DNA of 64,000 nt from Tubulanus polymorphus (Eukaryota; Animalia; Nemertea), in NCBI RefSeq assembly GCF_964204645.1, contig NC_134025.1, positions 7,874,001 to 7,938,000 on the forward strand, given 5' to 3'. Position numbers and translations under genes: made by a program. Shown here piece after piece: positions 1 to 64,000 of the stretch. The notes beneath the pieces were generated by a model. The model saw nothing but the letters and a program-made list of their open reading frames with translations, made no database searches and was not told the DNA's origin. How positions within the stretch are numbered: the first letter of the stretch is position 1; each line of letters begins with the position of its first letter.

Positions 1-1363
1 ACGAGATGTTCTTCCTAACAAAGCAATAAATACTGAATAATTGGTGTTCGCATAACTTACTTTCAACTAGAATATATTCCCGGAAAAATAGTATATAAGT
101 TTCTTTAGCAACAATGAATGTTTTTACTTATCACTTCAGTCCTCCGTTGCCCACAATCGCTCAAGGCAGAACTTCAACGTTAAACGGTCAATATTCGATA
201 CCGCGTTCACCATGGTTATAAATCATACGTGACTATGTAATTCAGAATACGCATCCTATGACGATAGCATCCAAGTGAATTTCTAATCATGAGGTAAAAT
301 GAAACTGCGTAATCCACAAGCCATTGTACATCATCGACGCTATTGAAATAGAACTTCGAAAAGGCACTGATACGATGATCGTTTGAGTCTAACAAAGAAA
401 TTTTCAACTGCAACATTATGAATACGTTCAAATATATAAATCAGTGATGTTTTTCTTTTATACTACCAGTATATTCATTCAGGTTACGATATGTTGAGTA
501 TGTCCAGATCTAATAGTTTGTTTCTACCGGTGCATTCTAAGCTTTCCGTCACGAAGGCATCCCGTCTTACATTTCAGATACTTTTTCTTCTTTTGTGATA
601 TTTATATTTTCGATTGTTTGTCTGAGAAAATTTCACTATACCGGGGAATTCTGAGTTATGCATTTTCAGGCGGAAAGCCGCTACAATTTTGCGGTGACAT
701 GGTTTCGTAATGATTTTTTATCATCGGTATAATGGAATGAAGGATGACGTGAATGGATGTTGCCAGATTCAGCCACATACGAATCAGCCAACTTTTTTCG
801 AACATTTTCTATCTTCAATTCCTCACAGGCCTGGCTAGAAATCAACGGATTTGGTGAGGTCTTTCATGTGGCCATCATGTTGTTTTACTTGCTTGCTTGT
901 GTAAGTTATTTGAATCTCTTTTTTATCAATTTCATTCATCGATTGTTGACTGCAATTTCCCAAAAGCTTCGCTGACAAAATGTTTTAAAGTCCACTCCAG
1001 AAGTCTAGTATCCGCCATGCTGTTAATCTAGTTGAGCCATATGCAATACCAGAAAAACCATGTAAATAATCAAAATTCTTGTCTTTCACTTTTCCATTTT
1101 ATTTCTTAATTTCATCAATATTTATGTGATGCGTATGCCATTTCCATGTTGAATAAAAGGAAGAAATTTGACAGTAGATAAAAACATTCTGAACCGTTAG
1201 GGGTCGAGCTGTAAGACATAAATCTTTTGCTCCGTCACAATTAGTCCTTTAAAAGCCAGCATGGAATACGACTTCCCTTTGAAGCTTATTAGACAGTTAG
1301 TTGTTTGATTCGGATTTGCAGTTTTTCGAGATTGGTAGTTAAGAGCAATACGCACAGTCGTCA

Positions 1364-2557
1364 CTACGCAGTTTTACGGAAAATCACTTTAGTTGTTAGT
1401 TCCTTTGATGGTATTGATATAGTCTGGAAAAAATAACTGAAAACTTAACGAAATATTCAATCACAACAGATCGTCGGGTGAATTGAATTTCAATTATCAC
1501 GCTTTAGCTTTTATTGTTATTGGAATTCGTGTAGAACTCTGGGGCCAAATCTTGGAACCTTTCGCAAAATACTTACACAGAGTAAAGTGTCTCCTTTCGG
1601 TTGACGAATGCTGATAGCTTCGACTCCATCTACCACCGTTTTTTCAAGCATAGCGTCATTTTCCCATACCATGCTGACCTGGAAGAGTAGCAATGATGTA
1701 AATACTATATAGATAACTTGGATCAGTTTACTTAAAGAAAATGATACAAATGAAAATGACCACAGGGCTACATGAAATTGCAATAGATTTTCAATTTCAA
1801 TCTAATGAGGTAGCTCAGTGGTTCATATCTCAAGAAGTACTCGAGACATTTAGGGTAGAAACGACTGTTACACAGCATATTCGTGTGTATACTCATTCAT
1901 GAAAGTCTGAATCATTATGAGGGAGAACGAGGCAGGAACGTGAAAATAACATACATATTCACGTAGACTTCCATAGATCCACTTGAGATTGTTTACGTCC
2001 TCAAAAACCTACTATTTTGATTGATTATTTCATCATAATAACAGTTAAATTAGGATTGAATCATTTTTCAATATTCTTGAATAAATAGATAGACATTATG
2101 CATGAAGTACCTTAGCCTTTCTTTGATCCAAAGTTGTTATTTCAATCTCCTCGCCAAGTTTGGCTTCAGCCTCGCGAACTACTTTGCCATTAGCCCCATC
2201 CACTACTACTTTCCACGTGTCCCCGTTCTTCGAGTATGTCATTCGCGGTTTCATAGATATCATCATTTTTTGAAATTCCTTGGGCGTCCCTGCATTATTG
2301 AATTGAAAAAAGTAGTAATCTAAATAGCAACGATTACATCACCCATACACATCATACATCATAGAAACCAAGTTAAGCATCAGCAGAGAACGAAAATTTC
2401 GAGAAAGCAAACTGTTCGTAATTTCGAATCAAGATTTTGAAATTGAAGTTATTTTCATGTGAACAAAAATAAACTCACCCATGGCGTCCATTACTTTTCC
2501 TTGATTTTCATCGATGGAAGTCGGATCTACTTCCCATGTTCCAAGGATTGCTTCCAT
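1364..2557 (-). CDS. FABP: Fatty acid-binding protein / intracellular lipid-binding protein (139 aa, 4 exons)
   Basis: Minus-strand exons 2557-2479, 2289-2111, 1678-1577 and 1423-1364, with GT-AG introns in phases 1,0,0 (the canonical FABP structure, 102-nt exon 3). Translation: MEAILGTWEVDPTSIDENQGKVMDAMGTPKEFQKMMISMKPRMTYSKNGDTWKV...KLGEEIEITTLDQRKAKVSMVWENDAMLEKTVVDGVEAISIRQPKGDTLLCTISIPSKELTTKVIFRKTA*. Contains the GTW motif and the KLGEE/TxDxRK FABP signatures. Confidence 0.92.
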
Positions 2558-3339
2558 ATTGTTCGTATATACGCTCCTATCTATCCGCAAGAGAATGTGA
2601 TGTGTGCGACTGTTCGTATATGTACGATTTCAGACACTGGCCGAAGCAAACAGAACCGCAACCCAGACAGGTAATGGGCGTGAAGCGCAGTGCAAATGGT
2701 TATAATAGCCCTTAGCCGCAATTCACATGGCACTTCATCATTACTTCGCGGTTGTGCATGATGGAATTTAACTGTCTACGCCGGGTCAACTTCGGTACTT
2801 CCATTAACGAATTGAGTCATTCCTATAATTAATTTAAAAAAATCGACAGACCAGAAAGGACCCGCTCCTATTAAACATACTTGCACTTATTTGCCGCTTT
2901 GAAGCGCATCGTGCACCAATCGGCCGATTAGTAACGATTATTACACATTTTCTGGTTAACTTTATTTCATAAGCGGACGCTGCGAGAACTAATAGGTCTA
3001 GCCATGATGAGAAAAACGATATAATTATTTGCACAAAATGAGGTTTGTTACGAATCGGAAATGAATGTGATTCGAGTGGCGCGAATCGACCGCAATACTT
3101 TGGCCGCGCGGTTGTTCCCGAAAAATATTTCCATAAATAAACAGTGCCGTTGTCTGCATCACCGGAAATAGAAGAAATGACAAATGAATGCTTACGCGTA
3201 ATAGAAAGGACGTGAAGCGATAGATTAGTGACAGAAACTAAAATCGAGGAACGGTTGATAGAACGGACTGATCATAGACGAACTAAGCAAAAAGTGGATT
3301 AGAAACTAGGTCAGAAAACCCGGACTAGATGATCTTACT

Positions 3340-3836
3340 GGACATTGGACACCTTGAAATGACCACAAAACAACCTAAACCGTAAAGCCTCAAAAATATA
3401 CACATCTGCCTTGTCCAGGCTAAGCGCTCATCCGCCACTTATTGAGAGGGGTAGACATAGACAAATTACCCAAAGAGGATTTTGTAATGTGCCCTAGCTG
3501 ATGGAAAAATCGGTTGGATGAACTCTTCAACGATATTAGTAAAATATTCCCCGTCATTAGAAGCCTTGACAAAGACGACCAATTTGAACTACTGCTTTAT
3601 TCCCATTTATTAGCCAAAATGTTGGCCAATTTGTAGACGAAGGGTTTAAAGCACATCCACCATCATTACCAAGATTAAATTTGATTTAGCTACATTAAAA
3701 TGTTAATTTTCTCTTTGATTGTTATTCTATGTAAAATATTTATTCATCACCTTTTTTCCTACGTACACATTCTGTATCATCCACAATCGTGCAAGACTTT
3801 GTGGTGAATAAATATTGAATTAAATTGAATTGAATT
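3340..3836 (+). mobile_element. Degenerate 3' fragment of a non-LTR retrotransposon (CR1/L2-group-like)
   Basis: Plus-strand translation near 3405-3495, SALSRLSAHPPLIERGRHRQITQRGFCN, resembles the LINE ORF2 C-terminal 'RLSSHxLxIExGR...R.C..C' motif. The segment ends in AATAAA followed by (TTGAA)n-type tail repeats at about 3807-3836. The 5' boundary is approximate. Confidence 0.55.
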
Positions 3837-6800
3837 TATTCTCAGAATTGAAGAACTAATTGTAGTATTGTATGTGGGAGCAAGTTACTAATATTGTATC
3901 AGATTCGTATACGAAACGTGGCACCATCGTACTGACGAGTTCTTGCGTATAGAATTAATCCAATGGAGATGAAGAGCCAAATGATTCCGGATTACTGCGA
4001 TTAGCATACAAATTGAATACCCAATGCTTAACGCTTGCAATGGTAGCGATGATAGCGACGCACATGCCATCTGTATATTGCCTTTTCCAACAACTACGTT
4101 ATAAACCAGATTATCGGAATTACCATTGACGCGACCTTTCTCTAGGCTACTTAGCAAGGTCAAGGTATTATCCTTGCCGATCTTAAAGTCACGCCGAATT
4201 ATACAATCTAATGGTAATTGAAAAAATGCTGATGCGGATGCTGCATTAGCAAAGTACAATAAAGCTACGAGCAATCATTGTTGAGATGGTTGCTCGTCCA
4301 GAATAAAGCCACGGAGTTCGAACTATTTTTTGATTCACAAACAGATAGACATATACCTTTTCCACTTTCTAATTCTTTCTAATAACCCACACGTATGTTT
4401 CGTTTGTGTGTATACATTCGATTGGCGTTTACAAAAATATGTATGTATCTAATTAATTGTAAAATGTGATATAATCACGAGTATTTTCAGAAATAATTTC
4501 AAGAACGAAAATTTCAACGAAGGATAATATTTTTTACAATCGCAATTTCGACAGTCTTATGATATCAGTATGAGCTCTCCAATCCTGCAAAAAATGTAAA
4601 ATGCAAGACATTAATTTGCACTTCAAGCGCCCGCAATAAATGCCAATACTTTGAGTGGAAGACCATCGAGAATATGTTGCAAGCATATATGTTCATAAAG
4701 ATGCAACAGGAAAGACTAGCGTGTCTGTGTTTAGAGGAGTAAAATCTATACACATTATGGATTTAGAAAGGTTAGCTATGTTTTTGATATTAATCCATTT
4801 AATTACATGATTTACCCACACAAATGGTCAAATTCATATCATGCATTCTATGTATGTATTAAGCATTGTATCCATGCTTAGTCTTGGCTGTCATCAGCCA
4901 GAAAACTAGACGGTTATTGCAGAAAAATATTTTTTTTTAAAGGAGCAATATCCTGTTGTGGCATTCAATGTATTTTCTGTTTCTTGCTACTGCCATGAGG
5001 ATATCTGTAGACTTTGAATGCCCTGCGGGTAAGCATCTGGACATGAAACCCTGGATTACTTGTAATACATGGGCGAGTGCTATTTTCAACGTGTTTTGTG
5101 ATACAAAAGAGATACGATAATAGTTTTTCGTGTATGTTAGAGTAATATCTGACAGTACCTTCAACGAACAACCGGGTTTTCAGAAGGACCCTTGCCACAC
5201 GCAGCCACTAATTGAATCGTAGCTCGCTCTATCAATGAATTGGACCTTTTAGACACGATCAAGTATTCTTCTTGTTTTCGCCAATTACAGTTAACTGTAC
5301 CGTCTGTATTAGCCGACTGTCTAATTGAGATACATTCATAGGCTTTTTACGGCTACCTGATTTATTCCAGTAGGGCGTTCTAAAAAAATATCTCCCTTGG
5401 AGAAATGATTGCGCTCCAGTGTAAGTCACGTGCCGTCGTTCCACAATTTCTGGACAAAAACCTACAGTTTCCCTACGCCGAAAGATTCATTTGGCTGTGA
5501 AACGAATTTTCATTTTGTCAAATTAGCTGATCTAGTAATTTCCCACACGGCCGTAGCGTTGAGTAGAAAATTGAACGAGAATACGAACGAGACACTGATG
5601 CGACTTTAAAAAATAGTTCGCATGCATATGAGTGACGTCTCTGAATATCCACTGAATTGCGTAACAGCAAATTCATCTGCATATCATATGGACAAGAAAA
5701 AATACATTTGACTCTAGCATATAACATATCAGATATCATCTTTGGACGCCCACTTCTGGGAATATTTCTGCGGCCGGGGTATAGTGATACATATGTAAAC
5801 TGCGTGTGTGTGTATCTGTTAAATCATTATCATTGTTTCGTGAATGTTCTTCAATTGTGGACATGTTCTATTAGCGCGAATTATTTTCTGACTAACGTAC
5901 ATGGTATTTATTAGTCCCGTCGGGTAACGAACGACTTTCCCATCAATCTATCTTTTTCTGCGAACCCGCAGCGCGCACAACTCCCCCATTACGTCTAGAA
6001 TATATACGTCCCAACATTCACATAGACAATTCATTGTCCGGCACCACGCTGTTTAAGTGGGAATTATATCTCACTGTCAGATAAACGTGTTTTTCAATAA
6101 TCATCAACCATTAATTGCTCACTTTTCTTCCTCAAATACAAAATTCTGTTTATGTTGATAAATTTTAATACGATGAATTTGAAAAAATAAATCCGAATAC
6201 AGTTAATTTGAAAAAGTGAATAAAACCCGGTTTATGTAAAGGCACCCGTCATTGCACGCTAAGATGAGGATATAATATGAATACGTGTATCATGTACTAG
6301 TAAAAAAAGGCTTACTGATGTCACAGGTTCCTGTGTAACGTTTAACCTCAGCGCAATTACAAGCAATTAGCAATAACTGCTCTAAGGTTAAACTAAGTCA
6401 TATAAATATTTGAATCGTCGTAATACATATGAAATGCTATTTAGGAACCTAAATTTGGAAATTCGTTCTCATTCTGAGTACTCAATGACTGGATAAATTC
6501 ATGCACGGATGGATATCTACAACATACGCTTATCACTATACCAGTTTAATAACTCTAAAAAAACTGTAAACTTTATCATATCGTGCGTGCCCACGTGTTC
6601 TTGGCGACTAGAGTGCATTGGCGCCACTTGCTGCTATATGAAAACTCGTAATAAACATCGCATCGCAATGTCGCATTGAACAATTCAATAAGGCCTCTCT
6701 TCATCGAAATTAAGTTCGCGGATGACAGGTATCTGATATGAATCAATTCGATGAGAGCAAGCGATTTTGGAATCTTCTTGTCGTATATGTTATATGTACG

Positions 6801-9800
6801 TATATTGTATATTCAACATAATCCAGACGTTTTCGTTATAGTGACGACAGTTCTCAATGTCAATATCGCGTTGTCGTACGAATCATTTCCCTAAATACAC
6901 GTCATATATTTAACACTACCCGTGACAACGGGCATATATTTAGACGTAATATTTTCACTAGCTTGATATGACGAGTCTGACAACTTAGTAAAAAGAAAAT
7001 AACAATCAAAACCAAGCGGGTATCACTCTTCGCCCTATATACCACAGCTGGAACAGCACAAATGGAACCTGCGTATGGTATTTGTAAACCTCAAGACTAT
7101 TGGCCTATTATCGGGCCCAATATTTTAGGAAGGGGCATTTCATGCTGAATAAAATATGCTTGTACTTGCGGAATATTTTAGCCGGGGACTCCAAGGGACA
7201 GGGAAATATTTGTTGGACAGTGTTTTGACCATTTAGTAGGTTAGATAACTTCTATTAATTGAATCAATTAACATATTCATACTGTATGAAAATAGTATAT
7301 GCATATGTGTATTTTATCTATACAAAAAACATATTCTTTCATGTGATGCGAATCTCTAGTCATCCGTAAGCGAGTCAAATAGCCTACTAACTGGTGTTAC
7401 AGCGAGTCTATTCAATGTGGACTTACAGTAACGTATGAGGGGAAATATTTGTCGATTCATTGGGGCTACGAAAAAAGCCACTGCACTTGTTCACGCAGAT
7501 ACCTATCAGGGAGCCAAAACTCACAAGGGTACATGTAACCACTTGAATCTTGGTATCAAAGTACACTGCACTAAATGATCATAGATAAAAAGATATACAG
7601 TAAGCTGCTCATTTCATATAGAGTTAGACAACCTTAACAAGATGATATGAAATAAACGTATGAACCGATTACACACCTCGAATTGCACTGGTTTTGTAAT
7701 ATGGAGTTGTTTTTTCGTCTGCAAAAAAACTATAGTAAATATTGTTCTGCAGAATGTCTATAACTGCGATCGTCAGCTATAAGTGAAGCTGAAAGATAAT
7801 CTGTATTAAGTTGTTTATTGTCCCGTGACGCATTGGAAGAACCTATTACTTACCATTATTTAAACGACCAGACCATGCATCGCAGTTATGCATACTATGC
7901 ATACAGAAAAAAGAACACAGACTCTCCTGTGGTAGATATGAAAATGACGCGAACGATAAACTGCAAATATCAAAAATGTTGAAAGAAGATTAAAGTGCCT
8001 CGGGGACCCAACCAATCCTCCAACTGGAGACCGTCTTTCAAAAAAGCCCATGCGTACGAATAAAACTGATATATCCATTTGTCATCGTGCGTCGATGATG
8101 GGCAAATTTTCATGTTTATTTCTTCTGAGATACGACGTATGAATCGGCGATTTCTTTGTGCGGTTGGTTTTATTTCGGCAACGTTGACAACATACAAATT
8201 GCCGATTTGGGATGAACGACGGCGGTAATTCGCTTCTTGAAATGCCATTCGCTGCTGAAGTAGCTTTGACAAAATTTATCGACGAATTTATCGTTTGCGT
8301 CTGAAATACTTCTACGGTGATAAATATTGGCAATTCCACGTCGAGATCAAGTCATTCGACATTTTTGCTTCGGAAATTGGAGGCTAATTCCCTAAACATT
8401 TTGATCCATTTGTTTGTACGCTTAACGTGATAGAAAAAGTTAATAGATCGCTTTACAGGAACTGTTTTTCTGGCGTTGAGTTCATTTATCACGATTTTAC
8501 ACCATTTTCGATTTTCACAATTAACTTGCACGTACTCACAATTAACATACGCATTAGTTAATGGCATTCACACAAGACCTGGGGCCTCCTTTAGGTGAGG
8601 TTTGTTATAAAATATGTCGTGAATAATGATCAATAATGTCATTCCATCTTATGTGTACGAGCGTTCCTGTGATATCAATGAACATAGCCAATAGAAATAA
8701 TTGAATGTACCCGCTAAAAATCTACCTACCACGGGTCACACCTAGGGTCCCAGGGAAATCATAGTTTTTATCAATATAATTATTATTTTTCTTAAGTGCG
8801 GAATATTTTAAATTATTGAATTGAAGAAAACCTAATTTGTTGGCAACATATTCAATAAACCTCTCTATACTAATTGTCAATGTCGAGCAAAATACTACAT
8901 TGTACATTAAAGTTACACTACACGATTTTCAAGTAGATTTATAGACACTATGATTATTTTCTGTCGGAACAAACATTCGAACTAAAATACCCTAATTCCA
9001 TCCCGCTTCAGTCGTGGCAGTCTGCGAATTTCAAAGGCGAATCGATTTTCGCCGAATTTTGCAGAGTTTGCTGCTAAGAGACGCGACGTGAATTGTCTAG
9101 TCTGTGAATAGATTCGCACGAATCAAACATTCTATAGATACCATCGCTGAATTTTTAATCGGCGATTGCCAAATGAATCCGCCCGTGTGTCACCCCTACC
9201 GAATCTTGATTCGGCGAATAAATACATACCGAATCGCATGATCGCTTGATTGGTGAAAAAAGATTCGCCGAAGAAAATCGCCTGTTAGTCTGTCACGCAA
9301 GCTTAACGTATGCAATATTGTTTAGGTAAACCATGGCGTCTAATGTGTAAAGTAAAACCACTATCGCTCCGGAAACCCAAGTTAGATTTAGCACTAAAAC
9401 ATATGTATAGTCGGAATTCTCGGTTCTTTTCCCGATGTTTCTAGAATCTATGTGTATTAACTGCGTGTGGTTTTAGAAAACCGACACTAATCGCTCGTTT
9501 TTTGAGCTGGTGTTAGAGTCACTCATTATCTTACATTCAAGTTGGGTTCAAATGCAACTCGACTTATATCGCTGTATAGGGAACCTATAATTCTCCACTT
9601 GACATGATTTTCAATTGTTATTATTGAAAGATATTCGTCACCATTCAAAAGAGACGACGTTGAAAATGTCTAAGCCATATGTACGTTTGACTGACTTGAG
9701 AGATTTTTTAGAATCATCGCTGTCTTGGTGTAGCGGAGTTCTCCCCTAGACTACAACCACTACGGTTTAATGGAGCAATAAGTACACTTCAATCGTACTT

Positions 9801-11233
9801 TTGGTAATGGCTACAGTCTTCAGTGTCGAATTCCATGTGGTGTTCTTTTCTTCACAAGGGCGTCGGATACGCATTTGATTTTCCTGGATATCTACAGGCA
9901 CTTCCGCACAACAAGAGCAACTTGAAAATGCACGGGAAGACCAATTTTGAATTGTTTGAAAATTTCGCATTGTTTGCATCCAAATGATGTATACATAGGC
10001 ATGGATTTTTAGGATCAATCGTCCGAGATATTTTCTTGACCTTTTCGGACTCAATGAATACCTGATTACACTAAAAACGATGGTTGTACATTTGAATACA
10101 AATACATACGGGTAGAAGCCTACTTTCGTATGAAAAAAAAACTATTCTACAAATAACACTATAACTAAAGCTTCTTATCATGTGTTAACTGCATATCATA
10201 TTATACACAAAAAATGTATATATATATTCGGTTAAATTTTGAGACAGATGTGATAAAAAAGTGACAGTTTTATATACAATACAGTTACTTGTGTCTGCTC
10301 TAATTCGAGAGGAGCGGCATTTTCTCGAAAAAAATCCTCTTTATTAACACAGCAGTTCTAATGGTAATATTGTTCTTCCGCCCATAGAACCTCGATCTCA
10401 ATTCCAAGTCATCGCTTATTCGGCTAATGTTTATCTAATGACGTTTTAAAAAGGGAGTTGTTGTTTTCGATTTTTTGACGCTGTAATCGCGTTACTCAAG
10501 TACGTGAGCTGTAGTGCGTCATCAATATTGGGACTATTATTTTCAAGGCGTCAATAATTCTGAGTTACCCCTAGTAGTTTTCTTGATAACTTAAATCCAC
10601 GAACTTGATATTTGATCGAGGGAAAATGACAACATATTGATACAAATGGCGTTGCCAATCGAAAATTTTGACTCCTCACCCTGCCTGGTTGACTAGAATA
10701 TGTTTGTAAACGATAGGCTTATTCAACATCAAGCGTTAAAATTACTTTTATTGATGAAGGTAACCGTTATACCGACCACAATAAGTATTCTATCATCTGA
10801 AAAATTGACTACCGCCTAATCGCTGCGCGGAAATGCCCGGCATACTGTTAGATGGATGGGAGTCTTTGTTGAAGACGGAGCTAAAAGGTTGTTGTGCAGA
10901 CGTAACAATAAGTTCTTACTGGTTCGAATATCAGAGCAAAATCATTCGTCGTAAACGGTGTAATAAATGTATGATATACGAAAAACTTTTAACTTCAGTT
11001 CAGGCAGCTGATTCAGCATTTATCACAACAGGTTTTAGCGCTGTGCAGTTCACTACCGGTACTTTCATCTCGGAGATTCACGGAAAATCTAAATCATACA
11101 GGATTGGCCTTGTTGAGAAGGTTTGTTTTTATTTTCTTCGAGATTTCCAGTGAGGAGCATTAACATTGTATATAAATGTGCACCTGCGGCAGGTTGGAGG
11201 AAATCTATCAACAGATGCGAAGATACATTTCTA

Positions 11234-11253
11234 CACTGTAAAAACTAAGAACG
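11234..11253 (+). repeat. Left terminal inverted repeat (CACTG...)
   Basis: Exact reverse complement of 20955-20974. Confidence 0.95.
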
Positions 11254-11400
11254 CAGTGAACATACTGAGAACACTGAAATAAGGTGTTCCCGAACACTTT
11301 TTAATGAATTTGGAACATCATCGAGTGTTCTAAGCTGATTTAAGTGCAAAAGCTCGTTCTGATGAACGCTGAGAACGGCTATGGAACGGCAAGAACACAC
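11250..11400 (+). repeat. Left subterminal repeat region (GAAC-core motifs)
   Basis: Repeated GAACA/GAACG cores (gaacg, gaacat, gaacac, gaacac, gaacat, gaacg, gaacgg, gaacgg, gaacac), with a few inverted GTTC copies. Confidence 0.75.
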
Positions 11401-12315
11401 CGATCACTCCACTAGAGCGTACGTGACTTTTCAAAGCGTTCTAGCACGCTTCACTGCACCTCGCTGACTGTGGAGAATCATCTTTAGTAAGCTTTTGTAT
11501 TCTTGATCTTATAATATTAATCGGCATTCATTGGAAGTAATTATGTCAGATCATGTAGGCCTAAACAAACAGTGCATTTCACAGCCGGCGTAGGCCTAAT
11601 ACGCGCCACGATGCGCCATAAATGCAATGAATGAATGCGGCAGAAAATCTTTTGGCGGAGGCCTCCACCATAACTGCGAGCTAAGTGAAGCCACATTTTT
11701 TCAGACAATTATTAGCGGCCGCTGCCTTGTGAATTAAAGTTTTATACCAAAAAATATTTTCCTCGGTGACTCCGCGCTGTTAATCAGGGCAGGGATCGAA
11801 CCTATGAACTAAAGCTACAATCTCGCTCAAGAAAGTGAATTTGATTGATTTGACTTTTCTCAAGGTCGTTGAGCTTAAGCTGTCTGCTAAAAACGAACAG
11901 TCGCCAAAATTCCACATTCATTGCCTTAAGAAATTATAATTCGAGGCCTTTACGGGTATGATAGTTTACATCTCTGTAGGCCTAAATAAAAAGATAAAAG
12001 CTGCGGTGCATTTTATTGGCATGATGATATACTGAAACTGTGTTATTTTTCTTTTCAGTTTCTTTGCCGTTCAGCCATGCCCATGCAACGATATATTGCA
12101 TTCCAAGATATTACTAGTTTTACGCGCATACTGGAAATTTGCTCTTATTTGAATTTTGACGTCAGCGATGAAGTGATTGATAGCCACTTTACCATATGCT
12201 TTTTTAACATAGGACAGTGCAACCTGATCCAGAATATTTGTGCCTATTATTTGATCGAATATCAAGTCATAAATACAACATTATCGTTGTAGAATCAGTA
12301 CAGTAGAGAGTAAGT

Positions 12316-14847
12316 ATGGTCTATACTTGTAACTTATGTAACTTTTTTTCAATAAGCAATGATGATTTTAAAAATCACATCTTAAGAAAACATAGAAATG
12401 ATCCACATTTCAAAATAACGTGTGATGCCTGTGGTGCCACCTATCATAATTATTTTTCATATCGTAGTCATTTTAAACGCCACCATGCCCATAGGGAAGA
12501 AGTTGACCATGAACCCGATGACATAGACCTACCAGAACCGCAAAATCTCCAAATAGGCCTAAATGATGATCCTAGACCTGACTTAGGCCTGGTGGAACAT
12601 GATATTCAACAAAATCAAAATGAACTCAATGTTGCAGCAGTTGACCAACTGAAAATGAGTGCTGGGCAATTCATTCTAAAAATGAGAGCTGGCCATAAAA
12701 TAAGTGCAAGAGCAACCTGTGAGATGCTTGAAACAGTCAGCCAGTTTACTGAAATTGTTTCTGAGTGTACTCGTGATAATATTCTTAGATTAGTTCCTGG
12801 ACTGAATGAAGAACAAAAGAATTTGATTACTCATTACTTTGCTGAAAAACAGGATGTATTTGCTGGGCTTCAAAGTACTTATATGCAGAACAAGTTCTTT
12901 AGAGATAATTTCTCTTTGGTTGAACCTGTGGAAATAGTGTTAGGTCATTATTTCAAAAAGGTCAAGGTTAAAGGTAGATATATTTTCAAGAAAGTCCCTG
13001 CTCTTGGCTATTTTATACCATTATTAGAAACTCTTAAATCAATTTTGAGTATACCTCAAGTAAAGAATTGTGCCAATATAAGTCATGCTAGTGAAGATCA
13101 ATACATGCGAGACATGTGCGATGGTACTTATTTCAAAAACCATCCTCTGTTCAAAAAAAACCCGAATGCACTTTGCCTTCTTGCATACTGTGATGATTTC
13201 GAGCTAGCCAATCCGATTGGAACTCATGCCAAATTGCATAAAATAATCATATTCTATGTAGTTGTATGCAACATTCCACCTGAATTACGATCAAAATTGC
13301 CAGTAATTCATCTTGTAGCTGTTACACTGAGAAAGTATATTGTTGGTCACAGGGACAGGCTTCAAAAGCTTCTTAAAAATTTTGTTGATGATCTAAACAC
13401 TCTCTATGATGGGTACACATTCATCTTACCCTCCGGCATATATCGTACTAATGGGACTTTATTGGCATTCACTGGAGATACGCCTGCAGCAAATGAAATT
13501 GCTGGCTTTAAAGAAGGGGTTGGTGGAGCCAGCAAGCCTTGCAGACTTTGTGATATTCATAAGAATGACATGAATGCTATATTCTGTCCCTCTGACTGCA
13601 TGATGCGAGAAGAAGTTGAACATAGAGAGAGGTGTAATTACCTGAAAGAACTTAGTAGGGCTGATAGGCTTCTAATGAGTAGTGAGTATGGGATAAATAA
13701 TGATTCTGTGTTGCAAGGTATCAATGATTTCCAGATAACGAAGTGTTTTCCTATGGATGTCATGCATGTACTACTGGAAGGAATTTGCAATTATGAGACC
13801 AAATTATGTCTTCGACATATGGTATCTGATAAAAACATGAATGTTAGTGTTCTAAACAACTGCATAGCAAATTACAGCTATTCTGAACTTGAAATGAAAG
13901 ATAGACCTCAACCCATAGATAGAAAAACTCTTTTTGGTAATGGAAAACTAAATCAAACGTCTGAATCTATGCGGATATTAATGTATCATTTGCCATTCAT
14001 TTTGAACGCTATGAACATACTAGATGATAGAGATGAGTATTGGAGTAACTGGATACGTCTTCAAAAGATAACTATTCTGAGTTTATCCCCTATTATATCT
14101 GATGAAACTATTGCATTTATAGATATATTGGTTGCAGTACACAACAGAAAATTCGTAGAGATTTATCCCGATGAGAGCTATACGCCCAAATTGCACTATA
14201 TGGTACATTTGGGGGATCAGATGCGAAAATATGGTCCTCTGCGCACACATTGGTGTATGCGCTTCGAAGGGAAACATGGTTTTTTCAAAAAGATGAAATG
14301 GAACAATTTTAAGAATATTGCTCTAGTTATTGCGACAAAGCACCAGCAGTGGCTTTGTCTTCAGCAACTCGGGACGGATGGGCAAAGATCCATGTGTTTC
14401 TTAAATGACGAAGATGACATAAAATTTGGGCACATAATGCATGAAGACGAAGACCATTTCAATGATATAATGACATATTTAGTACGTGAAACACATAGAT
14501 TGCAGATAGGTCCTTTGATGATAAGCCCAAAGATCGTCGTACATGGTCATATTTACATGCCTGACAACATTCTCCTTTTAGAATTCGATGAAGATGAATA
14601 TCCCGTATTTTGTAAGATTACTAAGATTGTAGTTGTTCAGGAAGAGAAATACTTGCTACTTGATAGGTTTTTAGTCGAGAGGTATGATTACACTCTCAAT
14701 GCTTATGAGCTTCGAGAGGATCACTCTTGTAGTAGAAATAAGATCTTGTCTGTTCAGGATCTCCAATTCCCTTGGGTACTGCCCCAAAAATGCTTTGGTT
14801 ATAAGAGATATGTTTTACTTTGCTATAGTCCTCTCGTAATGTTGTAA
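12316..14847 (+). CDS. EnSpm/CACTA transposase (843 aa) with two N-terminal C2H2 zinc fingers
   Basis: Uninterrupted ORF inside the TIRs. C2H2 fingers CNLC...HILRKH and CDAC...HFKRHH. CMC transposase motifs: YCDDFELANPIG, FTGDTPAA..IAGF, PCRLC, FPMDVMHVLLEG, TPKLHYMVH, GPLRTHWCMRFEGKH. Confidence 0.93.
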   Translation: MVYTCNLCNFFSISNDDFKNHILRKHRNDPHFKITCDACGATYHNYFSYRSHFKRHHAHREEVDHEPDDIDLPEPQNLQIGLNDDPRPDLGLVEHDIQQNQNELNVAAVDQLKMSAGQFILKMRAGHKISARATCEMLETVSQFTEIVSECTRDNILRLVPGLNEEQKNLITHYFAEKQDVFAGLQSTYMQNKFFRDNFSLVEPVEIVLGHYFKKVKVKGRYIFKKVPALGYFIPLLETLKSILSIPQVKNCANISHASEDQYMRDMCDGTYFKNHPLFKKNPNALCLLAYCDDFELANPIGTHAKLHKIIIFYVVVCNIPPELRSKLPVIHLVAVTLRKYIVGHRDRLQKLLKNFVDDLNTLYDGYTFILPSGIYRTNGTLLAFTGDTPAANEIAGFKEGVGGASKPCRLCDIHKNDMNAIFCPSDCMMREEVEHRERCNYLKELSRADRLLMSSEYGINNDSVLQGINDFQITKCFPMDVMHVLLEGICNYETKLCLRHMVSDKNMNVSVLNNCIANYSYSELEMKDRPQPIDRKTLFGNGKLNQTSESMRILMYHLPFILNAMNILDDRDEYWSNWIRLQKITILSLSPIISDETIAFIDILVAVHNRKFVEIYPDESYTPKLHYMVHLGDQMRKYGPLRTHWCMRFEGKHGFFKKMKWNNFKNIALVIATKHQQWLCLQQLGTDGQRSMCFLNDEDDIKFGHIMHEDEDHFNDIMTYLVRETHRLQIGPLMISPKIVVHGHIYMPDNILLLEFDEDEYPVFCKITKIVVVQEEKYLLLDRFLVERYDYTLNAYELREDHSCSRNKILSVQDLQFPWVLPQKCFGYKRYVLLCYSPLVML

Positions 14848-14915
14848 ACTGCTGTTGTTTTTATAGATTTTATAGAAGGCTAGGTCACTGGATGTGGTGT
14901 GTCTGTCAGAAACTA

Positions 14916-15076
14916 CAGTGGAACCTCGTTACTTCATGAGACCAGAAAATATGTTCATTATAACTGATATATTTTGAATCCAGTATGAAAAATTATAGGA
15001 GGTCAAATTATCCCATTTTGAACAGTTTGTAATAACCGATAAATCGTTATATCTGATGTTATAACGAGGTTCCATG
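14916..15076. mobile_element. Tc1/mariner-pogo (Tigger-like) MITE nested between the two transposon genes
   Basis: TA|CAGTGGAACCTCGTTA ... TAACGAGGTTCCATG|TA: imperfect TIRs with a TA duplication. Confidence 0.75.
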
Positions 15077-15208
15077 TATATCCAACTATCTGACTACTCC
15101 TTTAATGCTAGAATTTTTGTGGAAATATTTCTTATTGCTTAGGTAAACTGTCCGTTTGAAAAAGCAAGGTTTTCAATCTCACACTGACAGTGTCAGCTTT
15201 ATTAAAAT

Positions 15209-18200
15209 ATGTGTTCGGTCGACAACAAAACCACACTTCATCGGTGCATAAATTCAGCAGGAAACAAAGTTTTCTTGATCGCGTCATCACTAAAAATGTT
15301 AAAAGATAAAGGTATGTAAGTCGATATTTGGTATTATGTAGTTCAAGTTCAAGTTCATGTAAATATACTGGTTTATTTAATCTTGTATAACAATATTTTT
15401 GGTTGTTTAGCTACGAAATGGTTATCTTCAAGTGAAGATGATCCACCGTCAGTGTACACCAGCGATGGAACTGAGATCTTCGACGAAGAGGTGTTTGAGG
15501 TGATTTCACAAACTGATACGACTCTCCTCATATTAAAGTCTGGTGAAACTCTGATCAATTATGGTGAGTATATAGGCGTATATATTCTTAGAAATGGTGA
15601 ATCATCAAATTATCGTAGTTGTTTTAACTAATTATAATTCAATTATAACTTTTATTAGACGTCCATAAGAGTACTCTTCAACCTGATTTATCTTCGTCAA
15701 CTGATACTGACATCAGCTCAGAAAGGTCTGATTTCATTGATTCGGAGGAATCGGCATCAATTGTGAGTATATCTTTTATATACTATCAATTATAACAGGG
15801 TTCCTACAGCCCCTCAAATCCCTCGAATAACCCTCAAATTTAGAATTGGTCATGTAGCAAGCCTGTAAAATCCAATATTTAAAGGAATTACCAAAACTAA
15901 GCGCTGATGTGGTGGATAAGCTATCAGCCTCTGCATCAGCTGCTGCCGCCGTTTGGGATGAATGTGTGACTCAAATGGCATACGGTTTACTCAAGAGACC
16001 CGAGGGAATCTCGACATCAAGACAATATACAGAGGCATGCCAAGAACTCATAAAAAGATATCCCAATTTGGCCAGAATCTCAGCTGGTAAAGTTACAAAG
16101 CCTTGGGTAAGTAATCATTATATGATATTATAATTACATTATATTATATTATAACCTTTAACTATTTGCATATTAATCTAAAACTTGGAATTTCAATGAA
16201 AAGTGATAGTTCATATCTCAAGTTGGATTCATCGAAGCAAAATCCTGAAATGTTTTTAAGGAAAAAGACTAAATACCGGTATATATGTTATAATTTTTAG
16301 CCCACTTGGCCGAAGGCCATTCGGTTAGTCCCTGTGGTTGGTTGCACAGTTTTGATTTAAGTCCAAAAGTTGTCTTAAATTTTAGAAGTGATCTTAGGTT
16401 GTTAGATTGGCTATAGAACTTAGTTGGTCTTAAGTCTAAGCCGTGACTATGCAACCGGCCCTGGGTCTTAGTGTGGTCTGGCGTGCGTGTGTCATATTTC
16501 TTGTGAACGCTCTACAGACCACAGTTTTTGGCCAATCGGCTTTAAATTCACATATATTGTGTATGACCAAAACATCTCGGAGGAGTTTTATATTTGTATT
16601 AATTGGATCCAAGATGGCTGATTGGCGGCCATCTTGGTTTCTGAAATGTGAAATGAAATGGTCTATCATATGACCAAACAAGGTCATCATATCATCCAAT
16701 ATGGCCGCCTGGTGACCATCTTGGTTTCTGAAAATGCACAATTTTGATATTACCTGATATAATATTCCATGTAGATCTTTCATATTTCATATGAGAATGT
16801 GAAATAGAAGGGTCTATCATATGACCAAACTAGGTCTTCTTAGCACCTGTCCTATTGTGCTTAGATTTTGTTTGATTAAGGTGGCTTTTAAGAAATCGTT
16901 AAGTATGAAAGTGAGACACATTCGGCACTACAGAAAGAAGAGAGATAATACGTCAGCTAGCAGTAGTTACAGGAAGGCAGTTAAGGTTTCAGGTAATTTT
17001 ATGAAATAATAGTTTAGTCGTACATGTATGTATTATTAATGAAATATGGTATGATATTAAAACAGATGAATCTGTTTTAGCTTGCCGTGGTTTGAGTCGG
17101 GAGTCTCCGTCGTCGCCTGTTGGTGGTTTAGACGAAGACCGGAGTTCTTTCACAGCTGTTAAAGCGTCAGGTATTTATAAAATGAATAGTTCGTTGTTGT
17201 TCCTGATAAAATTCCAATCAAATTACCGCATCTAATTAGATGAGTCTCTTTTAGGTCGTTGTGGTTTGAGTCGGGAGTCTCCGTCACCTGTTGGTTTTTT
17301 AAACGAAGGCTGGAGTTCTTGCGAAGCTGTTAAAGCATCAGGTAGTTATAAAATGAATAGTTCGTTGTTGTTCCTGATAAAATTCCAATCAAATTACCGC
17401 ATCTAATTAGATGAGTCTCTTTTAGGTCGTTGTGGTTTGAGTCGGGAGTCTCGGTCACCTATTGTTTTTTTAAACGAAGACTGGAGTTCTTGCGAAGCTC
17501 TTAAATCGTCAGGTATTTATAAAATGAATAGTTCGTTGTTGTTCCTGATAAAATTCCAATCAAATTACCGCATCTAATTAGATGTGTCTCTTTTAGGTCG
17601 TTGTGGTTTGAGTCGGGAGTCTCCGTCACCTGTTGGTTTTTTAAACGAAGGCTGGAGTTCTTGCGAAGCTGTTAAAGCATCAGGTAGTTATAAAATGAAT
17701 AGTTCGTTGTTGTTCCTGATAAAATTCCAATCCAATTACCGCATCTAATTAGATGAGTCTCTTTTAGCTTGCCGTGGTTTGAGTCAGAAGTCTCCGTCAC
17801 CTGTTGGTTTTTTAAACGAAGACTGGAGTTCTTGCGAAGCTGTTAAAGCGTCGGGTAGTTATCTGAAATAATGGTTTAGTTGTATATATGATTGACGAAA
17901 TTCTATTCAGATTATGGTATGATATTAAAACAGACGAGTCTCTTTTAGTTTGCGGTGCTTTGAGTCAGGAGTCTCCGTCGCCCGTTGGTGTTTTAGCTGA
18001 AGACCTGAGTCCTTCTGAAGTCTCAAATAGTGGTAAGAATGATTCCAAAGTATATGAAATGTATTAATGTGAATTGAGTTCAGATGCCTCTTTTCTTTAA
18101 TCTCTTAGACCAAGCTGACCTTGCTATGTTAGGAGAAAAGCGATTGTTGGACCGACCAAAGATATTCAAACTGATGAAGGCCACACTAGCGCAGCGTCGA

Positions 18201-19702
18201 CAGGAAATAAGAAATTCAGGCGATATACTTTTCTTCATGCAAAAGTATAAATTTTTTCAACATTTAGATTATGTGAGTGCAAATATCTTTGATTTTGAAA
18301 TTTCCACATCAAATAAGATTTATTTGGTTGTAAAGTTTGTTTTGGATATTTTTAGATTTTCGAGGAATTTCATTTGATGGGATATGCAAGGGACTTTCTA
18401 CATAATTTTTCTCAGAGATATGAATCAATGTTAGAAAAGTTAGCCACTTTGGCTATGATGAATGGAGATATTAGCGTAAGTCGCCTAGCCCGATTGATGT
18501 TGATTTTTTAAATTACGAAGTACACTTTGAAGAGTTCTGCTTGGATAATGTAATCCTGCTATTTTCATCTGTAAGCTTCAACATTTTGTCCATGTTTCAA
18601 CACATGGCTAAATCTATATAGCTGCGTTCACACGACAACTAGTTAGACCGGTCTAAATCGGTCCGCACTGGGCCCACAGGATGTCGCCATGAGTATTTTA
18701 CCCCAAAATTTATGTAAATGATCATAGATTTATGATTCCCTGGCAGTTTTTTATTTGAACAATTTTGACGCAGTGTACCATATATCTGGACACATCAACC
18801 TATAATAGATTCTAGGTATTTTCCAGAACAATTTATAGGGATATCTATTCAACTATCAACATACGCTGAGATTTTAAGATAAATAATAATCCGTTAGCGT
18901 ACACATTAATTTTAGGTAGTAAAGAAATTATATGAAATCTTAAAACTATATTAATAGGCTTGATAAGTAATTGCTGACGATACAATTGAATTGATATTGC
19001 AGAGTACGATTTAGACCGGCTCCTAGTACCAGTTTCTCTCCACGGCACACACACAGATTTAGTTCTGTCCTAATTTAGACCCATCTTAATAATGTCGTCT
19101 AAACGCGCCTATACAGTATATGTATTCTAAACCTACGTATTTATCATTCTAGGAGGATCAGCATCAGATTGCTTTGATTGAGTTTGTACACAAGGAAACA
19201 AGCTACAATTATTCACGTTGTATAATTTCCGTTGTTGACGTAAGTTCATTTGCCTAAGCTTGAGCTAATTATGAAAATATCTGGTACTTAAAATATTTCT
19301 GGTATTTAAAACATTTCTCTGACTTGAATTTAAGGATAGTCAAAATCTCATACAATGTTTTTATGGTTACAGTATTGGTATTTTTAGGAAGTGGACTTTG
19401 GAAAGACCAGCAATTCAGAAAATTCAGCATTCCCAAGTATTGTTGTGGTTGGTGATGGGGTATCGTATGCGCAATATTTTCTTTCTATCGGAACAGTGCT
19501 TATCGATTGTACCACCTACAAAGATCTATCCGGAATCAAGTTAGCATTACTGGCAACACTGGTATTGTACTACATTTTTGACCTGAACTATCCGAGACCT
19601 TTCAAGGAGTCCCTATCATTCTTTCAGGCAGTTCTATTTCAAGAAAATTGTCGTAAAGGCAATAGAACGGCCAAATTATTCAGCCATTTTACATGTAGTT
19701 AA
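15209..19702 (+). CDS. Transposon ORF2: CIDE-N domain + repeated Ser/Pro linker + SAMD3-like C-terminal region (about 663 aa, 15 exons)
   Basis: Exons 15209-15311, 15411-15563, 15659-15762, 15885-16106, 16881-16992, 17066-17170, 17240-17341, 17411-17512, 17582-17683, 17753-17854, 17934-18032, 18109-18272, 18356-18475, 19153-19239, 19388-19702. All introns are GT-AG; the exons total 1992 nt in a continuous frame to TAA. The N-terminus ..FLIASSLKMLKDKATKWL..SDGTEIFDEEVFEVI..TTLLILKSGE matches the CIDE-N pattern. MKATLAQRRQEI and LYYIFDLNYPR..SLSFFQ match SAMD3-like motifs (recognised by eye). Confidence 0.82.
16292..16850 (+). mobile_element. Helentron-associated (HINE-like) non-autonomous repeat remnant in ORF2 intron 4
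   Basis: Starts TTTTTAGCCCACTTGGCCGAAGGCC. Contains two copies of a CCAAGATGGC...GCCATCTTGGTTTCTGAAA unit and GGTCTATCATATGACCAAAC, as in invertebrate HINE/pearl-type repeats. Boundaries are approximate. Confidence 0.55.
16335..16461. mobile_element. Small MITE (PIF/Harbinger-like) inserted in the HINE remnant
   Basis: Imperfect TIRs GGTTGGTTGCACAGT ... ACTATGCAACCGGCC with internal TTAAGTC/CTTAA repeats. The TSD is not clean. Confidence 0.5.
17040..18032 (+). repeat. Tandem repeat, 171-bp period (about 6 units); each unit is one exon plus one intron
   Basis: Units start at 17240, 17411, 17582 and 17753 (exact 171-bp spacing), with more diverged copies at 17066 and 17934. Confidence 0.92.
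18621..19109. mobile_element. Degenerate MITE (Harbinger-like termini) in ORF2 intron 13
   Basis: Left end GCTGCGTTCACACGACAACTAGTTAGACCGGTCTAAAT versus the reverse complement of the right end GGCGCGTTTAGACGACATTATTAAGATGGGTCTAAAT. Flanked by TATA on both sides. Confidence 0.6.
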
Positions 19703-19754
19703 ATAATACATGTAGTTGAATTCCTGGAAAATCCAGCCTTGGTAAACTAATGAG

Positions 19755-19997
19755 TAGTTTGAGTAAAAATACAATATTAGAATTGAAATCTGACAGTGAG
19801 ATTTAAAAGATCAGTTTGGTGGAGCAGATTTTGTGGCCTTTTAAAGTGAGAAGGGTCAGTGTGATTCTACGAGGCATTCATTAATTCATTCATCCTGACC
19901 CTACTCACTTTAAAAGGCCACAACATTTGCTCCACTTAGGCGATCTTTAATTTCAGGGTCAAATTTCATCTTCAATAATAATTTTTCACTAAAACTG
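19755..19997. repeat. Long imperfect inverted repeat / foldback (about 100-bp arms) just after the ORF2 stop
   Basis: GGTGGAGCAGATTTTGTGGCCTTTTAAAGTGAGAAGGGTCAG pairs with CTGACCCTACTCACTTTAAAAGGCCACAACATTTGCTCCAC. Pairing continues outward with mismatches. Confidence 0.85.
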
Positions 19998-20037
19998 TAT
20001 GCTATAAAACTACATTTCTGTATAGGCGGTAACTGTT

Positions 20038-20150
20038 AGGAATTTCATTTCAGGGGATATGTAAGGGATTTTCTAAGTGATTTTTCTCAAAGATATGAAT
20101 CAATGATTGAAAAGTTAGCCACTTTGGCTTGGATGAGTGAAGATATTATC
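20038..20150 (+). pseudogene. Degenerate duplicate of ORF2 exon 13
   Basis: AGGAATTTCATTTCAGGGGATATGTAAGGGATTTTCTAAGTGATTTTTCTCAAAGATATGAATCAATGATTGAAAAGTTAGCCACTTTGGCT is a close copy of about 18363-18453. Confidence 0.8.
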
Positions 20151-20282
20151 ATTTAGATGAACTAGAAAATGCGCATTCAGAAAAGAAATAAACCTGGAAA
20201 ATCGGCAGAATTTTGAATTTGCTTGAACTATATATGCTCTTCTTTGATTGTGTTTTTATTTCACGCTTAAGGCTGAACTGTT

Positions 20283-20660
20283 CAGATATATTATATTATG
20301 TTTTTTAGTGATGCAGACTGAGATGGTCAGATATATATTTTACCATGTGAATGACATGTACTAATGCAGCTATTAAAAGGCAGCATTCTCTTAAAAAGAG
20401 CGTGTATGTATTTGATTTACGCTTATTGTGGCCAAATACATTGGTTAAGGATTTTGATTCAATGGAGTTTGTGCACAAAGAAACCAGATACATTTTATTA
20501 TGTTTTTTAGTGATGCTGACTGAGATAGTCAGATATATATTTTACCATGTGAATGACATGTGCTAATGCAGCTATTAAAAGGCAGCATTCTCTTAAAAAG
20601 AGCGTGTATGTATTTGATTTACGCTTATTGTGGCCAAATACATTGGTTAAGAATTTTGAT
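20283..20660 (+). repeat. Direct repeat, two copies of about 175 bp at a 202-bp offset
   Basis: 20283-20458 is nearly identical to 20485-20660; also visible as the duplicated peptide in ORFs 20351 and 20553. Confidence 0.9.
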
Positions 20661-20745
20661 ACTTCCTTTTTGACAATTTTAATTCAAAATAATAAAATTT
20701 TGGATTTCAAGATTAATCTCATCTTTTTGGTTTTTCTGCCGGGAA

Positions 20746-20954
20746 TGTGTTGAGTTTTGCAATGTTCCCTCAGGTGTTCCGGAGTTCTACAAGTGTGTTC
20801 CCAAAAGGTGTTCTTGCAGTGTTCCCACTGGTGTTCCAGAGTTCTAAGAGTATGTTCCCAAAAGGAGTTCTCGTAATGTTCCCACAAGTGTTCCATGATT
20901 TAAGTGTTCCAAAACTCTACTCAACTGAAAATGTTCTAAGTAGTGTTCAAGATA
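20746..20954 (+). repeat. Right subterminal repeat array (GTGTTC/GTTC cores, 57-bp higher-order unit)
   Basis: More than 12 GTTC-core motifs about 10-13 bp apart. The 57-bp super-unit shows up as the 19-aa periodicity of spurious ORF 20684..20896. Confidence 0.85.
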
Positions 20955-20974
20955 CGTTCTTAGTTTTTACAGTG
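20955..20974 (-). repeat. Right terminal inverted repeat (...CAGTG)
   Basis: Exact reverse complement of 11234-11253. Confidence 0.95.
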
Positions 20975-21108
20975 TACTGAATCACATTTCTACAATTCAT
21001 TCTTAAAATCTACCGCGTGTAGGATTTTTACTGGTCTTTCCCCGAAAATACGCACTCAGCCGCTGCGCCTGCGGAGTCGATCTCGCAAGTGCCCGAGGAA
21101 ACTGCGCC

Positions 21109-21490
21109 TATAAAAGCTCGCGTGTTTCTGCTGCCAGTACTTAGTTTCTTAACTTTTCAAGATTGATAAAATCCAGCCAGAAGGATACTAAAACACCAAC
21201 GAACCAATTTGTTCTTGGTTCATCTGCATAAGTTCTAATATTTTTTGGAAACTCATTTGTGAAAAGAGTGAAGTAAAGGCAAAACTCATTGTCGACTGGC
21301 GTTCTCCTCGCTCCCAGTTGCACTCGCACAGCTCACTGTTTATAGGGGATCATTCGATTCGAGGCGCTTTCCTGAATTGGATTGATACACGCATCGGACA
21401 CACACACACACACACACACGACGACCTAACTCTTATGTCAAACCACACGAGACATATCCGAACGATCTACTTCGCTTAATGCCAATCAAG
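21109..21490 (+). promoter_or_regulatory. Candidate TATA/Inr promoter and first exon (possibly of the ITPR-like gene)
   Basis: TATAAAAG at 21109-21116 in a GC-rich context, Inr-like CCAGT/TTAGTT at 21134-21146, and a strong donor AAG|GTAAGA at 21490/21491. The link to the ITPR-like gene is inference. Confidence 0.4.
21398..21419. repeat. (AC)11 microsatellite
   Basis: Read directly from the sequence. Confidence 0.9.
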
Positions 21491-24400
21491 GTAAGACGAG
21501 TCAAGTGTCGCGATCATTTCTTTCTTATTCGTTTCGTTAAAAATATTAGAGGAGATGATTAGAACTAGCCGCTTCCTTACCAATGATTATTTACTTAAAA
21601 ACTCTTTCGTCAGGGATTACCGACTAGATTATGTCATGTTTCATTGGACATTATCACGATAAGCGATCACCTAACTGGTTAAACTGGAAATGTATGATAG
21701 TTTTGAAATGAGAGAAATCATTTAGTTTTATAGTCTTGGCAATAATGCGCAGCTCGATCTGTAATTCAGCGAGTACTCTCAACACTTTTCGGTCGTTAAC
21801 CATTAATAAAACACTACATCCGTTTGTAATGATATCATAACGAGAACGGACTTTATTTTTTCGTTTTAATTGTGGGATTTTCGTCATACTTCTCGGTCGT
21901 TATTTCGTCGTATTAACTCTGGATACTAAATCACGACGTTGAAGAACGCGATGTAATTATATATACCTTGCCGTATGATCTCATTGGACCCATTTGTCTA
22001 GGACGTGATCGAGTCGTAATCGCTCGTACTAAGAAAAGGCTGACGTGGAACTTAAATCTTCTACTCACTGCATCACGATAAACATGCGTTCGCATGACCC
22101 TTTCTATAAAATAGCAATCGTCAGATGGACGCAGATCTTCGCAGCATATGAAGGTTGCAAGGTGTATATTATGTATACGCACAAAACATGTTGGAATAGT
22201 TATGAAAGAAAATTTAGATTTGCAATTTTTGATCGAGATCTCCTGAGGCAGAGGGTATAACGAAGGTATAACACCGTTGGCACAAATGTTGTTGTTTTAT
22301 GGAATAGTATAACACACTTAATCGAATTCGGTTATATCACATCCAATGAAGTTCATCTCGCGTTCCTTAGGGGAGCAAATTTGGTATCAGCAACGTGGCA
22401 TATAACGCTATACTGGTTTATGTTCATCGAGTTTCCGATACTAAATTCCATCAAAATCCAAAAAAAGTGATACTGCTTCGTATTCAAATTATGCTCGCAC
22501 GCGGAAGGCTCAACAAAAGGCGAGATTTGCCAACCATTTCGGGAACCTCTTTATTGGCAATTTTAGTGTGCTACCGCTTGAAATTCAGTTGACTTTTATG
22601 GTATCGTCTAATTGTACATCCATTATCTCGTCGTTTTGCCGACAAGAACAAGCCGTCTGCTAGTATTTTACGGCTGTTTTATCGCGCGAGACGAAAATAT
22701 TTGACAGGTATAAAGAGACAAATTTTCTCCACGGGAATCATATAATGCACGGTGGTAAGATTACTCGGAAAATTGCATCCGTATGCGTATTGCATTCTTC
22801 AATCTCTGACGAGATGAAACGATGTCGGTCTATATTTCACATGTTTTATATTGTGAAGCTAATAAAACTCGCGTGCGGATCATAACAATTTGTAACGTAT
22901 CGAATACCACGATATGTTTAACATTTACGAGCACATTGTTTTTTCAGGTTTGAAAACGAATGCTTTCAGTTTAAAAGCTTGTTGCTATTTCTGGTATTTC
23001 CCTACGTCAAATGTTACTTAGTGAATGGGTTATCATTTCCCCGTATTGAAATACGTCTGAACTACACACGCACCAACCTGCGCTGTTACCGATTCGAAAT
23101 AAAATTCTAAATCTCAATTCGTAACATTTTTCCGCACAAAACTACACGTTTATACATAATAGCGATTGAAAGCCCACTTCATAAAACGTCCCTCTTTATT
23201 TGAGGTGAAGAAAATCTACTAAAACCATCGAAATATGAAAACGGCGTGTTTTAATCTCACTTAAGCTGTCATCATCAGGTGTTTTCTCTCTCATTGTACA
23301 TAAAAATTCTAGTTTCGTGCACTGGCTTTGCACTCGTTGACCACGGGGTGATAAAGCAATCATGGACTCATTTAATAACTATTCAACTATACGCTAACCC
23401 GAAATGATGGCTAAATGGTTAGTTTGTTATGTTCCTCGTTTCCTCCCGAACGTTGATATTAATCCGTTGATCATTATCATATCCGACTTTTATCGGTAGA
23501 CTAACTGTATTCTCCGTTGCCCAGTGGGTTTAATCGTAGGATATCGTAGATGGATTAGCGAGGAAACTGCCATCTCACTGCTACTTCAACAGCAATGGTT
23601 TTCTTGGCCCCGAACACTCGTAATAAAATATCTACTTTTGCAAACATTGACGAAACCGAGGCCAAGAAAGACGACTCGAAGTCAGTAATCAGTAGTAATC
23701 TCTCAGAGTCTATAGAAACGAAGGCGTTTGGACCTAAGTACATCAAAAGGTTGCTAACTTTTTCGTGATGTTACAATCTGCTTTATCTAAAGAATATAAA
23801 TGGCACACTGTTATAGCAGTTATACTATGTATTCAGTGTGGTAACTTCTTTTTTTCATGTTTGAATTGTTTGATAACGTGTTATCGTGTGTTTGTTGCAA
23901 AATGATAAGCTACGAAACTACAACGCCCGAATTTGTATCGATAGTTCTGTGTTTTTACTGACATGAAACAATCAGATCGTTTTCCACGATCATTGCATCG
24001 TTAGGCTTAGAAGTCATAGAGCGAATGTGGTGTTTGCGTGATGAAGACAAATTGATAATGGTTAGGGTCTATTGGATGGCGTTGATGGGCTGAATTGAGT
24101 TGCATTCACGCACGGACCATGTCGTGATTGATGCCTCCCCTATCTAGATAAAACAAGCCGGTATCTGCCATGGTATATATCCGTTAGACGTTTTTGTTGC
24201 ATAGCATGCAGGGTCAATCAACTTAATCAGTTGGCTGGCCAGACGATCCTAGATTTCTCTCGACGTGAACATGAAAATAATTATTTCCCTGTCTATGTTA
24301 GAAAGAAGATGTGACTGTAGGAAATTATAACTCTTCACTAGAAATCTAAATCAACCGGAATATCTCTACAGCGTTTCATAATCAAAGGATAGATGCAGCG

Positions 24401-25767
24401 TGATATATTGGATGCAGAGGTCGGAAAATTACTTCTACCTATTAACTTCATGACGAAACCATAGGTGAAAGATGTTTAATTGAAATACCGATGTGAATTT
24501 TGTTCAATTTAACAAGTGCACCACAGTAAAAGGAGGAGAAGAAACAAACCATGACATCCAAGAATACCCCACATGTGTCTATTTTTGGAAATAGAAATCA
24601 TTTGAATCTTGCTGAATAAAACTTTGATTGAATTTAATCATCATTTTCGTCATCGGTCACGTACGAAGAAAGTGTGGACGAATTGTCCAACGAGTGATAC
24701 ATCTATAGACATCACTTTACAACCGCAAACCTCAGGGAAATCATACTTAGCATGTCATGTTCCGTAAATTATTCATCGCTTAGAATAATTACCGTGTTCT
24801 GAATCGTATCACTAAATTTAGTGACGGTCACAGATTTTTTCTTAAGCGGCTCCAGCCATCTTCATCGAAGAGGCCAATTATATGATTTATTGGCTTGCTC
24901 TCGCAAAGAAGCAATCAACAGTACCTTGCCAATAATCCCGATGTAAATCACGTTTTGCTCCGCGGTCCGTTCGATGCGATGATTCCCAAATCCCGAATCT
25001 GGGCGGAGAAACTAGGTACATATATGTAAAACTGCGGAGTAATGTCTTTGATATCTGCTTATGTATACGTGGATTACAGATCAGAAGGTCCATCAGTATG
25101 GCGCCAAACAATTGAGGAGAGACGAAAATTTATCCAAGCGTTGGAAACACGAATCAATCGATCGATTTTCTCCATCAATACACGGTATATAACGTTTAGT
25201 ATCTGAATTATCATTTTCGTCGGAGATAAATCGTAGAAGCGTTAGCTGGGGCAATAAGACGTTCATTTCATTTTTTGTTTTTATTTCATCCCATTAGAGG
25301 TGGTTAATTATCAAACCGAACTCGGCCGCTCGAGAGAAATGTTCTTATCGTAGCGGGTTTCAAGCTGAAATATTTCATCAATACTCTCCGTACATATACA
25401 GGTGGGAAAAATCATTCGTTTGTATTCATTTTCTGTGCATCGTTTTCTTCCCACGTATATAACGTTCAAATCGTGCTGGATGAAATACAGGTTTTGCTTA
25501 TATGATATATTCTACTAATCCCTTTGTTTGTATGATGTATTCGTAGTGGTTTTTTTAACTTCCGCGCCTATATACATCTGCTATGAATCGGATCTCAAAT
25601 CAACAAGATGGTTATTGATATTGAACGTTTCTTCAAAGCGATGATTGTGGAAACTACCGGTTATCAAAACTTTATCTGAGTATATCAGATCTGTCTCACA
25701 TAACAGGAAATGAAAAGGAAGAACCAGATATTGTGAACAGGCTATGCGCACTGATAGCCTACATTAA

Positions 25768-26114
25768 GCCATCCTCCCCGGCGGGTATTCGAACCTGATG
25801 GCATCGAGACTCGCCACGGTACGAAATCTTGCCTCACTAGCCCTAGTGCGCAGCTACATGCGTAGCTAAGATGATTTCATTATTAGCCAATCAGAAATCT
25901 TGTTTATATTTTAACCCGGGTTTTTCCATTTATAGTTTATCCGTGAAATTTGCCTCTGCGATTATATAACGGGCAATGTGATCGGTGCCGCAAGTTTTCT
26001 TGCAGCAAACCAACGCATGTACCTGTGCACATGGTCTTCTAGTACGGCAGGGTTTCGTGCCGTGGCTGATTCTAGCGATGCCATCAAGGTCGAATCCGTG
26101 CTGGGAAGGATGAC
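25768..26114. mobile_element. Inverted pair of tRNA-like/SINE-head sequences (about 95-100-bp arms)
   Basis: 25768-25863 is an imperfect reverse complement of 26013-26114. Each arm carries a B-box-like GGTTCGAATACC / GGTCGAATCC. Confidence 0.6.
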
Positions 26115-28259
26115 GATTTAGCATAAAGGTTACGTTTTTTATCTCAAAAGAAGGATTGTCCCGATTGGTGTCCCTGACAAACCCACCACACCTACTGGGA
26201 ACGAAACAGGGGGTTTGATTTTCGAAAATCGAAGTACAGATATAGTTGAGTGATCGGCGGTCTAATCTACAGAATTTTTATAGGGACATTAGTGGATATG
26301 CATCTTATCTTAGGACAAATACGGTAATTTTTGCACTGCGGCGTTGGTGCATCAGGGAGGGATCCAATATTGAACACTGAATTTCCATTGGCTAGAAAAA
26401 AGAAGAATGATTAAAACAATTAGAGAAATGTCAAAGCGAAGCCATCCATCAATTGTTAGTGGCTTTTATAATTCATCTTGCTGCAAGTCAGGTCAAATAG
26501 TTGCCGATTTGGATAGATTGGTCTCATTTCATTCATACCACGAAAGCAAGTTCGTTCTGCAAGATAAGTTGAATTGCTTTATGTGCCGCAGAAATATTTT
26601 TTCAAATGCTAGTAATTATTGTCTGGAACTTAGATGAGCAAGCGACTCATCGAGTTCCAAGTGACGTTGTAATTTCCGCCATTCGAATTCAAAAGAGTAA
26701 CAACGGAGATTTAGTTTTCCCATTTATGTGTCTAATGCAAATATTCATTGATTTCATAGTCGCAGTTGTATCGCTCATCAAACCGAGGCCACGATCTCAC
26801 ATTTAATCATTAATGTTTGAGTGCGTTAAAAATAGCGTTTACGCTATGCATAACTTATCTTCTTTTTAGCCTGATATAAATGAATAAAGACTTGTGGTAT
26901 TTTCCAAAAAAATGAAACATCTGCTATGATGAGCTTTTCATTGCATCTCCGCATACTTGGCAGGATGTTGGGCAACTCACCTTGCTCTGTGTAGTAACCC
27001 ACACTTTGCACCAACCAAGGATATTAGCAGCTATTAACGTATACTGGACTGTCCAGAAATTGGTTTAGTATGGCAATGATGTAGACATAAACATACATAA
27101 TTGCTTTGATGATGCCATCATGATTAGATAGCATCGAGGTGAGCTCATATCAAATAGCAAAAGTATTTAATAATGTAACCTCTAAACCATTCGAGTTGCT
27201 CACGTGATTTCTGCATTCATTATCAGTCAATAAAATTCGTGGACATTTTCCTTTCCTTAATTTCGAAAGATATTTTTTGCGTGGGACGCAACGTCTTATC
27301 ATTTCATCTCTGCTTAGCTTATCGTGATTTTCAACATAAAATCAAGATCAAGCGCAATTTTCAATGGATCACGAACCCGTGGCTCCTAAATTAATTAATA
27401 AGATGGAGAATACTAGCTGTTTACCGCCCCTCCTGCGAAAGCAATTGGTTTTCCCGTTTAAGGGCTCCCACGACGAAGCACTGAGTGTAATTACGTTTTC
27501 GGAAAGCTTGATTAATACCGACTTCTTTGAGAAAATATTGACGAAAAAGCTTTCTGACTCAAACCAAACGCCTCGCACTCCCTTGAACCTCGACGACACG
27601 CGATCATTTTAAGCTGTTTGGGCGACTGACGATGGATACGGAATAGAAAATCTGTCCTAAATTCCTTCTTCGTGGCGTCTAGACAAGTGTAATTTACTGG
27701 GCCATTAGACACGATCTCTCAGAAACGAACGTAGGCGCGAATTATTAACTATTATTAAGATTTTATGTAAATACTTATTTTTGTTTCATCAGTGATTCTT
27801 TGGAGAAAGCTTCCTTCGATTTTAGAGTGAGAAATGACAAGATCGTGCCAGTAACAGCTGAGTAGGTGATAATCGTTCGAGACCATGTAAGCGCGACATT
27901 TTAATTCGTGTTCCTTGTTCTGTGCGCATCTCTCAATAAGATAAGACACGGAATTCTGCAATTGACACTTACTGAACATTCAGCTGTTGTATAGATAACG
28001 AGGAACCTCCAACCCCACAGTGGCAATCGAGGATTCCACCATGGCAAGCAAGGATCCACCAGCTCGCAAGCCACTCGGTCTTTTGCCTTCAATTTCTTCT
28101 ACATTTACATGTCAGTTAGAATCGAATGAACCTCGTTTTTAAAAAAATCGATTATTTATGAAAAATATACCAATCAATAAGTAGAAAAATGAATTATCAT
28201 TAATAAACGTCATTGATAATGAACCAATTTTGACAACTTAGAATTGAGTGCACGTGATC

Positions 28260-28565
28260 TGGAGTGAAGCCTGGTGTTGCAGCATCCGATTGCATCATAG
28301 GTTGCAAAGGCTCTATTTTCAAGGTTCGAACCCAAATGGTGGTCATTGTCTCGTCTTTCCCCAAATCTTTGATCCAATTACTTCGCCAAAATGCATCGAT
28401 TATATAGGTGAACTGAAATGTAGAATAAATATCTCCTTCTTATGCCATGTGGGTCGTCTAGGAGAGAATACTCTCTGTTGTGTCTTGTCGTTATGGATGA
28501 AACTCGTATTTCCAAGGAATTTTACCATCGATCTTTATGGATGTTAAGACACTAGAAAACCTTTT
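28260..28565 (+). mobile_element. Possible degenerate tRNA-derived SINE
   Basis: B-box GGTTCGAACCC at about 28323 with an upstream TGGTGTTGCAG A-box-like sequence. No cloverleaf could be built; boundaries are uncertain. Confidence 0.3.
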
Positions 28566-30942
28566 AGTCTGCTTACTTGCTAGAATCATGGATGATACGT
28601 GACTGATACGAGATGATGACCTGTGCACTCATTTATTCAAGGCAATCTATCCTGTAAGTTCAAACAAATATCACAATTAGTGTGAAGGCTATACTAGAAT
28701 GCTGAGATAATCAACTAAAACTTCTAAAAGGTGTTTCCGAGAAAAAATTCAATTGGAGTATTTTTGTCCAGATAGCTTTTCCATTTCATTCAACTCATTC
28801 ATTTATTTGAAGTCATAGAAAAATACACCACTCGGACGTCTACTCAGTGGCTATGATAAATTTCATCAGTGATCAGGTCTGTTGACGCTTTTCCTCGACC
28901 TGTCAACTCGCTGCGGCTATTTTTCATCGAAATCAATTTTCGTTCTCAAAGAGTTCTATAATCCGTATCTCGAGGGATGTTTACATACGTACATACATCA
29001 TTCGAACTTGACACGTCGTGCATTTCCTTCTACACCGGAAAACTTCATCACACCGCTAACCAGTGATCAAAAATGGACTTATATCTCTCTTCCTATTGCC
29101 AGGTTTCTTCGTTCGACATCGCTACTAAACGTGTATGATGATGGATGGCTGTTCGTATCGCGTTTAGAATTTCATTTAGTAATGATCAATGCAAATCGAA
29201 TTTGTTTTGTTGCATTTCGTTTTGGTGCGCGAGTTAAAGCGTGTCGTTGTTCGTTGTTGTTGCAGTAAACATGGTCGGGCATTGTGAAATATTTCGTGGT
29301 AGTGACCACGATATGGCGAGTTCACACTTTATTTGATATGTGAGGACTGGTGTCCCCCATCAACTTCACACATTTGCTCATGCGGTTGAGGATTCCATCA
29401 TTATCATCGTTGGAAATTGGCCAACGTTCCCTTGCGGGCAATTACCTTGTCACTAACGGCAATTTACAATATTGCTGTCCCACTCGAGTCTACTTACTGT
29501 TTATTGCTGTTCTACACACTACAATGGCATTCCGTAAGTGGTGGTGGTTGGGGCTGACTTTAAGGCGATCGATAAGAAACCGAAACATCGATCAACTAAC
29601 GTAATCGACAACATCAATAAATAAGATGCTAAGAAAAAATTTGATTTATCCATCCCGCTCTGAGTTATACTTTCTACAGCAAACGATCCTTTGGCCAAGA
29701 ATACACAATCATATTTTCTTCTGGCCTCTTCTATTCCAAACTTTGAGCATCATCTGTCCGAAACTAATGGCTCATTTGTGTGTTTTCAAGAAAAATGCTC
29801 GGAGACATTTTTGAAGTTTTTATGATATAATATGCAACCAAACGACCCCGCTTCCGTCGATTCGGAAGTTGCAACCGCTTTGAATCAATATTTGCTTTGC
29901 TATTTGTCGAATGCTATATCAATCCCTTGTCACCAATGAGCACTCTTAAAATAACGGATAAGACCATTTACAGCATTTAATTAAATTGTCTCCAAGTAAA
30001 GTGACAGCATTTATATTTGATGAAACGTTTTTGCAATTCAATCTCCGTTACTTTTCTTTGTGACGTCAATAGTGCGCAAACTCCGGCGTGTTGTTTCTCA
30101 CAAAAAAGACATTCCTTTTCTACAGTCTATGTTTCTATGCACATAATGCATTCAAAAAACCGTGGTTCGATGATATTGTGCTGGCAATTCATCAAGTTTC
30201 AAAGATGATTAGATTAACTATGATTTTTCATACATGGAAATTCATATAGTACATTTGATAACGCATGCATTCGTTTTCATAACGTGTGCCTTTCACGTGG
30301 AGCTGATTTGTCATTTCCGACGCCTCAGCCACGTATATACGAGAAATATATTTCCTATCATGCAACTTGTAGAGACGTATCATCATGATAAATCATACTA
30401 AAGGAAGACGCATAGATTATGCCATTCGAAATTAAAGCACATTGTCCCGGGACTGATGTCGAACTCGGTTGATGGATTAACGTATGTCATTTGCTTTTAA
30501 CTCCATTAGTACATACTTAATATCTTAGCCACGGAAAATGTCTAATCGCATTAAAGGACGCGGCCAAATTCCCCCGAGTACGTGAAACATTAAAACAATG
30601 CTGGAATGATAACAAATGAAAATTAATACACTAGGCATTATGATATTTGTGCCGTGACTCACAAACTAAATCTATTGCTCTAATTTTATGTATATATCTG
30701 CATATATATTCAACTGTTAAATCTCTTGCCAGCCTGGATAACAAATATAATCTGCTCAATATATATAAATGTATAATAAGTGAATTTAAATCCATGATAT
30801 GGGATTATGGATATTGAATAACACGTACAATATATGTATATATGTGTACGATTGAATGTTTATTCGTTTCAACCAGCACGATAGCCATTACGTACAATCA
30901 CCTCACAACACAATCAATGCAGTTACTTAATATCTAACAAAT

Positions 30943-31110
30943 AAAAACCCACGGTAGATTGTAGAGACAGTTTATTTCCTAACAGTTCCGAGGTTCAATC
31001 TAAAAAGCTCATCTTCAGAAGAACAAAAATACCGTATTTTTGTTTTTCCGAAGATGAGGACTAGTTGTAACCTCGAAATAAACTGTTTCTACAATCTACT
31101 GTGGGTTTTT
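30943..31110. mobile_element. Palindromic foldback element / MITE (168 bp)
   Basis: AAAAACCCACGGTAGATTGTAGAGACAGTTTATTTC ... GAAATAAACTGTTTCTACAATCTACTGTGGGTTTTT. An inner stem CTCATCTTC..ACAAAAATAC/GTATTTTTGT..GAAGATGAG also pairs. Confidence 0.8.
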
Positions 31111-33808
31111 GAACTGAGATTTATATCAGTTCACTACAGTCTACTTAATGTTTGTTTTTAATGACCGTGTAATTTTTTTCTTGTGGGTTGTAGTATTTCC
31201 CGAAAGTTATGCATATAATTGCAGCGGCTCGTTTGCTACTTGGCGAATTGGTACTCCATATAACGGCCTATTCATCGGCTTTTCTTCGAGATTGGCCGCT
31301 TTTCCACAATAGCGATTGCCGCCTTCTTGGAGCAGAACGACTGTGAAAAAAAAAACAATTTCAGTCCCAATCAATGGTAGTACCAGTCTGTCTCCTAATG
31401 AACACTTTTCGTTACCCCTTAAGTATTCGAAATCAATAGGAACAATGTGCGGACCCCTCGATGCCCAGCTACCGACATTTTCCCTCTCACTCAAAAAGCG
31501 ATGTTTTCCTGATTCCTCGTATCTATTTCCTTGTGGTGAAAAGATTCATATCGGGTTTCTGCCATCTATCTTGCCTGTTGGACTTCATTCCGTGTAACGT
31601 AATATCGTCTTGCGCAAATGGATATAATGCGTATTTGCTTGAATTTCGCAGTCGGCGATAAAAATACGCACAAAAGATCTTTCCTACTCGAAAGACCGCT
31701 TTCGCGAAAAGATCACAGACGTTTGCCCTCACTAACCTCCACTGGATCGCGTTTTCCGTCGGTGAATATTGTTTTAATCAGCAAAAAGGATCTGACTGTA
31801 TAAACTCGGTTCGCAATTAAGTAATTGACTTTTATTTGAAAATTGCCCGCTCTTGTTTGAAGTGAAGACTTCATGAGTTGCTGAACATGCAAGGCTAAAT
31901 TATGGATGTCTCATCTGGGCCCACGGCGTTTAGAATAAATTATCATTTTGTCGGGTTTTCGCAATTAAAAGTTTGCACACGTGAAGGGCTTACCTTGGGA
32001 AATAAACGGAAAATAGACGGCTGGGTTCTTTTTTGTGTTTGTATGTCCAAAGAGATTTATAACATTATTGTGAGAAATATATATCCATAATTCTGATTCA
32101 CGAATGGAATTTAACCTTCACCTGGACATGACCTCTAGAGAAGCTCGTAACATAATGTTCTCCGTTTTTAGATTTTGAATTAATGAATTTTGCTTACTTT
32201 TAAATTTGTACATTAGTGGTATTTAATCATATAACATTCATATATAAAAATCTTGCTTGGAATTCTGTTCAATGCAAGGAAGGGAAATGTGTGTTTGGGA
32301 TTAATTATCAGCCTATATTCCAGAATAAACATAATTACATGCAAATGTGAGAGGAATTTTAATCAAACAATTTCAACATAAACTCCAACAACACAACACA
32401 CGTGTATAAAATGTATCAATATCAAGGTAATCGCAGTCGTCAAGTAAAGTAGATGTAGAGGCTCCTTTTCAGAATTTTTTTCAGATGCAATTTCAACATG
32501 AGGAAATGTACACATTTCTAAGAGCAATGAGAGATATAACCGGAAAAATATATATTGAAGCGATATTTCTTTAGGCAAGTTAGATAAATAATTATCATCT
32601 CGTTTTCTAAACCTTTGCATGCCAAGACTTCGCGTTACTTTGCATAATAATATTATGAATAGCAGTCCTATATATCATGGCAAGTGGTAGATGACCCTTT
32701 ATTCCATTAATATAATTTACAAATTTTCAAGCAGAATTGAAGACTGGAAAGGATAAAAAACGAGATGATGAACAATCGATAACCATTCATACATTAATCA
32801 AACTTGAGATAGTGCGCGTAGACATTTCCGGGCTCAGAAATGTTCGGATTTAAATGGAATTTTCATCAATTTTTCGTAACATTATTCCTTTAAAAACGCT
32901 TTCATATATAACAATACATCTGATGTGTATGTCGCTGTTGTCAACGATCTGATAACGATCACTTGAAAATTGGATTTTCAGTCAGCGGTCGTGCCCAGTC
33001 ATCACCTGCGTGCATAATGCAATTCATTATTGTACACAAGATGCGTAGTTGAATTGAACTAACCTGGTCTATTTCGGAGGTATCGACAACAAATTACAAG
33101 TGATTAGCATCCTAGAACGAAGTTGCAATTGAGTGGAGTATCACAATTACTATACGTTAGGTAAACAAGTCAGGATCGAAATCGGAAATTAACAATAGTT
33201 ATAACTTTTAATGTTCGCATGTTCCATCCCCTGATGGTTGATAGGCCGCGTGCAGTCGGTAGATTGCGTTGATGTTGTGATCAGAGACTAATGAACCAAG
33301 AGAAGCAGCAACGGCCGTCAGCTGTATACGTTCCGCTTCCCTGAAGTAATAGCGCTGTTGTTAAAACACAAAATAGCTATAACGCTGATATCAAAGCGGA
33401 CATATTGAAGCGCTGCACTCCGGGGCTGCACTGTACACGGAACAAGAAAAAATGATGATCGGGGACATTTTTTGCACCGTTTATGACGTGAGTGGAACGA
33501 GCAGAATTACCTTTTGCTCTATTCTCCTTTTCGTGAATTGCAATCTACCGTTCGTAAAAGTAGTTGAAATATCAACGACGAAAATGCATCTCATTTCATA
33601 AGAAAATCTGAGGTTAATGATCTTTTAGCGCTCATATGTTGAGAGTTGTTGATATTGTTATATCAATCGTTCAGTTTATGTATGTTTCATTTTGCTTTCA
33701 TAAGATGAAACGTGTGTATGTAAGAATATTTTTACGTAGTTCTTCGATCGACACATCATTTTGACGTCAGCTGCTGTCATATTTCTTGTTAATTTTTACT
33801 TATTTCAG

Positions 33809-33871
33809 ACATTCCAGTGATGAATAGACCCTAAAGAACTTTGAAGATTAACTTACATAGTTAATGGGAAG
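33809..33871 (+). other. Candidate non-coding 5'UTR exon of the ITPR-like gene
   Basis: Long pyrimidine tract with TTTCAG acceptor and AAG|GTAGGT donor. Stop codons are present in the phase-0 frame. Confidence 0.3.
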
Positions 33872-36421
33872 GTAGGTGGTAATATGTTGGTTTAATTTCT
33901 AGAATTCTTAATTCTCGAGTGTTATTATATATGTGTAACTATTTACCATATTGATCACATTCTCCAAATCTAATAGTTCATCGTTGAAAATTGAATCATT
34001 AAATTCGAATTAATTACTAATAACACTAACTGCAAAATAAACTAGCGTCATTCATATCCATAAATGATATGATATTTTGTATCTTTTATGTGTTTTATCA
34101 AATAAAGAATATTGGAAGGCACTTGAATTTCAATCAACATTTTGGTGAAAATTGGTATAATTTTGTTCACATCAGATTCGCTCACTCAGTTTGTTAATAA
34201 AGGCTTCCGAAGCCCTTCAATTCTATATTGCTATACAAACAGTTACATTATGGCTTCGTTTTTCATTACAAATTAATCTCCACGTAATAAATGTACATTA
34301 TATGTTGACTCAAACTGCGATAATTTCCATCACGTTTTCTAAATAATCTAATTAATGATAGGTATTAAAAATAAGACCAAGAACAGCGTTAGGACCAGAT
34401 TGCCCCGTACAGTCCATATTGGGGCTCTGAAGCAAGCATCGAAAGCTCGATGTAATTTTGATTTTGCAATCATTGATTAAGAAAATGATTTTTATAAGCA
34501 TCATTACGAAAATAATTTCTTCTTTCGCATACGGCGTCACGCAAGCCTAATCAATCGATCGATATCGTAAGAAATTAAAGATTTCGAGTATCTAAATTCT
34601 ATTTGTAAGTACGGCTCTTTACGCCCTTGCAGTGTCCTTAATGACTATATGCTCGTTATACTTGTAATAGAAACAGCTGTTTTTGGCAACGACTGCATAT
34701 TGCCTTTAACTCTTCGTATATCAATTACGCAGTTTAAAATGCAGTTTACAATGGTCATATGGTAGTATTCTCTGATAGTTTTTTCCCGGGCGGTGATGGC
34801 GTCGAAAGTCCAGGTTTTACGCTGATGTGGAACCCGCTCGCAACGCGCGCAATCGACCGCGCACTCGCTTTCAGTGAACGAAATTATCGATCTAGCGATA
34901 TTTTCAATTTCGCTAGTACTTAACATCGTTAAGGCATTGTCTAGTAAAATGAAGATAATTGCTCTGGAGGATTTCAAGTGTCGTCGCCGTATCATTTTCC
35001 AATTAAAAATCTTTTTGAATCGAAAATTGAGCATTGTGCGAGTTCGCTTTTCTAGGTCTGCCGTCGCCGCGCGAGTCTGCTGAAATTCCATCACGCCGAA
35101 CGAATCACTCAATGGCTTTTTCTTTTTAGGTAACAATAGATGATCAGACATTTGAACATATTGTATGAACATTGATTTTTCTCTTATTCTCAATTCATGC
35201 CACATCACTTCCATATATATACTTACATATTGTATGATAACGATTCTCAATCTACTGAAAGTATTTTTTTTATTGATTACGTTTTGCATTATATATTTCA
35301 CTGGGATATTTTGTTTTGATTTAAAGATTCCACCTTAGCCTTATATCATTTTTTAATTGAACAGTTATCTCGCTATTACTGAATTTCATTCTTCTGAAAG
35401 GTTACACGTCCATTTTAGTGTTTTGATTTAGAGAACAGCTCGTTATCGAAGTTCCGGTTCATTGTCTTACAACGCCATCAGTCGACGTTGTGAATAGAAC
35501 CAATCACAATAAAACATCTTAAACGGCTTTTCGCTCATAGTTTCATAACTTTAGCGGTGTTCTGGCGTTGTTTCCCAATTCTGTCGTAAACCTCCCGCCC
35601 GCTTCGCAACTGAGTTCCATTATCGGGACCCAAATATACTGCTCTCCGCAGCCGTTTAATCTTTCCAGTCGAGTAGAAGAATTATGTAATGCGCCGATGC
35701 AGGAAATGACGTCTGCGCCGTAAAACAATCGAAAAAGCTCGTTAATCACCTTTACGAGCGAAACCTGTTATCGATAGTCATCAATCGATCTGCGTTGTCA
35801 AAAAAATATTAAAGGTACATTACGCGCAAAGTAAATATTAGCTGCCGCAGCGTCGGTGACTACGTGGCGTAAATAACCGAAAAATTGTGATTGGTCATTG
35901 ACTATTGGGAATGATAGATTGGTTGCCAGAATTCAATATTCCACATTTTAATTCGTCATCTATAATAGGAGGAGACATGAGAAATAACAGAGCACGACTA
36001 GCAGCTAGATCGGTCGCGATCGCAAAACCACCGCGCATCGTCCCGTGGCCAACTGACGACATTTCAAATATTTTTAGATGCCTGTATTATCCGGAATTGA
36101 TTGGCCTCGTAAGTTTATATATGAAATGTTGTAACATCTGGTAAACAAGTCAATTCGCCATGTTCATCGAGCAATAGTCTACACACAAAAAAGCTGGGAA
36201 TCGGCGAAGTTTTTGCAGACGCAGTACTTACTATATCGATGAAGCCCAGATTTGTAGGTGATTTACTCTGAGAAACGTCCGACGGATCGATTGTTTTAAT
36301 GCGTTTCAACCATATCCCACGGAATATGATGTTTTTGTACGTTACAATTTTCAAATTAACGGATCTTTGAAAGTTAATTTCCAAGCTCTACATAATAGAA
36401 GTAATTGATCGCTGAAATACA

Positions 36422-36529
36422 ATGGCAGGACGACGGGCGAGAAGAGTAAGCAATGTTAGTCAATCTGGCGACCGTCTATCACTTCTTACAAGTCGAATGG
36501 AGGAGACAACTAGCTGGTTCTACCGCGTG
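36422..36529 (+). CDS. Candidate alternative first coding exon of the ITPR-like gene (36 aa)
   Basis: ATG...GTG|GTAAGT encodes MAGRRARRVSNVSQSGDRLSLLTSRMEETTSWFYRV. A phase-0 splice joins in frame to the acceptor at 44612 (VDSSNNG-MGEFL). Confidence 0.5.
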
Positions 36530-39132
36530 GTAAGTTAAGTCAATCGCTTAAACATCGATTATCAATTTCAGGTCGGTTTGCGGTGTAAATTATGTCCTTA
36601 GATACCGCACACGGTAATCACCGCTCCGATTAACGTCGATAATTTGATAATGAACTGTTTAAAGAAGTTAATTGTTCTCGGAGCCTCCCCGAAACGCGCT
36701 GGTTTTAATCAAATATCAACAAACCAACGCGCGTATCGGAGTCGAGAGAAGGACAACTTTCAAGAAATTTGAAAGCATTGGTTTGGTCTGATATGAATGT
36801 CAGAGTCTAGTTTCATCACGAAGAAAGGAAACTATGTATAGATTTCTAGACAGTCTTGTAAGTCCGGTAAGTTGCTCTACGTTCGTTAGCCATGATGCTT
36901 TGGACTTTTTTAGGCGTTCACATATTTGTTCATTCATTTGTTACTATACTCTTAGTCCATTAGTTCACACGCTTTTTGGTTAGTGAATTGATAGTGAACC
37001 TTCGATGCAGTTTTCGTCATGCAGTATACCAAGAACGCATTCGTGACAATAAGTTTAACCTACGCTGATTTGTTGTATTCGGTGTCAATGAAATTATTTA
37101 ATTCAGATTTTCAATTAGTAAAAGTAATCATAATCAACACTGCTGTCGCATCAGAAAATCTGTCGCCCTGACAAAAATACAAAATCTAAATTAACCTCTG
37201 CCTGTAATATGTATAATGGGAAGTTTGTATTTATTATCCAAGAGACCATATTTCATTTTCATATCAATTGTTTAGCTGCATAATCAACAATATAACCGTT
37301 CGAATTTTTGAATTATTTGATTGTTTATCGACGGATGAAAAGACGTTTTTAGCAAATAAAATCAGGTTTAAACCTGACTTTCTGAAACAGGGGATATCAA
37401 AAGGCATATATGAATATAAACTATCACTTTCTCTTTTTACTTTTTGCAAAATCACTATTTTCTTTTTACTTTTTACAAAATTACTACTCAATCCATCTGT
37501 TAATGGAAGAAAAGTAATGATAAATTCGTGAAACCATATCGCATAGTGAATACGCAATGAACGCTTCGATATTCATTATTACGCTGTACGCGTATTGAAA
37601 GTATCCGAAGGAAATTATATTAACTGAGATAAAGCCGATAGAGGATTAAGCTTGTTTCTTCTCGATCGGCTGCGAACCCAAGTAACTAAATCGACTGTAA
37701 AAATGTTCGATTGTATGAATAAGACTACGGAAATCCACGATATATGCGAACAAATTCCTTCTGTTTTATGTAAGAAAATAGTTCAAAATATATCTGTGAA
37801 TAATGCGTATCACCGAATGTATGGTCAACATTAATTTGTATTGATACCGCTATATGTTGATAGCGATTTGAGCTATGAACAATAGTTGTGGGTTTATTGA
37901 GTGCTCTCCGTAATGAACATCGTTCTCGACTTTAGTCAATGCGGCAGCTCAAGTTCATCACGGGCAATGAATAGATTTTCGTATCGTTTCTGGACTCGAC
38001 CCTACTTTACACGCCACTTTGAGGAATCTAAATGAGCAGTTGAACTCCTCAATCGAAATCGTTAACTGAATGCTATCGATTTCCATTAGCCACAAGATGA
38101 GCCTATTTCTAAAACTACGAGATTTGACGTACTTATCTATTCGGCTTTTTGTTGACGAATCATGAAGTGTAAGAGCCTATACAGGAATGTTGGGTTAGAC
38201 TCGTGGCAAACTGAAATAACTTATCATAAGGTATGACAACACTGATATATTCTATTCAGATGATAGTCATAGTATTAATAAGAAATGAACTAATGGATAT
38301 GTAGTTCATTTATAAATTTGACTTACTGCTTTTATCTGATGTTGGCTTCGTAGCAAGAATTATTTTCAAAGGAGAGTTCAACGTACTTTGTGGGCGGAAT
38401 CGTTGTCTATTGGCGATGTTTAAGTGCACCAAAAACAAAGCTTGTATAGATTATTTGAAAAATCGGATGGAAGACCGGTCTATACAGCAATGAGATTGAT
38501 ACCTACTAAAGTGCGTGTATTCAAACAGCGTCCGCGACGACGGTTTCCATAAAAACGAAACAAGAATGAATTAATTTCAGACGCATACGCATTTTTCATT
38601 CGGCTAGATTGACAAACAAACGGCAAACGATTGCAATGATTATAAAATCATCAAGAGCAATAATGATCATTCATGGTTTGATTTGGAGGCAGCAATAAAA
38701 TATCCGCAGCTAAAAGCATTCGCAATTTGAAATCTGTCAACTTGTCCTAGTGTCGGAAGTCTACGATGTGGTAGCTCATGAGGCTGATAATGAAAAACAA
38801 TGAAATAGAAAAAAAATCCGATGCGGTATAATAGGACTAAATGGAATTCATGCAACCTGTATTTCCTCGAGAAAAATGATCTTATGCTTTTGTGTGAAGG
38901 ATTTCAATAACGATCGACTCATTCTTCGCCTATAGATTGGTACGGTGCTAAAATGTTCATGCTCCGTGGACTTAATCCTTAAGTCTGAACAATGCAAAAG
39001 ATGCGTTCTCACAAAAAAAGCCATTACCATGTTCGGTAATATATTTCATATTCATAATTGAGAAATATATAATCTCATTCTCCTTATCGTTTCGGGGAGC
39101 TCATGACTACTTTCAACTGAGCCATACGAAAT

Positions 39133-39170
39133 ATCAGCTATTTTAAGAGGTAACTCTTAAAATAGCTGAT
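39133..39170. repeat. Perfect 17-bp stem hairpin with GTAA loop
   Basis: ATCAGCTATTTTAAGAG-GTAA-CTCTTAAAATAGCTGAT. Confidence 0.9.
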
Positions 39171-42100
39171 TTGCAGATGGATCGCGAAGCAGCGAATCTG
39201 TTTCTTCTCGACGTCGACGTGACTGTTTACCGAGCGATGTCGCAACAATCGGGCTTCGTGTCTACTGAAAAAGAACCAGCCCCGCAATATCTTCAACCGT
39301 GTATGAAACGAAGGATTGGTTTATAGGCTGTTGTTGGTAAACATGATTCGATCAACGTTTACTACGTCGGATATTGTTTTATTAAGGGCCGCAAGAATTT
39401 CCAATGAATTGAGAACCGTGTTATACGCCGCTGCAGGCTACAGCAGGCGTCGATATCCATTCCCCGCTTTACATAGACAGATGTGAGATCTGAATACACG
39501 TCGCTTCTTTTAGAATGTTTTATATGCATACAGGTAGTTATAGATTATGAACTTGTCACCCGTATATACATATATAATTATGTTGTCATAACGTGCCACA
39601 TGCCACAGGTGGAATCATAGCCCGGGTAACTCTTGAGCCTCCCAGATGATTGGTTATAATATATGAACAAATAAATCGTCGCTTGACGAACAAGAGATTT
39701 TAAGTGTCCGGTGCGGTGATTGGAATTCATTTGAATATTTTGTATTCGTTGGCACTGATGTCGGGATACAATGCATACATTTAATCGTTAGCAGATAGTT
39801 CTGTTTTCGTCTATATGACCGAAAGGGTTTTTATTGCTGGCCGGAGAATTATATTTTAGCGTTCGTTCGCTTTTACCAAGGTTTCCAAAGATTGATTGGC
39901 ACTTCATTGATGGCAGGTAATGAATAAACGTTTATGAACAGAAAATTGTAACCGTTTTGATATCACCGTCGATGTGGTTATCCATTTGATTATATTCCCC
40001 GTGTAGTGCGGCTTATTATTTTCCCGTATGCGATCCGCTCTGGTGGCGGCTGGCGAGGCAGTGAAGCAGCACCATAACCCTCTCAGCTTTTTGATCACCG
40101 AGTTGATTAATGGAATTTGCTACTCGTCTGAGAACTTTTCCTCCACGAGAAGATACGAAAAAATAAACAGTAAAAGTGCGTGTATACAAAAGCGGGAGCA
40201 ACTTTCGCCGGGGCGCAGCGCCGCATACGCCGAGATCCTCTTCCGAATGAACTTTACAGAAATGGCGGATAGAAATCGAAACTGCATCTTATCCCGACAG
40301 CGCGATCATTTCGCGATGGTTTTATGAGTGCCGCTCGATCGTTTATCATCGGTGATTTTTAGCGTTGAAACGAGTGTGTTGTTACTACCGCTTCTGCTTC
40401 GCGCATTGAAATTCCACTTTGCGGAAGGTATTTAAACAAAATAAAAACAGAAAAACTCGATGTTACATTCCGAACAGTGGATGTTTGTTGATTGGGCTCA
40501 AGGGAGACGACGTAGGGAATCTTAAGGCAGCGCAGTGATATTTATCTCCGGTTCGAGAAACCTGCACTCTTTAACTATATATTGATATCATGTACATACT
40601 CGTTTGTATCGAATGTTTTTTTTAATAGTTTAATTTGCCATTCGCATTCATTATTCATGAACTCCATTGAAAAGCATTGAATTTTTCTAGCGCTTAGTTC
40701 TATCTTCGCCGTTCATTTGTTAGTAGCTACGTATATATGTTTAGTTGGAAGCGATGGGACTCCGTTTTGTTAATTCCGATGTTATCGCTGTCTTTTAACA
40801 GTAATTAGCGGGCACGTCGTCGGACATTACATGGAGTAGAATATGCATTACTTCTCTTATGGTGTTGAGTGAAAATCATCAGTTCGCGAGAGCCTCATAT
40901 CAATAGATATAATAACAGATTTTACGAGTGCCATAATCTTCGAGTGGTAAACACATCAGAGCAAAGACCGGCAGCGTTCGTGTCAGGGGATGTCCATCGG
41001 TTCGCCGGTGAGGGATATGAATGTTCCGAGATATTGAGGACATAAAGCGTTACTTTGATCGTGATTAATACCCAATTTTACGACGGCAACACAGCATAGA
41101 ATAGCTATTTCATATATCGAGGAGGATACCGGGCCGAACGGCGATGAATCAAACTCATGAAAACCCGGCTTTTGATAATAGAACGCAGCGGTGAGCAGCT
41201 CGGAATAAATTTGAAAGTTTTATCATGGCCGCTGAAGTTAGTGTAAATGCTTCCAGTAATACAGGATTCAATTGTAAAAATTGTGGGGCCGGAATTAACA
41301 TCACGCAACAAGATGCGGTAAGAACAAATATAATTCTAACGCAATATAAACATCATATTTCTTCCTGTCGTTGATTTTTCCCATTCCTCTGAAATGTTTG
41401 AGCTGAGCAGTTTATTCTTAGACAGATCTTCCCTCTACTCATAATATGTTTTCTATGTACTCGAGCTTAATAATGTGTATGCGATGAAAAATCTTAGATG
41501 ATACATGTATAGGTATAGGCTTTGTTTAAACCGTAGAAATTGTCGATTTCACATTTCCAGGCATCTTGTTCTTGTTGCTTTCCGCGAGGTTTTTCCAAAC
41601 GTTTATTTTGCCGTGTATCGTAAACCCTTCGATTTCAATCTCGACATTTTGCGGTTAATTTATTGTGCCCTTCTCTTAGTTTATTGCTCGTTTTTTTGTG
41701 AAGATCTTGGCCCAGAACCGCCCGCATTATTTTTGACGTATCTTCCCGCACGCAACTATCATACAAACCAATTCATTGTCAGTAACTGTTGTTCGAGATA
41801 AAACTTATTTCAGGTTGAAAGACTTTGTTTTGAATTCAACATAACAAAACTGCACTCTGCGATTTAGAAATAAATTACCAGGGTTTTTAGTGAACGACCT
41901 TTCAAGTAATGTGGAAAGTTACAGCATATATATATACGGCAATCTCGAGTTGGATATTTTACTTGAAATATGAGGGCAGCCCTTAACGCGTGTTTATCAA
42001 TAAAGGCAAACGAACGGAATCTTATCATTGAAAATGTACAGGATGAAGCTATGTGTGAAACGTTCAGGTGGTAAAAATCAAACAGTTTCCAGCCCGATGA

Positions 42101-44245
42101 AGAAATCAATGAGAAATCGCAAAAATCTGAATCTGTTCGTTGGTAGAGAAAATGGTCATCCATTGAACAGAAAATAATCTCATCGGGCCAACACCTACAC
42201 CTATTTGCAGACTATTCACTCCAGGCTCAATTCTGATCCCGTTTTTCATTAAAAGAATCAATTACGTATTCGATGATTCGTCATGGCATGAAAACGAAAT
42301 AGCATTAGCATGTTCTCCTATACCGTTGGCTTTTACGATGATCTAATCCAAACAAACACGTGATTTAATATAGATTATCAAATGAATTAAGATAGTTTGA
42401 TAATATAAGATGTGGCATGGCAACATTACGCACAGGTTTAAGACTAACGTAACTGAAGCAGATTTTCTGAAAGCCTATAAACTTGTACGAAGCATTTTTA
42501 TCAAACAAATCTGGTTCATTGCCATTCAGCCTGAGTTTACGTGAAAACGTTATATAAAAAATCCCATATTAGGTTTTTATTGCTTACGCAAAACTTTCTT
42601 TAGTATTCCAGACGGCATATGACGCCTTTTTAAAGCCGTTTCGTAGAAATAACCGACTTGGGAACCGGTACTACTCCCTACTTCGCGCATAAATCTTCGT
42701 ATGAATACGTGATAGAAATTATCAAAGAAAGTTTTAGTTGTGACTTACGTAATTACTAAACAATAAAATGTGTTACGAAGAGTCTGTGATGTGACTTAGC
42801 AATTTGACATTATGTGCACAATATTGTACACATTTCTTTCCAAATGAAACGAACATATTGATAGGTTGATAATAATTCTATATGAACTATATCTCATTCA
42901 ACTAACATTTTGATATATCTCAATGTCTCTTTTCTTACATTTACGTATTTCGTTGATGTTTCTTCTGTTATTTGCAGTTTTCGCGCGCGAACAAATTGTG
43001 AATTGTTTCTTACCATTTTCTTGTAACGTTGCTTCAATTACAGTTCGCTACACCAGGCGCGATGGATCTCCCACTCAGTGCCGCCATGCAAATGGTATAA
43101 AAATCCGCATTGGTTTATGTTATTTTCCATATAGAGAAAGTTACATAATACGGAGATGTATATTATTGACCGTTTTGGGGTATTCGTAAAATTGTTTTGT
43201 CGCGATAGGCATTTTTACCATGTGCATATATATTGTAATATACACCCATATATAGGCTAGGTCCGACGGTCACTAGATCGCTTTCCGATCTTATCATTTA
43301 GTCTGCTTATCCCGCAATTCGTCCCGACAGACTACAACGAAGCTCACCACCACAACGAGAGGTTGGTGTTTGGTAGGCGTGCTCATGCTTGCATCAAAAA
43401 TGTCAGAAATACCATTCGAAGTCGCGAAGCATTTCATTGAATGAATCCGAAACGTCGATCGCAATCTAGTGATCGGGACTTTACTCGAATAAAAAGTGTC
43501 CACCATTTAAAAGTGTGTCAAAACGTTGGAAACAGCTTAACACAGAAATGTGCTCCGTGATATAAAACTTCGAGCCATTTCCATCATGTTACGTTATGTA
43601 TGTATCTTACTGCCCGACAAAGCATCTGATGAGCAGCTGATGTTTGGTGAGGCATCGGACACTTTTTTGATTTTATTCGTTTATTTCTTTAACGAAAGCT
43701 CACAAGGGCGTGGAAATATCTTTTTGTAAACTTTTAATATCAAAAAGTAAAGAATAACATTCATGCCGTAACGCATTGAAACGATCCATTCAGTCCGTGA
43801 CGATTGAAAGTTTTGAAACAAAGGGAAAAAGATCGATTCCATTCCCGAAGGAGCTTTTCCACGACACGAGATCGATCGGTCTGTGAGAATTTTTTTCTTA
43901 TCAGTTACATTTAGATAGATTTTAGCGGCAGATTAAGTAGCAGCATGCCCAGGTCGACGCTGCCCTGTCGCTTCCGCTGCAACAGTTTATAGGCAGTCGT
44001 TGGCGTTTGGTGTTGGTTGGCTATGTAAATGCGTAGCAGCTTGAGTAATAATGTTGTATTCGTCGAATTCAATATGCAATTTAATAACTGCACCGTCATA
44101 TCTAATAATAATGTATATAGTTGCCGTACATGTATGTGTTTTATTTGAAACGAATGCAGTGGAAACCTTTGCCTTTGATCAAATTCGTTAATGAAATTAT
44201 TTAGCATGTTCAAACTGTATATAAAGTTATTCAATGTAAATCTAT

Positions 44246-44307
44246 AAACGATATCATTCATTTTGAGAATTATATAAAACGATATCGTTCATTTTGAGAA
44301 TTATATA
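44246..44307 (+). repeat. 31-bp tandem duplication
   Basis: AAACGATATC(A/G)TTCATTTTGAGAATTATATA x2. Confidence 0.85.
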
Positions 44308-44632
44308 GAAATCTACGAAATAATCTCATTTGCCAGCTATTGTGGATTAAAAGCGCAAACATTCACCTAACAGTTTGGAAGAAGATTTACGGTAGAATAA
44401 AATTATGCGTAACAGATTTCACATAGATTGAAAAAAGAGGCCGATATTCACTGCTTAGGCACTAGAAAATATAATTCCAACCAGTCGACACATATATACG
44501 AGCACTTCATGATATGAACGTGTTTTCGGAAAGTATCGGACACATATCATTTCATTTCATCACGCTCTGAGATACATTAAATATATATACTTTACGCGGT
44601 TCTTTCTGCAGGTGGACAGCTCCAACAACGGA

Positions 44633-47600
44633 ATGGGAGAATTCTTATGCGTTGGTGATTACGTTTGCCTCTACTGCGAGGAAACTGAAGGATACGTGTT
44701 CAGCGTTCAGTCCAGGTTAGTATGTTAATAAGCGAAGTTTTTTTTCTTCGTTTTATATATTCCGAATCTTAAGTATTGTAGGGTGTTTTTAAAAGTGGGC
44801 GAATATTCGATGATCCAATTATTTTACTTAGGCTTTCAAAATACGGCTGTAGTCTTTTCAAAACAGCTTAATTTTTTCGCACTGCAGTTACAACAGAAAT
44901 ATCTATTACAAAATTGATATTCTCAAAGCATTGATATCGGACAATGAATGATATGGCTAACTAAGGTTGTAGTGAAATTTATTAGAAGAAAAAGGAATCG
45001 ATTGTTAGCAATAATGTCCGGCGCTTGAACATAATGAGTGATAAAAGTGCACTTTGTTATAACCGATTGATTTGACACAATATTGCGGTAATGAATATTT
45101 CATCCATCAAACTTACAATAAAGAACTCCGATCATCGCCGACGCCAGATGTCAAGGCTGACTGCTTCCCGACGTACACATTGTATTTTTTCATCGAATCT
45201 GCAGACATTTTGACATTTTTCAGAGTTTTTATAGGGTTAAGAAATGCGTTCGAAATAATCCTGCCGCATTTTTTTTCTTCACGCGTTCAACTTCACGCGT
45301 TTAGCATATCTTGGATTATAGGATGAATAAGCAGCGAAAGCGTACAGCAAACTCAGTTTGATACCGGCCGCCACGCATCCTATGTTTCAGGAAGAAATTC
45401 GTTTTATTTTTGCTGATAACAGTATAAAGAATACATTCCAGTACGTAGGTTTACCATTTACGGAATTCCAAAGCTTGCCGAAATATCTCCGTGGGAATTT
45501 GGAGATTTAATGTGTTGTCAGAATGGCTGTTTTGATGACCAAAGTTTATGCCTTGACTGGCAATTCAAATAGCTAACGTGAGCAATTCGGTAAGAAGTGT
45601 ACTTCAATCTTCTGCTTCAGTCGGTTCCTGGAGTATTATTGACGAGACGTGACAACATCATTAATTTTTTCTGCCCAGTCTATTGCGTGAATGGATCAAT
45701 CCAATTTTCCATCCACAACCCAACATCCGTCTGCCGCAGCACAGGTGAACCGTATCGCATTCAAACATGGCAAGTACGCCATTCTTCATATGGCAAAAAG
45801 ACGGAAGGTAGCTGTTTGCAACTTTAGTTCGCAGTTTTAGCGATAACCGACCGTCGTTCGAAGATGAATGGTTTATACTGAGATGACTATGCGCATTAGC
45901 CGACAATCCCAGCTATCAAACGGCAGAATTCAAATAGATAAAACGCGTGAAGAATATCAATTATTTATGCGAATCTAAAGGGCAAGATTTATCTTCGAAT
46001 TCGCTTACATTTTATTGACGTTGTGAAATTTTAAGAAAAATGTTATCGCTGTGGTTCCACTTCATGGTCATATCGTCGCCGACGATTGATTTTCCATGCG
46101 CTGCTTTTTCGTCACATTTCGCGTCGCGCTGAACGAACTGTCGAGTCGATTCACGTAAATAGTAAATTTCAATTTATTTCCGACCATCAAAACGCGATAT
46201 ATCACCGCGATGTTTCGAAGATACAATCACGTCAACGCCGTCGCATTTAACCGAGTTTTAAAGCATTCGGCAGCACGGATTTACACCCGCAAACGCTGCT
46301 TTATCGCTACGACTGTTCCCATCTCCAACGAGTAATGATCAGCAGAGTCGGTCTGAGTCCTGTAGATAAGGATAACAGTTATTCTATTTCCAAAGAAAGC
46401 ACTTGTACCAATAGTTCTCCTATTCATGCAATCTATTGCGACGACATTTGATTTATTGCGCGCAGTAACGAGGCATATTGTAATAATGGTAAATATAACT
46501 GAATCCCAACGCGCTGAGCATTTGTTTACAGTATGTATATTGGTAATTTTGAGCTCCGATTCAGAGAAATAATCGTTATTACACTTGGTAGCTGAATTCA
46601 CTTTTGTCAGCTCGAGAATCTCGAACAATATACGTAGGCTTGTTCCTCCTTGACAATGAACCAAAGATCTTCGCTAAAGATAACCATTAATCTTGTTCGT
46701 GTATATTTTCTTACGTCTTAGGGAAAATTCAAGATTAGAGTTTACATTTGAGTAAAGATAATGATGGCGGATTTAGATAGCTCATACGGCCAATTTTAAT
46801 GGTATCGGAACTATTTTATGTATTTTGAGGGTCTGCGAATTACTCCAGACGCCGATGTTTTGTAGGTAGAGTTATGCCGCTTGCTGTTTGGATGAAAGAT
46901 CGGAAAATCCCTACGGCAAGACTCAATAGCATCCCCATGGGTCGCTTGGCGCATAGCGGATTTTTATATCGGCGATAAAGAAAAAATGTAGAATATTTCA
47001 TCCACTAAAGCAGCAACTTCGTGTGTTGCCTTATTTCAACGTCTTTCAATCTGCAGTGCTGTTAAGTGAATTAAAAAACAAGACATAGCCCATCGAATTC
47101 AAAAGTTATCAAACAGCAATAGATCGTGAAACTATTTCAATGCGTTTAACCTGTGAAACAGCTACCGCATTTACCCGTAGACTGATAATCTCTAGCGATC
47201 ATGGCAATTATACGTATCATCTTCTTTTGTGATGTGAAGTCCTTCTGAATTTCACTTGTTAAAGACATTTTAACCTATTTTCTGCGGTAATCTCTTGAAT
47301 TCTAGTTCGACAGATTGTGGGGTCCATATGTAAATTGTTAGAAAGTAAATACCGGTAATATAGATTAAAGTGTGAATGATGTCTCGAAATTTCGATTTAT
47401 GCGTCAGGTTCTCAACCGATATCTTGCTTTCATGTAAATCTATTTTTTTTCAATTAGAAGTTCGCTTATTTCATCGATTATACACTTACTGGCTGAAAGT
47501 CATTTTTTTAAATATTGAATTACTGTTTCATGTTGTAACCACTAGATTTGATGAAAGTTCAACGTGCTTTTCACATGCTTTTTTCATTTCTAGCTCTACG

Positions 47601-50600
47601 CATAATGGATTAAACGTATATCCCCGTCAAGACAGGACTAAACCAAACAATCTGCCAACCCCACACGGTAAGTCATATTTGGTTAAGCAAAATGAACATC
47701 GATTTTCAAATATCGATTTTTGAAATTCAAACCCAACCGTATAGCTCTTCGTCCGTCGCATGCAACGACGTTTTGTGTGGACTGCCATACCGAAGGTCGA
47801 CGTGTGATGAACATGAATTTCATTCACAGGAGTTTGTATATTATATATTAGGAAAAATCATGATATGGTTATAAATCGTGTGTTGTCGTGGAGGGTCTTG
47901 CAGGCGTGTGCTTTTACCACGTGACTGTGCCATATTGGTCGGCAAAAACGATAAGCGATTTCCTTGACAGACCCTCGAGATTTGTTAATCCCCACGACCT
48001 TTCAAAATTTGTTAAGTTCAAGTTTGACTCAAGAGTTAATTCATTGAAAATCAACTAATTTTAACTCGCACTTTGAACCGAATCCTGATTATGCATGGCG
48101 AGGCTCTAGTACTGGCTGTCAAATTATGACGCCATGTGCACGTAAATGCCGCTATATTCCGACCTTAGCCTCCATGCAGAAGCGCAATTACAATCTCGTT
48201 ACGATAAATACTCATATAAAACAATTAATGGGGGTCCAGTGTTCCACTCTTATCTCAATATATCAATTCGTATTCGTATATTACATAATTCGAGCGCTAA
48301 CAAGAATAACACATGTACAAACAGTTTGACGTATGTTCGTTGACATGATTACCTGTGTCACTTCAGTGTATATTGAAACCATCTGGCTCCAATATTAATT
48401 ATCATTTCATAAAATGTCATCGATTAAGTATGGCATACTTCCAGATTTCTTCCTAGGGGTGTATTTAACGGGGGGGGGGGGGATTTTGCATGCGGAATTC
48501 CTACCGGGGGGATTTAACCGGTTACCCCCCAGACATGGGCCAGTAATTGTGTATTTCTCATCAAGCATAATATGAATTTTGATAAGTTCAATCTGTGTCA
48601 ACTGTACAAATTACATATCAACCACTGCATAATTATTGTAACACATATGCGAATCAAATCTACATTATTCTAATCAATCTATAACTATAACGCGTTATTT
48701 CATGATAAATAACGAAAGGTTTAATCAAGTGCACATAATGTATCAAACGTCTTTTTTAAACTACGACGACACCATTTCCGCATTGTAAATCAGAAGATAA
48801 CTGTACGTGTTTTGAAATAACGTATGCGATAAAAGTAGCGAGAGGCTAATTTATACTGTGTACAGAAGAGATCCGATCTATCTTTTTTCGGTATGTTTTC
48901 CGAGGTTTTCTTCTGGCAACAATTTTTCCCGAAGCAACCCGAACCTCGGTGTATCAAATGTAAACAAATGTTAATATATACGTAATTTCACATGATTCTA
49001 ATTAAATCTCACCTTGCACGGAGTTTACCCTCTCCTGTTGCAGGCTGCCGTTTTGTACAATAGTGAAAATGAACTGAATATATGAATAAACGGTGCTTCT
49101 TTTGCCTTGGATAAATTCTCTACCCTTGAATATCTAATTTCAATGATATTTGAGCTATGACTTTCAAATGAAAATACTAAATCAACTGACACTCACAATA
49201 ATCTAATTGGCTCGTTGTTGTTTCTATCTCACGATTTGCATTTTATACCATGTATATTTGGTTGATGGTTTATTGTTATTTCACCAGTAACTGTGTTTTT
49301 TTTTCATCCGAGATAAAACATATAAATTTACTACAACATGCTTAGCTCGCGGTGGCGATGTTCACTCGTTCGTTTTTGTTATCAGTATAACCAGTTTTCA
49401 CGTTTGATTTTAAACGAATTCCGATTTCTGCAGGCCGATCATAACTTACGTAAGAAATAAACTGGCGGGGTGAATATTGTGGGAAGTAATGTATATTGTG
49501 ACTAGCTTCTTGGTCAAAATTTTTTTAAGAATTATTTTACATGTATGATACATTATGCTTGTCTCATTCACGCGCATTTTTTGGCATGTGCGCGGTGGAC
49601 TCAATTCTGCGCTAAAATGCGTACGAATCATTTTAGCGCACGAACTCGATGACACTTAGGCTTGAAGACTTTTTGCTCGGTTGATTTCTTTTAGGTTAAC
49701 GTATACATAATGAGAACCAGACCTTTACGCTCAGACGATAAAACATGTTACTTTTCTTTACCTCAGTACACATCAGGTACCCGTAGATGTATACTTGCTA
49801 CGCTGGAAGAAAAAGCTAATTTTCTGTTAGCGTCGTTCTTTCTACCCAGAATACAGTGCTCTACATCCGTGCTTGTTTTCCACCTGTATCGTCTTCTCTC
49901 GGGTTACAATTTCTCGGAGTACAGCCCGGAGTGGCAAATGTCAATAAAAGATTCTATCTCGGCTAAAGCTTTAATCCCCCACTTTCCAAGTATTTATCTA
50001 TACAGGCGCGTCGCAAAGGAGCAACTATTGTCAGGGAGTCGTGACTGAAGTACAAATGGGTGGTAATGAAATGTGGATGCGAATTAATAATTTCTGACTG
50101 AATAGACGGATAGAAAATCGCTTGAAAACCATAGTTTATCAAGGTTTAGCAGTTGTCGGCAATATTATTGAACACGCAAGCTTTTCCTATTCACCGCATG
50201 AGTTGAATACGTATATGCTGCTGCTCGAATGCTCGAACCGCGGCGGCCCACTGCCTAACGACGTCTTGATGAACAAAAATCACTGCAATGCCGTCGGCAT
50301 AATCACGGCTAATGATTTATCTTGGCAACTATGCTCGTCCTGACACTCAGTTCATCCGAGGTGACAAATAGACCCTGTAAGGTGATGGGATTCCGATATT
50401 CATCACTAAATAATCGGTCGTATTTATATGTAGTTCACGAAAATAAACACTTGGTGACCCTAACGAAAATCGGCCTTAATTATTTATATGTACTGTCTAT
50501 TCCGTAAGTAACCATGTAATTTATATGTTAATTGTTCATTTAATGAATATAAACGGTTGTCGTATTTATCATTCCTATTACATCCCTTATCATTTATATG

Positions 50601-53600
50601 GTCATTTACGCAATTTTCACAACTTACATTACTTGTATTAAGTTACTATGTAACGATAAACTCGAATTGTCACCGGTGACAACTTTACTGTGGTGCCTTT
50701 ACCTACTGTATATCAGCCAAGTGATAATTTGAGCAAATTGCTTGTCGGTATTTAGTGGCTAGATCAATTTTACGGCTACTGAGACGGGGCAGAGAATTTC
50801 GCGAAAGCTTGTACGGCGGAGGAGATTAAAAGAGTGCTGCTGCTTCCAATTCGGGAATAAACTTCACATAAAACACGTTCACTGGACATCCCCGGATGCC
50901 TTGTAAATTGCCTAGTTCACAAGTTAAAGCCATCGAGTTCAGCAATATTAGCATAAAGCAAACTAAGTACATTTCTGGCTTCGCTGGTGAACGATTGCAA
51001 AATTTGATTATCATTATGTAAATGTATATGAATTTCTGGGGATTAACATTTAACAGCCTTCGTTGGTTTTGCATATGTATCAAATAGACGCATTTGTAAT
51101 ATGTAATGGGCAATCATCATTTGTGACATTCACAAATGCAAGATTATTCCCGTTTGCTTTTTGACTTAGCGTTTGCTCTTCGAGTCATTCATCAATATTT
51201 TCCTTTGCAGCGGTGACGTTTCAGATCTGCATACAAAACCGCTATAAGCTCAACAAGAAATACAGAAAATATTACAGCAATTACGACAAGGACAATGAAG
51301 ACCTCGAAACGAAGGGAATGCTGGCCCAAGCGAAGGTATATGATAATTGAGATCAGCTTTAAATAAAAAGATCCCAAAATGATGACGCAAATGCTTTCAT
51401 TGAAGAAAATCGTTTCAATTTTCATTAGCTCTTTCTATATCATATCCGACTGCATATAGAACAACGATTCGTTAACCGAATTAACACACCGGAGTGTCAT
51501 TGCCTGTTTGACAGTACATATGGATGGTCATCCGGCTATGATGGATGGTCTCTGGGTGGGAGTGATGTGCTCTTTGCTCAGCAGCAATATACCACCGCGT
51601 TGACTTGATCCAATTAAGTCGGTTATAATAATCTTCGCTTGGTCGGTCACCCAAGAGAAATAATCACCATCGCATTGAATTTGTGATTCGAGGGTAAAAC
51701 TGAACGCTCTGAATAAGAAATGTGAAGGTCAGGGCCGGTGATAGCAAAATATCACACTTCCAATTTAATTTGTACCAAAATGTTGATTACCGGCGCATCC
51801 GAATTCTCAGCTGAGAAATCAATTCAGTGATTTAGTAAATTCTGATGGCGATGGAAAGAATGGACTTTCAAGCCGTACTTCACCGCATTTATTGTTTGTT
51901 TGTTTACCTATGATTGGCTTTATTTTTTCTATTCTGATTCTGATTTGGACGAATATTTCATATATCGCTATTACAGGCGGCTGCCGATGCGGAGAATATC
52001 GACAATATCGCCGAACAACGGCGGCAACAGGGAAAACGTGTACGATACGGCGAAATTATACAGGTAATGAAGCAAATGGATGGCGAGTTATAAATTTTGG
52101 ACTCGAGAAGGCCACGCTGTAATTTATGACAGCCTCGGGATATGCAGGTCTTCAGACCTTTTGTTGACCCATCATCATCTCGTGCTTCTGACGATAGTGA
52201 ATCTGGAAATCCTGAAAAATATATGCTTCGATCACGCGATCATTGTCGCTGAGTCTAACTATGCTTCATACTATGATTTTAGGGAGTTCCATGCGTTGTA
52301 GATCTGTTTACAAACCACAAGGCTACAAATGGCCTTTACGTGTAAAGGCCATTTGCCCCGCAACTTGTTTCGATGCCACTGAAAAAAGGCCTACGATGTG
52401 GAACATTCCTGATGTTGCAAACCACACCTAATTCCAACGAACTGTTTACTGTTAATAAGACATCTAGTTTGATTTGGTTCATATTTCAGCTTAAGCATTT
52501 TTTCACTCGCAAGTACCTACATGTTAATACGACGCAAACGAGTAAACGAGACAAGAATAATATGCTGGTAAGTTGTTGTTTGATACCCGAGGCTCAACCG
52601 CTGTAGGATGCTCACACTTTTTTCTTCTACAATAAGTTCATTACAAAGTTTACTTGATCGTACTTCACTTCAGCTGTTGTACAATCATAATGTAATCATC
52701 ATCATTCTTTCCTTTCCTATGAATGGATAGTATAGAATAATCGAGTCGAAATAGATTCAAATTTTCTTCAAACATGTTTATTGCCAAGTTCTTTTTTTTA
52801 ACTCAAAATTTTTAATTCGTGTCTAAGTTTTAAAGTTACGGTATATTCATAAGACGTAGAACGTGAAAACAGAATACTTTAGTTTTTCTTTACGTACATA
52901 TCGTGTTTTCAATGATTCTACAAGCTGCACATGGTTTTTGTTATCGTTCTTGCTTCAACTGGCTTTATTAGCATTCACCTCTTTCTCCAGGTTTCTCTAC
53001 ATGAATATAATGCAAAAAACGCCCAATACAGAATACTTCCGAGATATAAGGTGAAATCTGAAGGCGAAGTGGTGAGTTTGTGAATTTAAGCCACTGTTAT
53101 TTAAACCCATACATGACTTATTGTATCCATAACATTGCCAATTTGCCATCTTCTACATAGATTCAAATATTTGATCAAGTCGTACTTGAGAGCATCAAAT
53201 CACCCGGTCATTATCTCCACGCCAGCAATCCATTCCAGATAGATTATTTCACATTTGGGTAAGCGATGTTAACATAATTACAATTTCCACTGGAATAAAA
53301 CTTAAAATAAGCGAAATAATACTTTCCTTTTTTCAATTTAAGCTCCGAGTTGAATCTTGGTGTGGAAGGCGCAGGTTTTACTGTTATAAAGAATTATTCA
53401 CCAAAGACCGACCATACAGAGCGTAATTTAGTCAGGGTATGAACAAAATGTTTTAAGTGGCCTTCGATAAACCTATCCAGCACACCTGATCTGACAAGCG
53501 TGGTCTGATTTATTCTAGGGAGGCTCAGTAATCAGTCTGTTCCATAAAGAGTTAGAAGCTTACATCGTTGCTGAAGGATTATTTGGCGAAGTCATCACCG

Positions 53601-56600
53601 AGCAAGGTAATTTATCTTGAACTTCGAAACATTAAATCCACACTTGACGTCCCGTGTCTTGAACACGGTCCGTAACGCACGGTACCATTCTATGTAATTT
53701 TGTTAATCTTCCAACACGTCAGAAGTTAATGCGTTGAAATGATGTATAAACTATACGCTGTTTGCATTCAATAATCTTATAGTGCATCTACGAATTAGAG
53801 ACATCGACCAACTGAATCCGAAAACGTTATCGCCATCAACTTCGGGAATTACCTACTGGCAAATTGAACCGGAGTCAAGTACAATTAACGGTAATTAAAT
53901 AATGCATATATTGTTGAATTTATTGTTAAGTACTGTGCAATTTCCATATAAAATCTTGAATTGTCGGATTTCACACTGAGGGCAATATTCATGATATATA
54001 CAGGAGATATACTACTATGGGAACAACAATTTCGTTTCCGGCACATGACTACACGTCAGTATCTATGCATCTCGGCCGAAATGAAGGTGACCTTGACCGA
54101 AGATGTCGAAGATCCACGCACGGTGTTCCGTCTACACCCAGTTGTCAAAGAATCGGATGAAATCACGTTTGAAAGTTACGCCCGAATTGAGAATGTCCTA
54201 ACCGGATATTGGCTCCATGCACTGAAGGGTCAGTCTCGAATCGAAATTGTTTAAAGAAATGAGATTCTAAATCTAGTTTTTGTCCTCGAAATTCCAAAAC
54301 CCACTTCTTTATTTACGTAGAGGAGGAATATAAAAGGGAACAGTTCCAAGGAGCTGAAAATGACACATCGATGAGAGGTCTACGGTGGGATGGAGCAGAA
54401 CTACGAAAGGTGATTTCTGATCCTAGATATACATCGTAATAAAATGTGTTAACTTTTGCATGCACCAGTAAATTCATATTCATCTGGATATATGATCTCG
54501 CGGACCAGTGCATGCCTCATCCACAATTATTCTATGGCAACCGACAATAAACAGATTCACCGGATAATTCAATCACCGGTCTTGTGACTGTATTTCTGCC
54601 TTGTTCATCTTTTAGCTGTCGGCCAGCGGAGAGAGAATGTACGATGATGCATTTACCATACAGAAAATAGTAGATGAGCACGCCAATTCGTTTAACTTCG
54701 TGGCAGGAATGGTGCCCGTTCTCGTCAATCTAATTAAAGACGTAAGCCGCCCTCACTCGTCATTACATTGCAATTTATTGCATTCCGTCATGATCTCGCA
54801 ATAGTAGGAAAATGATAAACTTCAGAATCACCATAAATTGAAAGCAATCATTTCTAGCTGAATGTTCGTTAGTTTGCACAATTGATTAGAGCACAACATG
54901 ATACTCTTATTCTTTACAGTAACAGTAACATCTTTTTTGTTTTTTATGAGAAGCTATTTTACAGCGATTTCTTTACACTTAAGCTGTTTAACTATGCTAT
55001 TGTTTTATAAGAAGAAGGTATTTTTGCTCATTTGTATCTCAGTGAAGCTATTTGTGTACATCTTTCTTTCTAATCACAGCGACGTGAAGGCCGCTTCCTA
55101 AACGCAAAGAAAACGTTCAAAGTTTTGACGGCTTTGAAAGAATTGAGAGAGTTCGTCATGAACGACGGTGAAGCTGATAAAAATCGCCAAAAACTGCTCC
55201 GGAATCTCAGGGTGTGTACAAACATGCAATATCTCATTACAGACAGTTTTTTTTTGTTCATTCTGTGAAGTATGCGATAACAACCGCAATGGCGCGTTAC
55301 GCAATAAAACAGTCAATATAGCCATAAAACAACCATTTTCCGAGAGAAAATGTCTTCGAGAAATGCTACGAATGATATAGTTTATTTTCTATAACCAGTA
55401 CAAACGTTATTTTTGCCCGTTTACAGGTAATTGATTTACTAGTAATGTTGCTGCAGTGCAAATTGAAAGGCGTCGCCGATGAAATTAACCTAACGAAAGT
55501 GTTCAAAGCTGCGTACGAGGTCATTTACAGCTATATGATCGGTAACAGTCGGAAAAATGCGCTGTACTTCGCCAAATATATCGACTTCTTCCAAACTCAG
55601 TTTTCTATAAAGGTAATGAATATGAATATTTTACAATGCGATCACATTTCGTCTTATTTATACCCTTCAAAATAGAATATATAAGGACAATTTCAAACCT
55701 TTCAAAACCAATGTGCGTTTGTTTTAACAGGGTGATATTGGTCTTAACGTTGCTCAGATGATCGTGGAATTAGTAAGAGACAACAGAAAAATTGTAGACA
55801 GAATTACTCAAACTCAAATTGATGAATTTGTCGATCTGTTAAGGGAAAATCAGGTATAAACCGTTTTGACAAATTTTCTCGTCTCTCTCATACTGGCACA
55901 TCTCAAAATGTATGTAAGAATGGACCTTAAAGATACCATTATCTTTAGAACTATCGTTATCTGGACCTGTTAAAAGTTCTGTGTGTATGCGATGGTGTAC
56001 CAATACCAGATAACCAAACGTACGTGGCACAGCGATGGCTCATGAAAGATAAGGTAGGCTTATTCGTCATATTAATGGGATTTTATATAAGTTTTCATCG
56101 TGGATATTTCCAAGGGAAATATATCGCGTCACCCCGTTATCTTCCCAGACTATTCACAAGGAAGCAACACCGAGACCGAAGCCAAAACTGAAAGCCGCCG
56201 CTGATACGGCTTATACTGAAGTCATAAAAGAACTTGGTCCACCTCGTGGAGAACAGGTATGCCAGAAAAATGACGGCCTGATCAATCAAATTTCAATGAG
56301 ACAATATCTTAAGAATACGTTTTACGCTGAGGAATTTTATCTTGGATATTTTAGCGGGGTCTGTACCTGACCGAACGAGGCCAGAATATTCACAAAACAC
56401 CAAACATATGTTACGTGTCAACGGATAGGGGACGATCGTGGACGCCACTTCACGAATTTGTGGAGGTTTGTGGAAAGATTGTAACTGGATAACTGAAAAA
56501 ACAGCCGTTTTATAACTATTTGTCTAGATCACGTCAAACTAATTACATTTACTTTCAGAGAACCAACCCAAGTTTCTCAGATGATGAATACACATTTCTC

Positions 56601-59600
56601 ATTCATCAACTAGATTTATTTGCTGCTTTGTGCTTCGTAAGTGAATTTTGCATAAACATTCATGTGTGTGTGTGTGTGTCATGTCTATCTATATGTAAAA
56701 TGAATGAATTCTTAACGTTTTTAGGGAAGAAATGATTTTTGCATCCATCTCATCACAAGACAGCTGAGTTATTTGTCCTGGGAAGAGGTTTTCCTCTGCC
56801 TACAGTCTGAGATTCTCCCCGATGATATAAGAGCTAAATATTGTGAACTCATCATAGGTAATTCTTTATGATACAAGTATCACGAAAACGCTACTATATT
56901 GATATTTCAAACAGTCATAAATGATGCAGTTGTAATTTTTTATGTATATACTTTGTTTTACAGGGTTATTTGTTGACGTCGGCAATAATTTTTCAGTGCT
57001 CGATCATCCAAACATATCCTTTATATATGAGTATATAGGAACTAAAGATCAGAACAAATCTCAAGGAGACATGGTAATGTCAATGTTCTCATGTCCTGCG
57101 ATCATTAGATTTTAGACAGATACCTATTTTCATTCATACTTTCTTACATCATCTAGAGTGCTCCGCGAGATTTGGTTACTATTTTCCCAGTACTGAGGGA
57201 CTGGATTACCGAGTTTCTCGATGAAAATAAGGGAATGACTGCTAGTACTATCGGACATAATATGCTCATCGAACAGGTAAAGAATAATCGGTTAATTGTT
57301 TCGGGGAAAGATAACTAGGAAGATAAACGTTTTTAGCATGTGATTCCAAAATCCATTTCACGCAGGTGCTGAGATTACTGTATTACCTGGTTCAATTTGG
57401 ATATTACGGTGATGTGGATGATGTAAAATGCCTGCTGAATCCCTTACTAAATTTACTAGATGGTAGACACGATGTTCCATTCTTGCCCGATAAGGAAAAA
57501 GGTAACTTCTGTCGTGCAGCGGCTGCAACATTTCATTTTACATTTTTCTTTACTTACACCCTTTTTATCTGTGTAACAGGTTACTCCAAAGACTCCCAGA
57601 AACTTATACAAAGATACCGCAGTGGAGAACGATATGAAAGAGCAGCCGAAACTGCGGCCATTGTGAATGCAAAATGCAGGTATGTCTGTGCATGATGCCG
57701 AAACCGATTTGCTGACGATGGCTAATAGTCTTTAGCCGAAACTTGCTCAGATTATATACATCTCTAAGTACTACGCGCTTGCTCTCGTATTTTCATCTTA
57801 CATGGATATTGTGTATCATCTCGACTTATGATTTGGTAGTTTGTTCCTGTCTAAATAAACACTAAACTTCACTTATTGAACGTAGGGCGATGGAAGTCTT
57901 AGATCTACTCTTGACATATCAGTCGAATACCCGTCTCGAGGCGTTCATACGAAAATTTAAAGAAAGTGAACAATCCGCGCATCTCAAATCAAAGCATCAA
58001 CACATCTTACTACCTACTATGTTTGCGACGTTTGATGCTTTTGATACAGTGAAGTGAGTTGATATTTTTATTCTCAAATATGCCCGACCTCAAAAATAAC
58101 CGAAGAGGTCCGCGCGTCTTTACGAATGCATCTTACGTTTTGTTATCGTTTTCATCTTTTTCATTTTTTTAGGAAAGCAATGAGGAAGCAAAAGATGATG
58201 GTGAAAGAATTGAAAGAAATGTTTGAGAGCAGTGCATACATTGATGGCGAACAGATTACCGCCATTCTTTTGGTAAAACCCTGCGTGTGATATTTGAATT
58301 TGAATCTCCGTATTTTTGTGATTCTATATGATAGCTTAAAAATCCATTCGTTTTATAGGATCTGTCTAATTACAAGTACGACAAGATGATCCAAATGTCA
58401 CTACGGCTGTTGACGAAATTCTATTCGTCGAAAACAAACCTTTTTAAAACCGCCGTCAGAGCGCAAGTATGAACATTAGCTGATATACATGTAGATGATG
58501 TTCATCGTACAATGAACTTCACTAGAAAAAATATTGAAAGTTGCTTTTGACGTACTTATATCGGAAGTTTATATTTCTACAGGTGCTTATCACCACCGAT
58601 TCGTGTAAAATACACCGGGAAGTTGCTCGCCAGATGCCTGTGATGCGAATGTTGGCTCGCATTAAGATGAACGACCGACAAGTGGAACGCATGGAGTACA
58701 TACTCGAAGAATTCATCGAGTAAGTTAGGCTCCGATTCAACTTTCTTTGTTCTACGTGTAGTATTGTGTTTTTTGACGTTCGATAATCATTTCATCGTTA
58801 TCATCTCATTTTTTCGTATTTTCGTTCTTGACAATTTCAACCTTCGATTAGGTAATGGACAAACTTGCGCATAAAGTTTTTCATCGTGGCATTATTTTTT
58901 CATCATTGCACGTTAAATGATTTCAGATATGCAATTATTCAAATACCAAAGTATGTATGAAACGCTAAAAACACCCTAGATCTTTAGCAAAAATGAATGA
59001 ACGTAAAAGTCTGTCTCAAAACACTCGAAACATCCTTCCCTTCTCTATAATGACTCACAATAATGCAGTTAGTCCGACTTATAGTATTTTTTTTAATCTC
59101 ACTCGTGAAGTGTTTTCTGCTTTGGTGAAATGTGCACGTGGATCAACGTCAAGCACAGGGTTTCCTAATGTATAACTTTTTCCATAACAACTTCGTATTC
59201 CACTCAGATTCCCCTCAGATTATACACATATAAACTAATTCTTCAATTTCAAAATCAAATGAACAAATCATATAAACATCACACTGCAGTAAAAATCCTC
59301 ATTAATAATCCGTGGATATATATTGCGGCTTTGATCGATAGGTAATTTTTTGTCCAGCTATTTCTAGCCTACAGTAGTACCAGATTAAAGATTTCTTTAT
59401 GTTTATGTACAAAAACTGTATATTAAAAACGTTTACAATATTTAGGTTTTGTCACTTACCTAAAGTCCCAGAGGAACGCCACCCTATGAATCAAAGCATC
59501 CTAGTTACACATGGTAAGACAATTTTCATCCGAGCTTTGTTTGATGTGTTAAACCACCACACATTAACAAATATTAAACTCTTACCGATTGAATATTTGT

Positions 59601-62236
59601 AGATGTTCTTTCTGTGCTGTTTCAAATCTTGTCGCAGGACTTCGATGTTATAACAAAGGTTAGTTTTGGCTTTTAGTCAATTACAAATATAACGTTTCTC
59701 AAATGATCGGCTACCATACTCTAAATAGTTGGAAAAGTTTGATTCATTTGATAAGTCTACAACTATATTAAGTCTAATACTACGTTATCAATTCAGTAAT
59801 AATCAGTTCTAATTTGCTTTTTCTAGGATCGTTATCCAGGAATGGAGCGAATATTTCAAAAGGCGTTGAAGCTCCTGCAGTTTCTAACACGTGGTTTTGA
59901 CCTAGTCCAGAGAAGGGTATTTGATAAGATGGATACACTGCTAAAAATCCACATGGAACGTTCTCAACTAGCTACTTGTTTGAAAGAGGTGTTCGTTGGT
60001 AATCAGAATACCTGCCTGAAGATATTACCGAGACAGATCCAAAGGATAGTTGGTTTGGCAGTTGAACACAGAGAAAAGGCACCGGAGTTACTCGACTTAC
60101 TGAACGCTATTGCTAAAGTTGAAGGACAGAATCTCGCCTTGAAGAGAAATCAAACGCTGGTAATGAAGTACATAATGCAGAACTATGCAAAGGCGGCTTA
60201 CGTTCTTGACCAACCGTGGGAGATGAGGTGGGCTTAAGTTCTCTTTATTCTCTTCATTGCTTTCGTCACTGTTTTCTAAACACTTATCCTTTTACTTTTG
60301 TTATTTTTATTTTATAGAGAGAAATTATTGACTTATCAAGGAGAACATTCACACCTGAGATATCTTATTAGTTTGATAGATCTGCTGGCAACATGTGCCG
60401 AGGTAACTTGTTAAATGATACCCAGGTCTGTGTTAGTGATAATTTCAATGTACCATGTATATTTACCTATTTCAGGGTGAAAATCGGTTTATAGAATCGC
60501 TCTGTCAGACGATCATATCACTCGATGAAGTGCTTTCTGTTTTGAACCATAAGAACATCGAATTCAGTTTGAAGAAACCTTATCTTCGATATTTGATATG
60601 GGTTTACATGAGAACTGCCGGTACCGTGGTAGAAAGTGGTGCTGGGGATCTTCCTCACGACACGTAAGCTATAGATCTAATAGCGGATCGATTCAGTTAA
60701 CTTATAGAGGAAATATGTAGCCATCACTAAATCTAACGCAAACCTCTCCTTGATCAGGACAAATGTTTATAAACGATAAATGAACAGAGGTGGTGCCCTG
60801 ATCTCAATGAGCATGATACCTTTTGTAACCGTTTTCATGATTTCCTTCGTTTCATAGAAAATTAGCTAAATTATCGTCCCAAGGACATGATAATTTATGA
60901 GGCATGTCATTTTTGGCTAACGGTTATTTCAAGTTTTCGAGTCATCTGGCCCATCTTAATCTCATTTTAACTATGCATGTTCGTTGTTCAAGGCTGTTCA
61001 AGATTTTGTGAACAATTTTAGTGTTTATCATTAATCATACGTAAAGAAGGATGACGTTAATACTTCTTTTTTCATGTTGATAACTTTACCAGCGGGCCCA
61101 AGTAAGTTTCTCACCCAGTCTGCTGCGAACGCTTGTGTTTTTATTGGCATGCTCAAAGTGTTCCTTTCGTAGCCGACCAGGTCGATTTTTGTACATATTT
61201 CATTTCTTAGAAGCGTCTTCATGAATAGTGTTAGTCTAGTTATAGTAAATTAGACTAGAAGATTCATCTGCAAAAATCACATTTCCGCTTCGTTAGGAAA
61301 TCTTGGCTAGTTTTCCGACGTAGAATACAATTATCACAGAAATGAAATTCAAGCATGACATAGCGAACTTTTAATTAAATCGTATATAAATGACTAACAC
61401 TTAAAAGCTGCATCGCTGTTTATTACCTTGCCTCAAACTAACACACTTCTATTCTAGGCACATTGCTATCGTTGTCTCCTGGTGGATCTTGTGGTATCTA
61501 GGAATTCCATTCTGTTGAGGAGTTCTTTTCTTAATGAGGCACAGCAAAAATGTCTCCACCACGAAGCAGCTTAATTTATCATTTTATATCTAAATTATGT
61601 GTACTGAGATTTTATTCGGTATTTACAAAATGTTAAAATCTCAATGGGATATACTCATCATTCATGTTATGAATTATTCTCATATTGATATTATGTCATG
61701 TGATTTCTATTACGTATTTAATCTCATCTAAAAGAAAATACGTTCAAACTCTGATTTAGTCTACTACTTGCGTTCATTGCATGGATTGATGAAAACAACT
61801 TTTATATTTTCATATTTTATTTTTGAAATAACATTTGTTATCAAGTGGGGGTGGTGATCACTCTATAGATAAAAATGCACGTTTAGTTTAGCATTTTTTA
61901 CGTATAACTTAGGTGACGAAGAAGAAAGTACTTTCTTGTCTGGTAATATATATTTTCCTCTGAAACTGCAGGAGGATATGATACATTTGGTTTTATACGT
62001 TTGATATATTTCATAACATTTCTAGTCAAACGATATGAAAATAAAGATTGTTATATTCGGCGTGTGATTATATTGCTGTGGAAACAAATGCCTATCCTCA
62101 TCGTTTTATTCTCCAGGTCCATTTGGCTGTTCGTGCAAAAAATCTCCGAGGAGGCAAAAAAACTGACCGACTATATCAACACTACGAACAATCTCGACAA
62201 AATTGGACGGCTCCTTGTGACGAAACCGCCGAGAAT
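44633..62236 (+). CDS. ITPR: Inositol 1,4,5-trisphosphate receptor-like Ca2+ release channel (divergent ITPR family); 5' part, continues beyond the window
   Basis: 35 GT-AG exons in a continuous frame (about 1409 aa): 44633-44715, 47594-47667, 51211-51335, 51977-52063, 52490-52567, 52991-53071, 53161-53258, 53343-53436, 53519-53606, 53783-53890, 54004-54228, 54321-54409, 54616-54741, 55080-55211, 55427-55612, 55731-55853, 55949-56053, 56149-56256, 56355-56465, 56559-56636, 56725-56857, 56964-57073, 57157-57276, 57366-57501, 57580-57679, 57886-58053, 58173-58272, 58359-58466, 58583-58719, 59446-59513, 59603-59658, 59827-60227, 60318-60402, 60476-60663, 62117-62236. Motifs: FLCVGDYVCLY (suppressor domain), YGEIIQLKH and FRFRHMTTRQYL (MIR), RQKLLR, SRKN, DNRKIVDRI, YLDLLKVLCVCDG..IPDNQ (RIH), LIDLLATCAEGEN. 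Confidence 0.9.
48467..48530 (+). repeat. G-rich low-complexity tract (poly-G plus further G runs) in an ITPR-like intron
   Basis: About 13 consecutive G at 48470-48482 and GGGGGG at about 48506-48511; probably a repeat remnant. Confidence 0.6.
56663..56679. repeat. (TG)8 intronic microsatellite
   Basis: Read directly from the sequence. Confidence 0.8.
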
Positions 62237-64000
62237 GTAAGTAACTAAACCTCGAGTTAAGTAAGATATAATGAACGAACTAATAATGCTAATCGGACAA
62301 CCTATATTGGTCATTGCTACAATGGCCACTTTAATTACCCTTACCTCACCTGCAATTAACTCAAGCCTTAAATTGCAACTAATTCCTTGAATGTCGGTCC
62401 ACAAAAGGGTTGTTTCAAGCAAGTGATTCAGTATTTCAAAAATGCTGCATTTGCCGTTAATTTGCACACTTTATGTACAGTACATGATACACTGTTGCAG
62501 AATGCTTTATCGACATTGTCTCTTCTATTATGTAATCGCAATATACTCTCTATAAATCTGTATGATTATTGCACGACACAAAGTCCTTGTATATGCAATC
62601 TATATCTATCTTACCAATCACTTAGGCAGTCACACCGAAAAATATGCCACGAAACCTATATCCTCCAGTGAAGAGACCGAACAATATTGCCTTCCTACAA
62701 AGTTTACAAAACAATTATTCATCAATATTCTATTGCAATAAAACTCAAATTGAAATGTTTCCAACAGAGATTGTAGATATTACACACTTGATATTGTGTA
62801 ATTTTCGTAATTTCTGTTCTTGTACGTTCTATTATTATTATGTTGCATATTCGTGCTCAAACTACGGATTTTATCTTGTTTCTGATCGTGTGTTTCGTGT
62901 ACAGTTTAGTTCTGTACACATCTGTGCATATATTTCGTACGATACATTTAAATGTCCATTTGTATGATCATAAAATCGTATGTTTTAATCATCATATCAT
63001 TCGATTTGGCTGAAACGTTTCTGTGACCTTTGACCTTTACAGCATCCACTCAGATTCATGTGCCCTATTCTGCACATGCGATACTGCGTCCAGAGCCAGT
63101 GGTGGAACTCTGCAAGTATCCTTATGTCCTTTGGGCAACTTTTAGGACAGTGTCGGCGCCTTTGGCTGTCACATCTGCTTAATTATCTCTAGTCCCAATA
63201 ACTTTTGCACTTGATGTGGGATTTGTTTCACTATTGCATGCTGACTGTCTTTCCCGTTTGCTATTCGAGTCTATGATAAAATGAATAAACTGTTCTGTTT
63301 TCTAAAAGAATCTCTTTTGAATCTCGAAAGAATGAATCTCGTCTAAAGTATATTACTTTACGATCTTTTGAAGTAGAAATTATTGCATGGAATGTAAGTG
63401 TTTAGACTTGTTGTCCCGATGTTGTTTGTAAACGAATTTCACTTTCTATAAGATTTTATCGGAGTTGCTTCAACGCGTGTCTTAGCGAAGGTGTTGCTCA
63501 AAGAATTTCGATTTGCTGATAAATTGAACATAATATTCTATAGAAAACAAGCCGAATGCCTTTGTAAGACTAGTGAGTATTGAAGTGACTCCTCATCTCA
63601 CTACATAAAAAATAGATTCGAATAACAAACTATTTCAGTGTATGTATCGACAATGATTTTATCTTTTATTTCATCGATCAGCAAAATCGTTTCAGTTACC
63701 GGCCCGACATGTGTTGAACCTGATGATTTTAATCTAGAGCAGATATAGAGCAATATATACATCAAACAGGGAATTACCGGATATTCGTATTGAATCATCT
63801 ATGTGCATGCTAGTGCGTCAATCCTTATTATTTTTGTTACCATTCAATCATAATTATTGTGTTAGTTAGATAGCATTTTGCGCGTAATGATTTTATAACA
63901 TGTATATATCAATTTACTTCATTGATATTCATTCAATCGAATTCGTATTTCGAATAAATCTTGTTATGTCGATGTACGTAGTTTTCAGAGAAACACAGTT

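Follow-up and report, generated by a model that had tools for sequence, protein, structure and literature searches.

A spliced CIDE-N gene accompanies the transposase in an animal EnSpm/CACTA transposon and may encode a polymerising helper

A 64,000-nt stretch of the Tubulanus polymorphus genome (the window, to which all positions refer) carries an intact EnSpm/CACTA element of 9.7 kb at 11234-20974, in which the transposase gene is followed by a spliced second gene. The protein of this second gene begins with a CIDE-N domain. Related genes adjoin EnSpm transposases across many lineages, where CIDE-N, SAM and PB1-like modules are used in a mutually exclusive manner. We consider the protein to be probably a TnpA-like helper that polymerises, presumably on the GTTC subterminal arrays of the element, and we infer that it binds DNA, polymerises, contacts the transposase and takes part in transposition. 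An earlier note on this DNA had proposed a two-gene animal CACTA system, and transposase and spliced helper do lie inside one TIR-bounded element.

The TIRs are perfect and 20 nt long, the left beginning CACTG (11234-11253, forward strand) and the right ending CAGTG (20955-20974, reverse strand), and the target-site duplication (TSD) TA flanks both sides (11232-11233 and 20975-20976). Contigs of run X1 stop at the element edges, 11234 and 20975. The left subterminal array (11249-11441) has 13 GTTC/GAAC cores, and 9 of these point the opposite way to the right array (20757-20959), which holds 16 GTTC cores arranged partly in a 57-bp tandem unit. Over the whole window this core averages 1.9 copies per 250 nt (sd 1.6), and the densest other 250-nt window contains 6. 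A GT-AG intron in the 5' leader (11487-12058, forward strand) is skipped in run X4. The element is a young, multi-copy animal EnSpm/CACTA transposon, its copy number being judged from RefSeq accessions and contig breaks. Nested repeats and duplications are present inside it.

The transposase gene (12316-14847, forward strand) is intronless and encodes a DDE transposase of 843 aa with two C2H2 fingers. Its key residues are D293, D388, C409xxC412, H484, H627xxxH631 and E651; D293, D388, C409, C412, H627 and E651 are invariant among 31 sequences, and H631 is kept in at least 90% of them. CMC/EnSpm transposases carry C(2)C and H(3-4)H motifs, according to the accessible part of the source (PMC12730594), and the protein bears this residue signature. 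Likewise, the CAC..GTG TIR ends, the 2-bp TSD, the subterminal arrays and the second gene place the element in CMC/EnSpm. The accessible descriptions of ENS1_Cis from Ciona savignyi and of Takifugu CACTA elements similar to zebrafish EnSpm-15_DR, which report CAC..GTG termini and a 2-bp TSD (PMC6004678), agree with it in termini, TSD, motifs and the presence of two ORFs. The second ORF of animal EnSpm elements is called 'of unknown function' in the available part of one study (10.1101/2021.11.16.468883). To this ORF our comparison adds a predicted module anatomy: as far as those descriptions go, the Tubulanus second protein differs in having CIDE-N, helical and C-terminal domains, and relatives carry SAM or a PB1-like module in place of CIDE-N.

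The helper gene comprises 15 exons at 15209-19702 on the forward strand. The earlier note's clean 15-exon reading frame inside the TIRs holds: all introns are GT-AG, the frame is single and open, and the product is letter-identical to RefSeq P0004 (XP_074643479.1) and to three further Tubulanus polymorphus accessions, the identical protein being annotated at several RefSeq loci. Its length is 633 aa plus stop, the 663 aa given earlier being a miscount. Splicing is supported by one RNA-like run, X4 (kind unrecorded), whose listed joints skip at least 12 of the 14 introns; the junctions after exons 6 and 7 do not appear in that list, and X4 junctions within the 171-bp repeats are not assignable to one single unit. 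Runs X1-X3 contain none of these intron skips. One X4 contig of 3,960 nt, which as a contig is not equivalent to a transcript, starts at 12059 and extends through the transposase to the spliced helper exons.

Exons 1-2 (15209-15311 and 15411-15563) encode CIDE-N, approximately residues 10-85, and exon 3 (15659-15762) an acidic, Ser-rich linker. Exons 4-5 (15885-16106 and 16881-16992) encode a conserved helical domain, residues 121-223, which was modelled confidently as all-helical and ends in a basic helix with 9 K/R per 23 residues; we regard it as a candidate DNA-binding domain. Exons 6-11 (17081-18032) consist of tandem intron-plus-exon units of ~171 bp and give a disordered Ser-rich linker of 174 aa, longer here than in relatives. 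A conserved alpha/beta C-terminal domain follows in exons 12-15 (18109-18272, 18356-18475, 19153-19239 and 19388-19702).

Helper residues 20-81 match PF02017 positions 14-74 with 31.9 bits (E 1.4e-7; Pfam cut-off 23.5), and E is 3.8e-4 with the exon-2 frame by itself. A family CIDE profile matches solved CIDE domains in the PDB at E 4e-16 to 4e-5, CIDE-A being the best (E 3.6e-16). This profile check, together with a score above the curated cut-off, bears out the domain as a true CIDE-N. In the predicted model (pLDDT 34-63) the order of strands and helix fits a beta-grasp, and Foldseek retrieves the DREP2 CIDE at E 2.4. At CIDE exon 1 a phase-1 donor is shared by 9 of 11 loci, and pN is 0.05-0.16 against a pS of 0.31-0.72 in the five closer pairs.

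CIDE domains polymerise through oppositely charged faces. Spacing, in place of a DREP3 alignment, was used to carry the DREP3 filament interface (PMC8647176) over to nine interface-equivalent positions of the family. At eight of these, 10-15 of 11-17 rows have a charged residue, so that in relatives both faces are, on sequence grounds, conserved. In the Tubulanus copy 6 of the 9 positions are charged and V21, W38 and F58 are not; one of the three corresponds to DREP3 D167, whose mutation blocks filaments according to the accessible part of PMC8647176. This copy's CIDE-N thus appears partly worn. The domain resembles those of CIDE-A/B, FSP27, DREP2-4 and DFF40/45 in its PF02017 score and, in relatives, in its two opposite charged faces. 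Unlike the CIDE proteins, the helper is transposon-borne, lacks a nuclease, inhibitor or lipid-droplet domain, and has lost three of nine interface charges here.

Parts of the same helper gene were found at 45 of 80 loci with related transposases, and at 19 of the 22 loci having at least 2 kb of downstream sequence. Many of the 80 loci may come from a small number of hosts, and near-copies occur among them (67 clusters at 85%). The N-terminal module is CIDE-N at 13 loci, SAM at 21 and a PB1-like beta-grasp at 5, and two modules never occur together. CIDE-N exons lie directly downstream of the transposase at all 13 of these loci and upstream at none, which links the CIDE-N helper family to transposons; only 3 of the 13 are long enough to include the downstream domains, and none has both TIRs. 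TIR pairs were seen at 4 of the 80, convincingly in L021 (TSD AG) and L020 (flanks differ). At least six module changes map onto the transposase tree (FastTree; five short rows left out; the Tubulanus row a long branch). All three architectures occur in full-length annotated proteins, with CIDE-N in P0055, P0063 and P0085, SAM in P0068 and a beta-grasp-like module in P0069.

The SAM profile finds its closest SAM match in the Polycomb protein Sfmbt (E 2.8e-7). The model of the PB1-like beta-grasp (pLDDT 85) has PB1 domains as its top matches (Foldseek prob 1.0, TM 0.64-0.71, E 4.5e-3; VIA Z 9.1), and CIDE and Ras-binding folds tie with them to within 1 Z. The half-exon SAM and PB1-like frames were found by iterated custom profiles, whose members score high by construction; in a Pfam search of 99 locus frames they went unrecognised except for one weak SAM-like match. 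CIDE, SAM and PB1/DIX are folds that polymerise head-to-tail, as described in the accessible parts of PMC8647176 and PMC7614096. Because SAM and PB1-like modules occupy the role of CIDE-N in relatives, the oligomerisation idea is indirectly strengthened, and the module likely serves to chain the helper into polymers rather than to disturb apoptosis.

The pairing of a transposase with an accessory protein and subterminal repeat arrays recalls TnpA-TnpD of maize En/Spm, in which both proteins are required. Gene order is also similar, since the transposase ORF lies upstream of the accessory gene or, in 7 relatives, apparently in its intron. Plant TnpA binds the subterminal repeats and derives from a precursor transcript common to it and the transposase. 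The TSD of maize En/Spm is 3 bp, against 2 bp for the Tubulanus element. Plant En/Spm accessory families showed no Pfam similarity (E up to 5 for P0004 and up to 1 for 17 homologues), and for neither the helical nor the C-terminal domain did Pfam give a match to TnpA or to a DNA-binding family. Plant TnpA has a tandem tri-helical HTH DNA-binding domain, and TnpA-like proteins are reported to be restricted to flowering plants (preprint); in the parts of the literature accessible to us CIDE-N, SAM and PB1 are not described for plant TnpA, unlike the animal helper.

We predict that the basic helical domain binds the GTTC repeats at both element ends, and propose that CIDE-N would chain helper copies head-to-tail along the subterminal arrays. 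Polymerisation could provide avidity on short, weak sites and pair the ends, and the conserved C-terminal domain is a candidate recruiter of the transposase or of a chromatin factor. More tentatively, animal EnSpm elements in general may run on a polymer-forming helper whose module (CIDE-N, SAM or PB1-like) has been swapped repeatedly and whose filament along the subterminal repeats pairs the ends. Vertebrate SAMD3 and certain genes of mollusc hosts would then be domesticated members, and the apoptotic CIDE-N domain may have moved between transposon and host.

The helper might instead act mainly as a transcriptional or anti-silencing regulator of its own element, with the polymer domain building a chromatin condensate outside the cutting complex. 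The similarity of the SAM module to that of Polycomb Sfmbt fits this account, as does the position of the left array within the transcribed leader; plant TnpA also acts in anti-silencing, the helper being likened here to maize TnpA and VANC, and the helical domain terminates the apparently host-encoded mollusc proteins P0057, P0062 and P0087. Arrays at both ends, inverted relative to each other, with the right one distant from any promoter, speak against it. We consider it unlikely, and it is compatible with a TnpA-like polymerising helper. Less probable still is that CIDE-N is decaying or purely heterotypic here and that the working form is a zinc-finger fusion isoform, in which transposase codons 1-219 (12316-12973, forward strand), spliced to the acceptor at 15261 in RefSeq models of sister copies, would provide a basic first strand as well as DNA binding. 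Two loci have RefSeq models (P0001, P0005, P0007-P0009, P0011) with this fusion of zinc fingers and CIDE-N, the interface charges are partly lost in the Tubulanus copy, and shared splicing exists in the family, 7 relatives having a SAM exon that ends at a same-position GT donor immediately 5' of the transposase start. The joint 12973-15261, in contrast, was not seen in X4 contigs; a conserved donor was sought in relatives and not found, the equivalent codon having a GT in just 10 of 42, at a glycine; and the relatives' CIDE-N begins with its own ATG.

The earlier note had also suggested interference with the host CAD/ICAD (DFF40/45) machinery. On a reading of this kind CIDE-N would bind CAD/ICAD and dampen nuclease activity or apoptosis in the wake of transposon breaks. 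CIDE domains do form hetero-complexes (accessible part of PMC8647176), and the family profile matches ICAD and CAD at E 2e-9 to 4e-5. The suggestion is nevertheless unsupported and very improbable, because domains unrelated to apoptosis, SAM or PB1-like, replace CIDE-N at 26 of the 80 loci and because the profile scores CIDE-A, DREP2, FSP27 and CIDE-B (54-62 bits) above ICAD/CAD (26-40 bits). Furthermore, relatives retain both charged faces, as for a self-assembling domain, and Pfam and PDB searches matched nothing in the helper beyond CIDE-N, and so no ICAD C-terminal chaperone region. CACTA elements can pick up host sequence, and the repeats and duplications nested in this element would suit a captured host gene fragment, a passenger without use. 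That reading is largely refuted and scarcely credible, since the same gene adjoins transposases sharing just ~25-40% identity, it has a conserved intron position and is under purifying selection, and the frame stays open through 15 exons.

The helper also bears on other gene families. Its C-terminal domain is putatively 'SAMD3-like'. Vertebrate SAMD3 and RefSeq 'SAMD3-like' proteins have a layout of SAM followed by helical and C-terminal domains. Relatives such as P0068, in which a Pfam SAM precedes the helical and C-terminal domains of the helper family, resemble that layout; the Tubulanus helper has CIDE-N in place of the N-terminal SAM. No retrieved helper homologue is named SAMD3. Full-model searches gave no clear fold match for the helical and C-terminal domains (no Foldseek E below 0.001; best VIA Z 5.8), an NCBIfam search gave no match, word-based searches of proteins with the C-terminal domain as query returned just the element's own cluster, and the C-terminal part fell into no named cluster of the ESM Atlas. 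A literature search, with Repbase and most subscription papers outside its coverage, retrieved no report of CIDE-N or SAMD3 in transposons.

CIDE-N, known from apoptosis and lipid-droplet proteins, is placed in a mobile element of molluscs, brachiopods, nemerteans and hemichordates, and a transposon origin may account for many gene models annotated as 'CIDE-N domain-containing' or 'uncharacterized'. That three polymerising domain types are interchangeable in one role hints at what the role requires. The family offers a possible origin for SAMD3 and, if the helper is required, a missing part for mobilising animal CACTA elements in the laboratory. HMMER over all representatives retrieved 20 proteins, two of them spurious repeats (P0056, P0060), and with the whole helper protein the ESM Atlas gave a 224-member cluster (score 0.95) with CIDE-N in 21%. 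In P0053/P0069 the helical domain is duplicated in tandem.

The 15-exon second gene (15209-19702) of the EnSpm/CACTA element, a helper that presumably resembles SAMD3, is real. All its introns are GT-AG, and its spliced product is identical to RefSeq P0004 (XP_074643479.1; four accessions on three contigs), close variants of which are present at additional loci. The earlier note had placed a 15-exon ORF inside the terminal inverted repeats (TIRs), which holds, and had given it 663 aa, where the spliced product has 633. Splice junctions bear out the gene model: among the rows shown, contigs of X4, a sequencing run of unrecorded kind, skip 12 of the 14 introns, and those of X1-X3 skip none; the support is that of one run from one study. 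X4 also skips the leader intron 11487-12058, and a single X4 contig starts at 12059, covers the transposase and continues into the spliced helper exons, which is compatible with, but no proof of, a read-through transcript of both genes.

The CIDE-N domain previously claimed for the helper is, judging by its sequence, genuine. It scores 31.9 bits in Pfam (cut-off 23.5), and higher scores come from homologues that share the helper's helical or C-terminal domains (Lottia P0055 50.7, Saccoglossus P0058 50.7, Lingula P0063 52.7, Haliotis P0085 61.7 and Solemya P0054 34.7 bits). Among CIDE sequences of solved structure, 13 are matched by a family CIDE-N profile, with CIDE-A (E 3.6e-16), DREP2, FSP27 and CIDE-B at the top, followed by DREP3, ICAD, DREP4 and CAD. 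AlphaFold2 models three folded parts and a disordered linker: a beta-grasp-like N-terminus of low confidence and, both confident, a helical domain (121-223) and a C-terminal alpha/beta domain (about 400-633). The linker, encoded by six tandem intron+exon units, grew through exon amplification by tandem duplication. The units (17064-18032) measure ~171 bp with every exon phase 1-1, and the linker has 224 aa versus 59-132 aa in 10 homologues. Degenerate copies of exon 13 (87%; 20038-20148) and exon 14 (73%; 20454-20509) lie 3' in the element; the RefSeq models P0001 and P0008 use the former as an alternative 3'-terminal exon.

The element itself (11234-20974) is bounded by a perfect 20-nt inverted repeat, with ends CACTG..CAGTG and TA on either flank. 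X1 contigs are broken at both ends, with a depth (not a copy number) of 175-220 inside and 34-40 outside, and both ends are dense in GTTC, with arrays of 13 copies on the left and 16 on the right where the window averages 1.9 per 250 nt. The intronless transposase ORF (12316-14847, 843 aa) carries C2H2 fingers and the D..D..C(2)C..H(3)H..E set, invariant or almost so across 31 relatives, which defines CMC/EnSpm transposases (PMC12730594). CAC ends and 2-bp target-site duplications were already known in animal CACTA elements (PMC6004678). Short repeats nested in the element (~14919-15074, ~16380-16460, ~18620-19110, 19806-19948) either show very high depth or numerous loose ends in the runs or have inverted arms, and are probably MITEs.

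The helper family is transposon-associated. Of 427 metagenome loci that carry related transposases, the best 80 (67 clusters at 85% identity) were scanned with profiles: 13 have CIDE-N exons, all downstream of the transposase on the same strand, and none turned up in 160 kb of upstream sequence (126 kb downstream was also scanned). Pfam independently recovered 14 of their 16 exon frames (E up to 0.05), and exon 1 shares a phase-1 donor with the window in 9/11 loci. Over 28 codons each, five closer pairs of exon 1 gave pN 0.05-0.16 and pS 0.31-0.72, and two distant pairs 0.34-0.43 and 0.67-0.80, a pattern indicating purifying selection. At least one helper part was seen in 45/80 loci, and in 19/22 with at least 2 kb of downstream DNA; at locus L021, TIRs with an AG duplication enclose both transposase and helper.

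Furthermore, the N-terminal module is swappable, being CIDE-N (13 loci), SAM (21) or PB1-like (5), with no two types in one locus among the 80. The helical or C-terminal domain was also seen in 3/13, 17/21 and 3/5 of these, respectively. The SAM profile matches Sfmbt (E 2.8e-7) and Bicc1, and full-length P0068 combines Pfam SAM with both other domains of P0004 (E 1e-14 and 4e-6). The third module gives a beta-grasp model (pLDDT 85) whose top-ranked matches are PB1 domains; DREP3 CIDE and Ras-binding domains are level with them, to within 1 Z. The N-terminal stretch of wasp P0069 resembles this module. A FastTree of 76 transposases, with long branches and no bootstrap, implies at least six module-type changes, and its starred branches require at least two separate CIDE-N groups. 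Helper placement varies likewise: downstream, divergent, or with the SAM exon before the transposase. In seven loci (L034, L038, L042, L043, L047, L061, L063) that exon ends in a phase-0 GT donor, at the same position in each and immediately ahead of the transposase ATG, and the remaining helper gene lies downstream wherever the contig extends that far, so that the transposase would apparently be nested in a helper intron, the arrangement of maize Spm.

In RefSeq models of sister copies, the zinc-finger part of the transposase (residues 1-219) is spliced into CIDE-N. Since this joint is absent from X4 and its donor is found in only 10/42 relatives, the fusion may be rare or specific to the window element.

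Our literature search, which included PMC3417536, found no paper tying CIDE-N or SAMD3 to transposons. Fish two-ORF CACTA elements encode a second protein 'of unknown function' (10.1101/2021.11.16.468883). A 2026 preprint modelling 962 Repbase Spm proteins (10.64898/2026.08.24.746577) reports 'various accessory proteins', of which TnpA-like ones are confined to flowering plants, as well as a tandem HTH domain that animal elements share; the word SAMD is absent from its text, and its figures and supplements may include the helper family.

CIDE domains form head-to-tail filaments via oppositely charged faces (PMC8647176), and SAM and DIX/PB1 are classic head-to-tail polymerisers conferring avidity (PMC7614096), suggesting that self-assembly, rather than apoptosis, is common to all three modules. 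At positions assigned by spacing to the DREP3 interface, transposon CIDE-N rows are basic in 15/16, 12/15, 14/17 and 10/11 and acidic in 10/11, 6/11, 10/11, 9/11 and 10/11. From this shared self-assembly and the charge in most rows we infer, with somewhat better than even confidence, that the helper would be a polymerising, end-binding analogue of TnpA: a basic helix of the helical domain would read the GTTC arrays, the N-terminal module would chain helper copies along them, and the C-terminal domain would recruit transposase or chromatin factors. Against polymerisation, the window copy retains only 6/9 interface charges and has Phe where mutation blocks DREP3 filaments; against end binding, no family match points to DNA binding.

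Sepia-, Argonauta- and Mytilus-labelled P0057, P0062, P0070 and P0087 are long, low-complexity proteins with a common N-terminus of their own and the helper's helical domain at the C-terminus, and possibly represent a domesticated mollusc host gene. A second EnSpm transposase family (P0013, P0089, P0090; core ~50% identical) bears the same species label as the window. An intronless lysine methyltransferase ORF (L071:5222-5809, Pfam E 2e-43) follows a related transposase at a distance of ~1.1 kb, and the window also holds a host inositol-trisphosphate-receptor-like gene at 53952-60237, with exons encoding MIR and RIH domains.
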